Positions 1-64,000 of a stretch of DNA of 64,000 nt are shown piece after piece; within the stretch, counting starts at the first letter, position 1; every line of letters starts with the position of its first letter. This DNA is from an uncultured Bacilli bacterium. Lineage in GTDB: Bacteria > Bacillota_I > Bacilli_A > RF39 > UBA660. The notes beneath the pieces were generated by a model. It worked only from the letters and a program-made list of their open reading frames with translations. It searched no databases and was not told where the DNA came from. Location of the stretch: NCBI GenBank assembly GCA_934095845.1, contig CAKOKS010000003.1, forward strand, positions 5,217 through 69,216. Direction: 5' to 3'. The position numbers and the translations under genes were made by a program.

Positions 1-159
1 GCTAATTATGTAACTCAATATAAACAAAATAAAATCTATTATGAGGAAGATAAAGTGAATATTGGTTTTAAAATATATAAATGTTTAAGTCAAATAAATT
101 CTGGAAGTTATGATATAAATAATTTAAGTCAATTTGAACTTATATATAGTGGTGAATAG
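1..159 (+). CDS. 3' end of an unidentified CDS (partial, enters from upstream of the window)
   Basis: Frame 1 is open from nt 1 to TAG at 157-159 (...NNLSQFELIYSGE*). No recognisable motif. Confidence 0.35.
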   Translation, partial: ANYVTQYKQNKIYYEEDKVNIGFKIYKCLSQINSGSYDINNLSQFELIYSGE

Positions 160-210
160 AATACTCGTTTTTTTTCCTTAAATATGATAATATTATAAAT
201 AGGTGATACT

Positions 211-1728
211 ATGAAAAAGGTAATAATGGTTATCTTAGATGGTTTTGGACTTAATGATCTTGAAAATGGAAATGCTATTAAAGATGCAAATATGGAAACA
301 TTCAATAAATTATTTAAAGAATATCCCCATTCTGTATTACAAGCAAGTGGTGAATATGTAGGTTTACCAGATGATCAATTTGGTAACAGTGAAGTGGGCC
401 ATTTAACAATTGGTGCAGGAAGAAAAATAAAACAAGATTTATTAAAAGCAAATGAACTTTTAGGATCTCCCTCAATTGAACAAAATGATAAATTAATTGA
501 ACTTGTTGAGCATACAATTAATAATAATTCTACATTACATTTATGTGGACTTGTTTCAGATGGAAGAGTACATTCTGATATAAAATATATGAAAAATATT
601 CTAGGCCATCTAAAAAACATGGGTGTAAAAAAAGTTAAATTCCATGCTATTACAGATGGAAGAGATACTAAAGTTGATTCTTCGATTGGATATTTAACTG
701 AATTAGAAAATGTTATGAAAACTTTAAATATTGGTAAAATTTCAACAGTTTGCGGAAGATATTATGCAATGGATAGAGATAATAAATGGGAAAGAACTAA
801 AGTATACACTGACTTATTATTAAAAGGTGTAGGTATTAAAATAAGAACATTTAAAACTGGAATAGAAGCATGTTACAAAAAGAACTTAACTGATGAATTT
901 TTACCACCACTTATATTAGATGAAGACGCAACAATAAAAAATAATGATGCATTTTTATGGTTAAATTTTAGAGGAGATAGAAGTAGACAAATATTAACAG
1001 TGCTAAAACACGAAGATTTTCAAGAATATAAAGTAAAGAAAATAGATAATTTAAAAATTCTTGCTATAACTGATGTACCTGGAGCAAAGTTAACCAATAA
1101 AGAGTATTTAATAGAAAATGAAGAAATTTATTCCTTAGGAGTATATTTATCTGATTTAGGATTAAGACAAGCACGTATTGCTGAAACCGAAAAATTTGCT
1201 CATGTTACATATTTCTTTAACGGTGGAGGAAAAGTAAAATTAAAAGGATGCGATAATTTCCTTATTCCTTCAAAAAAAGTAAAAACATACGATTTAACTC
1301 CAAATATGAGTGCATTAGAAGTAACTGAACAAGTCTTAAAATGTTTAGAAAAAGATTATGATTTCATTTTAGTAAATTTTGCTAATCCAGATATGTTAGG
1401 TCATACAGGTGTAATTGATGCTACAGTTAATGGCCTTAAAACAATTGATGAATGTCTTTCAAAAATAGTTGAGGCAGTTGATAATAATTTCTATAAACTA
1501 ATAATAACAGCAGATCATGGTAACTGTGATGAAATGATAAGAAAAGATGGAAGTATTTCTACAACTCATTCTATTTATCCTGTACCATTTATTTTAAGAG
1601 ATAAACATGTTTCACTAAAACATAAAGGTGATTTAACAGAAATTGCTCCAACAATATTAAAATATATGGATATAGCAATTCCATCTGAAATGAAAGATAC
1701 TAAAACTTTATTTGTAGAAGAAGATTAA
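211..1728 (+). CDS. gpmI: 2,3-bisphosphoglycerate-independent phosphoglycerate mutase
   Basis: 505 aa. N-terminus MVILDGFG..., NSEVGHLTIGAGR, a C-terminal ADHGN motif and the length are typical of iPGM. SD-like AGGTGA lies upstream. Confidence 0.93.
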   Translation: MKKVIMVILDGFGLNDLENGNAIKDANMETFNKLFKEYPHSVLQASGEYVGLPDDQFGNSEVGHLTIGAGRKIKQDLLKANELLGSPSIEQNDKLIELVEHTINNNSTLHLCGLVSDGRVHSDIKYMKNILGHLKNMGVKKVKFHAITDGRDTKVDSSIGYLTELENVMKTLNIGKISTVCGRYYAMDRDNKWERTKVYTDLLLKGVGIKIRTFKTGIEACYKKNLTDEFLPPLILDEDATIKNNDAFLWLNFRGDRSRQILTVLKHEDFQEYKVKKIDNLKILAITDVPGAKLTNKEYLIENEEIYSLGVYLSDLGLRQARIAETEKFAHVTYFFNGGGKVKLKGCDNFLIPSKKVKTYDLTPNMSALEVTEQVLKCLEKDYDFILVNFANPDMLGHTGVIDATVNGLKTIDECLSKIVEAVDNNFYKLIITADHGNCDEMIRKDGSISTTHSIYPVPFILRDKHVSLKHKGDLTEIAPTILKYMDIAIPSEMKDTKTLFVEED

Positions 1729-1741
1729 AGAGAGGTTAATT

Positions 1742-3112
1742 ATGAAATTTGATAAAAGTATATTAAGGGAAGCAGACATCAGAGGAGTTTATGGAACTCA
1801 AATAAAACCAGCATTTGCAACAAGATTAGGTCTTGTATTTGGTAGTTATTTAAGAACTATAAATGTTAAAACAGTCGTTGTTGGTCATGATAATAGAATA
1901 GGTGGAGTTGAGCTTTCAAAAAATTTAGTTGATGCTTTAACAAGTACTGGAATTGATGTTATATTTATTGGTCTTGTTACAACTCCAATGTTAAATTTTG
2001 CATCTAGAGAATTAGGCGTTGAATATGGAATTATGGTTACAGCTAGTCATAATCCAGCATGTGATAATGGATTTAAATTATTTGGTAAAAATTATCAACA
2101 TTGTGATTATGATGAATTAAAAATAATATATGATGCTTTATCTAATCGTGAATACAAAATTTATACTGGTAAAGGAACGATAAAAAATCTAGAGATAAAC
2201 GATTTATATTCTAAACGTATGCGAGAATCTATATCACTAGGAAATAGAAAAATGAAAGTAGTTGTTGATCCTGGAAATGGAACTGCTTCTATAATTGTAA
2301 AAAAAATATATAATAGATTTCCTTTTGATGTAGTTTTTATAAATGATGTATCCGATCCAACTTTCCCAAATCATCATCCAGATCCAAATGTAAAAGCCAA
2401 TATGAAACAATTATGTGATGCTGTAATTGAACATTCAGCAGATTTAGGTCTTGCTTATGATGGAGATGCCGATAGATGTGGATTTGTTGACAACAATGGT
2501 GAAGTAATTGATGCCGATGTTTTAATGGCCATAATGTGTAAAAATATTTTAAAAACAAGTGAAAACAAAACTGTATTAATAGACGTTAAATGTTCAAATA
2601 CTTTAAGAGATGAAATACTTGCTTGTAAAGGGACTATTTATTTAGATACACCATCAAGTGCAAAACAAGAAAGAGATATGGAAGAAAATAACATTATTTT
2701 TGGTGGAAGTTATTCAAATCATATTTTCTTTAGGGATAAACATCCTGGATATGATGATGGAATATATGTTGGATTACGTGTACAAGAACTTTTAAGTCAT
2801 ACAAAATTAAATTTAACGGATATGTTAAAGAAACTTAACACTTATTACCATACAGATGAAATAAAAGTAAAAACTACAGATGAACTTAAATTTAAGATAG
2901 TAGATGCAATTAAAGAATACGCATTAAATAACAATTACAATATTGACACAACTGATGGAGTAAAAGTTATAAAAAACTCTTCTTGGGGACTTTTAAGAGC
3001 AAGTAACACTGGACCAAATCTAACATTAAGATATGAAGCAACAACTAAAGAAGAATTAAAAAATATTCAAAAAGAGTTTATGAATGTATTAAGTAAAATT
3101 ATGAATAAATAG
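1742..3112 (+). CDS. alpha-D-phosphohexomutase (phosphomannomutase/phosphoglucomutase type)
   Basis: 456 aa. Has READIRGVYG, the active-site loop TASHNPACDNGFK, and the Mg loop DGDADR. The TASHNP/DIRG signature points to PMM/PGM rather than GlmM. Confidence 0.85.
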   Translation: MKFDKSILREADIRGVYGTQIKPAFATRLGLVFGSYLRTINVKTVVVGHDNRIGGVELSKNLVDALTSTGIDVIFIGLVTTPMLNFASRELGVEYGIMVTASHNPACDNGFKLFGKNYQHCDYDELKIIYDALSNREYKIYTGKGTIKNLEINDLYSKRMRESISLGNRKMKVVVDPGNGTASIIVKKIYNRFPFDVVFINDVSDPTFPNHHPDPNVKANMKQLCDAVIEHSADLGLAYDGDADRCGFVDNNGEVIDADVLMAIMCKNILKTSENKTVLIDVKCSNTLRDEILACKGTIYLDTPSSAKQERDMEENNIIFGGSYSNHIFFRDKHPGYDDGIYVGLRVQELLSHTKLNLTDMLKKLNTYYHTDEIKVKTTDELKFKIVDAIKEYALNNNYNIDTTDGVKVIKNSSWGLLRASNTGPNLTLRYEATTKEELKNIQKEFMNVLSKIMNK

Positions 3113-3113
3113 A

Positions 3114-3143
3114 AAGTTATATTTGACAAGTATAACTTTTTTT
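3114..3143 (+). terminator. rho-independent terminator
   Basis: AAGTTATA (3114-3121) pairs with TATAACTT (3131-3138), followed by a T-run. Confidence 0.6.
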
Positions 3144-3227
3144 CGTTAATAAATGTATAATTTATGTCAAAAAACGACAAAAAAACATTATTTTTGATAT
3201 AATTATTAAAGAATAAGGGATGATTAT

Positions 3228-4133
3228 ATGGAAAAAATTTATAATAATGTTTCATTTTTTAGTCAAATTATTAATTTTATTATTAAATTGACTCCATATA
3301 AAAAGACATCTAATACAGTTAATGAATCGAAAAAATTCATAGAAAAAATAAAAGATAAAAAGTTTAAAAATAAAAAAAGTTATAATTTTAAATTGGAATC
3401 TCAAATAAATAAAAAAATGAACATTTATACATTTAATGGCTCATTTGATAATTTAAAAGACGGAATACTTTTATATGTTCATGGAGGTTCATTTGTTGAA
3501 AATGCTAACTTATTTCAAATTAATTTTGCAAAAAAGATTGCATTAAAAACTAATACTACTCTTATCTTCGCAGATTATCCATTGGCACCTTTATCAAATT
3601 GTAAAGAAATGTTTGAACTCTTTCTAGATTTATATCAAAAAATAATAATGTATAATAAAAATATTTATTTTCTTGGGGATTCAGCAGGTGGTGGTTTTGT
3701 TATCTCACTTGCTAGTTATATAAAATCTAAAAAACTACCATTACCAAAAAAAATAATAGCTTTATCTCCATGGTTGGATATTTCTATGTCAGATGATAAA
3801 ATTTATGAAGATGCAAAAAAAGATGTAATGTGTGGGGTAGATGGTACTAAGTATATGGGTAAACTTTGGGCAAATGATGTAAAAACAAATGATTCCTTAA
3901 TTAGCCCATTATATTTAGATGATTTAGATATTGGTGAAATAACAATAATTACTGGTGGATATGATATACTTAGATCACAATGTTTAGCATTTCATAAAAA
4001 ATTAGAAAATCTTAAAATAAACCATAATTATATTTTTTACAAAAATCAAGGACATATTTTTGGGGTACTTCCTCATAAAGAAGGAAAGCTAGTTATTCAA
4101 GACATCGTAAATATTATTAAGGAGGATTGCTAA
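3228..4133 (+). CDS. alpha/beta hydrolase, HSL-type esterase/lipase family
   Basis: Oxyanion motif HGGSF, nucleophile elbow GDSAGG, and a C-terminal His (NQGHIF). Confidence 0.8.
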   Translation: MEKIYNNVSFFSQIINFIIKLTPYKKTSNTVNESKKFIEKIKDKKFKNKKSYNFKLESQINKKMNIYTFNGSFDNLKDGILLYVHGGSFVENANLFQINFAKKIALKTNTTLIFADYPLAPLSNCKEMFELFLDLYQKIIMYNKNIYFLGDSAGGGFVISLASYIKSKKLPLPKKIIALSPWLDISMSDDKIYEDAKKDVMCGVDGTKYMGKLWANDVKTNDSLISPLYLDDLDIGEITIITGGYDILRSQCLAFHKKLENLKINHNYIFYKNQGHIFGVLPHKEGKLVIQDIVNIIKEDC

Positions 4134-5140
4134 TGAGTGAATTTAAACCTTTACCATGGTATAAAGAATTGTTTATAAAAAAATCCGAGTTACCAGAATA
4201 TTATGTTAAGAAAAGAGCTTATTTGAGTACTCATGGTGATAAGCTATCAAATTTTAAATTTCAATCTAAGTTTCATAATATTTTGATGAAAGGATTTTCA
4301 TTTAATAGAAAATATGTAGATAAACAAAATTATGCAATTATTGCTGATAAAACACATGATATAAATGGGCCTGTAATATATGCAGTAACTCATATAGGAA
4401 AGTTTGATTATCAAATTATAACAGAGGCTTTAAAAGTTCACACTATACCATTTGCAGGAGATCCAGAATTAACGTATAGGCAATTTGATGGAGCCATATT
4501 TAATTTGAATGGAGTCGTATACATAGATACAAATTCTAAAACAGACAGAAAGGTAGCATATCAAACTTCATTAGATGTATTAAGAAATGGTTATAACTTA
4601 TTAATTTTTCCAGAAGGAATATGGAATTTAAGTCCAAATAATATTGTTGAACCACTTTATCCAGGAGTTATTAATATGTCTATTGAAACTAACTCTCAAA
4701 TAGTTCCAGTCGCGATTGAACAATATGGAAGTGACTTTTTAATAAATATTGGAGAGAATTATTCAATAACTGATATAACTGACATCGATAAAAACAGATT
4801 TGAACTTAGAGATAAAATGGCAACTTTAAAATCTGAAATATTTGAAAACTATCCATCAATTCAAATAAGAGAAGAATTAGGAACATATGAAGAATTAAAA
4901 AAAGAATTTATTGAAACTAGATTAAATGAATATAAAAATCCCAAAACTAAGAAACCATATTTTACAGAAGAATTCATAGAAAATAGAGTTTATAAAGAAA
5001 AAGGAGTAACAAAACCAAAAGACGCATTCTCTTATTTTGATAATATTGAATTAAATGAAAAAACAGAATTTATGTTTCAAGAAGATGAATCTTTACCTAA
5101 AGAAATTCAAGAATCAAATGCAAATAAAATGAAAAGATAA
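4133..5140 (+). CDS. lysophospholipid (1-acyl-sn-glycerol-3-phosphate type) acyltransferase family protein
   Basis: HX4D motif (HIGKFD) plus FPEG. The ATG at 4133 overlaps the esterase stop (TAATG) and sits behind AAGGAGGA. The track start at 4127 is a TTG. Confidence 0.72.
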
Positions 5141-5151
5141 GGAGTAAAAAT

Positions 5152-6993
5152 ATGTTAGTAATATTATTACCATTTGTAGGTATATTACTTGATGCTTTAA
5201 TATTTACACTTTTTAAAAAGAAAACTCAAGTAAAAAATCGAGAAACTTTACTATATAATAAGTTAATAATTATAAACCTGTTGGAATGTATATTTAATGT
5301 TTTAGCACTGTCATATGTATTAAAAGGTGGAAATATAGCTATATTTGGATTATTTCAAAAAATAGATATATGTTTGATGGTAATATGGGTTGGTCTAATC
5401 TTAAGATATATTTATTATGTATCTGAATTAAATATTTTTACACATTTTAGATATATTATAGATTGTCTATCTTTAATATCGACTTTACTAGTTTTTTTTC
5501 TTCCAATTGAACCTATAATTAGTAATGGAGTTGTAGATTCTAGTGGTATAAGTCCAATTATAGGATTTGGAACTATACTATTATATTCGATTATGATAAT
5601 CTTATGTTTAATTTGTTCAGATATAAAAAATCCACATAATATAAAAAATAAAAAATATTATCCACTTTATGTACTAGTTATATTGGCAATTGTTGGTTTA
5701 TGTATGCGTTTAATTATACCTGAATTAATTTTTGAACCATTTATTATGTCATATGTTCTTCTAATAATGTATTTCACAATTGAAAACCCAGATGTAAAAA
5801 TGATAAGAGAATTAGAAGTGGCAAAAGATACAGCAGAAAAAGCTAACCGAGCAAAATCAGATTTCTTAAGTAGTATGTCACATGAAATAAGAACTCCATT
5901 AAATGCAATAGTTGGTTTATCAGAAGATATAACATTATATAAAGATGAAGTACCAAAAGAAGTATATGAAGATTCAATTGATATACAAAATGCATCACAT
6001 ACGCTTCTAGAAATAGTTGGAAATATACTTGATATAAATAAAATAGAATCAGATAAAATGGAAGTAATAGAAAATAAATATAATTTCAGAGAAGAAATAG
6101 AAGGAATGGTACGAGTAACAATTACGAGAATAGGAGAAAAAAATATAAATTTTCACCTATATATAGCAGAAGATATACCATATGAATTAATTGGAGATAA
6201 AGGAAAAGTAAAAGAAATAATAAATAACTTGTTAACAAATTCAATTAAATATACTGATGAGGGAGAAATAAACTTAAAAATTACTTGTGTAAATGATTTA
6301 AATAAAAATATAAGTAATTTAATAATCAGTTGCCAAGATACAGGAAAAGGAATAAAAGCAGAAAATATAAATAGATTATTTACCAAGTTTGATAGACTTG
6401 ATGTAGAAAGAAACACAACAACAGAAGGAACAGGATTAGGTCTAGCAATAACAAAAGGCTTAACTGAAATGATGGGTGGTAAAATAAATGTTCAATCACA
6501 ATATGGAAAGGGATCTATATTTATAGTAACAATACCACAAAAGATAGCTGAAGTAGAAATGCCATTAACAAATACTCAAGTAATAAATATTAAAAGAATA
6601 AATGAAGAATTAGTAGAAAGTTATAAAGGAAAAAGAGTATTAATAGTAGATGATAATAAATTAAATATAAAAGTAGCAAAAAAGGCAATAGAAAATTTTG
6701 GATTTATAATAGATGAAGCTACAGATGGAATAGAATGTTTAGAAAAAGTAAAAAATAATCCAAGATATGATTTAATACTAATGGATATAATGATGCCAAA
6801 TATGAGTGGAGAAACATGTTTAAAAAAGTTAAAGGAAGATGAAACATTTGATACACCAGTGGTAGCTTTAACTGCGGATGCAATAGCAGGATCAAAAGAA
6901 AAATATATAAGCGAAGGATTTATAGATTATATTCAAAAACCATTTTCTAGAGAGCAAATAAAAGAAAAGTTAAGTAATATTTTTAAAAAGTAA
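5152..6993 (+). CDS. hybrid sensor histidine kinase / response regulator
   Basis: Multi-TM N-terminus, H-box [11 protein letters not shown], ATPase G-boxes ([14 protein letters not shown]), and a C-terminal receiver domain (LIVDDN...LMDIMMP). Confidence 0.9.
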
Positions 6994-7008
6994 ATCATTT
7001 TTAATTTA

Positions 7009-7031
7009 AAACGAGATTTTACTCGTTTTTT
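7009..7031 (+). terminator. rho-independent terminator
   Basis: AAACGAG (7009-7015) pairs with CTCGTTT (7022-7028), followed by a T-run. Confidence 0.65.
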
Positions 7032-7032
7032 A

Positions 7033-7062
7033 TTGACTTTATTCTCTAAAACATTATACAAT
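7033..7062 (+). promoter_or_regulatory. sigma-A type promoter of the giant surface-protein gene
   Basis: TTGACT (7033-7038), 18-nt spacer, TACAAT (7057-7062). The ORF-track TTG start at 7033 is the -35 box itself. Confidence 0.5.
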
Positions 7063-7086
7063 TTTAGTATAGTAGGTGGTGCATTT

Positions 7087-10000
7087 ATGAGTACAAATAA
7101 TTTGAATGAAGATAGAAATTTCTATTTAACGTTAGAAGGACTAACATTAAAAGAAGCTGAAGAAAAATTAGAAAATAATAACATAAAAAATTATAAAATA
7201 AAAAGAAATATTGATTTATCTACAAAGAGTGGTTGCATTTCTAAAATAGATTTAGATGATACTTTAACTTTGTATGTTTCTGAAAGAAGATTTATTTTAG
7301 TACTTCTACTTCTATTTTTTTTATGTAATTTAGTAGTTTTTACCTTTAATGGAACTATATCTACTTTATTTGGAACAAAAGCACCAGTTATAAAAAGTGA
7401 AAGTCATGAATGGAGTATGAATACTTTAGTAAGTGTTAATAAAGATGCAATCATGAAAAATGAGCTTTCATATTATGAATATTGTGTAACAAAAAGCAAA
7501 AATACTTTAAAATGTAATTGGAAAAGAACAGATACTAAAAATATTCAAGTAAGTGTTACTGGAAAATGGTATGTATATTTTAGAGCCATAGATAAGAAAA
7601 ATGTAAAAAGTAAAATAAGTAATAGGGAATATGTTCAAATAGATAATGAAGCTCCTATAATAAATGATGTTTCAGAACAACTAACATTAAATTCTATCAA
7701 ATTAATTGTTAAAGCAGTTGATAATCATAGTGGCATTGATAAATATTATTATAGTTTAGACGGTATTGATTTTATTGAATCAAAAGAAGAATATGTTTTT
7801 GAAAATTTATCACCAAATACAGAATATGAAATTACTATAAAAGTGTTAGATAAACTTGGAAACACTGTTGTATATAAGAAAAAAATTAAAACAACTTCAG
7901 AATCATCTGAAGAAAATACAACAACAACTAAAAAAACAACAAAGAAGACAAATAAAAAAACAACAACTAAAAAAACTAAAACAACAAGTTTTCCTTCGAA
8001 AATAGATACACCAACTATTGATTTATTAGATGTACCTAATGTTTTAGAATACAAATCTTCATACAACTTACCTAGTCATTATTCTTTTGGTAATAGTGAT
8101 GGAACAGTAGAATGTCATTCTGGAAATCAAACTGTAACAAACACTAATGAATTATCCGTTGGTGAACATAATATAGTTTGTACAGCAACAAATAAAGAAG
8201 GTATAAGTGTTTCAGTTTCAAAGATAGTATTCGTTAGAATAACTGAATCTAATGAAGAAAATTTGGATGGTTGGGTATGGTTAAATCTATATTATCCAGA
8301 TGAATCAACAGACTGGGAATGGAAAAAGATAGATGAAAATGAAATAATGAGTGGTGACGATTTAAACTGGAATCCATATACAGGCCCAATATTAGTTAGA
8401 ATAGAAGATATAGATAAAATATATATAAGATATAAACTTAATGGTAACGAGATTATAGAATCAAAGAGTGGATATTATGTAGATATTACACCTGAAAAAA
8501 CTTCTTTACAAAATGGAGAAGAAACTAATGTAACTATCAATTATAGTAAAAACGTTGATAAAATAGAGTATCGAATTAATAATGGAAAGTGGATGGATTA
8601 TCAAGATATATTCACTGTTAGTGCTAACACATTAATTACTGCTAAAATTACATATCATGAAAATGTTTATGACAGTGAAGGAAATATATTGATAACAAAA
8701 ACTAAGACAAAACAAGTTGAAGCATATATACAAGCAACAAATGAAATAGTTGATGCAGGTAAACTAGACATAAAAATCTATCCATCATCAAAATATATTA
8801 ATAATAGCCGAAAAGTAACTGTAACTATTGATTACGATGAAGATGCAACTTCAAAATACTATCAAATAGATAATGGAGGTTGGATTCCTTATACAGGACC
8901 ATTTCAAGTAGCAAAAGAAAGTTATATTTATGCAACTGCTTCAGGTAAAAGAACAATTTATCAAAATGGTGAATTAAAAGAATTCAATGTTACTGGAAAT
9001 AAAAGTCTATTCTTAAGAGATAAATATTATGAAGTTTATATCACTTCTGGAAAAAGTCAATTAGATAGCACAGAAAAAACTTCTATTAATATTGATACAA
9101 GTTATCATGCTGATTCAGTAGAGTATTCCTTAAACGGCAGTGATTTTCAAAAATATATTGGTGACTTTAATGTTTCTGCTAATACTTTAATTACTGCTCG
9201 AGCAACATTTACATTAGATAATGGAGAAAAATTAATCGTTTATTCTAAAAAATATATTTATGAAGATAAATCATCACTTAGAGTAAGAATTAGACCTTCT
9301 AGATATTCTGTTGGTGGAAATGAAAAAACTACAATAAATATTACTACTAATTATAAAGCAGATACTATTGAATATAGTTTAGACAATGGTAAAACATATA
9401 ATAAGTACACAAAATCATTTACAGTAGAACCAAGTACATTTATTATTGCAAGATCAACTAAAAAGAATACTGATGGTTCAATACAAACAACATATGATAC
9501 AAGATACATTGAACGTGATAATGTTGGATTAGAAATAATTCCATCAGCTGAAAGAGCATTACCAAATACAAGTGTAACGGCAAAAATAATTACTTATTAT
9601 GCGGTAGATAAAATAGAATATAGCTTAGATGGAACAAATTATTATGAATATAAAGGTTCAATTTTAATACCAGCAGGTCAAACTATTTATGCTAAAGCTA
9701 CATATGGAGATAAAGTAACTTATACAAGTACATTTATTGGTGTTATAAAACCATCTGATAGTTTAGAAGGACCTAAAATAACTGGAAATCCTTCTACAAC
9801 AATTACTTCCAAAACATTAATAACAATAACTCCAAAGGAAGAAGCAGATAAAATATATTATTCAATCGATTTTGGACAATGGAAAGAATATACAGATGAA
9901 TTTTATGTTAATAAAAATGTAGTTATTCAAGCATATTATGTAAGAAAAAGTGATGGTAAAACATCTAAAACATCTTATTATTACGTTCAAAATATACATA

Positions 10001-13000
10001 ATGGAGCTACACCTTATGTAAGAATAGATGCATCTCCAAGTGAATATTTATATAGTGATCAAGACGAAGTAACAGTACATATATCAGCTACAGATTATGA
10101 TACTTTAAAATATAGTTTAGATGGTAAAATTTATGAAGATTATATTGATCCAATAAAAATTCAAACTAGTACAACAATATATGCTAAAGCTACAAATAAA
10201 TATGGTGCAACAATTGAAAAATTAAGAATAAGAACCAAAACACCTAGTAAAAAGATAGATAATTTACTAGTTTCAATAATGGCAAATCCAAATGAAAATA
10301 ATTTAAAAGGAATTATAAATAAAACAAATATAAAATTGCTATATGGCAAAGATGTTGAAAAAGCATATTATAAAATTGGTGAATCAGGAGAATGGAAAGA
10401 GTATACTGGTGAATTTGAAATTACTAAAAATACAACAATATATGCCTATGTAACTTCAGCAACTGGAACTGGAGAAAATGCAAAACAAATCGATTTTTTA
10501 ACAGATAGCATTCCAGAACCAATTATAAAACATACTCCAACTTCATTAGCAGAATCTGTTTCTGTTAGCATTGAGTATTCGCCTAATGCTTCCAAGAAAA
10601 AATACAAAATTGATAATGGTGAATGGCAAGATTATACTGGATCATTTACTGTAACGGAGAATTCAATTATAACAGCTTATAGTGAAGATGTTTTAGGAAA
10701 TAATAGTCAAAGTACTCATGAAATAGATAATATAACGAACTTTCCAAGATTTACTATAATTGATATGGGGGATTACTATTTAATAAGATTAAATTATCCT
10801 ACAGAATCTTTAGAAAGTGAAAGAGAATATAAGTGGAAAGAAAATGGAACTTGGCGACAATATGATAAACATGGAATACTTTTAATAAAACATGATCGAG
10901 CAAGTGATATAGTTACTCCAAATGGAGTTAAAATAAAAGACGATCAAGGAAATGAAGTATTGGTAACTGATCATTATTATATTTTAGACAGTGACATTTT
11001 AAATATAAAAGAAGATTTATTTATGAGATGGGGAACTAAAAAAATAGATGCTCCTAAAATTATTAGTAGTAATGAAGAAATTACTAAAGAATTAGAATCT
11101 ACAATAGTTTATAATAAAAGATTAGTTAAAAAATATTATCGTATAATTGATGAAAATAATAATGATACAGGTTGGTTAGAATACAATAAAAATATCAAAA
11201 TAACTTCTAACTGTGTTATTTATGCCAAGGGTGAAGATAAATATGGTCAAGCTAGTAACATTGCTTCTCTTGAAATAACAAACATTGATTCAGAAGAACC
11301 AATAATAAATGTTAAGGGAGATTTAACTAGTAGAAAAAGAATCGTTAATTTATTTATTTCTGCAATCGATGATCAAAAAATTGATACAGTAAGGTATGCC
11401 GAGGGTAAACAAGATATAAAATATTTTGAAAAAACCGGTATAAATATAAATAACAATAGTAATTTAAAAATAACTAAAAATGGTATATATACAATATATG
11501 CTTTAGACAGTGTTGGAAATGAAACAATAAAAGAAGTTGAAGTAACTAACATTGTTGATAAAGTTACTATTGAAATTGATGTTTTAACTAAAGATTTATC
11601 TGATTCAGTAAAAGTTAACATTGATTATGGTGAATCCCCAATAAGAAAGTATAAAATAGGAAATTCAAATACTTTAGAATATAATGGTACAATTACTTTA
11701 AATTCTCAAGATGTTAAAAAGTACATGAATGATGATTATTCAATAACAATTTATGCTTATGGAAAAGATTATGACGATTCAGATATTCAAGCAGAAGAAA
11801 CTATTTACAATTTAGATTTAAAAATACCTGAAGAACCAAAAATAGTATCTAATGGAGGATATCCTATCTTAGATAATAACGGATTATCTTTAAGTTATGT
11901 TCATCAACTAAAATTTGATAATAGATTCGATGATGTAGAAAATTACTATAGTATAGATGATGGACAAACATGGCAAGAATATAAGAAACCATTTGAATTA
12001 TTAACTGGAAAAATATTAACTAAATCTGTAAGAAAATCAAGTGGTTTAACCGTTACAAGTGAAATTCTAGTTGAACTTCCAAATGATGCAATTAAACAAA
12101 GTATGTTTGATGGTAATATTTTAAGCGGAGATGTTATTGAAAAAAATACATATCAATTATTTAAAGTTTCTAAACTTGCTTACGGATTAAAAACAAGAAT
12201 ATTTAATGGAAATATCGTATCTGATAATGCCTATATTGAAATATATGATAAGAATGATACTTTATTAGAAAAAGATAACTTAATTGCTAAAGTAAATGAG
12301 TTTACAATTCCTGAAGAAGCAAGCTATGTTAAAATAGTAGCAGGTGATAAAGATTTAGAAGTAAATGAAATAAAAATAGAAATTGCAAATGAATCAAAAT
12401 CATATCCGATTATAATGGTAAATGACTCAAATTGGACTGATAATAAAACTGTTTCAATAAAATATTTTGGTAACTATAAAAATGAATACAGTTTAGATGA
12501 TGGAAATACATGGATTACTTATGAAAAGCCATTTGAAATTGATAAAAAAGTAACAATTATTGCAAGGTCAATTAGTGATGATGTTCAAGTAACCAGCAGT
12601 GTTTTAAAAATTAATAAAGTAAAAGAAGATGCAACTTTAACTCTAACAAATGAAAGTGTTGAAACTGGATATTCAGTAAAAAATGCAATTGTTGGTTATA
12701 GTTATAATGGAGATGCAGAATTAGAAGTTATATCTGATGATGAAAAAATTGCAACTGCTCAAATAGAAGGAAATAGAATCAATATTATTCCTGGTAAAAT
12801 AATAGGTGAAACAACAATTAAAGTTAAGGCTTGTGGCGGAACAAAATATAAAGATATTATAAAAACAATAAAGGTAGTAAATAAAATCTATCCAGTTCTT
12901 GAAATTGAAAACTATACTACTTCAGGAAAAACAATAAAGATAAAATATAAATACGTTGGGGATGGAAAAGTTACTTCAATAACTACAAGTAATGAAGCAA

Positions 13001-13866
13001 TAGCTAGCTTATCTTATGATTTAGGAGAAGAAACAATTGAAATGACTGCTAATTCAATTGGAAGTGTACAACTAACAATAAAGGCTGAAAGTGGGGTTAA
13101 TTACTCAAGTGCAGAATTAATAAAAACTGTTAACTTTGGATCAGTAATTGATTCAAATAGTACAGCTTTCCAATCAGCATTAGAAACTTGGGGTACAATA
13201 GGAACTGCTACAGATGCAAATTGGTATGGCTCAATGACTGATGGTTATAATTCTAATGGAGTATATACAATAATTGAAACTGTTAATACAAATAACTTCA
13301 CTGGATATTATTTTAGAGAAAAAGACGAAAATGGTAATTATGTTACTCCTAAATATAAAGATATTGCTTTAGAGTTTGAAATGACTAGTACCGATAGTGA
13401 TGATGATGCTATGGGAGTAATGATAAGATTTAATCCATCAACTACTAAAAATTATTGGTCAGGATATATGTTGTTATTAGATAAACATGATAATCCTGAT
13501 GGAATTGGAAATGGTGCTTACAATGGATTATGGAGAGCAAATAACAAGCAATTCTCATATAATGGATTAACTTCAAGTTCAAAATTAACAGTAAATTCAA
13601 GAGTTGTATGGTCTAGAAATAATTGGCAAAAATACCGTGTTCAAGTAAGTGATAATAAATTAACTGTTTGGAGATGGGAATTAAATTCTGCAGGAAGTTA
13701 TCCTATGGATAATGCTCACAAAATATTTGAATACACAGATAAATCTTCTAGTAAAATAAAAGAAGGGTCTTATGGATTCTGGTGTTATTCACAAGCTTAT
13801 GCACAATTTAGAAATTTTACAGCTATGACTACTTCTACAGATGAAATGGAAATTACTTTAGAATAA
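7087..13866 (+). CDS. giant membrane-anchored surface protein with tandem CHB_HEX_C-like / Ig-like repeats and a C-terminal jelly-roll (LamG/DUF1080-like) domain
   Basis: The ATG at 7087 follows AGGTGGTG. There is one TM helix (RRFILVLLLLFFLCNLVVFTF) and a T/K-rich linker. More than 12 repeats carry the pattern [EK]YS[LI]D.G..W..Y...F.V..N..I.A.A. Two BIG2-like modules are present. The C-terminal domain carries AMGVMIRFNP...WQKYRVQVSDNKLTVW. Confidence 0.85.
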   Translation: MSTNNLNEDRNFYLTLEGLTLKEAEEKLENNNIKNYKIKRNIDLSTKSGCISKIDLDDTLTLYVSERRFILVLLLLFFLCNLVVFTFNGTISTLFGTKAPVIKSESHEWSMNTLVSVNKDAIMKNELSYYEYCVTKSKNTLKCNWKRTDTKNIQVSVTGKWYVYFRAIDKKNVKSKISNREYVQIDNEAPIINDVSEQLTLNSIKLIVKAVDNHSGIDKYYYSLDGIDFIESKEEYVFENLSPNTEYEITIKVLDKLGNTVVYKKKIKTTSESSEENTTTTKKTTKKTNKKTTTKKTKTTSFPSKIDTPTIDLLDVPNVLEYKSSYNLPSHYSFGNSDGTVECHSGNQTVTNTNELSVGEHNIVCTATNKEGISVSVSKIVFVRITESNEENLDGWVWLNLYYPDESTDWEWKKIDENEIMSGDDLNWNPYTGPILVRIEDIDKIYIRYKLNGNEIIESKSGYYVDITPEKTSLQNGEETNVTINYSKNVDKIEYRINNGKWMDYQDIFTVSANTLITAKITYHENVYDSEGNILITKTKTKQVEAYIQATNEIVDAGKLDIKIYPSSKYINNSRKVTVTIDYDEDATSKYYQIDNGGWIPYTGPFQVAKESYIYATASGKRTIYQNGELKEFNVTGNKSLFLRDKYYEVYITSGKSQLDSTEKTSINIDTSYHADSVEYSLNGSDFQKYIGDFNVSANTLITARATFTLDNGEKLIVYSKKYIYEDKSSLRVRIRPSRYSVGGNEKTTINITTNYKADTIEYSLDNGKTYNKYTKSFTVEPSTFIIARSTKKNTDGSIQTTYDTRYIERDNVGLEIIPSAERALPNTSVTAKIITYYAVDKIEYSLDGTNYYEYKGSILIPAGQTIYAKATYGDKVTYTSTFIGVIKPSDSLEGPKITGNPSTTITSKTLITITPKEEADKIYYSIDFGQWKEYTDEFYVNKNVVIQAYYVRKSDGKTSKTSYYYVQNIHNGATPYVRIDASPSEYLYSDQDEVTVHISATDYDTLKYSLDGKIYEDYIDPIKIQTSTTIYAKATNKYGATIEKLRIRTKTPSKKIDNLLVSIMANPNENNLKGIINKTNIKLLYGKDVEKAYYKIGESGEWKEYTGEFEITKNTTIYAYVTSATGTGENAKQIDFLTDSIPEPIIKHTPTSLAESVSVSIEYSPNASKKKYKIDNGEWQDYTGSFTVTENSIITAYSEDVLGNNSQSTHEIDNITNFPRFTIIDMGDYYLIRLNYPTESLESEREYKWKENGTWRQYDKHGILLIKHDRASDIVTPNGVKIKDDQGNEVLVTDHYYILDSDILNIKEDLFMRWGTKKIDAPKIISSNEEITKELESTIVYNKRLVKKYYRIIDENNNDTGWLEYNKNIKITSNCVIYAKGEDKYGQASNIASLEITNIDSEEPIINVKGDLTSRKRIVNLFISAIDDQKIDTVRYAEGKQDIKYFEKTGININNNSNLKITKNGIYTIYALDSVGNETIKEVEVTNIVDKVTIEIDVLTKDLSDSVKVNIDYGESPIRKYKIGNSNTLEYNGTITLNSQDVKKYMNDDYSITIYAYGKDYDDSDIQAEETIYNLDLKIPEEPKIVSNGGYPILDNNGLSLSYVHQLKFDNRFDDVENYYSIDDGQTWQEYKKPFELLTGKILTKSVRKSSGLTVTSEILVELPNDAIKQSMFDGNILSGDVIEKNTYQLFKVSKLAYGLKTRIFNGNIVSDNAYIEIYDKNDTLLEKDNLIAKVNEFTIPEEASYVKIVAGDKDLEVNEIKIEIANESKSYPIIMVNDSNWTDNKTVSIKYFGNYKNEYSLDDGNTWITYEKPFEIDKKVTIIARSISDDVQVTSSVLKINKVKEDATLTLTNESVETGYSVKNAIVGYSYNGDAELEVISDDEKIATAQIEGNRINIIPGKIIGETTIKVKACGGTKYKDIIKTIKVVNKIYPVLEIENYTTSGKTIKIKYKYVGDGKVTSITTSNEAIASLSYDLGEETIEMTANSIGSVQLTIKAESGVNYSSAELIKTVNFGSVIDSNSTAFQSALETWGTIGTATDANWYGSMTDGYNSNGVYTIIETVNTNNFTGYYFREKDENGNYVTPKYKDIALEFEMTSTDSDDDAMGVMIRFNPSTTKNYWSGYMLLLDKHDNPDGIGNGAYNGLWRANNKQFSYNGLTSSSKLTVNSRVVWSRNNWQKYRVQVSDNKLTVWRWELNSAGSYPMDNAHKIFEYTDKSSSKIKEGSYGFWCYSQAYAQFRNFTAMTTSTDEMEITLE

Positions 13867-13878
13867 GGAGATGAAAAT

Positions 13879-14253
13879 ATGGATAAAAAGTTAAAAAAGA
13901 GAATTATAATTTTAAGTGTATTATTATTGATAATAATATTTTCACTTATTCTTTCAATATCATTTAGTAGTAAAAATAATTATAAATCCATTGCCTTAAA
14001 TAAAGTAAATATTGTTAATGTCAATATTGATGAAGCTGATGGTATATATACATATTCTTCAACTATAATTGCTAAAGAAGATATAACTTTAAATAGATTA
14101 AACATTATATTTAAAGACGAAGATGGAAATACAATCGAAAGTCTATTTGGATATATTAACAAATCTTTAAAAGAAAATGAGGAGTATAAAGTAGTTTCTT
14201 CTACTGATATTGACTTAACAAATGTTAAAGATATTGAATATACTTTGAATTAA
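13879..14253 (+). CDS. small N-terminally membrane-anchored protein, function unknown
   Basis: 124 aa with a single N-terminal TM helix. GGAG lies upstream, and the gene starts 12 nt after the giant gene ends. Confidence 0.5.
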   Translation: MDKKLKKRIIILSVLLLIIIFSLILSISFSSKNNYKSIALNKVNIVNVNIDEADGIYTYSSTIIAKEDITLNRLNIIFKDEDGNTIESLFGYINKSLKENEEYKVVSSTDIDLTNVKDIEYTLN

Positions 14254-14276
14254 TGAACCAATTTGGTTCATTTTTT
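14254..14276 (+). terminator. rho-independent terminator
   Basis: TGAACCAA pairs with TTGGTTCA in a hairpin, followed by TTTTTT. Confidence 0.6.
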
Positions 14277-14277
14277 C

Positions 14278-14306
14278 TTGACTAATAATAATCATTTTGT
14301 TATTAT
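14278..14306 (+). promoter_or_regulatory. sigma-A type promoter
   Basis: TTGACT (14278-14283), 17-nt spacer, TATTAT (14301-14306). Confidence 0.6.
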
Positions 14307-14307
14307 C

Positions 14308-14330
14308 TAAATGCAACTTATTTGCATTTA
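14308..14330. promoter_or_regulatory. perfect 9-5-9 palindrome (TAAATGCAA-cttat-TTGCATTTA), candidate operator
   Basis: Lies between the -10 box and the AGGAGG ribosome-binding site of the transporter/Fur-family operon. Confidence 0.5.
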
Positions 14331-14340
14331 GGAGGCTTTT

Positions 14341-15171
14341 ATGTTAGATGTTTTAAAGGATACAATTTTAGATACAATTAAATTAATACCATTTCTATTT
14401 GTAGCGTTTTTAATTATTGAGTTTATTGAACACAAATTAAATAATAAACAAGAAAATATCGTTGCTGCATCAGGTAAATTCGGACCCATTATTGGTTCAC
14501 TTCTTGGAGCAGTACCACAATGTGGATTTTCTGTTCTTGCAACTAATCTTTATATTACAAGAATAATTTCATTAGGAACTTTAATAAGTATATACTTATC
14601 CACTAGTGATGAACTTATTCCAATAATGATTTCTCATAATGCACCAATTCATAAAATATTGAGTATTGTTCTTATTAAAGTAATCATTGGTATGATTTTT
14701 GGAATATTAATTGATTTATTTATTAAAAAAGAAAAGAAAAGTAATTTTGTTTTATGTGAAGATGAAGAATGTGATTGTGAGCACTCAATAATAAAATCAG
14801 TAATTATTCATACATTAAAAATATCATTTTTTATATTCTTAATTACATTTGCAATTAATGCATTATTTGAATATGTAAATCTAGATTTTATATCTGCTTA
14901 TTTAAAAGGTAATAAAATATTAACACCATTCATTTCTTCATTAGTAGGATTAATTCCCAACTGTGCTTCATCTGTTATGATAAGTGAACTTTATTTAAAT
15001 AATTTAATTACTTTAGGCACAACCCTTTCTGGACTTTTAACTGGAAGCGGAGTAGCAATAATGGTACTTATACATAAAAATAAAAATATGAAAGAAAATT
15101 TATTTATTCTAAGTTTAATTTACTTTATCGGTGTTGCTTGTGGAATAATATTTAATTTATTAGGTGTATAA
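14341..15171 (+). CDS. polytopic membrane permease, putative metal transporter (ArsP_2 / 10TM heavy-metal exporter-like)
   Basis: About 8-10 TM helices with a central Cys/His/acidic loop, CEDEECDCEH. The family name is from memory. The gene is coupled to a Fur-family gene. Confidence 0.55.
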   Translation: MLDVLKDTILDTIKLIPFLFVAFLIIEFIEHKLNNKQENIVAASGKFGPIIGSLLGAVPQCGFSVLATNLYITRIISLGTLISIYLSTSDELIPIMISHNAPIHKILSIVLIKVIIGMIFGILIDLFIKKEKKSNFVLCEDEECDCEHSIIKSVIIHTLKISFFIFLITFAINALFEYVNLDFISAYLKGNKILTPFISSLVGLIPNCASSVMISELYLNNLITLGTTLSGLLTGSGVAIMVLIHKNKNMKENLFILSLIYFIGVACGIIFNLLGV

Positions 15172-15539
15172 TGGAACAAATATTAAAAGATCATAATTTA
15201 AAAGTTACTAAAAATAGATTATTAATTTTAGAATATATAAAAAAGAAAAAATATGTAACTTTAAATGAATTATTAGAATTAAACATTGATAAATCAACTA
15301 TATATAGAATTATAGATGTATTTGTTAACAATAATATAATTGATATAATAAATTTTGAAAACGAAAAAAAATATACTTTATCTCAAAAACATTTTCATAT
15401 TTTAAAATGTATTGTTTGTCATAATCAAACTGAAATAGATATGTGTCCTTTTGATAAAAGTAATTATAAAGATTTTATAATAACTAAACATTCGGTTATT
15501 ATTGAAGGAATATGTAAAAAGTGCCAACAAAAAAACTGA
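15171..15539 (+). CDS. Fur-family metalloregulator (Fur/Zur/PerR type)
   Basis: 122 aa. Has LKVTKNRLLIL and STIYRI (winged helix), plus two CxxC pairs (CIVCHN, CKKCQ). The start overlaps the upstream stop (TAATG). Confidence 0.8.
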   Translation: MEQILKDHNLKVTKNRLLILEYIKKKKYVTLNELLELNIDKSTIYRIIDVFVNNNIIDIINFENEKKYTLSQKHFHILKCIVCHNQTEIDMCPFDKSNYKDFIITKHSVIIEGICKKCQQKN

Positions 15540-15542
15540 TAT

Positions 15543-16265
15543 TTAATCAGTTTTTATTATGCTTTCTAAAGCTAGTATAATCATATTATCTAAATGTTTT
15601 TCTCTCATTTCTGGAGAAACAATTGTTGGGTCAAATTTTGAATCAACTATCGTAATAAGCATACTTGCTTGCTTTTCACATATTCTTGCAATATGAAATA
15701 TTCCAAAACCTTCCATCTCAGTTGAAAGTAATTCATCTTTTATCGGACAAGTGTTAATAATATGATCTATTGGAGTATATACATCAAAAACATCACTTGT
15801 TAAAGTTGGACCAACATGAATATCTATATTTAATTCATCAGCAGTTTTCTTAATTACATCATTCATTTCTTTATTTGATTCAATGAATTTATCAGTATAT
15901 CCTCCCCATTGATAAGCAATTGAAGATTCTGAATAAGCCCCAGTTGATAAAACGGTATCTAAAATATGAACATCACTTTTATCAGCACCAGCAGAACCAA
16001 TTCTAATAATTTTTTCAACATCATAAAACTTGTAAAGTTCATAAGCATATAAAGAAGCACTAGGGCATCCCATACCTGAACCAACAATACTTACCCGTTT
16101 TCCTTTATAATACCCTGTAAACGCATACATATTTCTTATTTTATTTACTAATCTTACATTAGTTAAAAATTTCTCAGCAATATATTTTGCTCTAAGAGGA
16201 TCTCCGGGAAATAAAACCAAAGGAGCTATATTTTCTTTTTCAGTCACTATGTGTACTGGTTCCAT
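15543..16265 (-). CDS. deoD: purine nucleoside phosphorylase, DeoD type
   Basis: 240 aa. Has GDPLRAKYIAE..., GSGMGCPS and TEMEG motifs. Confidence 0.9.
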   Translation of the reverse strand: MEPVHIVTEKENIAPLVLFPGDPLRAKYIAEKFLTNVRLVNKIRNMYAFTGYYKGKRVSIVGSGMGCPSASLYAYELYKFYDVEKIIRIGSAGADKSDVHILDTVLSTGAYSESSIAYQWGGYTDKFIESNKEMNDVIKKTADELNIDIHVGPTLTSDVFDVYTPIDHIINTCPIKDELLSTEMEGFGIFHIARICEKQASMLITIVDSKFDPTIVSPEMREKHLDNMIILALESIIKTD

Positions 16266-16354
16266 ATCATCACCATATTAATATTATCACATTTATGCTA
16301 TAATTTAATTATAAAAACGATTATTTTACGTATACTAAAAACGAGGTGAACTTA

Positions 16355-17623
16355 ATGGAATATAAAATCTATAATGCTGGTTCTTACAATATTCATACTA
16401 TAAAAACTGATAAATTTAAAACAATTAAACTTGATATAATATTAAGAAATAACTTTGATCCTAAAAATTCTGAATTAAGAAGTTTACTATTTGATATATT
16501 ATCTGAAAGCACAAAAAAATATAATACAAAAAGAAAACTTGCTTTAAAATATGAATCTTTATATAATGCAGTTTCTAACATTGATACTATGTTACTTGGT
16601 CAAATGATTTTAACAGATATATCTATTGAGTTTATAAATCCAAAATATACAAAAGAAGATTTTTTAGAAGAAGCAATAAAAATGCCTTTTTCTCTTTTGT
16701 TTGAACCAAATATAAATAATTATGAATTTGATGCCAAAACTATTTTATTATGTAAAAAAAGATTAATAGAAAAAATTGATTCTATCAAAGAAAATCCAAG
16801 TAGATATGCAATATTACAAGCATTAAAAAAGATGGATTCTACTTCTTTAACTTCAAGACCAATTCTAGAAAATAAAGACACTATAAACAATGCTACAAAC
16901 GAATCTTTATTAAAATTATATGAAGAAGTTTTAAAACATGATTATGTTGATATTTTTATAATAGGTGACTTTGATAATAATAAAATAGTAGATTTAATAA
17001 ATAAATATGCAGCATTTAAAACTATAAAAAATCATGAATTAAAAGTATATAATGAAAATAAAACAAGAAGATTACCTCTAAAAGTTAAAGAAAATTCTTC
17101 TAATAGCCAATCTCAATTAGTTGAAGTTTATAATGCCGTTAATTTAACTGATTATGAAAAAAAATATGTATTACCAATATATGATATGATTTTTGGTTCA
17201 TCATCTCTAGAGTCTAAATTATATAAAAATCTACGTACTAAAAATTCTCTTTGTTATGGTTTAATTTCATCTTATCAAAGATATGATAATATATTAGTTG
17301 TAGCTACTAGTTTAGATAAATCTAATGAAGAAAAAGCAATAAAATTAATAGATAAAACATTTAAAGAAATGACTACTTCTTTAAAAAAAGAAGAAATAAA
17401 AAGAGCAATTGATTTAAAAATATCTAGTTTAAATATGTTTATAGATTACCAAGGTAAAATACTTGAACTATATTTATTTAAATATTTAAATTTAGCTGAT
17501 GATTATGAAACAATGATAAATACATTTATGAATGTTAAAAAAGAGGATATTTTAGCTGTTGGAAAGAAAATCAAGAAAAACACTGTGTATATATTAACTG
17601 CTGGAGGTGAAGAATATGAATAA
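16355..17623 (+). CDS. M16-family (pitrilysin-like) peptidase, non-catalytic partner
   Basis: M16 architecture without an HxxEH motif. The ATG at 16355 follows GAGGTG; the track start at 16346 is a GTG. Confidence 0.75.
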   Translation: MEYKIYNAGSYNIHTIKTDKFKTIKLDIILRNNFDPKNSELRSLLFDILSESTKKYNTKRKLALKYESLYNAVSNIDTMLLGQMILTDISIEFINPKYTKEDFLEEAIKMPFSLLFEPNINNYEFDAKTILLCKKRLIEKIDSIKENPSRYAILQALKKMDSTSLTSRPILENKDTINNATNESLLKLYEEVLKHDYVDIFIIGDFDNNKIVDLINKYAAFKTIKNHELKVYNENKTRRLPLKVKENSSNSQSQLVEVYNAVNLTDYEKKYVLPIYDMIFGSSSLESKLYKNLRTKNSLCYGLISSYQRYDNILVVATSLDKSNEEKAIKLIDKTFKEMTTSLKKEEIKRAIDLKISSLNMFIDYQGKILELYLFKYLNLADDYETMINTFMNVKKEDILAVGKKIKKNTVYILTAGGEEYE

Positions 17624-18920
17624 AATATTTGTTGAAGGTCCAAATGAATATGTACTTCATGAGAAATTACCTAATGGACTTGATGTATATATGTTACCTA
17701 ATAATAAAGTTCAAACTTATTATTTAACTTTTTCAGCTAAATTTGGTTCAGTTATAACTGATTTTAAATTTGAAGGAGATAAGTCTTATAAACATATTCC
17801 AGCTGGTGTTGCTCATACTTTAGAACATTTAACATTTTATACAGAAGATGGAGATGCATCAACATTTTATGCTAATAATGGTGCTAAAAGTAATGCTTAT
17901 ACATCTACACATATAACTTGTTATGAAGTATTTGGATATAATAAATTTAAAGAAAATCTAGAATATTTATTAGATTATGTTCAAACACCTTACTATACAG
18001 AAAAAATGGTTAATGATGAAAAAGGTATAATAACTGAAGAAATAAAAATGTATGAAGATGATCCTGAAAGTGTCTTAATGAGTGCTGCAAATGAATGCTT
18101 ATATGTAAATGATAATAGAAAAAATTTAGTAACAGGAACAAAAAATGATGTTAAAAAGACAACCGTAAAAGATATAGAACTTGCTTATAATACATTTTAT
18201 TATCCAGCTAATATGTTTGTTTGTTTAACAGGTAACTTTAATCCAGATGAAGCTCTTGCTATTATAGAAGAAAATCAAGCAAAGAAAACATTTAAAGAAC
18301 AAAAGAAAATTATTGTTAAAAAAATAAGAGAACCTAAAAATGTAGCATGTTCTTATAAAGAAATAAAAAAAGATGTATCGATTCCAAAAACTGAATATGC
18401 ATTAAAAATTCCACTTTCTTCATTTACTAAAGCCGGGATTAATGAACAAACTCTGCTTACTGCTTTAAATATTATATTAAATATGAATTTTGGAAGTACA
18501 AGTTTATTTAGAGAACAGTTAGTTGATGGAAATATAATAAATGATGATTTAGTTTATTATGCAAGTGTATGTGGAAACTATTTAGTAATTGAATTTCTAT
18601 GTGAAACCCATTATCCAAAGAGATTTGCTAATTTATTAGAAGAAAAATTAAATAATTTAATTATTGATGAAGATGAGTTTAATAGCAAAAAAAGAGTTGC
18701 TATTTCTAATTTGATTTTAGTATTTGAAGATATTGAAAGAGCAAATGAATTTATATCATCAGGAATAATAAAACATAATGAAGTACCAACTTACTTATAT
18801 GATGTTTATAACTCTTTAAATATCAGCACTTTAAAAAATGTATGTAAAAAGATAAATACTAAAGTAAAAACTATAGTAGTAGTTAAAGAAAATAAAAAAA
18901 TTGATCAAAAAAAGAAGTAA
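17616..18920 (+). CDS. M16-family zinc peptidase
   Basis: HTLEH (inverted zincin HxxEH) is present. The ATG at 17616 follows GGAGGTG and overlaps the upstream stop. Confidence 0.82.
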   Translation: MNKIFVEGPNEYVLHEKLPNGLDVYMLPNNKVQTYYLTFSAKFGSVITDFKFEGDKSYKHIPAGVAHTLEHLTFYTEDGDASTFYANNGAKSNAYTSTHITCYEVFGYNKFKENLEYLLDYVQTPYYTEKMVNDEKGIITEEIKMYEDDPESVLMSAANECLYVNDNRKNLVTGTKNDVKKTTVKDIELAYNTFYYPANMFVCLTGNFNPDEALAIIEENQAKKTFKEQKKIIVKKIREPKNVACSYKEIKKDVSIPKTEYALKIPLSSFTKAGINEQTLLTALNIILNMNFGSTSLFREQLVDGNIINDDLVYYASVCGNYLVIEFLCETHYPKRFANLLEEKLNNLIIDEDEFNSKKRVAISNLILVFEDIERANEFISSGIIKHNEVPTYLYDVYNSLNISTLKNVCKKINTKVKTIVVVKENKKIDQKKK

Positions 18921-18961
18921 TTTGAACATTCTCTCCAATATATATAAGTGAGGAGGGAAAT

Positions 18962-19582
18962 ATGAAAGCAAAATTAAAGTATATAGTTGTAGCAGTTTTA
19001 ACACTTGTTGTAGTTGCTATTTATTTAGTAATAACTCAAAAAAGTTCAAATGTTGTTGTAGCAGAAGAAGTTGATTCAAAAGTAAAAGAAGAAATTAAAG
19101 ATACTTCTGAAAGCGTTTATGTTGATATAAAAGGATCTGTTAAGAAACCTGGAGTTTATAAAGTAGATAAAACATCTATAGTTAATGATGTTATTAAACT
19201 TGCAGGTGGATTTACTAAAAATGCCTATACAAAGAATATTAATTTAAGTAAACATGTAAGCGATGAAATGGTTATATATGTTTTTAATAAAAAAGATTTT
19301 ACAACAACAACAGAAAAAAATGAAGTTTCTTGTACAACTGAAGTAATTAACTATGATAATTGTATAACGACAACAAAAGAAGCAACTAAAAGTGATATAG
19401 TAAATATCAATACAGCATCAAAAGAGGAATTAATGGGCATTTCGGGAATTGGTGCAAGTAAAGCTGATTTAATAATTGCTTATAGATTAGAACATAAATT
19501 TTCAAAAATAGAAGATATAATGAATGTTTCCGGAATTGGAGAAAGTTTATTTGAAAAAATTAAAAAATATATTACAGTTTAA
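18962..19582 (+). CDS. comEA: competence protein ComEA (DNA receptor)
   Basis: N-terminal TM helix, an SLBB-like segment (VYVDIKGSVKKPGVY) and C-terminal tandem helix-hairpin-helix motifs (INTASKEELMGISGIG..., VSGIGESLFEKI). Confidence 0.85.
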   Translation: MKAKLKYIVVAVLTLVVVAIYLVITQKSSNVVVAEEVDSKVKEEIKDTSESVYVDIKGSVKKPGVYKVDKTSIVNDVIKLAGGFTKNAYTKNINLSKHVSDEMVIYVFNKKDFTTTTEKNEVSCTTEVINYDNCITTTKEATKSDIVNINTASKEELMGISGIGASKADLIIAYRLEHKFSKIEDIMNVSGIGESLFEKIKKYITV

Positions 19583-21605
19583 ATATATTTTTTTTATTGG
19601 CCTTTTATGTTCTATAATTTTATCTTTTGTAAGAATTGAAAATAAGAAAGTAAACATTTTATCCTCATTTGAAGGTGTATTAGAAGATTATAAAATAGAT
19701 GGTGATAAAGTAAGTTTTATTTTAAAAAACAAAAACAAATTAAAGTGTACTTATTATATTAGTTCTGAAGATGAACTAAATAATATAAAAAAATGGAATT
19801 TAGGAATAACTTTAAAAGTAGATGGTGAAGTAAGTTCTCCAAGTAATAATACAATACCTAATACCTTTAATTATTCTAAATATTTAAAATCAAAAAATAT
19901 TTTTAAAATTATGACTGTTCAAAACTATAAAGTTATTAACAAAAACTTATCATTTATATATAAGATAAAAAATAAAATTATAGAAAGAATTTCTAAATAT
20001 AAAAGTAATAATTACTTAAGTGCTTTTATTTTAGGAGATAAGTCATATTTAAAAAGTGAAACTAAAAGTATGTATCAAGATTTAGGAGTATCTCATATAT
20101 TTGCAATATCTGGAATGCACATTACTTTAATAACAACTATATTATTTTTTATGTTAAAAAAAGTAAAAGAAAATATTAAATATTTAATTATTATTTCTTT
20201 TCTAATAATATATGTTTTTTTAACAGGCTATCAAGCAAGCGTGTTAAGAAGTGTTTCTTTTTTTGTATTAAGTTTTATTAATAAAAAATATTTGTTAAAT
20301 ATTGATAAAATAAATTTATTTTTTCTTTCAATAACTTTACTAATGTTTATATTTCCTAATTTAGTTTATGATGTAGGCTTTCTTTATTCAACATCTATTT
20401 CATTTTCTTTAATAAGATTTTCATATCTTGTAAAAGGAAACTATATATTAAGTCTAATTATTATATCTACAATTTCTTTTTTAGTAAGTTTACCAATAAC
20501 TATAAATAATAATTATGAGATAAATATATTTTCAATTATAAATAATTTATTTATTGTTCCATATATAAGTTTACTTTTATATCCATTAAGTATATTAACT
20601 TTTTTTATATATCCACTTGATGGGTTAATGTTAATATTTTCAAATATTGTTGAAGACATTTCAAAATATCTAATTAATTTTCAATTAGTTGTACCTAAAA
20701 TACCAATAATAATAATTATTATTTATTATAGTTGCTTATATATTTTCTTTTCTACTTATAAAAAACATTATTTATTATTTGCAGTACTTATAATATTTAT
20801 TAATAAAAGTTTGTATATATTAGATAATAATATGTATATTTACTACATAGATGTTTCTCAAGGAGATTCAACTTTAATAAAATATAAAAATGAAGCAATT
20901 TTAATTGATACTGGAGGTAAGGTAAGTTTTAAAACTGAAAAGTGGAAACAGAAAACAAAATACTATATAACAGACTCAACTATGTTGTTTTTAAAAAGCA
21001 TAGGAATAACAAAACTAAATACACTTATTACTACTCATGGTGATTATGATCATATGGGGGAAGCATCAAACTTAATTAATAATTTTAAAGTTGATAAAGT
21101 TATCTTTAATTGTGGAACTTATAATGATTTAGAGAGTAATCTTATAAATCTTTTAAAAGTAAAAAATATAGATAACTATACTTGTATAAAAGAATTAAGT
21201 TTAAAAGGTCATAAATTATATTTCTTACAAACAAAAGAATATGATAATGAAAATGATAATTCAAATGTAATTTATTTTAAATATAATAACTTTAAATTTT
21301 TATTCATGGGAGATGCAGGAATTAACAAAGAAAAAGACATTATAGAAAAATATAACTTATCTAATATTGACGTTTTAAAAGTAGGACACCATGGATCTAA
21401 GACAAGTAGTAGTGAATATTTCATTAATGAGATAAAACCAAAATATTCTATCATTAGTGTTGGTAAAAATAATCGTTATGGACATCCGAATAAAGAAGTA
21501 ATAAATAATCTAGAAAACACAAAAATATATAGAACTGATAAAAATGGAACTGTTATGTTTAAAATTAAAAACAATAAATTAAAAATTAAAACATATAAGT
21601 CATAG
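19524..21605 (+). CDS. comEC: DNA internalization competence protein ComEC/Rec2
   Basis: Polytopic competence domain plus a C-terminal metallo-beta-lactamase domain (HGDYDH, VGHHGS). The start is uncertain: the only in-frame ATG overlaps comEA by 59 nt. Confidence 0.85.
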   Translation: MFPELEKVYLKKLKNILQFKYIFFIGLLCSIILSFVRIENKKVNILSSFEGVLEDYKIDGDKVSFILKNKNKLKCTYYISSEDELNNIKKWNLGITLKVDGEVSSPSNNTIPNTFNYSKYLKSKNIFKIMTVQNYKVINKNLSFIYKIKNKIIERISKYKSNNYLSAFILGDKSYLKSETKSMYQDLGVSHIFAISGMHITLITTILFFMLKKVKENIKYLIIISFLIIYVFLTGYQASVLRSVSFFVLSFINKKYLLNIDKINLFFLSITLLMFIFPNLVYDVGFLYSTSISFSLIRFSYLVKGNYILSLIIISTISFLVSLPITINNNYEINIFSIINNLFIVPYISLLLYPLSILTFFIYPLDGLMLIFSNIVEDISKYLINFQLVVPKIPIIIIIIYYSCLYIFFSTYKKHYLLFAVLIIFINKSLYILDNNMYIYYIDVSQGDSTLIKYKNEAILIDTGGKVSFKTEKWKQKTKYYITDSTMLFLKSIGITKLNTLITTHGDYDHMGEASNLINNFKVDKVIFNCGTYNDLESNLINLLKVKNIDNYTCIKELSLKGHKLYFLQTKEYDNENDNSNVIYFKYNNFKFLFMGDAGINKEKDIIEKYNLSNIDVLKVGHHGSKTSSSEYFINEIKPKYSIISVGKNNRYGHPNKEVINNLENTKIYRTDKNGTVMFKIKNNKLKIKTYKS

Positions 21606-21616
21606 AAAGGAGTAAT

Positions 21617-22501
21617 ATGAATTATTATAATGAAATAAAAAATGAATTAATAAATAATGAAATTAATAAAAAAGCTAAAAGCTATTCAATTAATAAAAGT
21701 GACTTAGACACCTACTATAAAGTTGGAAAAATGATAAGTTTAGCTGGTAGACATTATGGAAAAGGAATAATTAAAGAGTATTCAAAAAGATTAACAGAAG
21801 AATTGGGTAAAGGATATAGTAAAAGAAATTTATGGTTGATGCTAAGATTTTATGAGTTAAAAGAAAAAATGCAGACAGTGTCTGCACAATTATCTTGGTC
21901 ACATTATTGTGAGTTATTGTCATTTGAGAATATTGATAAAATTAATTACTATATAAACTTGACAAAAACAAATAATTTATCAGTTAGGCAACTTCGTGAT
22001 AGAATAAAATCTAATGAATATGAAAGATTACCAGAAAATGCTAAAAACAAATTATTAAGTCAAAACAAATCAGTTATAACTGATTTTGTAAAAAATCCTA
22101 TATTAATAAAAAAGCATAATAACACTGATATTATAACAGAAAGACTATTGCAGAAATTAATACTTGAAGATATAACTTCATTTATGAAAGAATTAGGAAC
22201 TGGATTCTGTTTTATTGATAATGAATACAAAATTAAGTTAGATGATAGATATAACTACATAGATTTATTGCTGTATAATATTAAGTATAAATGTTACATA
22301 GTTGTAGAATTAAAAGTTACTGAACTAAAAAAAGAACATACTGGTCAGATTATGACATATATGAACTATATTAATGAGAATATCAAAACAATTGATGAAA
22401 ATGAAACGGTAGGTATAATTATTTGTAAACAGGATAATGAGTATGTTATAAAGTATTGTTCTGATAATAGAATAATTGCTAGAGAATATGAATTAGTGTG
22501 A
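21617..22501 (+). CDS. DUF1016 / YhcG-like PD-(D/E)xK nuclease family protein
   Basis: Has the conserved SWSHY motif and a C-terminal nuclease core, YIDLLLYN...YIVVELKV. Confidence 0.72.
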   Translation: MNYYNEIKNELINNEINKKAKSYSINKSDLDTYYKVGKMISLAGRHYGKGIIKEYSKRLTEELGKGYSKRNLWLMLRFYELKEKMQTVSAQLSWSHYCELLSFENIDKINYYINLTKTNNLSVRQLRDRIKSNEYERLPENAKNKLLSQNKSVITDFVKNPILIKKHNNTDIITERLLQKLILEDITSFMKELGTGFCFIDNEYKIKLDDRYNYIDLLLYNIKYKCYIVVELKVTELKKEHTGQIMTYMNYINENIKTIDENETVGIIICKQDNEYVIKYCSDNRIIAREYELV

Positions 22502-22671
22502 TATGACTCATAGATAAAATATAACTGTCTGTTAAATGACTTTCAAAAATAATACAAAAATGGATATAGCAAAAGAAAATAGTTTTTTTCAAACAATAAC
22601 ATACTTACATTCACTAAATATATATTAAGGTCATAAAATATATTGTACGTTATATAACGTTTATATAGATT

Positions 22672-22695
22672 GAGCCATAAACTGGCTCTTTTAAT
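22672..22695 (+). terminator. rho-independent terminator, about 170 nt downstream of the nearest stop codon
   Basis: GAGCCA (22672-22677) pairs with TGGCTC (22683-22688), followed by TTTTAATTT. Confidence 0.55.
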
Positions 22696-22724
22696 TTGAC
22701 ATGAATATAAAAAATGTTTATAAT
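22696..22724 (+). promoter_or_regulatory. consensus sigma-A promoter
   Basis: TTGACA (22696-22701), exactly 17 nt of spacer, TATAAT (22719-22724). Confidence 0.75.
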
Positions 22725-22750
22725 ATCAGACTCAAAAGAAGGGGTTAAAT

Positions 22751-23413
22751 ATGACAAAGGATAAATTTTATAAACTACAATTTGCGTTAATGGAATATAT
22801 TAAAAAATATGGAAAATATTATTCAAAAGAAAATATAACATATATAAAAAATAATTTTATATATGAATATGATTTAGAAGAAGATCATAATTGTCTCTTG
22901 TTAGAAGCTTATGAGGAATGTGGTTTGTCTAGTGGATTATATAGAGATTATTTTGGAGCATTTATTAAACATATTAAAGAAGACTGTGATATAAAAGGTG
23001 ATCTATTAGAAGTCGGGTGTGGTCCGATGCCTTCTTTAGCAAAAAGCTTAAGAAAAGAACAAAAAAATGGTTCCATTACAGTAATTGATCCTCTTGTAAA
23101 AATAAGCGATTATGGAGATCTAAACATAATTACAGGTAACTTTGACGAAAGCACTGATGTAAAAAAATATAGTTTAATGTATAGTTGTCTTCCATGTGCA
23201 GTGACTGAGGCAATGCTTAAATCATCATTTAAAAACGATATAGATACTTATATTTTACTTTGTGGATGTCTAAGAGGACTTTACTTTAACTTCTACCATT
23301 ATTTAGATGAAATTGATGCCATGTTATATAAACTTGCATTAGAAAGTGATAGATCTTATAAATTTATTAACTACTCTGATATGCCTTATACAATAGTAAA
23401 AACATATAAATAA
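22751..23413 (+). CDS. hypothetical protein with a Rossmann/SAM-methyltransferase-like motif (paralogue 1)
   Basis: 220 aa. Has LLEVGCGPMPSLAKS...ITVIDP. GAAGGGG lies upstream. About 50% identical by eye to the next ORF. Confidence 0.7.
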   Translation: MTKDKFYKLQFALMEYIKKYGKYYSKENITYIKNNFIYEYDLEEDHNCLLLEAYEECGLSSGLYRDYFGAFIKHIKEDCDIKGDLLEVGCGPMPSLAKSLRKEQKNGSITVIDPLVKISDYGDLNIITGNFDESTDVKKYSLMYSCLPCAVTEAMLKSSFKNDIDTYILLCGCLRGLYFNFYHYLDEIDAMLYKLALESDRSYKFINYSDMPYTIVKTYK

Positions 23414-23436
23414 AATCAAAAAAGGAGTTTAGAAAA

Positions 23437-24102
23437 ATGACAAGTGAAAAATATTTTGAATTAAGGTTTATGTTACAAGAATACGTTAAAAAATATGGAA
23501 AATATTATAAACCAGATGATTTATTGGATATTATGCAACGATTTATTCCTGCATATGATGGAACTGCAAAAATTAATGCGTTATTATTAGAGGCATATGA
23601 AGAATGTGGAATATTAGAAAAGATAAAACCTAATCCGTACGAAGCCTTTAGAAAACATATTAAAGAAGACTATGATATTAATGGAGAACTATTAGAAGTT
23701 GGATGTGGACCGATACCATCCTTAGCTAAAAGCATAAAAAAAGAGCAAAAACATGGCTCAATTACCGTAATGGATCCAATTATTAAAATAGAAGATTATG
23801 GTAGTTTAAAAATAATTAATAAAAAATTTACCGATAAAACTGACGTTTCTAAATATTCTCTTGTATATGGGTTTGCACCATGTGGAGCAACGAAAACTAT
23901 GATAATAAATTCATGTAAAAATGATGTAGATTTATATATACAGTTATGTGGATGCACAGAAAACGGAAGTCATAATGACTATGACGGGTATATATATATA
24001 TTAAATGAACTATTATATAAATCAGTTGTAGATACTGGAAGATCGTATGCAATATTTCAAAATGATGATTTACCTTATCCAACAATCAAAACATTTAGAT
24101 AA
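23437..24102 (+). CDS. hypothetical protein with a Rossmann/SAM-methyltransferase-like motif (paralogue 2)
   Basis: 221 aa. Has LLEVGCGPIPSLAKS...ITVMDP. AAAGGAG lies upstream. Confidence 0.7.
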   Translation: MTSEKYFELRFMLQEYVKKYGKYYKPDDLLDIMQRFIPAYDGTAKINALLLEAYEECGILEKIKPNPYEAFRKHIKEDYDINGELLEVGCGPIPSLAKSIKKEQKHGSITVMDPIIKIEDYGSLKIINKKFTDKTDVSKYSLVYGFAPCGATKTMIINSCKNDVDLYIQLCGCTENGSHNDYDGYIYILNELLYKSVVDTGRSYAIFQNDDLPYPTIKTFR

Positions 24103-24225
24103 AAAAATTATTGATTTTTTATAATCTTTATAATATACTTAATTAAGAAGTTTTTACTTGGTTCTGAAAGTCTCCGATTTTTTACTAAGTTTAAACCGAT
24201 TAAAAAAATAAAGGAGGAATTGAAA

Positions 24226-24495
24226 ATGGCTGTAACTAAAGAAAGAAAAGCTGAATTAATCAAAGAATTTGGTAAAAGTGAAAAAAATTCTGGTTCTACA
24301 GAAGCACAAATTGCTGTATTAACTGAAAGAATCAATGATTTAACTGAACATTTAAAAGTTCATATTCATGATTATCATTCAAAAAGAGGATTACAAATGA
24401 TGGTTGGTAAAAGACGTAGTTTACTTGATTACTTAAAAGAAAAAGACGTTGAAGCTTACCGTGAGTTAATCAAAAAATTAAATATAAGAAAGTAG
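24226..24495 (+). CDS. rpsO: 30S ribosomal protein S15
   Basis: [16 protein letters not shown]...[23 protein letters not shown]. The ATG at 24226 follows AAGGAGG; the track start at 24220 is a TTG. Confidence 0.95.
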
Positions 24496-24520
24496 GCACC
24501 TGTTTTAAGTGCCTTTTTTT
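24494..24520 (+). terminator. rpsO rho-independent terminator
   Basis: AGGCAC (24494-24499) pairs with GTGCCT (24509-24514), followed by a T-run. Confidence 0.7.
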
Positions 24521-24533
24521 ATTTAGGTGAGGT

Positions 24534-25034
24534 ATGAAAAACAAATTAGGAATAACTGATCCTCTAGAAATAAAAAGAATTGAATATGATATATCAAATT
24601 TTAAACATAAATTACTAAATGAAAGTTTTTTATTTAATGAAGATTCTGTTTTTACAATAGCTTATTTAGAAAAAATACATACATTTTTATTTCAAGATTT
24701 ATTTGATGAAAAATTTTGTAGAGTTAAAGATAATCTTTCAGACGAAACCTTGGCTTATATACAAAATACTCTATATAAAATAAAAGAAGATGTATTAGGT
24801 AATGATTTTCAATCTCTTGCAAATGATATTTATACTTTATGGGAATATCAAATGTTTATTGATGGAAATACTAGAACAATTCGAGCATTTTTAAAAATTG
24901 TTTGTTTAGGTTATGGATTAAATATTAAACATAATTTTGATGAAGACATAAATGAAGATTATTTTATAGGAAGATTAGTTGATGAAATATCAGAAGTAAA
25001 AAAAGAAAAAAAATTAGTAGAGGTGATGAAATGA
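24534..25034 (+). CDS. Fic/DOC-family protein with a degenerate active-site motif
   Basis: Fic-like N-terminus NKLGITDPLEIKRIE. The core motif reads QMFIDGNTRTIR where the canonical form is HPFx[DE]GNGRxxR. The stop overlaps the pnp start (ATGA). Confidence 0.65.
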   Translation: MKNKLGITDPLEIKRIEYDISNFKHKLLNESFLFNEDSVFTIAYLEKIHTFLFQDLFDEKFCRVKDNLSDETLAYIQNTLYKIKEDVLGNDFQSLANDIYTLWEYQMFIDGNTRTIRAFLKIVCLGYGLNIKHNFDEDINEDYFIGRLVDEISEVKKEKKLVEVMK

Positions 25035-27208
25035 AAAAAGTTTTTGAATACGATTTTAGAGGAAGAAAAATCGTAGTTGAACATGGAGAAGTTGCAAAGC
25101 AAGCTCATGGTTCAGTAGTAGTAAGATATGGAGACACAGTAATTCTATCAACTGTAGTAGTTGGAAATAACGCAAATATTTTAAGTGATTTCTTTCCACT
25201 TATGGTTTTATATCAAGAAAAATTATATTCAGTAGGAAAAATTCCTGGAGGATTTATTAAAAGAGAGGGAAGACCAACAGATGCTGCAACACTTGCTGCA
25301 CGTATGATTGACAGACCTATGCGTCCAATGTTTCCTGAAGATTTTAGAAATGAAGTACAAATAGTAAATACAGTTTTATCTGTAGATACAGATAATTCTC
25401 CTGAATTAACTGCCATGTTTGGTTCGTCTTTATGTACAAGTATTTCTAAAATACCATTTGATGGTCCGATTGCTGGAGTAAAAGTAGGAAGAATAAATGG
25501 TGAATTTGTTATTAACCCAACTCCAAGTGAACTTGAAGAATCAGATATTGATTTAACTGTTGCGGGAACAAAAAAAGCAATTAATATGGTAGAAGCGGGA
25601 AGTAAAGAAGTATCAGAAAAAGATATGTTAGAAGCTTTAATGTTTGGGCATGAAGCTGTAAAAGAATTATGTGAATTCCAAGAAAGTATTATATCTGAAA
25701 TAGGTCAAGAAAAAATGACTTATGAACATATTGAAATTGAAGATAGTTTAAGAAAAGAAATCTATGATTTAGCTGCTGAAAAATTAGATAAAGCAATGCG
25801 TATAAAAGAAAAATTAGAAAAATATGCAGCAATTGATGCCATAAAAGAAGAAATAGTTTCTAAATACGAAAATGAAAATAAAGAATCTTTAGATGCAGAA
25901 GAATTAGTCCTTTTAACAACTAAAGTTAAAATGGTTCTTGAAAATATTGAATATGATATTTTTAGAAGTATAACTGTTGACGAACATACTAGAAGTGATG
26001 GAAGAAAGATGGATGAAATAAGACCTCTTTCAACAGCAATTGATTTACTTCCAAGAACACACGGCAGTGCATTATTTACTCGTGGAGAAACTCAAGCACT
26101 TGCTATAACAACTTTAGGAGCATTAAATGAATATCAAGCTTTAGATGGAATTAGTTTAGAAGCTGAAAAACATTTTATGTTACATTATAACTTCCCAGCA
26201 TTCTCAGTTGGAGAAACAGGAAGATATGGTTCTCCTGGAAGAAGAGAAATTGGACATGGAGCTTTAGGAGAAAGATGCTTAAAGCAAGTAATGCCTTCTG
26301 AAGAAGAATTCCCATATACAGTTAGAGTAGTATCTGAAATACTTGAATCAAATGGATCATCAAGTCAAGCTACTATATGTGCAGGATGTATGTCACTTAT
26401 GGCTGCAGGAGTACCAATTAAAGCACCAGTAGCTGGAATTGCAATGGGACTTATTACTTCTAAAGATGGGAGTAAATATCAAATATTAACAGATATTCAA
26501 GGAATGGAAGACCATTTAGGTGATATGGACTTTAAAGTAGGTGGAACAAGAAAAGGTATTTGTTCACTTCAAATGGATATAAAAATTAAGGGTATTACTA
26601 AAGAAATACTTGCAGAAGCTCTTGAACAAGCTAAGAAAGCTCGTATGGAAATTCTAGATGTAATGGAAAAACAAATTAAAGAACCAAGAAGTGAAGTTTC
26701 TGAATATGCTCCAAAAACTGAAACATTTATGATAAATCCAGATAAGATAAAAGAAGTAATTGGTAAAGGTGGAGACACTATTACTAAGATTATTCTTGAA
26801 GCAAGTAATGTTAAAACTGTTCAAGATAAAGATGCAGTTAAAGTTGACTTAAATGATGATGGACAAGTTATTATTTATCACACTAATAGAGATATTATTA
26901 ATAAAACTGCTGAGATGATTAAAAATATTGCTCGAGAAGTAGAAATGGGAGTTAAATATACTGCTAAAGTAGTTAAAGTTGAAGACTTTGGATGCTTTGT
27001 TGAATTGTGGCCTGGATGTGAAGGACTTGTTCATGTTTCTCAACTTGCACATGAAAGAGTTAACAAACCTAGTGATTTAGTTAAAGTTGGAGACGAAATT
27101 GTTGTTGTATCACAAGGATATGATAATAGAGGAAGACTAAATTTAAGCAGAAAAGATGCTCTTCCAAAACCAAAAAAAGAAGAAAGTAAAACAACAGAAG
27201 AAAAGTAG
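25031..27208 (+). CDS. pnp: polyribonucleotide nucleotidyltransferase (PNPase)
   Basis: 725 aa. Two RNase PH domains, a KH domain (GKGGDTITKI) and an S1 domain (GCFVELWPGCEGLVHVSQL). Confidence 0.96.
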   Translation: MKKVFEYDFRGRKIVVEHGEVAKQAHGSVVVRYGDTVILSTVVVGNNANILSDFFPLMVLYQEKLYSVGKIPGGFIKREGRPTDAATLAARMIDRPMRPMFPEDFRNEVQIVNTVLSVDTDNSPELTAMFGSSLCTSISKIPFDGPIAGVKVGRINGEFVINPTPSELEESDIDLTVAGTKKAINMVEAGSKEVSEKDMLEALMFGHEAVKELCEFQESIISEIGQEKMTYEHIEIEDSLRKEIYDLAAEKLDKAMRIKEKLEKYAAIDAIKEEIVSKYENENKESLDAEELVLLTTKVKMVLENIEYDIFRSITVDEHTRSDGRKMDEIRPLSTAIDLLPRTHGSALFTRGETQALAITTLGALNEYQALDGISLEAEKHFMLHYNFPAFSVGETGRYGSPGRREIGHGALGERCLKQVMPSEEEFPYTVRVVSEILESNGSSSQATICAGCMSLMAAGVPIKAPVAGIAMGLITSKDGSKYQILTDIQGMEDHLGDMDFKVGGTRKGICSLQMDIKIKGITKEILAEALEQAKKARMEILDVMEKQIKEPRSEVSEYAPKTETFMINPDKIKEVIGKGGDTITKIILEASNVKTVQDKDAVKVDLNDDGQVIIYHTNRDIINKTAEMIKNIAREVEMGVKYTAKVVKVEDFGCFVELWPGCEGLVHVSQLAHERVNKPSDLVKVGDEIVVVSQGYDNRGRLNLSRKDALPKPKKEESKTTEEK

Positions 27209-27322
27209 TTTTACTTTTTTTATGTAAAATATTAAAGTAAATCAAAAATTTATAGAATATTTTGTCATTTTATGTTATATTTATCATAGTAAAAGATAAA
27301 ATAATAAAAGGAGTGATATTTT

Positions 27323-28276
27323 ATGAAGAAAGGATGCAGTAAGTTACTTGCAATTATAATGGCTTTAGCTGCAGTAATACCAACAATAGCAAAAGCAGAT
27401 GGATACGGAGAATATAAAAAAGGAGAAGAAAGAAATTTCTATAGATCAGCAACAGATTCTCAAGGAACACAAGTAATGATTCTTGAAGATTCTGACACAG
27501 ATAGCAAATTTGTTAAATCTTGGCTTATAGGATCAGGTGTAAAACCAACTGAACAACCTTACATAGATTTAACTACTACAACAGATGTTAGTTTATTTTC
27601 TAATAGAACAGCTTATAAAACTATTAAAGATGAATTAAATCTAAATGGTTTTGAATTTAGTAAAGATACAACTTATCATAATACAGTAGAAGATGAAGAT
27701 GGTAAACCAATTGAAGGAAATTTAACTTTAATTTCTGTAGATGAAATAAAAGATATTTTTGGAGTAAATCAAGATAATACAATTACTTCAGAATTTGCTA
27801 TTAAAGTATTTAGCGCTTTAAAAGAACATCAAGATCAAGCAAGAGTTGCAGAAATGGGAGCATTCAAAGGATTCTTTACTTCAACAATTGAAGGAACAGA
27901 TGTATATGTTGTTGAAATGGTAAAAGATGCAAATGACAAAATTACAAGTGCTGTATTAAAGAAAGTTCCTTATGCTACTACTAATGATTATGATTATATT
28001 CCAGTTTTATATTTAAACAAAGAACAAGACTGTAATAAAAAACAAACTGAACAAAAATATGCATGTTATTCATGTGGTGAAGATTACACTTGGACAACTG
28101 TTGGAAGTCAAGCGGATACTTGTACATTAGTTGAAACAGTAACTTCAAAAGCTAATTGTGTTAAAAGCCCAAAAACTGGAGTTAAAGAATATGCATTAGA
28201 ATTTGTTGTTGTTGCTGGAATTGGTCTTGCAGTTTTAGCTGTAGTTAAGAGAAAAGATTTATTTAGAAGCATTTAA
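27323..28276 (+). CDS. sortase-anchored cell-surface protein
   Basis: Signal peptide. The C-terminus carries SPKTG, then a hydrophobic stretch, then a KRKD tail. A Cys-rich segment precedes the sorting signal. Confidence 0.75.
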   Translation: MKKGCSKLLAIIMALAAVIPTIAKADGYGEYKKGEERNFYRSATDSQGTQVMILEDSDTDSKFVKSWLIGSGVKPTEQPYIDLTTTTDVSLFSNRTAYKTIKDELNLNGFEFSKDTTYHNTVEDEDGKPIEGNLTLISVDEIKDIFGVNQDNTITSEFAIKVFSALKEHQDQARVAEMGAFKGFFTSTIEGTDVYVVEMVKDANDKITSAVLKKVPYATTNDYDYIPVLYLNKEQDCNKKQTEQKYACYSCGEDYTWTTVGSQADTCTLVETVTSKANCVKSPKTGVKEYALEFVVVAGIGLAVLAVVKRKDLFRSI

Positions 28277-28298
28277 GCACTAACTTAGTGCTTTTTTT
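28275..28298 (+). terminator. rho-independent terminator
   Basis: AAGCACTAA pairs with TTAGTGCTT in a hairpin, followed by a T-run. Confidence 0.7.
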
Positions 28299-28359
28299 CT
28301 TGATTGAAAATATATATACTCTATGGTATACTGAAATAGTATAAGAATAGAGGAAATAT

Positions 28360-29079
28360 ATGATAGTTAAAAATAAAACCAATATAATTATTCTTTCTGT
28401 TACATTATTATTATCAATATTGATATTTGTGTTTATTAAAGTATGTTACTTTGGTAATACTAAGATAGATGAACCCCTTAAGAATGTTGCTAAATATTAT
28501 GGTGGAGGAACTAATGTGCCTAAAATGGCAGTTGCTACAACTGTAAAAACTCAAACTACTTTAAGAGTTCCAATTGAAGAAAGAGACGAAGAAATAGAAA
28601 ATACAAGTGATGAAGAAGATTATCAAATTATCGATGAACCAGAGATTGTTGATGATGGATCAATAATATATGAAGGTATGACAATAACTGAACTTACAAA
28701 TAAACTAAATAGAAACTTAAATGACTATTTAACTAATACTGGATACTATTTTGCTAAGTATACTAGAGATACAGGAATGGATCCATATTTAAGTGTTGCG
28801 ATAGTTTTATTAGAAACCGGTTGTAAATGGAAATGTTCTTCTTTAACTACTGAATGTAATAATATAGGTGGTTTAAAAGGAGGCAATAGTTGTAATGGTA
28901 AAAGCTATAGCAAGTATGATACTTTAGAAGAAGGAATAGAATCTTATCTAGGTATTATTTATAATAACTATTATTTACAAGGATTAGATACTCCAGAAAA
29001 AATGGGGCCTAAGTATGCATATAGTGGAGAGTGGGCAACTAAAGTTAATAACTATATAAGAGAGATTAGGGAAAACTAA
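28360..29079 (+). CDS. membrane-anchored glucosaminidase-domain peptidoglycan hydrolase
   Basis: N-terminal TM helix. The C-terminal domain carries MDPYLSVAIVLLETG...YDTLEEGIESY...GLDTPEKMGPKYA, which is mannosyl-glycoprotein endo-beta-N-acetylglucosaminidase-like. Confidence 0.72.
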   Translation: MIVKNKTNIIILSVTLLLSILIFVFIKVCYFGNTKIDEPLKNVAKYYGGGTNVPKMAVATTVKTQTTLRVPIEERDEEIENTSDEEDYQIIDEPEIVDDGSIIYEGMTITELTNKLNRNLNDYLTNTGYYFAKYTRDTGMDPYLSVAIVLLETGCKWKCSSLTTECNNIGGLKGGNSCNGKSYSKYDTLEEGIESYLGIIYNNYYLQGLDTPEKMGPKYAYSGEWATKVNNYIREIREN

Positions 29080-29105
29080 AAGAGTTCAAAATTTGAACTC
29101 TTTTT
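29077..29105. terminator. bidirectional terminator between convergent genes
   Basis: AAAGAGTTCAAA pairs with TTTGAACTCTTT in a 12-bp stem flanked by A- and T-runs. Confidence 0.75.
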
Positions 29106-30051
29106 ATAATATGTCATCGTTATAACCTAAAGAAGACTTTTCAATGTATATTGGTCTGTTTTTAGCTTCAATATAAGATTTAGATACATATTCACCCATG
29201 ATACCAATGACTAAAAGTTGAATACCACCAAGTAAAAGAATAACACACATCATTGTTGTATATGGAGGAAGTTTAGCATTATTAATAATTGCCCCAATAA
29301 TAACAATAATTAAATATATAAGAGCAAATCCAGAAATAATACTTCCTAAAAATGTTGCAATTCTTAATGGCTTTGTTGAAAAGTTTATTAAACCATCTGT
29401 TGCATAATTAATTTGTTTTTTTAATCTAAATTTTGATTTTCCGTATTCACGCTTACCGGCTTTATAATCCATAAAATATGTATTGTAACCAACCCAAGAA
29501 AATAAACCCTTAGTAAATCTATTATTTTCACTCATACTTACAAGAGATTTAACAACATAATCTCTTAATAATCTAAAATCACTAGCACCAGCTTTAAACT
29601 TTTGATCACAAGCTTTATTCATTATGAAATAAAAAGATTTTTTTAACAATTTAGAAAAAAATGATTCATTACTATAATCATTAACCATTGCAACCATATC
29701 ATATTCTTCATTTTCTTTTAATACTTTTAACATGTCCTTAATTAATTTGGGATCTTGTTGCATATCGGCATCAATTATACAAGCATAACTTGCCTTAGAT
29801 CTTTTTAAACCCGCATATATGGCTGCATCCTTACCAAAGTTTCTAGAAAACCTTATTACCTTAACAATATTAGAATTCTTCTTATATAAGCTTTCTAATA
29901 CTTTATAAGTATTATCTTTAGAGCCATCATCTACAAATATAAGGTTATGTTTAATATCATTTAAATTTGTTTCTAATGTTTCATAAAGTTTTACTAGATT
30001 TTCCTCTTCGTTATAGGCTGGAATTATTACATCAAGTTCCATATATTTCAC
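29104..30051 (-). CDS. family 2 glycosyltransferase (polyprenol-phosphate sugar transferase, GtrB/CsbB-like)
   Basis: VIIPAYNEEENL, DDGSKD and IDADMQ motifs, plus two C-terminal TM helices. Confidence 0.85.
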   Translation of the reverse strand: MKYMELDVIIPAYNEEENLVKLYETLETNLNDIKHNLIFVDDGSKDNTYKVLESLYKKNSNIVKVIRFSRNFGKDAAIYAGLKRSKASYACIIDADMQQDPKLIKDMLKVLKENEEYDMVAMVNDYSNESFFSKLLKKSFYFIMNKACDQKFKAGASDFRLLRDYVVKSLVSMSENNRFTKGLFSWVGYNTYFMDYKAGKREYGKSKFRLKKQINYATDGLINFSTKPLRIATFLGSIISGFALIYLIIVIIGAIINNAKLPPYTTMMCVILLLGGIQLLVIGIMGEYVSKSYIEAKNRPIYIEKSSLGYNDDIL

Positions 30052-30122
30052 CTCTATTAAATTATATCATGTATTTGTTTTTTTAGGGATATATAAAAAA
30101 TGAAAAAAGTGCTAAAAAGTAC

Positions 30123-30151
30123 TTGATTTTAATAGATTATTAATGTATAAT
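30123..30151 (+). promoter_or_regulatory. promoter of the S10 ribosomal protein operon
   Basis: TTGATT (30123-30128), 17-nt spacer, TATAAT (30146-30151). Confidence 0.7.
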
Positions 30152-30157
30152 TGTTCA

Positions 30158-30289
30158 TAGTTTAACTGGCTGAGATGTGCAAGGTTGCTGATACGCTAGG
30201 AGGAGTTGCTGAATAAACTGGCGTAATCAGGTTAATTTGTAACGGAGCTATGTTTATACAATGATATAGACGGAAGGAGGACATGTTTA
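30158..30289 (+). promoter_or_regulatory. structured 5' leader upstream of rpsJ (candidate ribosomal-protein autoregulatory leader)
   Basis: About 130 nt that is locally GC-enriched. A 9-bp helix forms between CTGATACGC (30188-30196) and GCGTAATCAG (30221-30230), enclosing an SD-like AGGAGGAG. AACTGGC and GTTGCTGA each occur twice. Confidence 0.45.
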
Positions 30290-30595
30290 ATGTCAAAAGT
30301 TAGAATAAGATTAAAAGCTTATGATCACAGAGTTTTAGATAATGCTGTAGCTAAACTAATTGAAACTGTTAAACGTACTGGTGGAGAGGTTTCAGGACCA
30401 GTTCCACTACCAACAGAAATTCAAAAGATTACAGTATTAAAAGCTGTTCACAAATACAAAGATAGTCGTGAACAATTCGAAATGCGTACTCATAAGAGAT
30501 TAATCGATATTAAAGATCCTAGCAAAGAAACTATGGATGCTCTAACTCGCTTAGACTTACCAAGCGGAGTTGAAATTAATATCAAAACTATATAA
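30290..30595 (+). CDS. rpsJ: 30S ribosomal protein S10
   Basis: [14 protein letters not shown]...GPVPLPT signature. Confidence 0.97.
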
Positions 30596-30620
30596 TTAAA
30601 ATAATAATGGAGGAAATGAA

Positions 30621-31403
30621 ATGAAAGGAATCTTAGGCGTAAAAGTCGGAATGACAGAAAAATTTACGAAAGATGGAAAAATTATTCCTGTTACTATAGT
30701 TGAAGTTAAGCCTAACGTTATTACTCAAATCAAAACTGTTGAAAAAGATGGATATAACGCTGTGCAACTTGCTGTAGTTGACAAAAAGGAAAAAAATGCA
30801 ACAAAGGCTGAAATCGGTCATGCAAAAAAAGCAGGTGTTGCTCCTAAGCGCTTCTTAAAAGAAATTAGAGTTGAATCTGTAGATAACTATACTCTAGGAA
30901 GTACATTAGCAGCTGACACTTTTGAAGTAGGAGAAAAAGTTGATGTAACTGGTACTTCTAAAGGAAAAGGATTCGCAGGTGTTATCAAACGTCATAATCA
31001 ATCTAGAGGACCTGAAACACATGGTTCAAGATATCATAGACGTCCAGGTTCAATGGGAACAATGAGACCAATGCGTGTTTTGAAAGGTAAGAAACTAGCT
31101 GGACACATGGGTTCAGAAACAGTTACTATTCAAAACCTAGAAATTATTGAAGTTTGTGTAAAAGATAATTACATATTAGTAAGTGGAAATATTCCAGGGC
31201 CAAAAAAATCTTTAGTTTTAATTAAATCTGCTGTTAAAGGTGGAAAAGTTGAACCAAAAGATATCATCATTAATGAAAGTGTTGAAGAAAGTAATACTGA
31301 AGTAGAAAACACAGAAGTAAATACAGAAGTAGAAGAAACTGTAGAAACTACTGAAGTAACAGAAAACACTGAAACTGAAGCCAAGGAATCTACTGAAGCT
31401 TAG
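30621..31403 (+). CDS. rplC: 50S ribosomal protein L3 (with about 50-aa acidic C-terminal extension)
   Basis: [12 protein letters not shown]...[12 protein letters not shown]. The tail is [29 protein letters not shown]... Confidence 0.95.
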
Positions 31404-31423
31404 TTGAAAGGAGAAAACATATA

Positions 31424-32047
31424 ATGGCAAAAGTTAATGTTATCGACCTTAAAGGTGAAAAAGTTAAAGATTTAACAATTAATGATGAAATTTGGAAAAA
31501 TGAAGGAAATGACGTTGTATTAAAGAAAGCTATTCGTTTACAATTAGATTCTTTAAGACAAGGAACTGCTGATACTAAAGGTAGAAGCGAAGTATCTGGT
31601 GGAGGAAGAAAACCATACAGACAAAAAGGGACTGGTAATGCTAGACAAGGATCTATTCGTGCACCACACTATAGAGGCGGTGGAATCGTATTTGGACCAA
31701 CTCCTAGAAATTACTCATTCAAAACAAATAGAAAAGAAAGAAGATTAGCACTTAAAACTGCTTTATCTGAAAAATTAGCTGAAAAGAAATTAGTTGTAGT
31801 TGATTCACTAGTTCTTGAAAGCACAAAAACAAAAGATGCTATTAAGTTATTAGAAACATTAAAAGCAACTGGTAAAGTATTATTCGTATCTGCTGGAGAT
31901 GCTGAAAATTTATATTTAGCAACTAGAAATTTAGGAAATGTAGCTGTAATAATGGCTGATGAACTAAATGTATATGATATCGTTAATGCTGATACATTAG
32001 TAATGGATTCTGAAACTATTAATTATGTAGAGGAGGCACTTAAATAA
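31424..32047 (+). CDS. rplD: 50S ribosomal protein L4
   Basis: [23 protein letters not shown] motif. Confidence 0.96.
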
Positions 32048-32316
32048 TGAAAGATTTAATTATTGCACCAGTAATTACTGAAAAATCTGCTCATTTAGCA
32101 GAAGATGGAAAAACTTATGTTTTCAAAGTAAGAAAAGATGCTAATAAAGTTGAAATCGCTGATGCTATTGAAAGTGCTTTCAATGTAAAAGTAGCTTCTG
32201 TTAGAACTCTTAATACTAAATCTAAAGCAAAAAGAGTTGGAAGATATACTGGAAAAACAAAAACTTATAAGAAAGCTATCGTTACTTTAAAAGACGGTTA
32301 TGCTATAGAAATATAG
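32047..32316 (+). CDS. rplW: 50S ribosomal protein L23
   Basis: 89 aa in the conserved position. APVITEKS...YVFKV. The start overlaps the upstream stop (TAATG). Confidence 0.95.
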
Positions 32317-32333
32317 TAGGAGGTTAAGTTATC

Positions 32334-33161
32334 ATGGGTATAAGAAAATATAAACCAACTACGAATGGTCGTAGAGGAATGTCTACTTTAACTAATGAAG
32401 AAATTACTACTTCAACACCAGAAAAAAGTTTATTAAAAACCATTTCTAAAACTGGTGGACGTAATAACCAAGGTAGAATGACTGTACAACACATCGGTGG
32501 TGGAGCAAAAAGAAAATATCGTATAATTGATTTTAAAAGAAATAAATTCAATGTAACTGGTAAAGTTACAACAATTGAATACGATCCAAATCGTAATGCT
32601 AATATAGCTTTAATCACTTACTTAGATGGTGAAAAGAGATATATTATTGCACCAAAAGATTTAAAAGTAGGAATGATCGTTGAATCTGGAGAAGCATGTG
32701 ATATCAAAGTTGGTAATGCAATGCAACTTCAAAATATTCCTGTTGGTACATTAGTACACAATGTTGAATTAAAACCTGGTAAAGGTGCTGAAATTGCTAG
32801 ATCTGCTGGACAAAGTGTTCAAATACTTGGTAGAGATGGTAAATATGTAATCGTTCGTTTAATGTCAGGTGAAACAAGAAAAATTCTTGGAACTTGTATG
32901 GCAACTATTGGTGTAGTTGGAAATGAAGATTACGAATTAGTAAACATTGGTAAAGCTGGAAGAACTCGTCATTTGGGTATTCGTCCTACAAACCGTGGTT
33001 CTGTTATGAACCCTAACGACCATCCACATGGTGGTGGTGAAGGTAGAACACCAATCGGTAGAAAAGGGCCTGTTACTCCTTGGGGTAAACCAGCACTTGG
33101 ATATAAAACTCGTAAAGGAAAGAAAGCTTCTGACAAGTTAATTGTTAGTAAGAAGAAATAG
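32334..33161 (+). CDS. rplB: 50S ribosomal protein L2
   Basis: [14 protein letters not shown]...[13 protein letters not shown]. Confidence 0.97.
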
Positions 33162-33169
33162 GTGATTTT

Positions 33170-33433
33170 ATGGCAAGAAGTTTAAAGAAAGGGCCTTTCG
33201 TTGATGAAAGCCTAATGAAAAAAATCGAAAAATTAAATGAATCAAATAAAAAAGAAGTTGTTAAAACTTGGTCACGTCGTTCAACAATTTTCCCTGACTT
33301 TGTAGGTCATACAATTGCTGTACATAATGGAAAAGATTTTGTTCCAGTATATGTTACAGAAGATATGGTTGGTCACAAACTTGGAGAATTCGCTTTAACT
33401 CGTAAAGCTGGCGGACATGCAGGACAAAAGTAG
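33170..33433 (+). CDS. rpsS: 30S ribosomal protein S19
   Basis: [12 protein letters not shown]...GHKLGEF. Confidence 0.97.
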
Positions 33434-33444
33434 GAGGTTATTAG

Positions 33445-33786
33445 ATGGAAACATTTGCAATGCATAAAAGTGCAATGGTAGCTCCACGTAAATGCCGTAT
33501 GACTATGGATTTAGTTAGAGGTAAAAAAGCTACTACTGCTATTGGAATATTAAAAAATACAAATACTAAATCTAGTAGACTTATCCTTAAGGTTTTAAAT
33601 TCTGCTATAGCTAATGCAACTAATAACTATGGTGCTAAGCTAGAAGATTTAGTAATATCTGAATGCTTCGTTAATCCAGGACCTGTTTACAAAAGAGTAA
33701 AAATTGGTTCTAGAACAAAAGTTGACAGAAGAGATAAAAGAACAAGTCACATAACTGTAAAAGTTAGTGATGGTAAGGAGGCTTAA
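33445..33786 (+). CDS. rplV: 50S ribosomal protein L22
   Basis: VAPRKCRMTMDLVRGK, in the conserved position. Confidence 0.95.
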   Translation: METFAMHKSAMVAPRKCRMTMDLVRGKKATTAIGILKNTNTKSSRLILKVLNSAIANATNNYGAKLEDLVISECFVNPGPVYKRVKIGSRTKVDRRDKRTSHITVKVSDGKEA

Positions 33787-33792
33787 TTAGAT

Positions 33793-34470
33793 ATGGGACA
33801 AAAGGTAGATCCTAGAGGATTAAGACTTGGTGTTAACAGAGATTGGCAATCTAAATGGTATGCTGAAAAAGGTACTTATGTAAGTAATTTAAATAACGAT
33901 ATTAAAATTCGTGAATACTTAGTAAAAGAACTTAAAGATGCTGCTGTTTCAGAAATCTTAATCGAAAGAAAAGCAAATAGAATAGATGTTAAAATATCTA
34001 CTGCTCGTCCAGGAGTAATCATTGGTAGAGGTGGAGAAGACATCGAAAAATTAAGAAAGAAAATAAAAAATATCTGTGGTGAAGATGTATTCGTAACTAT
34101 TAATGAAGTTAAGAATCCTGATTTAAGCGCAGAACTAGTTGCTCAATCAATTGCTAAACAAATTGAAAATAGAGGAAACTTCAGAAATGTTCAAAAGAAA
34201 GCTATTAGAAACACTATGAAAGCTGGAGCAAAAGGAATCAAAACTGCTGTATCTGGTCGTTTAGCTGGTGCTGAAATGGCTCGTACTGAAGGATATACAG
34301 AAGGAACAGTACCTCTACAAACAATTAGAGCTAATGTTGATTATGCAACAGCTGAAGCTGACACTACTTATGGTAAGATTGGTGTTAAAGTTTGGATTTA
34401 TAAAGGTGAAATCCTAAACAAAAGAGTAAACAAAGGAGGTAATGACGATGTTAATGCCAAAAAGAACTAA
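33793..34470 (+). CDS. rpsC: 30S ribosomal protein S3
   Basis: [13 protein letters not shown]...KH domain...[10 protein letters not shown]. Confidence 0.97.
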
Positions 34471-34879
34471 ATATCGTAAACCTCATAGAATTTCTTATGA
34501 AGGACGTGCTAAAGGTAATTTAGAATTACACTTTGGTGACTACGGATTACAAGCTAAAGAAGGTGGATACGTAACAGCTCGTCAAATCGAAGCAGCTCGT
34601 ATCGCTATGACACGTTACATGAAACGTGGTGGAAAAGTATGGATTAACATATTCCCACATTTAGCTAGAACTCAAAAACCTTTGGAAACTAGACAAGGTA
34701 AAGGAAAAGGTAACGTTAGTGAATGGGCAGCGGTTGTAAAAGAAGGAAAAATCATGTTTGAAATAGCTGGTGTTTCTGAAGAAGTTGCTCGTGAAGCTTT
34801 AAGACTTGCATCTCATAAATTAAGCGTTACAACTCGTTTCGTTAAGAGAGAAGAAAGTGGGGATAGTAATGAAGACTAG
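34448..34879 (+). CDS. rplP: 50S ribosomal protein L16
   Basis: Canonical [11 protein letters not shown] start at 34448 behind AAAGGAGG. The track start at 34442 adds 2 aa. Confidence 0.95.
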
Positions 34880-35066
34880 TGAAATTAGAAAAATGTCCAC
34901 TGAAGAGATATTAAAGAAAATAGAAGAACTAAAAAATGAATTATTCGATTTAAGAATGAAACAATCAACTGGTTCATTAGAAAAATCACATAAAATAAAT
35001 CAAGATAGAAAAGATATTGCTAGAATGAAAACTATTTTAAGTGAAAGAGAAGGAGGAAATGAATAA
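34869..35066 (+). CDS. rpmC: 50S ribosomal protein L29
   Basis: [29 protein letters not shown]. The track start at 34857 is a GTG. Confidence 0.93.
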
Positions 35067-35326
35067 TGAGCGAAACTAAAAGAACTGAATTAATCGGAAA
35101 AGTTGTTTCAGCTGCTAATAATAAAACTATTACAGTTTTAGTTGAAACTTATAGAAATCATCCTCTATACAAAAAAAGAGTAAAATATTCTAAAAAATAT
35201 ACTGCTCATGATGAAAAAAATATAGCGAAAGTTGGAGATACAGTTAGATTACTTTCTACTAGACCATTATCTAAAACTAAGAGATATGAACTTGTAGAAA
35301 TCTTAACTAAATCTCAAGAAGCTTAA
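35066..35326 (+). CDS. rpsQ: 30S ribosomal protein S17
   Basis: [17 protein letters not shown]...HPLYKK. Confidence 0.95.
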
Positions 35327-35337
35327 GGAGGGTTATT

Positions 35338-35706
35338 ATGGTACAACAAGAAACAAGATTAAAAGTTGCTGATAACTCTGGAGCTCGTGAATTATTAGTA
35401 ATCAGAGTATTAGGCGGAAGCAAAGTTAAATATGGTAACATTGGAGATATAGTTGTAGGAACTGTTAAAAAAGCTATTCCTAACTCAAATGTTAAAAAAG
35501 GTAAAGTAGTAAAAGCTGTTATTGTTAGAAGTGTTGAAGGTGTAAGACGTGCAGATGGTTCTCTAATCAAATTCGGAGATAATGCTTGTGTATTAATCAA
35601 AGATGATAAGAGTCCAATCGGAACACGTGTTTTAGGACCTGTTGCTAGAGAACTTCGTGATAAAGATTTCATGAAAATTGTTTCTTTAGCAAATGAAGTT
35701 TTATAG
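35338..35706 (+). CDS. rplN: 50S ribosomal protein L14
   Basis: [19 protein letters not shown]. Confidence 0.97.
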
Positions 35707-35715
35707 GAGGTAAAC

Positions 35716-36021
35716 ATGAAAGTTAAAGTTGGCGATAAAGTAAAAATTCTTGCTGGTAAAGATAAAGGCAAAGAAGGAACTGTTACAGTAACTTTAAAGA
35801 AAAAAGATAAAGTTGTTGTAAGTGGAATCAATATGGTTAAAAAACATATGAAACCAAATCATCAAAATGAAACTGGTGGAATTCTTGAAACAGAAGCTCC
35901 AATTCATGTTTCTAACGTAAAAGTAATTGAAACTGAAAAAAAAGCAAAAACAGTAAAAACTACAGAAAAGAAAACAACTAAAAAAACTACTAAAAAAGAA
36001 GTAGGTGAAAATAATGAATAG
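35716..36021 (+). CDS. rplX: 50S ribosomal protein L24 (K/T-rich C-terminus)
   Basis: [19 protein letters not shown]...APIHVSNV. Confidence 0.93.
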
Positions 36022-36553
36022 TTTAAAAGAAAAATACAATGATGTTATTAAAAAAGATTTAATGGAAAAATTCAATTACGCTTCAGTAATGGAAGTTCCT
36101 AAACTAGAAAAAATTGTTATTAACATTGGTGTTGGAGAAGCAAGTCATGATTCAAAATATATTGAAGCTGCAGTTGCTGATCTAGAAACTATTACAGGAC
36201 AAAAACCAATTATAACAAAAGCTAAAAAATCAATAGCTGGTTTTAAATTAAGAGAAGGTCAATCTATTGGTACTAAAGTTACATTAAGAGGAGAAAATAT
36301 GTACAACTTTATGGATAAATTAATCCGTGTTGCATTACCTCGTGTACGTGACTTTAGAGGAATTAGTCCAAAAGCATTTGATGGCTTCGGAAACTATACT
36401 CTAGGAATTAAAGAACAACTTATATTCCCAGAAATAGATTATGATAAAGTATTAAAAATAAGAGGAATGGATATTGTTTTTGTTACAACAGCAAAAACTA
36501 ATGAAGAAGGTTTAGCATTATTAACTGGATTCGGACTTCCATTTAGAAAGTAG
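36014..36553 (+). CDS. rplE: 50S ribosomal protein L5
   Basis: [12 protein letters not shown]... begins at the 36014 ATG behind AGGTGA. The track start at 36005 is a GTG. Confidence 0.95.
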
Positions 36554-36561
36554 GTATATTA

Positions 36562-36747
36562 ATGGCTAAGAAAAGTATGATTGTAAAGGCAAATCGCCCA
36601 CAAAAATTTAAAGTTAGAGAATATACTCGTTGTCAAAGATGTGGTCGTCCTCATGGCGTTCTACGTAAGTTTGGACTATGCCGTATTTGTTTTAGAGAAC
36701 TTGCAAATCAAGGACAAATACCTGGAGTTAAAAAATCAAGTTGGTAG
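36562..36747 (+). CDS. rpsN: 30S ribosomal protein S14, type Z (zinc-binding, 61 aa)
   Basis: CQRCGRPHG...CRIC Cys4 motif and the short form. Confidence 0.95.
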
Positions 36748-36762
36748 AAAGGAAGTTAAAAT

Positions 36763-37161
36763 ATGGTAGCAGATAAAATAGCAGATATGCTTACAAGAAT
36801 TCGTAATGCAAATCAAATGAAATATGATACTGTTGATGTTATTGGAACAAAAATGACAGTAGAAATCGCTAGAATATTAAAAGAAGAAGGATATATAAGC
36901 GATTATAAATTAGTAGAAGCTTCTAATGGAAATACTTTAACATTAAATTTAAAATATGCTGAAGATAAAAAAGTTAGAGTTATTACTGGTTTAAAAAGAA
37001 TCAGCAAATCTGGTTTAAGAGTTTATGCCAAATATGATGAACTTCCTAGAGTTCTAAATGGTTTAGGTATAGCAATTATATCTACTTCTGAAGGTATTAT
37101 GACTGATAGAGATGCTAGAAATAAAAAACTAGGAGGAGAAGTACTTGCTTACATTTGGTAA
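36763..37161 (+). CDS. rpsH: 30S ribosomal protein S8
   Basis: [13 protein letters not shown].... Confidence 0.96.
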
Positions 37162-37178
37162 CAAGGAAAATATTGGTT

Positions 37179-37718
37179 ATGAGTAGAATAGGAAATAGAG
37201 TATTAAAAGTACCTGCTGGTGTAAATGTAACAGTTGAAGGTAACACAATAACTGTTAAAGGATCAAAAGGTGAATTAAGTTATACTTTTGATAAAAATAT
37301 AACTGTAGAAGTAAAAGATGAAACTATTATAGTTAAACGTGCAAACGAAACTAAAAATGTTAAATCTTTACATGGAACAACTAATGCATTAATTTCAAAT
37401 ATGCTAATTGGTGTATCTGAAGGTTTCCAAAAAGGATTAGAAGCTGTTGGTGTAGGATATAGATTTAATGTAGCAGGAAACAAAATTACAGTTTCTGCTG
37501 GTTATTCTCATCCTATTGAAGTAATAGTTCCAAGTGATTTAAAAGTTGAATCAGTTTCAAATACAGAAATTACTGTAAGTGGAATTGATAAACAAAAAGT
37601 ATCCGAATTTGCGGCTAATATTCGTAAGATTCGTGAACCAGAACCTTATAAAGGTAAAGGTATACGTTATAAAGGCGAATACATAAGACGTAAAGAAGGA
37701 AAGAAAGCTGCTAAATAG
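37179..37718 (+). CDS. rplF: 50S ribosomal protein L6
   Basis: [15 protein letters not shown]... begins at the 37179 ATG. The track start at 37155 is a TTG. Confidence 0.93.
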
Positions 37719-37732
37719 GTAGGAGGGTTAAT

Positions 37733-38089
37733 ATGATAAAGAAAGAATCAACTAATGTCGCAAGACAAAGAAGACATGCTAGAGTTCGTAATAAAGTTGT
37801 TGGTACTAGTGAATGTCCAAGATTAAATGTATTTAGATCTAATTCTCAAATTTTCGCACAAATAATTGATGATGAAAAAGGAACTACCTTAGTTAGTTCT
37901 TCAAGTGTTGAATTAAAAATCAAAAATGGTGGAAACGTTGAAGGTGCTAAATTAGTAGGTGCTGATATTGCTAAAAAAGCAAAATCTGCAAAAATTACAA
38001 AAGTAGTATTTGATAGAGGTGGATACCAATATCATGGACGTGTTGAAGCTTTAGCTGAAGCTGCACGTGAAGCTGGATTGGAATTTTAG
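37733..38089 (+). CDS. rplR: 50S ribosomal protein L18
   Basis: [10 protein letters not shown]...[12 protein letters not shown]. Confidence 0.96.
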
Positions 38090-38099
38090 GAGGTAGATT

Positions 38100-38609
38100 A
38101 TGGCAAAACAAGAAAAAGTTATGGACCCTAAGAAAAAACTTTTAGATGAAAAAGTTATTACCATCTCTAGAGTAACAAAAGTTACAAAAGGTGGACGTCA
38201 TTTTAGATTTTCAGCTACAATGGTAGTTGGTAATGGAAAAGGACTAATAGGAATTGGAACAGGTAAAGCTAATGAAGTACCTGAAGCAATTAAAAAAGGC
38301 GTACAAGCTGCTAATAAGAATTTAGTTAGAGTATCACTAGTTGATGCAAGAACTATTCCTCATGAAGCAATTGGTGTATGTGGAAGAGCAAGAGTTATGA
38401 TTAAACCAGCTCCAAAAGGTACAGGTATTATTGCTGGTGGAGCTGCTCGTGCTGTACTTGAACTTGCAGGAGTTAAAGACATAGTTGCTAAGTCTTTAGG
38501 TGCTAATACTCAAGTAAACGTTGCTAAAGCTACTTTAGAGGCATTAAAATCACAACGTACTGCTGAACAAATCGCAGAATTACGTGGTAAGAAAGTTGAG
38601 GAGTTATAA
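38100..38609 (+). CDS. rpsE: 30S ribosomal protein S5
   Basis: [16 protein letters not shown]...GTGIIAGG. Confidence 0.96.
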
Positions 38610-38610
38610 T

Positions 38611-39051
38611 ATGAAGTTAAATAGTTTAGAAAAATCTCCAGAAACTAAAGTAAGAAAAAGAGTTGGACGTGGACCAGGATCTGGAATGGGTAAAACATCT
38701 ACTCGTGGTGAAAACGGACAAAAATCAAGAAGTGGAGCAAGTATTAAAGCTTGGTTCGAAGGTGGTCAATCTCCTTTATATAGAAGATTACCAAAAAGAG
38801 GATTCAATAATACTAGATTCCAAACAAAATATGCAACTATCAATTTATCTGATTTAAACAGATTTAATGATGGTGATACAGTTACTCCAGAATTATTAAA
38901 AGAAATGGGTATTGTAAAAAAACAATTAGCTGGTATTAAAGTACTTGCTAATGGTAAATTAGAAAAGAAGGTTAATGTTAAAGCTCAAAGATTCTCATCA
39001 AGAGCTGTTACAAAGATTGAAGAATTAGGCGGAACAGCAGAGGTGATTTAA
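38611..39051 (+). CDS. rplO: 50S ribosomal protein L15
   Basis: MKLNSLEKSPETKVRKRVGRGPGSGMGKTSTRG begins at the 38611 ATG, 1 nt after the rpsE stop. No L30 gene lies between them. Confidence 0.95.
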   Translation: MKLNSLEKSPETKVRKRVGRGPGSGMGKTSTRGENGQKSRSGASIKAWFEGGQSPLYRRLPKRGFNNTRFQTKYATINLSDLNRFNDGDTVTPELLKEMGIVKKQLAGIKVLANGKLEKKVNVKAQRFSSRAVTKIEELGGTAEVI

Positions 39052-39053
39052 AG

Positions 39054-40322
39054 ATGTTCAAAAGTCTTAAAGGATTATTTAATTCTAAAAATAAAGATTT
39101 GAGAAAAAGAATTTATATCACCTTAGCTATCTTAGCTATATTTGGTCTAGGTACTAATATAATGGTACCTCATGCCAAGAGTATAACTCAAAATTTAGAC
39201 TTCTTAGATTTATTAAATTTAATGAGTGGTGGTAGTTTAAAAACTTTCTCAATATTTGCGTTAGGAGTTATGCCATATATTTCGGCAACAATTCTTACAC
39301 AATTATTACAAATGGATATAATTCCATATTTTAAAGAATTGAAAGAACAAGGCGCTACAGGTAGACAAAAAATAAACAAAATTAATAGATACTTAGGTGT
39401 TCTATTCGCGTTTATTCAAGGTTATATATATGCAGTAGCATTTATGGGAGGATCTACAGTTGAAATATTAAAATCAACAATAATATTAACAGCTGGAACA
39501 TCTTTACTATTATGGTTGGCAGATATAATTACGAATAAAGGATTAGGTAATGGTATATCATTATTCATAATGGCTGGTATTGTTAATACTTTACCATCAA
39601 CATTCATTACTGCATTTAAAGACTTAATATTAGCAGATACATTTACTCGTGTTGTAGGAATTAGCTTATTTGCATTATTTATAATTGCTTACTTAGTTAT
39701 TCTAGTTGGTGTTGTATACATGCAAATTTCTGAAAGAAGAATTCCAATACAACATAGTCAAAGAACAGATAGTTCTTATAATAAAGAACAATCTTATATT
39801 CCTTTGAAATTAAATTCAGCAAGTGTAATGCCAGTAATATTTGCAAGTGCATTAACAAGTATACCAACACTTATTGCTCAATTTGTAAAAAATGATACAT
39901 TTAAAAATATAGTAGAAAACTATTTAAGTTATACTACATTAACTGGATATATTCTTTATGTAGTATTAATATTTGCTTTTGGTTATGTTTATACTTTAAT
40001 GGAACTTAATCCAAAAGAAATGAGTGAAAATTTAGATAAAAATAGAAGTTATATTCCAGGAATAACTCCTGGTGAAAAAACTGAAATGTTTTTAAAAGGA
40101 ACTATTTCAAGATTAACAGTAGTTGGAAGTTTATTCTTAATAGTAATAGCTTCCATACCAATATTATTTAGTAAAATTTCCTCACTATCAAGTGCAGTAA
40201 CACTTGGAGGTACAGGATTACTAATTGTAGTTGGTGTAGCTCTTGAAACTTATAAGCAACTTGAAAGTAGCATTGTAAGTAGAAGTTATCAAGGAAGTAG
40301 GAAGAGAAGACATAGAAGATGA
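39054..40322 (+). CDS. secY: preprotein translocase subunit SecY
   Basis: 422 aa with 10 TM helices. Has GVMPYISATI... and sits in the conserved position. Confidence 0.96.
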   Translation: MFKSLKGLFNSKNKDLRKRIYITLAILAIFGLGTNIMVPHAKSITQNLDFLDLLNLMSGGSLKTFSIFALGVMPYISATILTQLLQMDIIPYFKELKEQGATGRQKINKINRYLGVLFAFIQGYIYAVAFMGGSTVEILKSTIILTAGTSLLLWLADIITNKGLGNGISLFIMAGIVNTLPSTFITAFKDLILADTFTRVVGISLFALFIIAYLVILVGVVYMQISERRIPIQHSQRTDSSYNKEQSYIPLKLNSASVMPVIFASALTSIPTLIAQFVKNDTFKNIVENYLSYTTLTGYILYVVLIFAFGYVYTLMELNPKEMSENLDKNRSYIPGITPGEKTEMFLKGTISRLTVVGSLFLIVIASIPILFSKISSLSSAVTLGGTGLLIVVGVALETYKQLESSIVSRSYQGSRKRRHRR

Positions 40323-40969
40323 AGAATATAATCTTTATTGCTCCTCCCGCATCAGGGAAAGGAACTCAAAGCGAAATGCTAGTAAAGAAATATGGATACG
40401 TTCATATTTCTACTGGAGATTTACTTAGAGAAGAAGTAAAGAAAGCAAGTCTTCTAGGTGAAAAAGTAAAAAAACTTATGGATGCTGGTGAACTTATCAG
40501 TGATGACATAGTTTTAGATTTATTAAAAAGTAAGATTAAAAGTTGTGGGGTATCTTCAAGTTTTATATTTGATGGATATCCTAGAACCATTAATCAAGCT
40601 GAAAGTCTTAATGAATTAGCAATAGAACTTAATATTAAACTTGACTGTGTTCTATATTTAAATATAGATGAGATTACTGCAATGAAAAGAGCAGTAGGAA
40701 GGTTAAGTTGTCCAAAGTGTGGTTCAATTTATAATAAATATGATGAAAAACTTGCACCAATAAATGATAATTTATGTGATAAGTGTAAAGTTCCATTGTT
40801 ATCAAGAAGTGATGATAATGAAGTTACTTTTAAAGAAAGATTTCATACATATTTAAATAATACTAAACCATTACTTGACTATTACGAAAAGTTAGGTATA
40901 ATTAACGTGATAGCAAGTTTGACTCCGGAAGAAACTTTTAAAGAAATAGAGGGTGTAATTAATGATTAA
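40319..40969 (+). CDS. adk: adenylate kinase (zinc-lid type)
   Basis: P-loop PPASGKGTQ, and a lid with CPKCG...CDKC. ATGA overlap with secY. Confidence 0.95.
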   Translation: MKNIIFIAPPASGKGTQSEMLVKKYGYVHISTGDLLREEVKKASLLGEKVKKLMDAGELISDDIVLDLLKSKIKSCGVSSSFIFDGYPRTINQAESLNELAIELNIKLDCVLYLNIDEITAMKRAVGRLSCPKCGSIYNKYDEKLAPINDNLCDKCKVPLLSRSDDNEVTFKERFHTYLNNTKPLLDYYEKLGIINVIASLTPEETFKEIEGVIND

Positions 40970-41708
40970 TATATATACTGATGATGAAATTAAATTAATT
41001 AAAGAATCAGGTCATATTACATATCAAACACACCAATATTTAAAAGATTTTTTAAAACCTGGAGTAACAACTAAACATATTGATGATTTAGCTGGAGAAT
41101 TCATTAGAAGTAAAGGTGGAGTACCCAGTTGCCTTGGTTTTGAAGGATACCCTGGCAATATTTGTATATCTGTAAATGATGAAGTTGTTCATGGAATCGG
41201 TAGTGATAGAAAATTAAAAGAAGGAGACATAGTCACTTTAGATATATGTACTCTTTATAAAGGATATCATTCAGATTCAGCTTGGACTTATCCTGTAGGT
41301 AAAATAAATAAAGAAAAAGAATATTTACTTTATCATACTGAAAAATCATTATTTACTGGATTAAAAGAATTAAAGGCGGGAGTTCCACTTGGTAATGCTT
41401 CCTCTAGAATTGGTCAATATGCAAAAAAACATGGACTTGGAGTTGTACATGAATTAGTTGGACATGGTGTAGGTCATGAATTACATGAAGATCCAGATGT
41501 TCCAAATTATGGTGTATATAATACCGGTGTAAAACTTAAAGAAGGAATGGTTATCGCAGTAGAACCTATGTTAACTGCTGGAAAAAGATATGTTGTTATG
41601 TTAGATGATGATTGGACAATTGTTACAGAAGATGGTCGTCCAAGTGCACATTTTGAACATACAGTTGCTATTCGAAAAGATGGATACGAAATTCTTACAG
41701 GAGAGTGA
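40962..41708 (+). CDS. map: type I methionine aminopeptidase
   Basis: HGIGS...DIVTLD...GHGVGHELHE...EPM metal ligands. Confidence 0.95.
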   Translation: MINIYTDDEIKLIKESGHITYQTHQYLKDFLKPGVTTKHIDDLAGEFIRSKGGVPSCLGFEGYPGNICISVNDEVVHGIGSDRKLKEGDIVTLDICTLYKGYHSDSAWTYPVGKINKEKEYLLYHTEKSLFTGLKELKAGVPLGNASSRIGQYAKKHGLGVVHELVGHGVGHELHEDPDVPNYGVYNTGVKLKEGMVIAVEPMLTAGKRYVVMLDDDWTIVTEDGRPSAHFEHTVAIRKDGYEILTGE

Positions 41709-41711
41709 AAA

Positions 41712-41924
41712 ATGGCTAAAGAGCAAAAAATAGAAGTCGAAGGTAAAGTAATCGACGTAACTCATGAAATATATAAAATTGAGTTAGATAATAAGCTTAT
41801 TGTAACTGCCCGTGTTTCTGGTAAAATACGTATGAACATGATTCGTATTTTAGCAGGTGATAGAGTTACAGTAGAAATGTCACCAACTGATTTAACACAT
41901 GGGATAATAAAATACAGAAAGTAA
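41712..41924 (+). CDS. infA: translation initiation factor IF-1
   Basis: [34 protein letters not shown]. Confidence 0.95.
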
Positions 41925-41945
41925 ATAAAATATAGGAGGTTATTT

Positions 41946-42059
41946 ATGAAAGTAAGAGCATCAGTTAAAAAAATCTGTGCAAAATGCAGAATAATTAAAA
42001 GAAAAGGTAAAGTTATGGTTATTTGTGAAAATCCAAAACACAAACAAACACAAGGCTAG
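41946..42059 (+). CDS. rpmJ: 50S ribosomal protein L36 (not in the ORF track; found by hand)
   Basis: ATG 41946 to TAG 42057-42059 translates as [43 protein letters not shown] lies upstream. Confidence 0.93.
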
Positions 42060-42071
42060 GAGGAAATATAA

Positions 42072-42446
42072 ATGGCACGTATTAAAAATATAGAATTACC
42101 AAAAGATAAAGCATTATATATTGGATTAACTGCAATATATGGTGTTGGACAAAGCACTGCTAAGAAAATTTGTTCTGAAGCAAAAATTGATCCAGAAATG
42201 AAAGTTAGAGATTTAACTACTGAACAAGAAGCTTTATTAAGAACTGAAGTTGATAAATTTGTAGTTGAAGGTGAACTTCGTAGAGAAGTACAAATGAACA
42301 TAAAAAATAAAATGGAAATCAAATCTTACCAAGGTGTAAGACATATTAAAGGATTACCAGTTCATGGACAAAGCACTAGAAGTAATGCAAAAACTCGTAA
42401 AGGAAAAGGTAAAGTTGTTGCTAACAAGAAAAAAGTTGGTAAATAA
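42072..42446 (+). CDS. rpsM: 30S ribosomal protein S13
   Basis: MARI.NIELPKDK...YGVG... Confidence 0.96.
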   Translation: MARIKNIELPKDKALYIGLTAIYGVGQSTAKKICSEAKIDPEMKVRDLTTEQEALLRTEVDKFVVEGELRREVQMNIKNKMEIKSYQGVRHIKGLPVHGQSTRSNAKTRKGKGKVVANKKKVGK

Positions 42447-42464
42447 TAATTAGGAGGTATAATA

Positions 42465-42848
42465 ATGGCTTATAATAGAAGAAAAAGAAAAATTAAAAAG
42501 AATATTCCTGAAGCTCAAGCTCATATATCTTCATCTTATAATAATACATTAGTTACTATTACAGATAAAGATGGTAATACAATTAGTTGGGCATCATCTG
42601 GAACAATTGGTTACAAAGGAAGTAAAAAGAAAACTCCTTATGCTGCTGGACTTGCTGCTGAAAGTGCTGGAAAAGCTGCTATGGATGCTGGAGTTGTTAA
42701 AGTTGAAGTATTTGTTAAAGGTTTAGGTGGAGGTAGAGAAACTGCTATTCGTTCACTTCAAGCTGTTGGACTAGAAATTACTGCTATTAACGATGAAACA
42801 CCAGTACCACATAATGGTTGTAGACCACCAAAACGTCCAAGAAACTAA
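42465..42848 (+). CDS. rpsK: 30S ribosomal protein S11
   Basis: [18 protein letters not shown]...WASSG.... Confidence 0.96.
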
Positions 42849-42872
42849 TACAAAGGAAAAGAGGATTTAAAT

Positions 42873-43811
42873 ATGAATTTTGAAAAACCAGATTATAAAA
42901 TTACTGAATATGTTGAAAATAAAAATTATGGAAAATTTGAACTAGAACCACTAGAAAGAGGTTTTGGTACAACTATTGGTAATGCATTAAGAAGAGTTAT
43001 GTTATCTAGTATGCCTGGTTCGGCTGTTACTAGTGTTAAAATTGATGGAGTATTACATGAATTCCAAAAAATCGATGGTGTTAGAGAAGATGTTATGAAC
43101 ATCATTCTTAATATCAAAACTTTGGTTGTAAAAAATCATTCAACTGATAAGAAAGTAATTAGACTTTCTGCAAATAAAGAAGGAGCAGTAACAGCTGGAG
43201 AAATCGAATATGATGCTGATATCGAAATAGTAAATCCTGATTTAGTTATTTGTAATTTAGTTAAAGGTGGAAAAATTGATATTGAAATGACTGTTAACAA
43301 TGGTCGTGGATATGTTGATGCTAAAGAAAATAAAAAGATTATTGGAGATGTTGTTGGAGTTATTCCAATAGATTCAATTTATTCTCCAGTAGAAAATGTT
43401 GCATTTGAAGTTGAAAGTGCACGTGTTGGACATAATGAAAATTATGACAAGTTAATAATGTCTGTATATACTAATGGATCTATTACTCCAGAAGAATGTA
43501 TGGCATTAGCAAGTAGAATTTTAATTGAACATTTAAATATTATTACTGATTTAAATCATATTGCTGATATAACTGGAATAATTGCTGAAAAGAAAGTAGA
43601 TACAATTACTAAAACACTTGAAACTCCAATTGAAGAAATTGAATTCAGTGTAAGAGCATATAACTGCTTAAAGAGAGCAAATATTCATACAATGCAAGAT
43701 TTAATTGATAAAAAAGAAGTTGAAGTTACTAAGATTAGAAATTTAGGTAAAAAATCACTTAAAGAAGTAATCGATAAAGTAAATGAAATGGGATTAAAAT
43801 TTAAAGACTAA
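42873..43811 (+). CDS. rpoA: DNA-directed RNA polymerase subunit alpha
   Basis: GFGTTIGNALRRVMLSS... and a C-terminal domain with SVRAYNCLKRANI. Confidence 0.96.
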   Translation: MNFEKPDYKITEYVENKNYGKFELEPLERGFGTTIGNALRRVMLSSMPGSAVTSVKIDGVLHEFQKIDGVREDVMNIILNIKTLVVKNHSTDKKVIRLSANKEGAVTAGEIEYDADIEIVNPDLVICNLVKGGKIDIEMTVNNGRGYVDAKENKKIIGDVVGVIPIDSIYSPVENVAFEVESARVGHNENYDKLIMSVYTNGSITPEECMALASRILIEHLNIITDLNHIADITGIIAEKKVDTITKTLETPIEEIEFSVRAYNCLKRANIHTMQDLIDKKEVEVTKIRNLGKKSLKEVIDKVNEMGLKFKD

Positions 43812-43832
43812 ACCAAGAAGGAGGAAGCAGAA

Positions 43833-44174
43833 ATGTATAGAAAATTAGGTAGAGAATCTAGAATCAGAAGAAGTATTCTTGCTGGTCTTACTAAAGATGT
43901 AATCAATAATGGTTATGTTGTAACAACTGAAGCTAGAGCTAAAGAAGTTAGAAAATTTGTTGATAAAATGATTACTTATGGAAAAACTGGTACATTAGTT
44001 TCAAGAAGAAAAGCATTAGCTTTCTTACATAATGATGCTAAAGTAGTAAGTAAAGTATTTGATGAATTAGCACCAAAATATGCAAATAGAAATGGTGGAT
44101 ATACAAGAATCATTAAATTAAAAGAAAGAATTGGCGACGATGCCTTAACTGTTAGACTTGAATTAGTTGACTAA
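43833..44174 (+). CDS. rplQ: 50S ribosomal protein L17
   Basis: [16 protein letters not shown]...GGYTRI. Confidence 0.96.
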
Positions 44175-44189
44175 TCAAGTCTTTTTTTA
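44154..44189 (+). terminator. terminator of the alpha operon
   Basis: AGACTTGA (44154-44161) pairs with TCAAGTCT (44175-44182), followed by TTTTTTT. Confidence 0.65.
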
Positions 44190-44431
44190 TGCAATAATTT
44201 ACTTTACACAACCTAAAATAAAGTTTATATATTACAACAAAAATGTAGTATAATTAAAAATAGGATAGGTGTGTGAAATTAGGTGAAAATAAAAAAATGT
44301 AATGTAAAATAATTTAAAAGATGTGTATTTTAATAAGCAAAAATTAAAAAAATTGTGTAAGCTCCCCAAAACTCCTTGATAATCGGGGGAGGAGTATTAT
44401 AAAATAAAATAGTAGAAAGTAGGGAAATAAT

Positions 44432-45643
44432 ATGAAGAAGAAAAGTATGCTTTTAGTAGCAATATTACTAATGTCAATTGGATTTGCAGCAATCTCAACA
44501 ACATTAATAATAAACGGAACTGCTAAGGTAAGCGAAAACAATGAAGATTTTAGTGTAATCTTCACAGCTGCAAGTATAGATGGGAATGATGTATACTCAA
44601 CAGCAGTAGATGAAACAAAGAAAACAATTACATTTACAACAAGTGAATTGAAGACTTTAAATCAAACTTCAGTACTAAATTATGAAGTAACAAACAACTC
44701 AAGTAACTATGATGCAAATGTAACAGTTACATGTGTACCAAAGGAAGGAACAACAGCAAAATATACAAGTATTAAAAATAAACTTGAAAATGATGCGACA
44801 GTTGTAAAAGCAAAAAGTTCAGTAAATGGAACATTAACAGTAACATTAAACAAGACAGCTACAGAAGAAGTAAGAGAAGAGTATGTATGTACACTTACAC
44901 TTAATGCAGTAGAAAGAGATACATTGGGAGCCGAAAGTATACCAGATCCCGTATCATTTTCTGAAGATTCATGGAAAACAATACAAAAGGCAGTTCAAAC
45001 TGGAAATACAAGCAAATATAATGTAGGGGATACAAAAGAAGTAGACTTAGGTGATTTAGGAACACATACAGTAAGAGTAGCAAATAAAAGTGAATGTACA
45101 AATGGAGAAACAAGTGAAACGGCCTGTGGATTTGTAGTTGAGTTTGCAGATGTAATAACAAAAAACTCATTTAATAGTAGAGGTACAAGTGTAAGCGGAT
45201 GGAGATTTTCAAAACTACAGACATACATAAATGATACAATATATAAATCACTTCCAAGTGACTTACAAAATGTAATAACAACAACGAAAGTAATTTCCGG
45301 TCATGGAACTACACGCGGAGAAACAAATTTTGAAACGCAAGATAAACTATACTTGCTAAGTGCACATGAAGTATATGAAGATGGAACAAGTAATCCAGTA
45401 AGCTCAAGAGATACATCTTATAATAATACAAAACAATTAGATTATTATAAAAATCAAGGAGTAACAACAAGTAGTTATGCAGGAGCAATAAAACAATATA
45501 ACGGAGTTGGAACTGATTGGTGGCTTCGTTCGGCTAATTCTCTCGATGCCTACGGCTTCCTTATTGTCGACAACTACGGCAATTGGGACAGCGCCAATGC
45601 GAACCGCTCTGACGGAGTCTCTCCAGCTTTCCGAATCGCATAA
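44432..45643 (+). CDS. secreted/anchored protein with a C-terminal WWLRS...GVSPAFRI domain (DUF6273-like)
   Basis: 403 aa. N-terminal signal or anchor MKKKSMLLVAILLMSIGFAAIS, a beta-rich middle section, and the C-terminal domain. The family name is recalled from memory, not searched. Confidence 0.7.
   Translation: MKKKSMLLVAILLMSIGFAAISTTLIINGTAKVSENNEDFSVIFTAASIDGNDVYSTAVDETKKTITFTTSELKTLNQTSVLNYEVTNNSSNYDANVTVTCVPKEGTTAKYTSIKNKLENDATVVKAKSSVNGTLTVTLNKTATEEVREEYVCTLTLNAVERDTLGAESIPDPVSFSEDSWKTIQKAVQTGNTSKYNVGDTKEVDLGDLGTHTVRVANKSECTNGETSETACGFVVEFADVITKNSFNSRGTSVSGWRFSKLQTYINDTIYKSLPSDLQNVITTTKVISGHGTTRGETNFETQDKLYLLSAHEVYEDGTSNPVSSRDTSYNNTKQLDYYKNQGVTTSSYAGAIKQYNGVGTDWWLRSANSLDAYGFLIVDNYGNWDSANANRSDGVSPAFRIA
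45524..45640 (+). other. GC-rich, A-poor, NNY-codon tract: candidate DGR variable-region-like segment
   Basis: Hand count gives 65/120 G+C in 45521-45640, against about 30% immediately upstream. In 45536-45613, 24 of 26 consecutive codons are NNY. Confidence 0.45.
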
Positions 45644-45781
45644 ACAGTGCAGATATAAAAAACTGTAAAATTTGGTGTAAGTAAGTGGGGATTCACAAAC
45701 CAATCCGATAAGTTATTTATCTTTAAATCACTAATACTTTACAAAAAATAAGCTATTTCTTATAATTAAATTGGTGGTTAT

Positions 45782-46027
45782 ATGAAGAAAGATAATTTTG
45801 GTACATTAATTATATTAATTAATATAGTGCTTAGTTTATTCTTATTAACTATGAAAGAAGAGAAACTTACTTATTTTATAGTTTGTATAATATCTAATAT
45901 AATTGCTATTATATTTAGTATATTTGTATTAAAAAATCAAAATAAAAAACTAATGAATATTGTTTCATTAGTTATTAATATAATTGTTCTTATATGTGTA
46001 ATTATATATGGAATATATTTTATTTAA
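45782..46027 (+). CDS. small hydrophobic membrane protein
   Basis: 81 aa with 2-3 predicted TM helices. GGTGG lies upstream. Confidence 0.45.
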   Translation: MKKDNFGTLIILINIVLSLFLLTMKEEKLTYFIVCIISNIIAIIFSIFVLKNQNKKLMNIVSLVINIIVLICVIIYGIYFI

Positions 46028-46238
46028 AGAAAGTTAATGAATTATTATTCTTAACTTCTTTTTTTTGAATAGGTAATTCTTTTATAACTGGTTCTTTATT
46101 AGTTGTTTTAAATTCATTTATTTTATTTTTAATATTTTTTATAGTTGGATTTAAATCTTTAATTAAAGGTATAGCTCTTTTAGTTATATTTAAGAATCTT
46201 AAACTGTTTGAAAGAATAGAAGAAAGATTAAAATTCAT
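46020..46238 (-). CDS. small hypothetical protein (possibly YqfQ/VrrA-like)
   Basis: 72 aa. AGGTGA lies 7 nt upstream on the minus strand. The SILSNSLRFLNITKRAIPLIKDLNPTIKN pattern recalls YqfQ-type proteins; this assignment is weak. Confidence 0.35.
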   Translation of the reverse strand: MNFNLSSILSNSLRFLNITKRAIPLIKDLNPTIKNIKNKINEFKTTNKEPVIKELPIQKKEVKNNNSLTFFK

Positions 46239-46337
46239 AATATTTCACCTAATAAATTATATGAAATAAAATAAAAATGTTTACTAATTTTTCTAATATG
46301 GTATAATTTAAATTAGAGAATACTAGGGAGTGATTAT

Positions 46338-47885
46338 ATGGATTTAAGTAATCAAAAACATAAACAAGATAACTTTTTCTTGTTTTTTCCAATGTATGTA
46401 TGTTTAGGTGTATATTATATACTAAGATTTTTAGCAACTCCATTTATACTTTTTTGGTCTAAAGGATCTGATACTTTATATAATACAATTAATAAAGATG
46501 TAGATACTAGTGATCTAAGAGGAGCTAATTTAGGTGATGAAAGTTCTGTACCAATTGATTCAAATTTAGTTGTAAAACATGTTAAAATTAATCCTAAATT
46601 ACTTGCTGAAAGAGAAAAACTTATTAATTCAATTGAAGCAATAGAAGAGACTAGAAGCGAAAAACCAATAACATATAGATATACAGCCTTAGATCCAGAT
46701 GGAAAACAAGTTACAAGTACTTTTTTAGCTTATTCTAAAGTAGAAGTTTATACATTCTTAGAAAATGAAGGTTATAAAGTATTTAAAATAGAAACTGGAC
46801 CATGGATTGAAAGATTTTATGGACCTAGTACTTTTTCTTCTAAAAAGATTAAAATCAAGGATATAGTATTTTGGTTACAACAACTTTCTACTTACTTAAA
46901 AGCAGGTATTCCATTAACAGATGCGATGCGTATTTTAAGTAAACAAATGGGTAGAAATGAAAACTTAAAAAGAACTTTTGATTCAATTGTTTATAATTTG
47001 ACTCTAGGAGAAAGTTTTTCATCTTGTCTTGAAAAACAAGGAGAAGCATTTCCACCTCTTTTAATTAATATGGTTAAGTCAGCTGAAGCAACAGGGGATT
47101 TGGAAGGTACACTTGATGAAATGGCTGATTACTATAAACAAACTGAAACAACAAGAAAAGAAATGGTAAGTGCTCTCACATATCCAACAATGGTATTTAT
47201 ATTCTCAATTGCAGTAATCGTATTTATCTTAGTATATTTGATTCCTCAATTTGTTAATATTTATAAAACAGCTGGAGTTAAATTAAATCCAATTACATCA
47301 TTTTTAATTGCAGCAAGTACATTCTTAAAAGCTAATTTATTCTATATACTTATTACTATTGTTATATTTGTAACAATAATATATGTATTGTATAAACATA
47401 TAAAAGCTTTTAGATACTTCTTGCAAACAGTATTTATGAAAACACCTGTTTTAGGTAAAATAATAATTTATAAAGAAATGACAATATTTACTAAAACATT
47501 TGCTAGTTTACTTAAAAACAATGTATTTATTACTGATTCAATAAGTATACTTGGTAAAATAACAAATAATGAGATTTATAAAGAAATAATGATTAATACA
47601 ATTAATTATATAGGTCGTGGAGAAAAAATATCATCAGCATTTAAAAATCACTGGGCTATACCAGAAGTTGCTTATTATATGATGGTAACAGGTGAGTCAA
47701 CTGGTGAACTTGCAGAGATGATGGAAAAAGTATCTGAATACTATGCAGAACAACATAAAGTTCTAATAGATTCAATGAAGAGTTTAATTGAACCTATATT
47801 AATAATATTCCTAGCTGTTATAGTAGGAGGAATAATTATTTCAGTTATAATTCCAATATTTAGTTTATATTCTGAAATTCTTTAG
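46338..47885 (+). CDS. type II secretion / type IV pilus platform protein (GspF/PilC/ComGB family) with an N-terminal extension
   Basis: Two T2SSF repeats. The canonical N-terminus (YRYTALDPDGKQV...) begins only near aa 105. It is preceded by a TM-containing extension. GGGAGTG lies upstream of the ATG. Confidence 0.85.
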   Translation: MDLSNQKHKQDNFFLFFPMYVCLGVYYILRFLATPFILFWSKGSDTLYNTINKDVDTSDLRGANLGDESSVPIDSNLVVKHVKINPKLLAEREKLINSIEAIEETRSEKPITYRYTALDPDGKQVTSTFLAYSKVEVYTFLENEGYKVFKIETGPWIERFYGPSTFSSKKIKIKDIVFWLQQLSTYLKAGIPLTDAMRILSKQMGRNENLKRTFDSIVYNLTLGESFSSCLEKQGEAFPPLLINMVKSAEATGDLEGTLDEMADYYKQTETTRKEMVSALTYPTMVFIFSIAVIVFILVYLIPQFVNIYKTAGVKLNPITSFLIAASTFLKANLFYILITIVIFVTIIYVLYKHIKAFRYFLQTVFMKTPVLGKIIIYKEMTIFTKTFASLLKNNVFITDSISILGKITNNEIYKEIMINTINYIGRGEKISSAFKNHWAIPEVAYYMMVTGESTGELAEMMEKVSEYYAEQHKVLIDSMKSLIEPILIIFLAVIVGGIIISVIIPIFSLYSEIL

Positions 47886-47895
47886 GAGTGAACTT

Positions 47896-48657
47896 ATGAT
47901 ACCATATATATTTCTTTTTATAGTCGGCATAATTTTTGGATCATTTTATAATGTGGTAGCTGATAGATTACCAAATAATGAATCAATAATTAAACCTAGA
48001 AGTCATTGTCCAAATTGTAATCATGTACTTAAATGGTATGAACTTATTCCACTTATATCATTTATAATACAAAGAGGAAAATGCCGTAAATGCTACTATA
48101 AAATGAGTATATGGTATTTTTTATCTGAACTTTTAACAGGGTTACTATTTTGTTTAAGTTATTATCTTTTTGGTTTTTCATATATAACTTTAGAATCAAT
48201 AGTTATAATGTCAGTTATAATTATTACAATTATAAGTGATATTAAATATATGATAATACTTGATAGTCCTTTAGTAGTTGGTACCATTTTACTAATTATA
48301 ATTGAATTATATTTTCAAGATATAAAAGTAGTTTTAACTAATTTAATTTCTGGTTTAATAATGTTTCTAATACTTTTAATAGTAAAATTTATTGGAGATA
48401 AAGTATTTAAACAAGAATCTTTAGGGTGGGGAGATGTTAAATTCTCATTCTTTGCTGGATTTGTACTTAATATACCAGTTGCCTTAATATATTTATTCTT
48501 AGCTGCTTTTCTAGCACTTCCAAATGCTTTATATCAGTCACTTAAGAAAGGCAATTCAGTTACACCTTTTGGACCATTTCTAGCTATAAGTTTATTTTTA
48601 TTATATACATATTTTAATCAAGTCAATTATCTTATAGGTATATGGTTAAATATATAA
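47896..48657 (+). CDS. A24-family prepilin peptidase (PilD/ComC)
   Basis: N-terminal CPNC...CRKC, catalytic GWGDVKF, and a second Asp-region motif, PFGPFL. Confidence 0.9.
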   Translation: MIPYIFLFIVGIIFGSFYNVVADRLPNNESIIKPRSHCPNCNHVLKWYELIPLISFIIQRGKCRKCYYKMSIWYFLSELLTGLLFCLSYYLFGFSYITLESIVIMSVIIITIISDIKYMIILDSPLVVGTILLIIIELYFQDIKVVLTNLISGLIMFLILLIVKFIGDKVFKQESLGWGDVKFSFFAGFVLNIPVALIYLFLAAFLALPNALYQSLKKGNSVTPFGPFLAISLFLLYTYFNQVNYLIGIWLNI

Positions 48658-48740
48658 ATACTTTACGTAAAGCAAAACTGTTATTTGACATTTTTTGTCA
48701 AATTTTTTTGTTTGATAGTATAATCATACCTAGGATAGAA

Positions 48741-49376
48741 ATGAGTATTATTATGAAAAATGAAAATTCAAGACTTTATTATTCTTTTATTATAAATGTA
48801 TTAATAATCATTATGGAATTATTCGCGTTTTTAGTTTGCTATAAAGAAAGTGGATTTGCTTGTTTTGAATATTATACTCAAGATAGTAATTTATTTTTAA
48901 TGTTTACATCTCTTCTTTATGTTATATCTTTACTTATATGTGATAAAAAAATACCACATTTTGTATCTTTATTAAAATATGCAGCAACTACTTCAGTTGT
49001 AATTACTTTTTTAACAGTTGTAACTATACTTGCTCCAGTAATGGGAGGATATAAAGCAATGCTTTTAGATGGAACTATGTTAATTCATCATTTAATTTGC
49101 CCGATTTTTAGCTTTATTACTTTTGTGTTTTTTGAAAAACATAATTTAAATGGTTTAAAAGATGCGCTTATTTCTATGATATTTACCTGTCTTTATGGAG
49201 TTGTCGCCGTTACTTTAAATGTATTAAAGATAATGGATGGACCATATCCATTCTTAAAAGTTTATGATCAAACAATTTTAATGTCTATATTTTGGTTAAT
49301 TCTTATGATGGGTAGTTCATATTTAATTACTGTTCTTATTGGTAATTTGAATCATGCTTATAATAATAAAAAATAA
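48741..49376 (+). CDS. polytopic membrane protein, function unknown (possibly Pr6Pr/FAR-17a-like)
   Basis: Six hydrophobic segments and YYTQDSNLF. The start was chosen at the 48741 ATG, downstream of a TATAAT at 48719-48724. The track start at 48642 lies inside pilD. Confidence 0.45.
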   Translation: MSIIMKNENSRLYYSFIINVLIIIMELFAFLVCYKESGFACFEYYTQDSNLFLMFTSLLYVISLLICDKKIPHFVSLLKYAATTSVVITFLTVVTILAPVMGGYKAMLLDGTMLIHHLICPIFSFITFVFFEKHNLNGLKDALISMIFTCLYGVVAVTLNVLKIMDGPYPFLKVYDQTILMSIFWLILMMGSSYLITVLIGNLNHAYNNKK

Positions 49377-49428
49377 TTGAATTAACACTTTCTCTGTGAT
49401 ATTATATCTTCTAATTTGGAGGAATAAT

Positions 49429-50322
49429 ATGATAGATATAGATAAGGTGGTTAAAACAATTACCTCTGGTTATTCACTTGATTTTGAATTCGGAAAATAT
49501 TCTAAAATATATATGCATACAACTGAGAATATAAAAGACTTTATTAGATGCTTTGATTTAAAGGATAAAGATGTATTTACTATTGCAGGAAGTGGAGATC
49601 AAGCTTTAAATGCTTATTCCTATGGTGCTAAAAGTGTTGATATATTTGATATTAATCCTTTAACTAAATGTAGTGTGGATTTAAAAGTATCGGGAGCTAA
49701 GGCACTTACTTATGAAGAATTTATTCATTTCTTTTTTTCAGAATTTTCTGAATACTTTTCTGAACATTTATATGAAAGTATTTATCCTTATTTAGAAAGT
49801 GATACTAAGATTTTGTTTGATACTCTTTTTAATAAAGTTGGTGTTAAAAAAACATTAAAAGGTTTATATTATCAAATAAATCCAACGCTAGAAAAAATGA
49901 AGAAAATGAATTTATATTTAGATGAATATTATTATTATTTATTAAAAAACAATTTAAAAGATAAGAAAGTTGAATTTATAGAAGAATCTATAACTGATAT
50001 TGATAAAAGACTTAATAAAAAATATGATATGATGATGTTTTCAAATATAAGTGATTCTTTAAATTCCATCTATGGAATTAATCATTTACAATGCTTTAAA
50101 GAATTAATTGCTTCTTTAATAGAATATTTAAATCTTTATGGAACAATTGAAGTTGGTTATATATATGGGTGTTATTCAAAAATGAAAGTAACAAGTGATT
50201 TTATAAATAAAAATAAAAGAGAAAAAGTGTTTACTACAGATGAGTATCATACTATGTTAGTAAATTCATATGATGGATATTTTCAAAAAGATCGAGTAGT
50301 TTATTATACAAAAACCAAATAA
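49429..50322 (+). CDS. SAM-dependent methyltransferase-fold protein (DUF3419/BtaA-like)
   Basis: VFTIAGSGDQALN...VDIFDINP...MMMFSNISDSL. The ATG at 49429 follows GGAGGA. The family name is recalled from memory. Confidence 0.5.
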   Translation: MIDIDKVVKTITSGYSLDFEFGKYSKIYMHTTENIKDFIRCFDLKDKDVFTIAGSGDQALNAYSYGAKSVDIFDINPLTKCSVDLKVSGAKALTYEEFIHFFFSEFSEYFSEHLYESIYPYLESDTKILFDTLFNKVGVKKTLKGLYYQINPTLEKMKKMNLYLDEYYYYLLKNNLKDKKVEFIEESITDIDKRLNKKYDMMMFSNISDSLNSIYGINHLQCFKELIASLIEYLNLYGTIEVGYIYGCYSKMKVTSDFINKNKREKVFTTDEYHTMLVNSYDGYFQKDRVVYYTKTK

Positions 50323-50390
50323 AGTATTAATATTTTTAATTAAATTAATAAAAATTATGCTATAATAATTTACGAAGTGGAGGAGTTTTT

Positions 50391-52154
50391 ATGCAAAATA
50401 GAACTCATAATTTAAATGAATTGAGATTAGAAAATGTTGGAGAAAAAGTCGAACTAGTAGGTTGGCTTGAAAATGTTAGAAAAGTTAGTAAGAATTTAGC
50501 ATTTTTAATATTAAGAGATTTTTATGGAATAACTCAAATTGTTGTTGAAAACGAAGAAGTTATGAACATTGTTGACTCAATTAACTGTGAATCAACTATT
50601 AAAGTTTATGGAACAGTTAGAGAAAGAACAAGTAAAAATCCTAAGATTCCAACTGGAGATATAGAAGTTGTACCAGATAAAATTGAAGTAATTGGTAAAT
50701 GTATTTATAATGAACTTCCATTTGAAATTAATTTTTCTAAAAATGCTGATGAAAATACAAGATTAAAATATAGATATTTAGATTTAAGAAATCCATTAGT
50801 AAAAGAAAAAATAGTTTTAAGAAGTAAAATAATTTCTGAATTAAGAAGTAAAATGATAGAAGAAGGTTTCTTAGAAATCACAACTCCAATTTTAACTGCA
50901 TCATCACCAGAAGGAGCAAGAGATTACTTAGTTCCATCAAGAAATTATCCAGGAGAATTTTATGCTTTACCACAAGCACCTCAACAATTTAAACAACTTT
51001 TAATGACTTCTGGATTTGATAGATACTTCCAAATAGCTCCATGCTTTAGAGATGAAGATGCCAGAGCTGATAGAAGTCCAGGAGAATTTTATCAATTAGA
51101 TATGGAAATGTGTTTTGCAGATCAAGAAGATGTTTTTTCAGTAATTGAAAAAGTATTACCAGATGTATTTGCAAAATATGGAATATACAAAAGCGCTTCA
51201 AGTGTTCCATTTAAAAGAATTACTTATAAAGATGCATTAGAAACTTATGGATCAGATAAACCAGATTTAAGAATTGATTTAACATTAAAAGATATAAGTA
51301 GTATAGCTTCTAAAACTGAATTTGCAGATTTTAAAGACACTTATGTAACAGCTGTTAATGTTAGTAACTTTAAAGAAAGTAGAAAATATATAGATTCATT
51401 AGTTGAAGAAGTAACTACTTCAACTGGTAATAAAGTTTATTGGTTTAAAGTAGATGAAAATGGTGAATTAACTGGAGGAATTTCTAAATTCTTAGAACCA
51501 GTTAAAGAAGAATTATTTGAATCTTTAAATTTAGAAAGTAATTCTTTTGTAGCTGTCACTGCTGGTAAAAAATTATCATCTTTAAAAACTGGTGGAGTAT
51601 TAATTAAAAAATTAGGGTCTTCAATTGATGGACATATGAATAAAGAAACATATGAATTCTGTTGGATAGTTGACTTCCCAATGTATGAAATTGGAGAAGA
51701 ATCTGGTGAATTAGAATTCTGTCATAATCCATTTTCTATGCCACAAGGTGGTTTAAAAGTATTAGAAGAAGCTGAAGGTAACTTAGAGCGTGAACTTGAA
51801 ATAGTTGCTTATCAATATGACCTTGTTTGTAATGGAGTAGAACTTTCAAGTGGTGCTGTAAGAAATCATGATCCAGAAATTATGATTAAAGCATTTGAAC
51901 TTGTTGGTTTAGGTGAAGAAGATGTTAAGAAAAAATTCCCAGCTATGTATAATGCTTTCTGCTATGGCGCACCATCACATGCTGGAATAGCTCCTGGAGT
52001 AGATAGAATGATAATGCTTATTACTGGAGAAGAAAGTATAAGAGAAGTTATACCTTTCCCAATGAATAGCAAAGCTCAAGACTTACTTATGGGTTCACCT
52101 TGTAAAGTTAGTGATAAACAACTTAAAGATGTACATATAAAAGTTATAGATTAA
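50391..52154 (+). CDS. aspS: aspartate--tRNA ligase
   Basis: 587 aa. OB fold, then class II motifs (FYALPQAPQQFKQLLM, FRDEDARADR, GIAPGVDR). Confidence 0.95.
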   Translation: MQNRTHNLNELRLENVGEKVELVGWLENVRKVSKNLAFLILRDFYGITQIVVENEEVMNIVDSINCESTIKVYGTVRERTSKNPKIPTGDIEVVPDKIEVIGKCIYNELPFEINFSKNADENTRLKYRYLDLRNPLVKEKIVLRSKIISELRSKMIEEGFLEITTPILTASSPEGARDYLVPSRNYPGEFYALPQAPQQFKQLLMTSGFDRYFQIAPCFRDEDARADRSPGEFYQLDMEMCFADQEDVFSVIEKVLPDVFAKYGIYKSASSVPFKRITYKDALETYGSDKPDLRIDLTLKDISSIASKTEFADFKDTYVTAVNVSNFKESRKYIDSLVEEVTTSTGNKVYWFKVDENGELTGGISKFLEPVKEELFESLNLESNSFVAVTAGKKLSSLKTGGVLIKKLGSSIDGHMNKETYEFCWIVDFPMYEIGEESGELEFCHNPFSMPQGGLKVLEEAEGNLERELEIVAYQYDLVCNGVELSSGAVRNHDPEIMIKAFELVGLGEEDVKKKFPAMYNAFCYGAPSHAGIAPGVDRMIMLITGEESIREVIPFPMNSKAQDLLMGSPCKVSDKQLKDVHIKVID

Positions 52155-52178
52155 AGTGAATTTTATTTCACTTTTTTT
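52154..52178 (+). terminator. rho-independent terminator
   Basis: AAGTGAA pairs with TTCACTT, followed by a T-run. Confidence 0.65.
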
Positions 52179-52217
52179 AATTATGTGATATTATATGCTA
52201 ACAAAGGAAGTGGACTT

Positions 52218-53135
52218 ATGAAAAGTGATTATGAAAGATATATTAAATTTCTAGAAAAATATGTTCCTAGTGCAATAAAAAAATATTATAAAACACCATC
52301 ATTACAAAGACTAAAAGGTGTTGGATATTTTTGTGGGATGGATTATGCATCTAAAGATATTTATGATTTTAAATATCATGTTTCAACATTTGATCATTCT
52401 AAAACAACTGCAGGAATAACTTCAAAATTTACTGATGATAAAAGAGCAATTCTTGCTGCTTTGTACCATGATGTTTCTAAACCAACTTGTGGGCATGTAG
52501 TAGATTATATGAATAAAGATTATTTAACACAAGAAAGTACAGAAGAATATACAAAAGATATAATTGTAAATGACGATTTATTAATGAAATATTTAAAAGA
52601 AGAACATATAGAGCCAGAAGAAATAGCAGATTTTAAAAGATATTCTTTAGTTGACTTAGATCGACCTAGTTTATGTGCTGATAGAGTAGATGGAGTATTA
52701 TTAAGCTCACTAGCATGGAGTGAAAAAATGATTTATACCGAAGCAAAAGCTATTTTAAATGATTTAGAAGTTTATAAGAATGAAGATGGAAAAGAAGAAA
52801 TCGGATTTAAATCTAAATTTATGGCAAAGTATTTTTATATGAAAAATAAAGATATAGATAATTTAACTCATACTCCATGGGATACTTATATGATGGAACT
52901 TCTTGCAAGTATTATTAGACTTGCTATAGAAGAAGAATTAATTACATATGATAGTTTATATTATTTAAATGATGATCAATTATTTAGATTACTTGAATTT
53001 TCTGAAAATAAAGAATTGAAAGATAAATTAACAGAATTTGAATATATTCATAAAGGAGATATACAACCTATTAGAAATGATCAAATAAAGAAAAGGGTAA
53101 TAAATCCATTAGTTGGTGGAACTAGATTATTATAA
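52218..53135 (+). CDS. HD-domain metal-dependent phosphohydrolase
   Basis: ALYHDVSKP motif, plus a preceding H (FDHS). The ATG at 52218 lies behind AAAGGAAG; the track start is a GTG. Confidence 0.6.
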   Translation: MKSDYERYIKFLEKYVPSAIKKYYKTPSLQRLKGVGYFCGMDYASKDIYDFKYHVSTFDHSKTTAGITSKFTDDKRAILAALYHDVSKPTCGHVVDYMNKDYLTQESTEEYTKDIIVNDDLLMKYLKEEHIEPEEIADFKRYSLVDLDRPSLCADRVDGVLLSSLAWSEKMIYTEAKAILNDLEVYKNEDGKEEIGFKSKFMAKYFYMKNKDIDNLTHTPWDTYMMELLASIIRLAIEEELITYDSLYYLNDDQLFRLLEFSENKELKDKLTEFEYIHKGDIQPIRNDQIKKRVINPLVGGTRLL

Positions 53136-53159
53136 ATTCCAATTTTTGGAATTTTTTTT
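53135..53159 (+). terminator. rho-independent terminator
   Basis: AATTCCAA pairs with TTGGAATT, followed by a T-run. Confidence 0.65.
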
Positions 53160-53168
53160 ATAATTAAA

Positions 53169-53197
53169 TTGATTTAACTTAAATGATTTATTATAAT
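53169..53197 (+). promoter_or_regulatory. sigma-A promoter
   Basis: TTGATT (53169-53174), 17-nt spacer, TATAAT (53192-53197). Confidence 0.6.
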
Positions 53198-53223
53198 TAT
53201 TTATAGAATAGGTGTGTGTGCTT

Positions 53224-54630
53224 ATGAAGAAAAAAAGTATTCTTCTTGTTTTAGTTGGATTAATTTTAGGTTTATCAGTTGCATATGCAGCTGAATTGAT
53301 AAAAGCAAAAGAAGTTTCATTCAGTAATGGAATGTCTGGATTAAAAGCAAGTAATATACAAGATGCAATATCAGAACTTTACAATAAAAACATAAGTGAT
53401 TCATCATGTAAGAATGTAAGTGCACCTAAATTAGGAGAAGGATTAGTTCCAGTAACAATAGATTCTGATGGAACTGTAACATATGCAGACACTTCAAAAA
53501 ACTGGTATAACTATTGTGATAAACGTTGGGCCAATGCAGTAATACTTGAAGACAATGCAAGTTACAAAGTCGGAGATACAATAAGTGAATCTGATATTCA
53601 ATCATATTTTGTATGGATACCAAAATATAAATATAGACTATGGAATGTAGACACACCAAGTGAAGGAGTACATGAAATCGATATCATATTTGATGAAAAA
53701 GATACAACGGATGTAGAAGGAATATCATGTAAAACTCCAATGATAAGTGGAGAAAGTGTAAATTGTAATAATGGAGAATATATGACACATCCAGCATTTA
53801 TAAGTATGAATACAAATGGATTTTGGGCAGGTAAATTTGAGACAGGATATAGTGGAGCAACAAGTGCAACAACTGCAGAAGTAAATGTAAATGATACAAG
53901 TAAGGTAATCGTGAAACCAAATGTATATAGCTGGAGAAACATAACAGTCTATAATGCATTTTTAAATTCATATAATTATCAAAGGAATTTAGATTCACAT
54001 ATGATGAAAAATACAGAATGGGGAGCCATTGCGTATCTATCTCATTCAAAATATGGAATAAATAGAGAAATAAATATAAATAATAACTCTTCGTATAAAA
54101 CAGGTTTTTCGTCACTTCCTAGTATAAATCAGCAAACATATCCGGGAACAAGTGTAGACGGAGAAACTTACAATTCTACTTATAATACTAAAATAGGATA
54201 CTTAGCAAGCACAACAGGAAATATAACTGGCGTTTATGATATGAGTGGTAATGCACATGAATATATGGCATCATATATAACAGAAAAATTCAGCTCAAGC
54301 GGATTTAGTACAGCAACTTTATCAAAATATGATAATAAATATTTTGATATTTATAATACATCATCGACTTATACAAGTTATCAATACAGAATATTAGGAG
54401 ATGCAACCGGAGAAATTGGTCCATTTAAGCAATATATAGACACCGATAATCAGTCGAGATTTCATTCAAATTGGTATGGTATATATTCTGAATTTATTGA
54501 ATCTTCTTATCCATGGTTTACTCGTGGTGGACGATATTCATATGGAAATATAGCAGGAATATTCTGTTTTAGTAGATATAATGGAATAAATGGGTTTGAT
54601 ACAAGTTTCCGTATAGTTTTAACTCCATAA
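53224..54630 (+). CDS. secreted protein with a C-terminal FGE-sulfatase/SUMF1 (C-type-lectin-fold) domain
   Basis: Signal peptide MKKKSILLVLVGLILGLSVAYA. Has TGVYDMSGNAHEY and RGGRYS...GFDTSFRIV motifs. The ATG at 53224 follows AGGTG; the track start at 53212 is a GTG. Confidence 0.65.
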   Translation: MKKKSILLVLVGLILGLSVAYAAELIKAKEVSFSNGMSGLKASNIQDAISELYNKNISDSSCKNVSAPKLGEGLVPVTIDSDGTVTYADTSKNWYNYCDKRWANAVILEDNASYKVGDTISESDIQSYFVWIPKYKYRLWNVDTPSEGVHEIDIIFDEKDTTDVEGISCKTPMISGESVNCNNGEYMTHPAFISMNTNGFWAGKFETGYSGATSATTAEVNVNDTSKVIVKPNVYSWRNITVYNAFLNSYNYQRNLDSHMMKNTEWGAIAYLSHSKYGINREININNNSSYKTGFSSLPSINQQTYPGTSVDGETYNSTYNTKIGYLASTTGNITGVYDMSGNAHEYMASYITEKFSSSGFSTATLSKYDNKYFDIYNTSSTYTSYQYRILGDATGEIGPFKQYIDTDNQSRFHSNWYGIYSEFIESSYPWFTRGGRYSYGNIAGIFCFSRYNGINGFDTSFRIVLTP

Positions 54631-54660
54631 AAAAATTGGTAAATAACTTACCAATTTTAT
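54630..54660. terminator. bidirectional terminator between convergent genes
   Basis: AATTGGTAA (54634-54642) pairs with TTACCAATT (54648-54656), flanked by A- and T-runs. Confidence 0.7.
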
Positions 54661-55232
54661 TTTGCATAAAAATCAATGTCTGGAATTAGTACCTCTAAAT
54701 AATCAAGTATTTCTTGCTTAGAATACTTACTACTATTACTTAACCATTCAATACCAATGTTAATAACACCACCTAAGTAAAACTTAGCAATAACATCTGT
54801 AGGAACCTTCAAATTAATATCTTGTTCATTAAAACGATTTAATATATCTTCATTAACAACACTTAATAAAATATCCATCATTATACTATTTCTGTTGTTA
54901 ACCATTACAGCATTATAAATATCTTTTTTATCTTCAATATGATCTAAAAATAAACTTATAAGTTGTATATAATATTCTCTTATAGAAATATTACTATTAT
55001 CCTTTTTATTAAGTTCATTTACAAATTCTTCTTTTAAAGTATTTAAAAAATCTAAAAGAAGTTCATATTTATCTTCATAATGTGCATAAAATGTCGATCT
55101 ATTTATCATTGCTTTACTACAAATATCTGAAACTTTTATTTCTTCAAAAGTTTTTTCTTTCATAAGTTCTAATAGAGTTTGAAATATTAAATTTCTTGTT
55201 TTAATAACTCTTAAATCACTTTTTTTATCCAT
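54657..55232 (-). CDS. TetR/AcrR-family transcriptional regulator
   Basis: N-terminal HTH: FEEIKVSDICSKAMINRSTFYAHYEDKYEL. Confidence 0.88.
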   Translation of the reverse strand: MDKKSDLRVIKTRNLIFQTLLELMKEKTFEEIKVSDICSKAMINRSTFYAHYEDKYELLLDFLNTLKEEFVNELNKKDNSNISIREYYIQLISLFLDHIEDKKDIYNAVMVNNRNSIMMDILLSVVNEDILNRFNEQDINLKVPTDVIAKFYLGGVINIGIEWLSNSSKYSKQEILDYLEVLIPDIDFYAK

Positions 55233-55291
55233 TATTTCTCACCAATCAATATTATACGCATTTAAACAACATTTTCAATGATAAATATATA

Positions 55292-55335
55292 TTTGTTGGA
55301 GATAATAATACATATTTATAATTTTGTTGGATAAA
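55292..55335. promoter_or_regulatory. direct repeat TTTGTTGGA(G)ATAA x2 in the divergent tetR/MMPL intergenic region, candidate operator
   Basis: Copies lie at 55292-55305 and 55323-55335, with a 31-nt register. Confidence 0.3.
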
Positions 55336-55411
55336 ATACACTTTTTTAAATATGTGTGTGTTATTTTGACAAACCATATAATAAAATATAAAAGCGAATG
55401 GAGGAAATATA

Positions 55412-58400
55412 ATGGATAAGTTAGCAGAGAAAATATGTAAACATAAAAAACTAATTCTTGTTATATCTGGTCTATTATTAGTTCTATCATTTATTGGTAA
55501 TTTCTTAACTAAAGTTAACTATGATATTTTAGTTTATTTACCAAAAGATATTGAAACTATTAAAGGACAAGATATATTAACAGATGACTTTGATATGGGT
55601 TCATATTCTGTTGCTGTTGCTGAAAACTTAAGCAACAAACAAATTCTCGATTTAGAGAAAAAGATAAAAAATGTTAAAGGGGTTAATAAAGTTGTTTCAT
55701 TATACGATGCTATTGGAACAATACTTCCAATGGAAATGTTACCTGTAGAAGTAACAGAAAAACTTCATAAAGATGATACAGATTTATTATTTATAACATT
55801 TTATGGAAGTACATCAAGTGAAGAAACAATTGATGCTGTAAAAGAAATAAGAAATATAACTAGTGGAAGTGTTCGCTTAGGTGGAATGAGTTCAATGGTA
55901 CTTGATACTATGGAACTTTCAAATAAAGAAATTCTTATTTATGTTGTTATAGCTGTTGCTCTTTGTATAGTAGTTCTAGAGTTTTCACTAGATTCATATC
56001 TAGTACCAATTCTATTACTATTAAATATTGGATGTGCAATAATATTTAACTTAGGATCAAATGTCTTCTTAGGTGAAATATCATATATAACTAAAGCATT
56101 AGTTGCTGTTTTACAACTTGGAGTTACTACAGACTTTTCAATATTCTTGTATCACTCATACGAGAGTAAGAAAGAAAAATATAAAACTAGAGATGAAGCT
56201 ATGGCTAGTGCCATAAAAGAAACATTTACTTCAGTTATCGGTTCATCACTTACAACAATCGCTGGTTTCTTAGTTTTATGTACAATGCAATTAACTCTAG
56301 GACGTGATTTAGGAATAGTTATGGCTAAAGGTGTATTATTAGGAGTAATAACAGTTTTAACACTTTTCCCAAGTATGCTTTTATGCTTTGACTCATTAAT
56401 AGAAAAAACTAAACATAAGAGTTTAAATTTAAAATTTGAAAAATTAAATAAATTTATTATTAAAAATCATATAGTAATATTTATACTATTCTTAATTATT
56501 GCAATACCTGCATATTTAGGATATAAAAATGTAAGTGTTTACTATAAAATGGATAGATCTTTACCTGCAACACTTGAAAGTATAAGTACAAATGAAGTGT
56601 TAAAAGATAAATATAATATAGTTAGTCCAGAAATACTTCTAGTTGATACATCTATGAAGTCAAATGATGTTGTAGATATGATTAATGAAATTAAAAATGT
56701 TGATGGAATAGATTTTGTTCTATCATTTGATGAATTAAAACAACTTGGAATTACAGATAATATGATAAGTGAAGATTTACTTAAAGTATTTAAAACAGAT
56801 AAATATGAAATGATTTTAGTAAATTCACTTTATGAAGTCGCCAGTGATGAATTAAATAGTCAAGTTGAAGTAATAAATAATATTGTTAAAAAATATGATG
56901 ACAAGATTATAGTTGCTGGAGAAGGACCACTTATGAAAGATTTAATTTCTATAAGTGATACAGATTTCAACAATGTTAATACATCTTCTATAGTTTGTAT
57001 TTTAGTAATTTTACTTTTAGTATTAAAGAGTTTTTCATTACCAATATTACTTATATGTGCAATAGAAACAGCAATATTTATAAATATGTCATTCTCATAT
57101 TTTGGAGGAGTTGTTCTTCCATTTGTTGCTCCAATTGTTTTAGGTACAATTCAATTAGGTGCTACAATTGATTATGCTATATTAATGACTTCAAATTATC
57201 TTGGACTTAGAAAATCAGGAAAAGAAAAACGTGAAGCTATGTTAGAAACATTAAATTATAATGGTAAATCAATACTAGTAAGTGGTTTATGCTTCTTTGC
57301 TGCAACATTTGGAGTAGGAATCTATTCACAACTTGAAATGGTTGGAAGTTTATGTACTCTTATTTCTAGAGGAGCAATAGTAAGTATGCTAGTTGTTATA
57401 TTAGTTTTACCATCTATACTTTTAATATTTGATTCATTAATAATGAAAACTACGAAAGGATGTAATAATATGAAAAAAAATAATAAAAAAATTATGAGTT
57501 TCTCTGTTGCCATACTTGCATGTTTAGCATTCATACCATCTAATGTATTTGCTTTATCAAGAATCGAAACTGTATATGGTAAATTAGATACAACAGGAAA
57601 TTATAAATCTGTTTTAGTAACAGAGCATTTAAAAAACGATAAAAAAGAAAATACTTTACAAGACTATACGAATTTAAAAGATATTTTAAATATCAATGGT
57701 AATGAAGTAATTGAAGTTAAAGATAATAAATTAACTGTTAATTCAAATGGATTAGATATTTTCTATCAAGGAAAATATGATAATAAACTACCAATAAGTA
57801 TGGATATTACTTATAAGTTAGATGGAAAAGAAGTAAATGGTGAAGATATTTTAGGAAAATCTGGAAAGGTTGAAATAAATATTAAATATACAAATAGTTC
57901 TAAAAAAATAGTAAAATTAAATGGAAAAAATGAAACATTATACACTCCATTTGTAGTAACATTTGGAACAATTCTTGATGAATATGCATCAAACATTAAT
58001 GTAACAAATGGTAAAACTATAAGTAATGGAACAAAAAATGTAGTTGGAGCTATTTCTACTCCAGGATTATATGAAAGTTTAAATTTAAGTGAACTTAAAA
58101 ATACAGATAAAATAACTCTTACTTATGAAACTACATGTTTTAGTATTCCAAGTATGTACTCAGTTATAACTCCAAAATTAATTTCCTCAAGTGACTTAAA
58201 AATATTTGATAAATTAGATACTTTATATAAAAGTTCTGAAACATTAAAAGCTAACATGGATTTAATTGATACAAATACTAAAAAAATAAAAGAAGGATCA
58301 AATAAATTAAAAAGTACTTTATCAAGTTCGATGAAGAGCAGCTCAAAAAATGCTTTAACAACTGAACAAGTAAATATGATTACAAATCAAGCAAGTGGAT

Positions 58401-59164
58401 TAGTATCAGCTAAATTTACTGATGAATATAAAAATGAAATAGCAAAATCTGCTTGGAAAGAAGTTCAAAATAGTTTAGATCCAAACGATTCTTATGTAGT
58501 ATCTGAAGTTCAAAAATATTCAACAAATATAATGATTACTTACTTAAAAAGTATAAATAAATTTGACGAATATGTACGTTGTAGTTCTTTAGGACAAAGT
58601 GCAACTTCTGATACATCATGTATGAATTTATTTACTCTTATAGCACCAATGAAAAATGCACTTTCCGAAAATAATGGTAAATTAGCATCAAGTGTTAGTT
58701 CTTATGTAGCTGAAAATGTTTCAAAAAGTGTGGCTGTTAAAGTTTCTGAAGAAACGGCTAAACAAACTGTATCTGAACTTGCTCCAACTTTAGCAAATAC
58801 AGTTGCAAATCAAGTTAAAGATGCATCAATAGAATCATTAAAAACACTATATAATGGAATATCTACATTAGATTCTGGAATAAATGAATTATCTGCTGGT
58901 ATATCTAAATATAATGAAGAAGGAATAACTAAATTAAATAATGTCATTACTGGTAATGTAAAAGATACAGCTAGTAGAGTTAAAGCAATCACTAAATTAG
59001 GTGATAGTTATAAATCTATTTCAGCTAAATCATTAAACAGCGGTGATGAAACTAAAATGATTTTAGTAGTAGATGGAAAAAAATATGAAGCACCAAAAGA
59101 GAATAAAACTACTGAAACTAAAAAAGTTACATTCTTCCAAAGAATAAAAAACTTATTTAAATAA
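55412..59164 (+). CDS. MMPL/RND-superfamily transporter fused to a large YhgE/Pip-like extracytoplasmic domain
   Basis: About 686 aa form two 6-TM MMPL halves. An internal signal-like MKKNNKKIMSFSVAILACLAFIPSNVFA follows at 57470. After it come about 560 aa containing xxxLxxG heptads (LYNGISTLDSGINELSAGISKY). Confidence 0.8.
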   Translation: MDKLAEKICKHKKLILVISGLLLVLSFIGNFLTKVNYDILVYLPKDIETIKGQDILTDDFDMGSYSVAVAENLSNKQILDLEKKIKNVKGVNKVVSLYDAIGTILPMEMLPVEVTEKLHKDDTDLLFITFYGSTSSEETIDAVKEIRNITSGSVRLGGMSSMVLDTMELSNKEILIYVVIAVALCIVVLEFSLDSYLVPILLLLNIGCAIIFNLGSNVFLGEISYITKALVAVLQLGVTTDFSIFLYHSYESKKEKYKTRDEAMASAIKETFTSVIGSSLTTIAGFLVLCTMQLTLGRDLGIVMAKGVLLGVITVLTLFPSMLLCFDSLIEKTKHKSLNLKFEKLNKFIIKNHIVIFILFLIIAIPAYLGYKNVSVYYKMDRSLPATLESISTNEVLKDKYNIVSPEILLVDTSMKSNDVVDMINEIKNVDGIDFVLSFDELKQLGITDNMISEDLLKVFKTDKYEMILVNSLYEVASDELNSQVEVINNIVKKYDDKIIVAGEGPLMKDLISISDTDFNNVNTSSIVCILVILLLVLKSFSLPILLICAIETAIFINMSFSYFGGVVLPFVAPIVLGTIQLGATIDYAILMTSNYLGLRKSGKEKREAMLETLNYNGKSILVSGLCFFAATFGVGIYSQLEMVGSLCTLISRGAIVSMLVVILVLPSILLIFDSLIMKTTKGCNNMKKNNKKIMSFSVAILACLAFIPSNVFALSRIETVYGKLDTTGNYKSVLVTEHLKNDKKENTLQDYTNLKDILNINGNEVIEVKDNKLTVNSNGLDIFYQGKYDNKLPISMDITYKLDGKEVNGEDILGKSGKVEINIKYTNSSKKIVKLNGKNETLYTPFVVTFGTILDEYASNINVTNGKTISNGTKNVVGAISTPGLYESLNLSELKNTDKITLTYETTCFSIPSMYSVITPKLISSSDLKIFDKLDTLYKSSETLKANMDLIDTNTKKIKEGSNKLKSTLSSSMKSSSKNALTTEQVNMITNQASGLVSAKFTDEYKNEIAKSAWKEVQNSLDPNDSYVVSEVQKYSTNIMITYLKSINKFDEYVRCSSLGQSATSDTSCMNLFTLIAPMKNALSENNGKLASSVSSYVAENVSKSVAVKVSEETAKQTVSELAPTLANTVANQVKDASIESLKTLYNGISTLDSGINELSAGISKYNEEGITKLNNVITGNVKDTASRVKAITKLGDSYKSISAKSLNSGDETKMILVVDGKKYEAPKENKTTETKKVTFFQRIKNLFK

Positions 59165-59188
59165 AAGATGATTATTTCATCTTTTTTT
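59165..59188 (+). terminator. rho-independent terminator
   Basis: AAGATGA pairs with TCATCTT, followed by a T-run. Confidence 0.65.
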
Positions 59189-59212
59189 GTTTTATTTTGA
59201 ATATAATTTAAT

Positions 59213-59575
59213 ATGAATAATAACCAAGAAGAAATAAATAGATTAAACTTTGAAAATTTTATTTGGATAGTTTTTGCATCTTTATGCTTTTTAAATATTA
59301 ATGGAGATAATTTAGAAAAAGACTATATAAAAACAAATAATCAAAGTAAACATAATGAAGCAAATAAAGTATTTGAATTTACTTTATCTATAACCTTTTT
59401 AATATATATTTATTTTTTCTTAAGAAACTATCGAGCCTTAAGAAAGGCCCCTGAAAATCAAAAAAAATTATATGAAATAAAAACTTTAGGTAGTTTACTT
59501 TTAATATCTGGAATAATATGTTTAATATATTTTCAAAAAAATCAAACTAATTTTGAAGGCTCACCTGCATTATAA
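59213..59575 (+). CDS. small membrane protein, function unknown
   Basis: 120 aa with three hydrophobic segments. The SD is weak. Confidence 0.4.
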   Translation: MNNNQEEINRLNFENFIWIVFASLCFLNINGDNLEKDYIKTNNQSKHNEANKVFEFTLSITFLIYIYFFLRNYRALRKAPENQKKLYEIKTLGSLLLISGIICLIYFQKNQTNFEGSPAL

Positions 59576-59581
59576 ATTTTA

Positions 59582-59610
59582 TTTACAATTAATTATTATT
59601 AATTTATAAT
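59582..59610 (+). promoter_or_regulatory. sigma-A promoter
   Basis: TTTACA (59582-59587), 17-nt spacer, TATAAT (59605-59610). Confidence 0.6.
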
Positions 59611-59630
59611 AGTACGAAGTAGGTGATAGA

Positions 59631-61196
59631 ATGAAAAATATTAATAATGTAACAAACATTTTAAAATTTTATGTTAAAGCAAATAAACTAAAAACAACTA
59701 GACAAAATAAAGTAGTTAATAGAAGTGTAGCTGACAATATCTATATGTCAATTATATTAGCTGTAGGATTTTTTTCGGAGTTTAAACAATTTGGTAATTT
59801 AACAGAAGTTATTGAAATGCTTATTTTAAGTAATTTAAATGAAGATGATATTAAAACTTTAAATGATTATCAAGAACTATCTAAATTATTAATAGACTAT
59901 AGACTTGATATGGGAGCAAGTGCTAACTTAGCTAACAAATGTAAAGAATTAAATAACCGTTTATCTAAAATTATGGAGGATGTTTCTTTATCTAAGGAAG
60001 AAAAATTAAATGAGATAATAAAAGTTTTAAGTTCAGTAAAAGATAAAGATTATACTAGTTATAAAGATATAGCTTGTTTCTATATGGAAAATTATAAATT
60101 AACAAATATAATTAGAAGTGGATGGGATGATAAACACTGGAATGTATCAGAAAAAGATATTAGAGTCGAAAGAATATCTGATCATATTGTTAGCACTTTA
60201 GCATTAGTAATGGCATTTAAAAGTGAATTAAATTATAATCTTGATTATGATAAAATATTTAAAACTTTAGCAATTCATGAAATAGGTGAAACTGTTATTG
60301 GTGATATTACGCCATTTGATAATATGACTAAAGAAGAAAAAAAAGCATATGAACATAAAGCAATGGAAACTGTTTTAGGTGGTCTTTATAAAAAAGATGA
60401 ATTACTTCAAAATTTATTTGATTTTGATGATCTAAAAACAGAAGAAGATTTATTTTCTCATTATATAGATAAAATAGAAGCTGACTTACAGTCTAAAGTA
60501 TATCAAGATAATCATCAACAACGTTCTTTAACTGATCAAGAAAATAACTGTGTATTTAAGTCAAAAAAGGTTCAAGATATGATTTTCTCTGGACTTGCTA
60601 AAACAGCATTTGATGTTTGGTATTGTTATGATATATCAATCTATGAAGATGAAAGATTTGTTGCCTTTAAAGATTTATTAAAATTAGCTAAAAGTAACAA
60701 TTTATTTAATTTAGATAAAAATGTTATTAATGAAGATATAGATCTTACTAAAGAAGAATCTTATATTCTTGAATCAAAAATAGTATCTGCTATAAATACT
60801 TTTAAACAAGATAAAGGAGTAGAATCAATTTTATTATCTACTAAACAAAATGACGAATCAGGAATAATTTATATAACTATTCTTTATAACACTACTATAG
60901 TTGATAATGAATTAATTGAATTCTTTAATAGACATTTTAATGAACAAAATAGTAAAGTTAAAATTATTGTAAGAGGAGATAATACTTATAGATATTTAAT
61001 TCTAAGAGATCATCCAATGGAATATGAAAAATATGAAGAATTAATGGAATCAACAGTTGTATATGATAAATGTGGTTTAACGACTTTAAGAAAAGAAAGA
61101 GCAAATGCATTTTATACTGGACATGAAAAACGAGTATTTGATGTTGTTACATATAATTCTCCAATAATTGAAAAAGTATTAAAAAGATATGAGTAA
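59631..61196 (+). CDS. HD_3 (YfbR-like 5'-nucleotidase fold) domain protein with a degenerate N-terminal copy and an unknown C-terminal domain
   Basis: RSGWDD...ERISDHIVSTLALVMA...LAIHEIGETVIGDITP (HE in place of HD). The N-terminal 130 aa resemble the same fold without the His residues. Confidence 0.55.
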   Translation: MKNINNVTNILKFYVKANKLKTTRQNKVVNRSVADNIYMSIILAVGFFSEFKQFGNLTEVIEMLILSNLNEDDIKTLNDYQELSKLLIDYRLDMGASANLANKCKELNNRLSKIMEDVSLSKEEKLNEIIKVLSSVKDKDYTSYKDIACFYMENYKLTNIIRSGWDDKHWNVSEKDIRVERISDHIVSTLALVMAFKSELNYNLDYDKIFKTLAIHEIGETVIGDITPFDNMTKEEKKAYEHKAMETVLGGLYKKDELLQNLFDFDDLKTEEDLFSHYIDKIEADLQSKVYQDNHQQRSLTDQENNCVFKSKKVQDMIFSGLAKTAFDVWYCYDISIYEDERFVAFKDLLKLAKSNNLFNLDKNVINEDIDLTKEESYILESKIVSAINTFKQDKGVESILLSTKQNDESGIIYITILYNTTIVDNELIEFFNRHFNEQNSKVKIIVRGDNTYRYLILRDHPMEYEKYEELMESTVVYDKCGLTTLRKERANAFYTGHEKRVFDVVTYNSPIIEKVLKRYE

Positions 61197-61272
61197 AGTT
61201 ATTGTAAAAAGATTATTAAAAAAAGTAAATTTATAAATAATATGTTATTCTTATAATGTGAGGAGAGATATT

Positions 61273-61728
61273 ATGAAAAAAATACTTTTATCTATTATAG
61301 CTTTTGTTTCTATTTTTACATTAACTGGATGTGGAAATAAAACAGCAATTACAGAAGAAACATTTACTAAAAAAGCACAAGAACTTGGATTTGAAATTTA
61401 TGATGTATCTAGTCAATATAGTTCTTATGGATATGTTAAAAGTGCAACAGTTGCAAAATCTGGATCTTGGCAACTAGAATTTTATGAATTAGACTCAAAA
61501 GACAAAGCTAAATCGATGTTTGAAACAAATAAGAAGAACTTTGAAAGTCAAAAAGGAAGTACAAATACAAGTAATTCTAAAACAATTGGTAACTATTCTA
61601 CATTTACATTAAATACCAATGAAACTTATATGCATTTATGTAGAATTGATACAACATTCTTATATGTAAAAGTTCCAAAAGAAAATAAAGATGATGCAAA
61701 AAAACTAATGGATGCAATTGGTTACTAA
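61273..61728 (+). CDS. lipoprotein, function unknown
   Basis: Lipobox FTLTGC after MKKILLSIIAFVSI. The ATG at 61273 follows GAGGAG; the track start is a GTG. Confidence 0.7.
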   Translation: MKKILLSIIAFVSIFTLTGCGNKTAITEETFTKKAQELGFEIYDVSSQYSSYGYVKSATVAKSGSWQLEFYELDSKDKAKSMFETNKKNFESQKGSTNTSNSKTIGNYSTFTLNTNETYMHLCRIDTTFLYVKVPKENKDDAKKLMDAIGY

Positions 61729-61755
61729 AATGGATATAAAAATCCATTTTTTTTT
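61728..61755 (+). terminator. rho-independent terminator
   Basis: AAAATGGAT pairs with ATCCATTTT, followed by a T-run. Confidence 0.65.
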
Positions 61756-61809
61756 GATATAATTTTATTGGTTATAAGTTTTTACTTTAAATATGAAAGA
61801 GGTATTATT

Positions 61810-63744
61810 ATGCATAAGAAAAATTTTTTATTATTGCTAATTTTGTTGTTAACACCTAGTATAGTTTTAGCTAGTGGAAGTGCTTTTACTGCTCGTGAAG
61901 CAATATTTATTGAACTTTTTACAACAATACATATGAGTATATTTGTTCTTTATCCAATTTCTAATTTGCTTTCTAGTGAAAAACCAAGTAAATTATTTTG
62001 GAAATTGTTTATTATTCGTGCATGTATATTATTAATTGGAAATACTATTTCACCTAGTATTGCATTTGTAGATTTTATTTTAATATTTATTGGAGCTTTT
62101 TTAGTTGTTCCTATACTCGGAGCTATACTTCATAAAAATCCTTATAAAAGAAATACAGTAAATATAACTACAACTGGAACAAGATCGTTTACAAAAACTG
62201 GAGTACTTTTAAAATGTGCTAGCTGTAATACAGACTTGGATGTTGAAGATAAATTTTGTCCAAACTGTGGAATGGCTATTGAAGGGGATAACATAGTTGT
62301 AGTTGATAATTCAAAAGACGTAGTTGCTCCAAATAACTTTGATCCTATGTTTGATTTACCAGAAGAACAAATGATAGATAGTTACATTTTAAGCCAAATG
62401 AATAATTTAAAAATAGATGTTAATGAAAAAAAGATACCGATATCAGCATTAAAAAGAAAAAATATTATGTTTATAATTTTAGCAGTTTTAATGTTTGCAT
62501 TTTTATCAATGATATTTTTCCATTTAAGTTTAGTTTTTTATTTTATTGGTTTAATCATTTTATTTGTATTTTATAAACAAACAAAGAAATATAGTTTACT
62601 TAAGTTTATAAAAAAAGAAGTTAAAGCAAGACCTGAAGAAGATATTGATAAAATTATTTTAAGTGTTTCTTCTACATTTACAGAAGATACTTCTAAAAGA
62701 GTATTTATTTTATCTACTGTTATTTCAATTATTTTACCTTTTATTATTTTCTTTAACCCTCATATTTTATATGAAACTAATAAAGATGGAGCAGTTGTTA
62801 GATTTTATACAGTAGGTATAACTAATTTTACAAAAGTAACAATACCTGATACACACAAAGGATTAAAGGTTATAGGTATTCGTGGACAAGTATTTAAAAA
62901 TATGTATTTTTTAAAAAGCGTAAAATTGCCAGATTCAATTGAAGAAATTCGTGGACAAGCTTTTGAAAATGATTCATCACTTGAAAGTATAAATATACCA
63001 ACTAGTTTAACTTATCTTGGAGGTTCAAGTTTTAAAGGTTGTAAATCTCTTAAAGAAGTTACTTTACCAGATACTCTTGAATTTATTGGAGGAGAAGCAT
63101 TTAAAGATGCAGTATCTCTTGAATCAATTAATATACCAGAAAGTGTTACAGAAATTAGAGGAAATACTTTTGAAAATGACAAATCTTTAAAAAGTATAAA
63201 TATACCTGATTCAATAACTAGAATAGGTGGACATGCTTTCTATGGATGTTCATCATTAAGTGAAGTTAAAATAAATGAAACAAGTAAACTAAAAGAAATA
63301 GGTTCATCTGCTTTTAGAAAATGTAGTGGCTTAAGTGAAGTAACAATTCCTTCTATAACTTCCGTAAATAGTCGTGCTTTTAAAGAAAGTCCAACTAAAG
63401 TAAAAAAATTTGGTGAAGTAGATTATGGTTCATTAATTAACAGAGAATATTTTAAAAATACCTCTTTTGAATATTTAAGAGTAGGTGAAACAGAAAAAAT
63501 AAGTAAATATATTGATTCGGTAGCTAAAGAAATTGATGCTGAAATCACTTTAAAAAGTATAAATGTAACAGCGAATGGAAATGAATTTATTCTTCAATAT
63601 AAAGATAAAAATAAAACAAAAGAATTTAAGTTAAATAAAGACAATTCCTTATTTAAAGCAAATGATGATATAGCTATAGAAGTATCAGCCAGTTATGTTT
63701 TTAGTAGCTCATCAAGCATTTCTTTAAATACATATTATAATTAA
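61810..63744 (+). CDS. multi-pass membrane protein with a zinc-ribbon and a BspA-type leucine-rich-repeat domain
   Basis: CASCN...CPNCG zinc ribbon between TM blocks. At least 6 LRR_5-type repeats are present (IPDSI..I...AF..C.SL..I). The ATG at 61810 follows AGAGG. Confidence 0.75.
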   Translation: MHKKNFLLLLILLLTPSIVLASGSAFTAREAIFIELFTTIHMSIFVLYPISNLLSSEKPSKLFWKLFIIRACILLIGNTISPSIAFVDFILIFIGAFLVVPILGAILHKNPYKRNTVNITTTGTRSFTKTGVLLKCASCNTDLDVEDKFCPNCGMAIEGDNIVVVDNSKDVVAPNNFDPMFDLPEEQMIDSYILSQMNNLKIDVNEKKIPISALKRKNIMFIILAVLMFAFLSMIFFHLSLVFYFIGLIILFVFYKQTKKYSLLKFIKKEVKARPEEDIDKIILSVSSTFTEDTSKRVFILSTVISIILPFIIFFNPHILYETNKDGAVVRFYTVGITNFTKVTIPDTHKGLKVIGIRGQVFKNMYFLKSVKLPDSIEEIRGQAFENDSSLESINIPTSLTYLGGSSFKGCKSLKEVTLPDTLEFIGGEAFKDAVSLESINIPESVTEIRGNTFENDKSLKSINIPDSITRIGGHAFYGCSSLSEVKINETSKLKEIGSSAFRKCSGLSEVTIPSITSVNSRAFKESPTKVKKFGEVDYGSLINREYFKNTSFEYLRVGETEKISKYIDSVAKEIDAEITLKSINVTANGNEFILQYKDKNKTKEFKLNKDNSLFKANDDIAIEVSASYVFSSSSSISLNTYYN

Positions 63745-64000
63745 TGGGTTATAAATTTATACATTTATTATATGTCCCAACACTGGCTTGTAATATGGGA
63801 TGTAAATATTGTTATTTAGAAGATAATACTAATGAAGAAAAAACTGAACATAAACCATTAGATACTTTAAAATATGCAGTAGATAAATTTAAAAGCAGTA
63901 ATGTTATTCCATTTAATATATCTTTACACGGTGGAGAAGTAACAACTCTTTCAAAGGAAGATTTTTATTCTTTAATTGAATATATTGATTCTTATTATAA
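63744..64000 (+). CDS. radical SAM protein (partial, runs off the window end)
   Basis: Hand translation gives MGYKFIHLLYVPTLACNMGCKYCYLED...ISLHGGEVT, with a CX3CX2C cluster motif. The start overlaps the upstream stop (TAATG). Confidence 0.75.
   Translation, partial: MGYKFIHLLYVPTLACNMGCKYCYLEDNTNEEKTEHKPLDTLKYAVDKFKSSNVIPFNISLHGGEVTTLSKEDFYSLIEYIDSYY

What the first reader, a model, noticed from the sequence alone, without database searches (positions are those of the whole stretch)
45524..45643. Candidate DGR variable region at the 3' end of a secreted-protein gene, with no template repeat or RT in the window
The last 39 codons of gene 44432-45643 encode ...WWLRSANSLDAYGFLIVDNYGNWDSANANRSDGVSPAFRIA*. 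They break sharply from the rest of the gene and from the whole window.

- Composition: by hand count 65 of 120 nt are G+C in 45521-45640, against about 30% in the 150 nt just upstream. Adenine falls to about 19%.
- Codons: in 45536-45613, 24 of 26 consecutive codons are NNY, and 16 of those are NNC. The run reads AAT TCT CTC GAT GCC TAC GGC TTC CTT ATT GTC GAC AAC TAC GGC AAT TGG GAC AGC GCC AAT GCG AAC CGC TCT GAC. Only TGG and GCG break the pattern.
- Residues: the 26 encoded residues contain no K, E, Q or M, although the other proteins encoded in this window are very K/E-rich.

This is the footprint expected when AAY codons of a template repeat are randomised at adenines by a diversity-generating retroelement. 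AAY becomes NNY, which cannot produce a stop and which raises GC. The tract sits where VRs normally sit, at the C-terminal end of a secreted, putatively ligand-binding domain. It is followed by a constant GC-rich end (GGAGTCTCTCCAGCTTTCCGAATCGCA).

No reverse transcriptase, Avd or TR copy is visible in these 64 kb. It would therefore be a remote target of a DGR located elsewhere, or a fossil VR. The alternative explanation is gene conversion or HGT of the 3' end from a higher-GC homologue.
Basis: partly seen in the sequence, partly recalled or inferred. Interest (0 to 1): 0.8.

Follow-up and report, generated by a model that had tools for sequence, protein, structure and literature searches.

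The report
Orphaned DGR variable region in surface-protein gene
The GC-rich tail of this gene is a genuine target site of a diversity-generating retroelement, a reverse-transcriptase system that rewrites a protein's binding surface, but this strain has lost the 2 kb machinery that sister strains carry right next to it, so the site is most likely frozen; it is a well-known kind of system.

Summary
Window 45520-45639 is the most GC-rich 120 nt of the 64 kb (55% against 27%). The 24/26 NNY run is the most extreme of 18,505 codon windows.

The tract is a DGR variable region (VR, 45525-45626) at the C-terminus of a DUF6273 domain, a published DGR target domain.

- **Homologues.** Across 55 homologues, 17 codons are hypervariable and 98% of their residues come from the NNY codon set. 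At DNA level only codon positions 1 and 2 vary.
- **The missing machinery.** It was found in a sister strain (L026, flanks 98-99% identical). An avd-like gene, the template repeat, an RT-2 RNA (Rfam RF03077) and a reverse transcriptase lie between the target gene and the next ORF.
- **Match to the template.** The window VR differs from that template at 17 of 102 positions, 16 of them template adenines (P about 7e-7).
- **Loss in the window.** About 2.15 kb is missing at 45720 to about 45755. The same arrangement occurs in another species, so this is a deletion.
- **Current activity.** The VR is identical in near-clonal contigs from at least four samples, so it is probably a frozen, orphaned VR. 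Service in trans from elsewhere in the genome is not excluded.

It is a new member of a known kind, of moderate to low interest.

The parts
44432..45643 (+). Target (variable-protein) gene, 403 aa. It has an N-terminal hydrophobic signal/anchor, a beta-rich middle part and a C-terminal DUF6273 domain.
   Evidence: ORF. Pfam DUF6273 matches aa 239-402, E 1.7e-21. 6886 homologues were found.
45146..45637 (+). DUF6273 domain (aa 239-402). This is the ligand-binding scaffold that carries the VR at its C-terminus.
   Evidence: Pfam match. Published as C-type-lectin-like with VRs at its C-terminus (PMC10743442, PMC11792537). The AlphaFold model made here was too poor to confirm the fold.
45525..45626 (+). 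Variable region proper: 102 nt homologous to the template repeat of sister strains (TTCGTTCGGCT ... GGAGTCTCTCCAG).
   Evidence: Ungapped alignment to L026 6529-6630 gives 17 differences, 16 at template adenines; P = 6.6e-7.
45536..45613 (+). The stretch holding the mutagenised codons: 17 AAY-derived codons (aa 369, 371, 372, 374, 375, 378, 380-382, 384, 386-389, 391, 392, 394), interleaved with adenine-free scaffold codons.
   Evidence: Column statistics of 15 VR DNAs. Entropy above 2.9 bits, with 98% of residues from the NNY set, in 55 proteins.
45614..45643 (+). Constant 3' end. GGAGTCTCTCCAG (45614-45626) is shared with the TR. CTTTCCGAATCGCATAA (45627-45643) is specific to the VR. The point where VR and TR diverge is where an IMH-like boundary would be expected.
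   Evidence: TR continues ATTTCTATAAAG where VR continues CTTTCCGAATCG. The end is conserved across the GC-rich VR copies of this family.
45644..45720 (+). 77-nt leader downstream of the VR. In sister strains it runs straight on into the avd-TR-RT cassette.
   Evidence: L026 5721-5829 aligns to window 45612-45720 at 92.7%. The same leader follows the VRs of L024, L017, L021, L011 and L004.
45721..45757 (.). Deletion scar. Sister strains carry about 2.15 kb here: leader hairpins, avd (179 aa), TR (102 nt), RT-2 RNA and RT (355 aa).
   Evidence: L026 5830-7998 has no counterpart in the window. Homology resumes at window 45755-45758.
45782..46027 (+). 81-aa membrane ORF, the first gene after the cassette in sister strains. 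It serves as a flank marker.
   Evidence: 100% identical protein at L026 8024-8266. Also present after the RT in L030, L033, L037 and L017.
46338..48657 (+). pilC-like (T2SSF) and prepilin peptidase genes. These are conserved right-hand context and are not shown to be functionally linked.
   Evidence: Pfam families on the identical genes of L001. Same synteny in L017, L026, L030, L033 and L036.

Best explanation
Window 45525-45626 is the variable region (VR) of a diversity-generating retroelement (DGR). It encodes the C-terminal binding surface of a secreted or surface DUF6273 protein.

In cassette-bearing relatives the proposed mechanism is the standard one:
1. A cassette directly downstream (avd, a 102-nt template repeat rich in AAY codons, an RT-2 structured RNA, and a reverse transcriptase) is transcribed.
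2. The RT, with Avd, copies the template RNA into cDNA and misreads adenines.
3. The cDNA replaces the VR.
4. As a result 17 codons are randomised at positions 1 and 2 (AAY becomes NNY), while the adenine-free scaffold codons stay fixed.

The sequence signature, the template and the cassette are shown here. The biochemical steps are inferred from established DGR knowledge (Bordetella phage BPP-1).

In the window's strain the whole 2.15-kb cassette has been deleted, between 45720 and about 45755. The VR is left in its last diversified state. It is most probably no longer being rewritten (inferred).
For: **Signature**
- The tract is the GC maximum of the window and its NNY extreme.
- The scaffold codons avoid adenine (CTT CGT TCG GCT, TTC CTT, GTC, GGC, GCG) in a 27% GC genome.

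**Family-wide hypervariation**
- In 55 homologues 75-83% identical overall, 17 C-terminal positions have entropy 2.9-3.6 bits.
- 98% of 932 residues at those positions belong to the NNY set.
- 19 of the 25 most variable positions of the protein lie in the last 43 residues.
- In 15 VR DNAs these codons vary at positions 1 and 2, while position 3 stays C or T.

**Template found**
- L026, from a human-gut contig with flanks 98.1-98.8% identical to the window, carries the template repeat 3' of the orthologous gene: TTCGTTCGGCT AAT TCT AAC AAT ACC AAC AAC TTC CTT AAT GTC AAC AAC AAC GGC AAC TGG AAC AGC AAC AAT GCG AAC AAC TCT AAC GGAGTCTCTCCAG.
- The window VR differs from it at 17 sites, 16 at template adenines.
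- The single non-adenine site is C/T polymorphic among template alleles.

**Cassette**
- The RT matches RVT_1 at 2.9e-15 and phrog_1423 at 7.7e-50. Its YMDD motif is invariant.
- The Avd-like protein is a helical bundle (pLDDT 84.7). Its best fold matches are 2gsc and 2rld, with TM 0.83-0.87 normalised to the target for 2gsc and 0.74 for 2rld.
- The RT-2 RNA (RF03077) lies between TR and RT in five cassettes.

**Positive controls**
- In the cis pairs of L024 and L017, 28/28 and 23/23 mismatches fall on template adenines.

**Deletion rather than insertion**
- The order target-avd-TR-RT-orf81-pilC is also found in another species, CAG:582 (L017, pilC 87% aa identical). It also holds for the four closest RT relatives whose loci were fetched (90-91% and 77% identical).
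- The window keeps 77 nt of the cassette leader.

**Static VR**
- The VR is identical in L001, L002 (Hadza) and L029 as well as the window. These come from different samples and all have the cassette-less junction.

**Literature**
- DUF6273 is a published DGR target domain.
Against: - The template, avd and RT come from other strains, not from the window's own genome. A template in the same genome was not, and could not be, examined.
- One VR/TR mismatch is not at an adenine.
- The RT family does not conserve the canonical DGR motif (I/L/V)GxxxSQ; it has NGAS-x. It scores below cut-off against all NCBIfam RT models.
- The Avd assignment rests on a fold match with weak E-values (0.02-0.5). There is no Pfam hit.
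- No stable hairpin follows the VR (z = 0.03), unlike the BPP-1 target site.
- The contigs with identical VRs are near-clonal (99.6-100% identical). Their identity therefore bounds the rewriting rate only loosely.
Confidence: 0.85

Rival explanations
1. The VR is a live remote target. A DGR cassette elsewhere in the same genome, for example next to a paralogue or on a prophage, still rewrites it in trans.
For: - Related genomes hold several VR-bearing paralogues at unlinked loci: four in MAG CAKOKD and three in CAG:582.
- VRs within one genome share that genome's own silent template states. L011, L016 and L021 share three such states.
- L015 in CAG:582 has 14 A-site mismatches and only one other against its genome's template.
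- Remote targets are documented for DGRs (PMC7517822, PMC8144416).
- The window VR keeps its shared ends and an intact ORF.
Against: - The four closest RT relatives whose loci were fetched (90-91% and 77% identical) sit at this very locus, which is empty in the window.
- The VR is identical in contigs from at least four samples.
- Remote VRs in CAG:582 lag behind their template's newest changes, so trans rewriting, if it occurs, is rare.
- Remnants of cassette leaders next to paralogues (L004, L011, L021) suggest that paralogues once had their own cassettes.
Confidence: 0.13
2. The GC-rich tail was acquired by recombination or HGT from a homologue in a GC-richer organism, with no retroelement involved.
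For: - There is an abrupt compositional break.
- Strains of this species do exchange segments. L029 and L002 are mosaics whose 3' gene half is 100% identical to the window.
Against: - The same GC-rich, adenine-poor scaffold occurs in the VR copies examined in these roughly 27-30% GC genomes, and in their own template repeats.
- The differences from the template are adenine-specific.
- No GC-rich donor appeared. The only high-GC hits to the 18-mer were unrelated chance matches.
Confidence: 0.01
3. Ordinary positive (diversifying) selection on a binding loop, with codon bias arising by chance.
For: Four positions just upstream of the VR (aa 359-362) also vary, although they lie outside the template.
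Against: - Selection alone does not confine change to codon positions 1 and 2 of 17 fixed codons.
- It does not exclude K, E, Q and M.
- It does not remove adenines from scaffold codons.
- It does not create a non-coding AAY-rich copy beside an RT.
Confidence: 0.01

Closest known systems
Bordetella phage BPP-1 DGR (mtd VR, avd, TR, brt), the prototype diversity-generating retroelement
   Same: - Gene order is target-avd-TR-RT.
- The VR lies at the 3' end of the target ORF.
- The template has AAY codons.
- VR/TR differences fall at template adenines.
- VR and TR share a 3' end and then diverge.
- There is a small helical accessory protein.
   Different: - It is chromosomal, in a low-GC gut Bacilli lineage, between the rplQ operon and pilC/pilD, rather than in a phage tail-fibre module.
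- The target domain is DUF6273.
- No hairpin is detectable after the VR.
- The RT lacks the conserved GxxxSQ motif.
- The cassette is absent from the window itself.
DUF6273-domain DGR targets of gut phages: Faecalibacterium prophages Lelie, CP11, Roos and Pioen (PMC11792537) and the tentaclins of nd4/nd12 (PMC10743442)
   Same: - Same Pfam domain, with the VR mapping to its C-terminus.
- The WWxRS ... G(V/Y)xx(F/C) scaffold is shared.
- A phage example was recovered here: L008, which has an avd-like gene (weak phrog match), a TR and two DUF6273 targets. Its TR is 81% identical over 73 nt to the bacterial TR.
   Different: - Here the gene is a cellular one with a signal/anchor N-terminus.
- It belongs to a family of several paralogues per genome.
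- No phage genes are nearby.
Cellular DGRs with remote variable proteins, such as cyanobacterial DGRs (PMC7517822)
   Same: - Paralogous C-terminal VRs are scattered over the genome away from the RT.
- Published criteria: mismatches at codon positions 1 and 2, and more than 80% of mismatches at template adenines. Both are met here (94%).
   Different: In the window the cognate cassette is not merely distant. It has been deleted from its ancestral adjacent site, and several sister cassettes show decay: avd nonsense or frameshift mutations, or stubs.
Rfam RF03077, RT-2 RNA motif
   Same: Full-length matches above the gathering score (45-74 bits against 40) lie between TR and RT in L026, L017, L024, L030 and L031.
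   Different: It is absent from the window. Its role here is inferred only from its position, which corresponds to the spacer RNA that primes cDNA synthesis in BPP-1.

Membership tests
Diversity-generating retroelement (DGR) target / variable region | A near-repeat pair (VR in an ORF, TR non-coding) whose mismatches fall overwhelmingly (>80%) on TR adenines. | tested here: met
   16 of 17 mismatches (94%) over 102 nt fall on TR adenines against the TR of sister strain L026/L030; P = 6.6e-7. The TR comes from another strain of the same species (flanks 98-99% identical), not from the window's genome.
Diversity-generating retroelement (DGR) target / variable region | The VR lies at the 3' end of the target ORF, and variation is confined to codon positions 1 and 2 of AAY-derived codons. 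| tested here: met
   The VR ends 17 nt before the stop codon. Seventeen codons vary at positions 1 and 2 with position 3 staying C or T in 15 VR DNAs. 98% of residues are from the NNY set in 55 proteins.
Diversity-generating retroelement (DGR) target / variable region | A reverse transcriptase gene and TR in the same genome, usually within a few kb. | tested here: not met
   Within the 64-kb window there is no RT, Avd, TR or RT-2 RNA. The rest of the genome could not be searched. Sister strains L026, L030, L033 and L036 and the species CAG:582 have them directly downstream.
Diversity-generating retroelement (DGR) target / variable region | Ongoing diversification: the VR differs between or within populations of the same strain. 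| tested here: not met
   The VR is identical in the window, L001, L002 (two Hadza samples) and L029. All are cassette-less and 99.6-100% identical, or mosaic, elsewhere. Read-level data were not available.
Diversity-generating retroelement (DGR) target / variable region | The target domain has a C-type-lectin-like fold that displays the VR. | tested here: inconclusive
Diversity-generating retroelement (DGR) target / variable region | IMH-type 3' boundary and a downstream hairpin/cruciform, as in BPP-1. | tested here: inconclusive
   VR and TR share GGAGTCTCTCCAG and then diverge (CTTTCCG against ATTTCTA). No stable DNA hairpin is found in 45600-45730 (z = 0.03).
DGR reverse transcriptase (sister-strain cassette) | An RT domain with a catalytic YxDD motif and the DGR-typical (I/L/V)GxxxSQ motif. 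| tested here: inconclusive
   RVT_1 at 2.9e-15 and phrog_1423 at 7.7e-50; YMDD is invariant. The motif reads Y-D-N-G-A-S-x, and Q is not conserved. The best NCBIfam hit is the group II intron RT, far below its cut-off.
Avd accessory protein (sister-strain cassette) | A small, basic four-helix-bundle protein encoded between target and TR. | tested here: inconclusive
   A 179-aa ORF sits in the right place. There is no Pfam or NCBIfam hit. It matches phrog_30516, as does, weakly (E 0.004), the avd-like ORF of phage L008. The AF2 model has pLDDT 84.7 and is all-helical. The top Foldseek hits are 2gsc and 2rld; I recall these as members of the Avd-related 23S rRNA IVS protein family (PF05635), which was not checked here. 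TM normalised to the target is 0.83-0.87 for 2gsc and 0.74 for 2rld, but E is only 0.02-0.5.

The most novel reading that the evidence does not exclude
The orphaned VR might still be rewritten by a retroelement that is not its own. Candidates are an unlinked cassette in the same genome, or a DGR on an infecting phage. The phage DGR recovered here (L008) has a TR 81% identical over 73 nt to the bacterial TR, and one of its target VRs shares the WWLRSA-encoding 18-mer TGGTGGCTTCGTTCGGCT with the window VR, so a phage could in principle edit a host surface protein. Related to this, the lineage may be a natural series of DGR decay: intact cassettes, avd nonsense mutations, stubs and clean deletions. 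Such a series could show how hypervariable surface proteins become fixed.
Probability: 0.1. Interest if true: 0.6.

Novelty: new member of a known kind. Interest (0 to 1): 0.35.

Why it matters
- **The method works.** A purely compositional footprint (a GC spike, an NNY run and adenine-free scaffold codons in an AT-rich genome) correctly flags a DGR target even when the RT and template are absent. DGR surveys that start from the RT miss such cases (PMC8144416 says so explicitly).
- **A cellular DGR family.** The work documents a chromosomal DGR family in small-genome, uncultured human-gut Bacilli (CAG:582 and relatives, including Hadza MAGs). It diversifies a multi-copy family of DUF6273 surface proteins.
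- **A link for an RNA motif.** The Rfam RT-2 RNA motif is tied to the TR-RT spacer of these DGRs.
- **Strain-level polymorphism.** Cassettes are intact, decaying or deleted in different strains. This would allow a direct comparison of strains with variable and fixed surface proteins in gut metagenomes.

None of this changes what is known about how DGRs work.

Tried and rejected
**Scans that did not find the template**
- Searches for a TR inside the window found nothing (blastn-short, low-stringency blastn, and a scan counting only non-adenine mismatches).
- The TR-specific pattern AAYAAYTCTAAYGGRGTYTCTCCAGCTTTCCG found nothing in viral contigs.
- AAYAAYTCNAAYGGNGTYTCTCCAGC found nothing in GTDB genomes. 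Both patterns ran past the true homology end: the TR reads ...CCAGA where the VR reads ...CCAGC.
- The 5' anchor TGGTGGCTTCGTTCGGCTNNTTCT found 15 VRs in GTDB genomes but no TR. The TR homology starts only at TTCGTTCGGCT.
- The mid-VR pattern found nothing in viral contigs. The same pattern found the TR in metagenome contigs.

**Other dead ends**
- The 18-mer alone in viral contigs gave three chance hits in high-GC contigs and one real phage DGR, L008.
- The AlphaFold model of the target was too poor over the VR domain for a fold search (pLDDT 55, below 50 over residues 288-396).
- The DNA downstream of the VR folds no better than shuffled sequence. The candidate stem ACAGT/ACTGT is not maintained across paralogues, so no cruciform is claimed.
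- PDB sequence search with the RT gave only retron and group II intron RTs.
- P0005 (95% identical protein, identical VR) at first looked like a VR conserved across diverged lineages. It is in fact a recombinant or mosaic contig whose 3' 1 kb is 100% identical to the window.
- HGT from a GC-rich donor and plain positive selection were considered and rejected; see the rival explanations.
Full report
**1.

Gene 44432-45643 (+) encodes a 403-aa protein. Its last 120 nt are 54% G+C and 19% A, against 30% GC in the 150 nt upstream. The 120-nt window 45520-45639 (55% GC) is the GC maximum of the whole 64 kb, whose mean is 26.8%.

In 45536-45613, 24 of 26 codons are NNY and 16 are NNC. This is the most extreme of 18,505 in-frame 26-codon windows in all ORFs of the window. 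The rest of the gene has 38% NNY and 7% NNC. The scaffold codons in the tract avoid adenine (CTT CGT TCG GCT, TTC CTT, GTC, GGC, GCG), which is unusual for a 27% GC genome.

The window holds no second copy of the tract, even when only non-adenine mismatches are counted. It has no reverse transcriptase and no Avd, and no RT-2 RNA.

**2. What the gene is**

Residues 239-402 match Pfam DUF6273 (E 1.7e-21). Two papers describe DUF6273 as a domain of DGR target proteins in gut phages. Its fold is reported as C-type-lectin-like, and the variable regions map to its C-terminus (PMC10743442 and PMC11792537).

The AlphaFold model made here was too poor over this domain to test the fold (pLDDT below 50 for residues 288-396). 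The N-terminus is a hydrophobic signal or anchor, followed by a beta-rich region.

**3. Homologues show the DGR pattern**

The protein has thousands of homologues in gut metagenomes (6886 hits). The best 120 end in a constant scaffold, WWLRSAxSxxTxxFLxVxxxGxWxxxxAxxSxGVSPAFRIA, with the x positions hypervariable.

In an alignment of 55 of these homologues (75-83% identical to the query):
- 17 positions in the tail have entropy of 2.9-3.6 bits, against a mean of 0.54 bits for residues 1-360.
- 19 of the 25 most variable positions of the protein lie in the last 43 residues.
- 98% of the 932 residues at the 17 positions belong to the 15 amino acids that NNY codons can encode.

At DNA level, in 15 VR copies from different loci and genomes, these codons vary freely at positions 1 and 2. 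Adenine is the commonest base there, and position 3 stays C or T. The scaffold codons are invariant. Silent states are genome-specific (for example GGC...GGA against GGT...GGG), which implies that each genome has or had its own template.

**4. Finding the template and the machinery**

Three pattern scans failed for reasons understood afterwards (see the section on what was tried). A pattern built from the inferred template (TTCCTTAAYGTCAAYARYAAYGGYAAYTGG) hit three metagenome contigs.

L026 is a 60.8-kb human-gut contig syntenic with the window. Its flanks are 98.8% identical on the left and 98.1% on the right. Its gene order is:
- secY-adk-map-infA-rpsM-rpsK-rpoA-rplQ
- the DUF6273 target gene
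- a 179-aa avd-like ORF
- the template repeat (6529-6630)
- a structured RNA
- a 355-aa reverse transcriptase (6914-7981)
- the same 81-aa ORF and pilC as in the window

The template reads TTCGTTCGGCT AAT TCT AAC AAT ACC AAC AAC TTC CTT AAT GTC AAC AAC AAC GGC AAC TGG AAC AGC AAC AAT GCG AAC AAC TCT AAC GGAGTCTCTCCAG.

Against window 45525-45626 there are 17 differences in 102 nt. Sixteen are at template adenines, and the template has 36 adenines, giving a binomial P of 6.6e-7. The one exception is the third base of codon 384 (template C, window T). That site is C/T polymorphic among template alleles; the templates of L017 and L033 have T. After ...CTCCAG the VR continues CTTTCCGAATCGCATAA and the template continues ATTTCTATAAAG.

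**5. The cassette components**

- **RT.** It matches RVT_1 (2.9e-15) and PHROG 1423, 'Reverse transcriptase' (7.7e-50). YMDD is invariant in 21 relatives. The DGR-typical GxxxSQ motif is not conserved; the family has NGAS-x.
- **Avd-like protein.** It has no Pfam or NCBIfam hit. It shares phrog_30516, weakly (E 0.004), with the avd-like ORF of a phage DGR. It is modelled with confidence as a helical bundle (pLDDT 84.7). Its best structural matches are 2gsc and 2rld. TM normalised to the target is 0.83-0.87 for 2gsc and 0.74 for 2rld, with probability 0.99-1.0 but E only 0.02-0.5. From memory, not checked here, these two belong to the 23S rRNA IVS protein family (PF05635), to which Avd is related.
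- **Structured RNA.** Between template and RT lies a full-length match to Rfam RF03077, RT-2 RNA. It is present in all five cassettes examined (45-74 bits against a gathering score of 40).
- **Positive controls.** In L024 and L017, every VR/TR mismatch is at a template adenine (28/28 and 23/23, including the boundary base).

**6. The window's strain has lost the cassette**

L026 positions 5830-7998 (about 2.15 kb) have no counterpart in the window. This stretch holds the leader hairpins, avd, TR, RT-2 RNA and RT. Homology stops at window 45720 and resumes at 45755-45758.

Three observations show that the cassette is ancestral at this site:
- The same order (target-avd-TR-RT-orf81-pilC-pilD) occurs in a different species, Firmicutes bacterium CAG:582 (L017, pilC 87% aa identical).
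- The four closest RT relatives whose loci were fetched (90-91% and 77% identical) sit at this locus (L030, L033, L036, L037).
- The window still carries 77 nt of the leader that elsewhere continues into the cassette.

The event is therefore a deletion, not an insertion in the others.

Decay is common in the lineage:
- avd has a nonsense codon in L026 (E25*) and in L030, and a frameshift in L033.
- Only a stub of avd is left in L021.
- Leader remnants flank cassette-less paralogues in L003, L004 and L011.
- L026's own VR has lost 39 nt.

Some of these lesions could be assembly errors.

**7. Frozen or served in trans?**

The exact protein and VR recur on contigs from at least four samples. These are L001 (100% identical over 21 kb), L002 from Hadza samples (99.6%) and the mosaic L029. 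All have the cassette-less junction. That argues against ongoing rewriting. Because the contigs are near-clonal, however, it only bounds the rate.

Related genomes hold several unlinked VR paralogues. Remote targets are an established DGR feature. In CAG:582, though, the remote VRs have not picked up their template's newest changes, while the cis VR has. I put about 0.7 on a frozen orphan and about 0.15-0.2 on a live remote target. The rest of the genome could not be searched with the tools available.

**8. Comparison and verdict**

This is a standard DGR in architecture and mutational signature (prototype: Bordetella phage BPP-1). It has a target domain already linked to DGRs in gut phages. 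The particular features are:
- the cellular, non-phage setting in small-genome uncultured gut Bacilli;
- the multi-copy target family;
- the RT-2 RNA in the spacer position;
- the strain-level presence, decay or absence of the cassette.

Novelty: a new member of a known kind. Interest: 0.35.

Noticed in passing
L026 6691-6894; also L017 6264-6468 (-), L024 3748-3952, L030 919-1122, L031 9797-9988: The Rfam RT-2 RNA motif (RF03077) lies between the template repeat and the RT gene in every cassette examined. This is the position of the spacer RNA that primes cDNA synthesis in the BPP-1 DGR. It suggests that RT-2 is the DGR spacer RNA of this RT clade.
   Followed up: partly
L026 5817-5940 (also L024, L017, L021, L011, L004); the window keeps only the first arm, up to 45720: A conserved, GC-rich element sits between the VR and avd. 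It consists of an 11-nt inverted repeat (GTTATTTATAC ... GTATAAATAAC) around GTAGGCGCACTACGAGCAAYGCGAGTAAAGCCA. A perfect 13-bp hairpin follows (GTTCCAATTACTT-TTTAT-AAGTAATTGGAAC), just before the avd ribosome-binding site. Its function is unknown. The window's deletion breakpoint falls inside the first arm.
   Followed up: no
L026 6020-6022; L030 avd; L033 avd 3' end; L021 5620-6013: avd is damaged in several strains: E25* in L026, a stop near codon 142 in L030, a frameshift in L033, and a stub without TR or RT in L021. L026's own VR also lacks 39 nt. This points to recurrent decay of the cassette in this lineage, although some lesions could be assembly errors in A-rich runs.
   Followed up: partly
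L008 (IMGVR_UViG_3300045988_120858) 471-581, 622-1119, 1258-2340, 5108-5833: A 144-kb phage contig (locus GC 30.5%) carries an avd-like ORF (weak phrog_30516 match, E 0.004), a TR and two DUF6273 target genes with VRs. Its TR is 81% identical over 73 nt to the bacterial TR. One of its target VRs also shares the 18-mer TGGTGGCTTCGTTCGGCT, which hints at a common origin of the phage and chromosomal systems.
   Followed up: partly
L031 7789-8916: In a more distant cassette (RT 54% identical) the DGR target combines a prepilin-type N-terminal methylation domain (PF07963) with DUF6273, which suggests a DGR-diversified pilin-like protein. In the window the target gene sits next to pilC and the prepilin peptidase, but its own N-terminus lacks the G/FxxxE prepilin motif.
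   Followed up: no
L006 8244-10136 (P0001); L012 458-3127: Some homologues (630-638 aa) carry two tandem DUF6273 modules, each ending in a VR-like tract (L006 9325-9423 and 10018-10122). L012 holds three to four tandem modules or paralogues.
   Followed up: no
window 45506-45517 (aa 359-362, VGTD): The four residues just upstream of WWLRSA are also variable among homologues (entropy 2.0-2.9 bits, mostly S/N/D/Y/G). They lie outside the TR homology of the L026-type template, and their DNA is AT-rich. The cause was not determined; possibilities are older or longer templates, such as the L027 variant that includes TGGTGG, or ordinary selection.
   Followed up: no
window 41500-44800 against L029; window 42500-43500 against L002: Sharp mosaic identity between strains: 100% identical blocks next to 5-15% diverged blocks, including the 5' third of the target gene. 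This indicates frequent homologous recombination in this species, or chimeric metagenome assemblies.
   Followed up: partly
L027 (OKVP01029473.1), last ~35 nt: The contig ends in Illumina adapter sequence (AGATCGGAAGAGCACACGTCTGAACTCCAGTCAC), directly after a partial TR variant. The public assembly contains untrimmed adapter.
   Followed up: no
L018 (CP091739.1, 1.53-Mb MAG chromosome), L013, L019, L025: More distant family members keep the 18-mer TGGTGGCTTCGTTCGGCT exactly, but their tails are AT-richer and contain K, E and M codons. These may be never-diversified or long-decayed versions of the domain.
   Followed up: no
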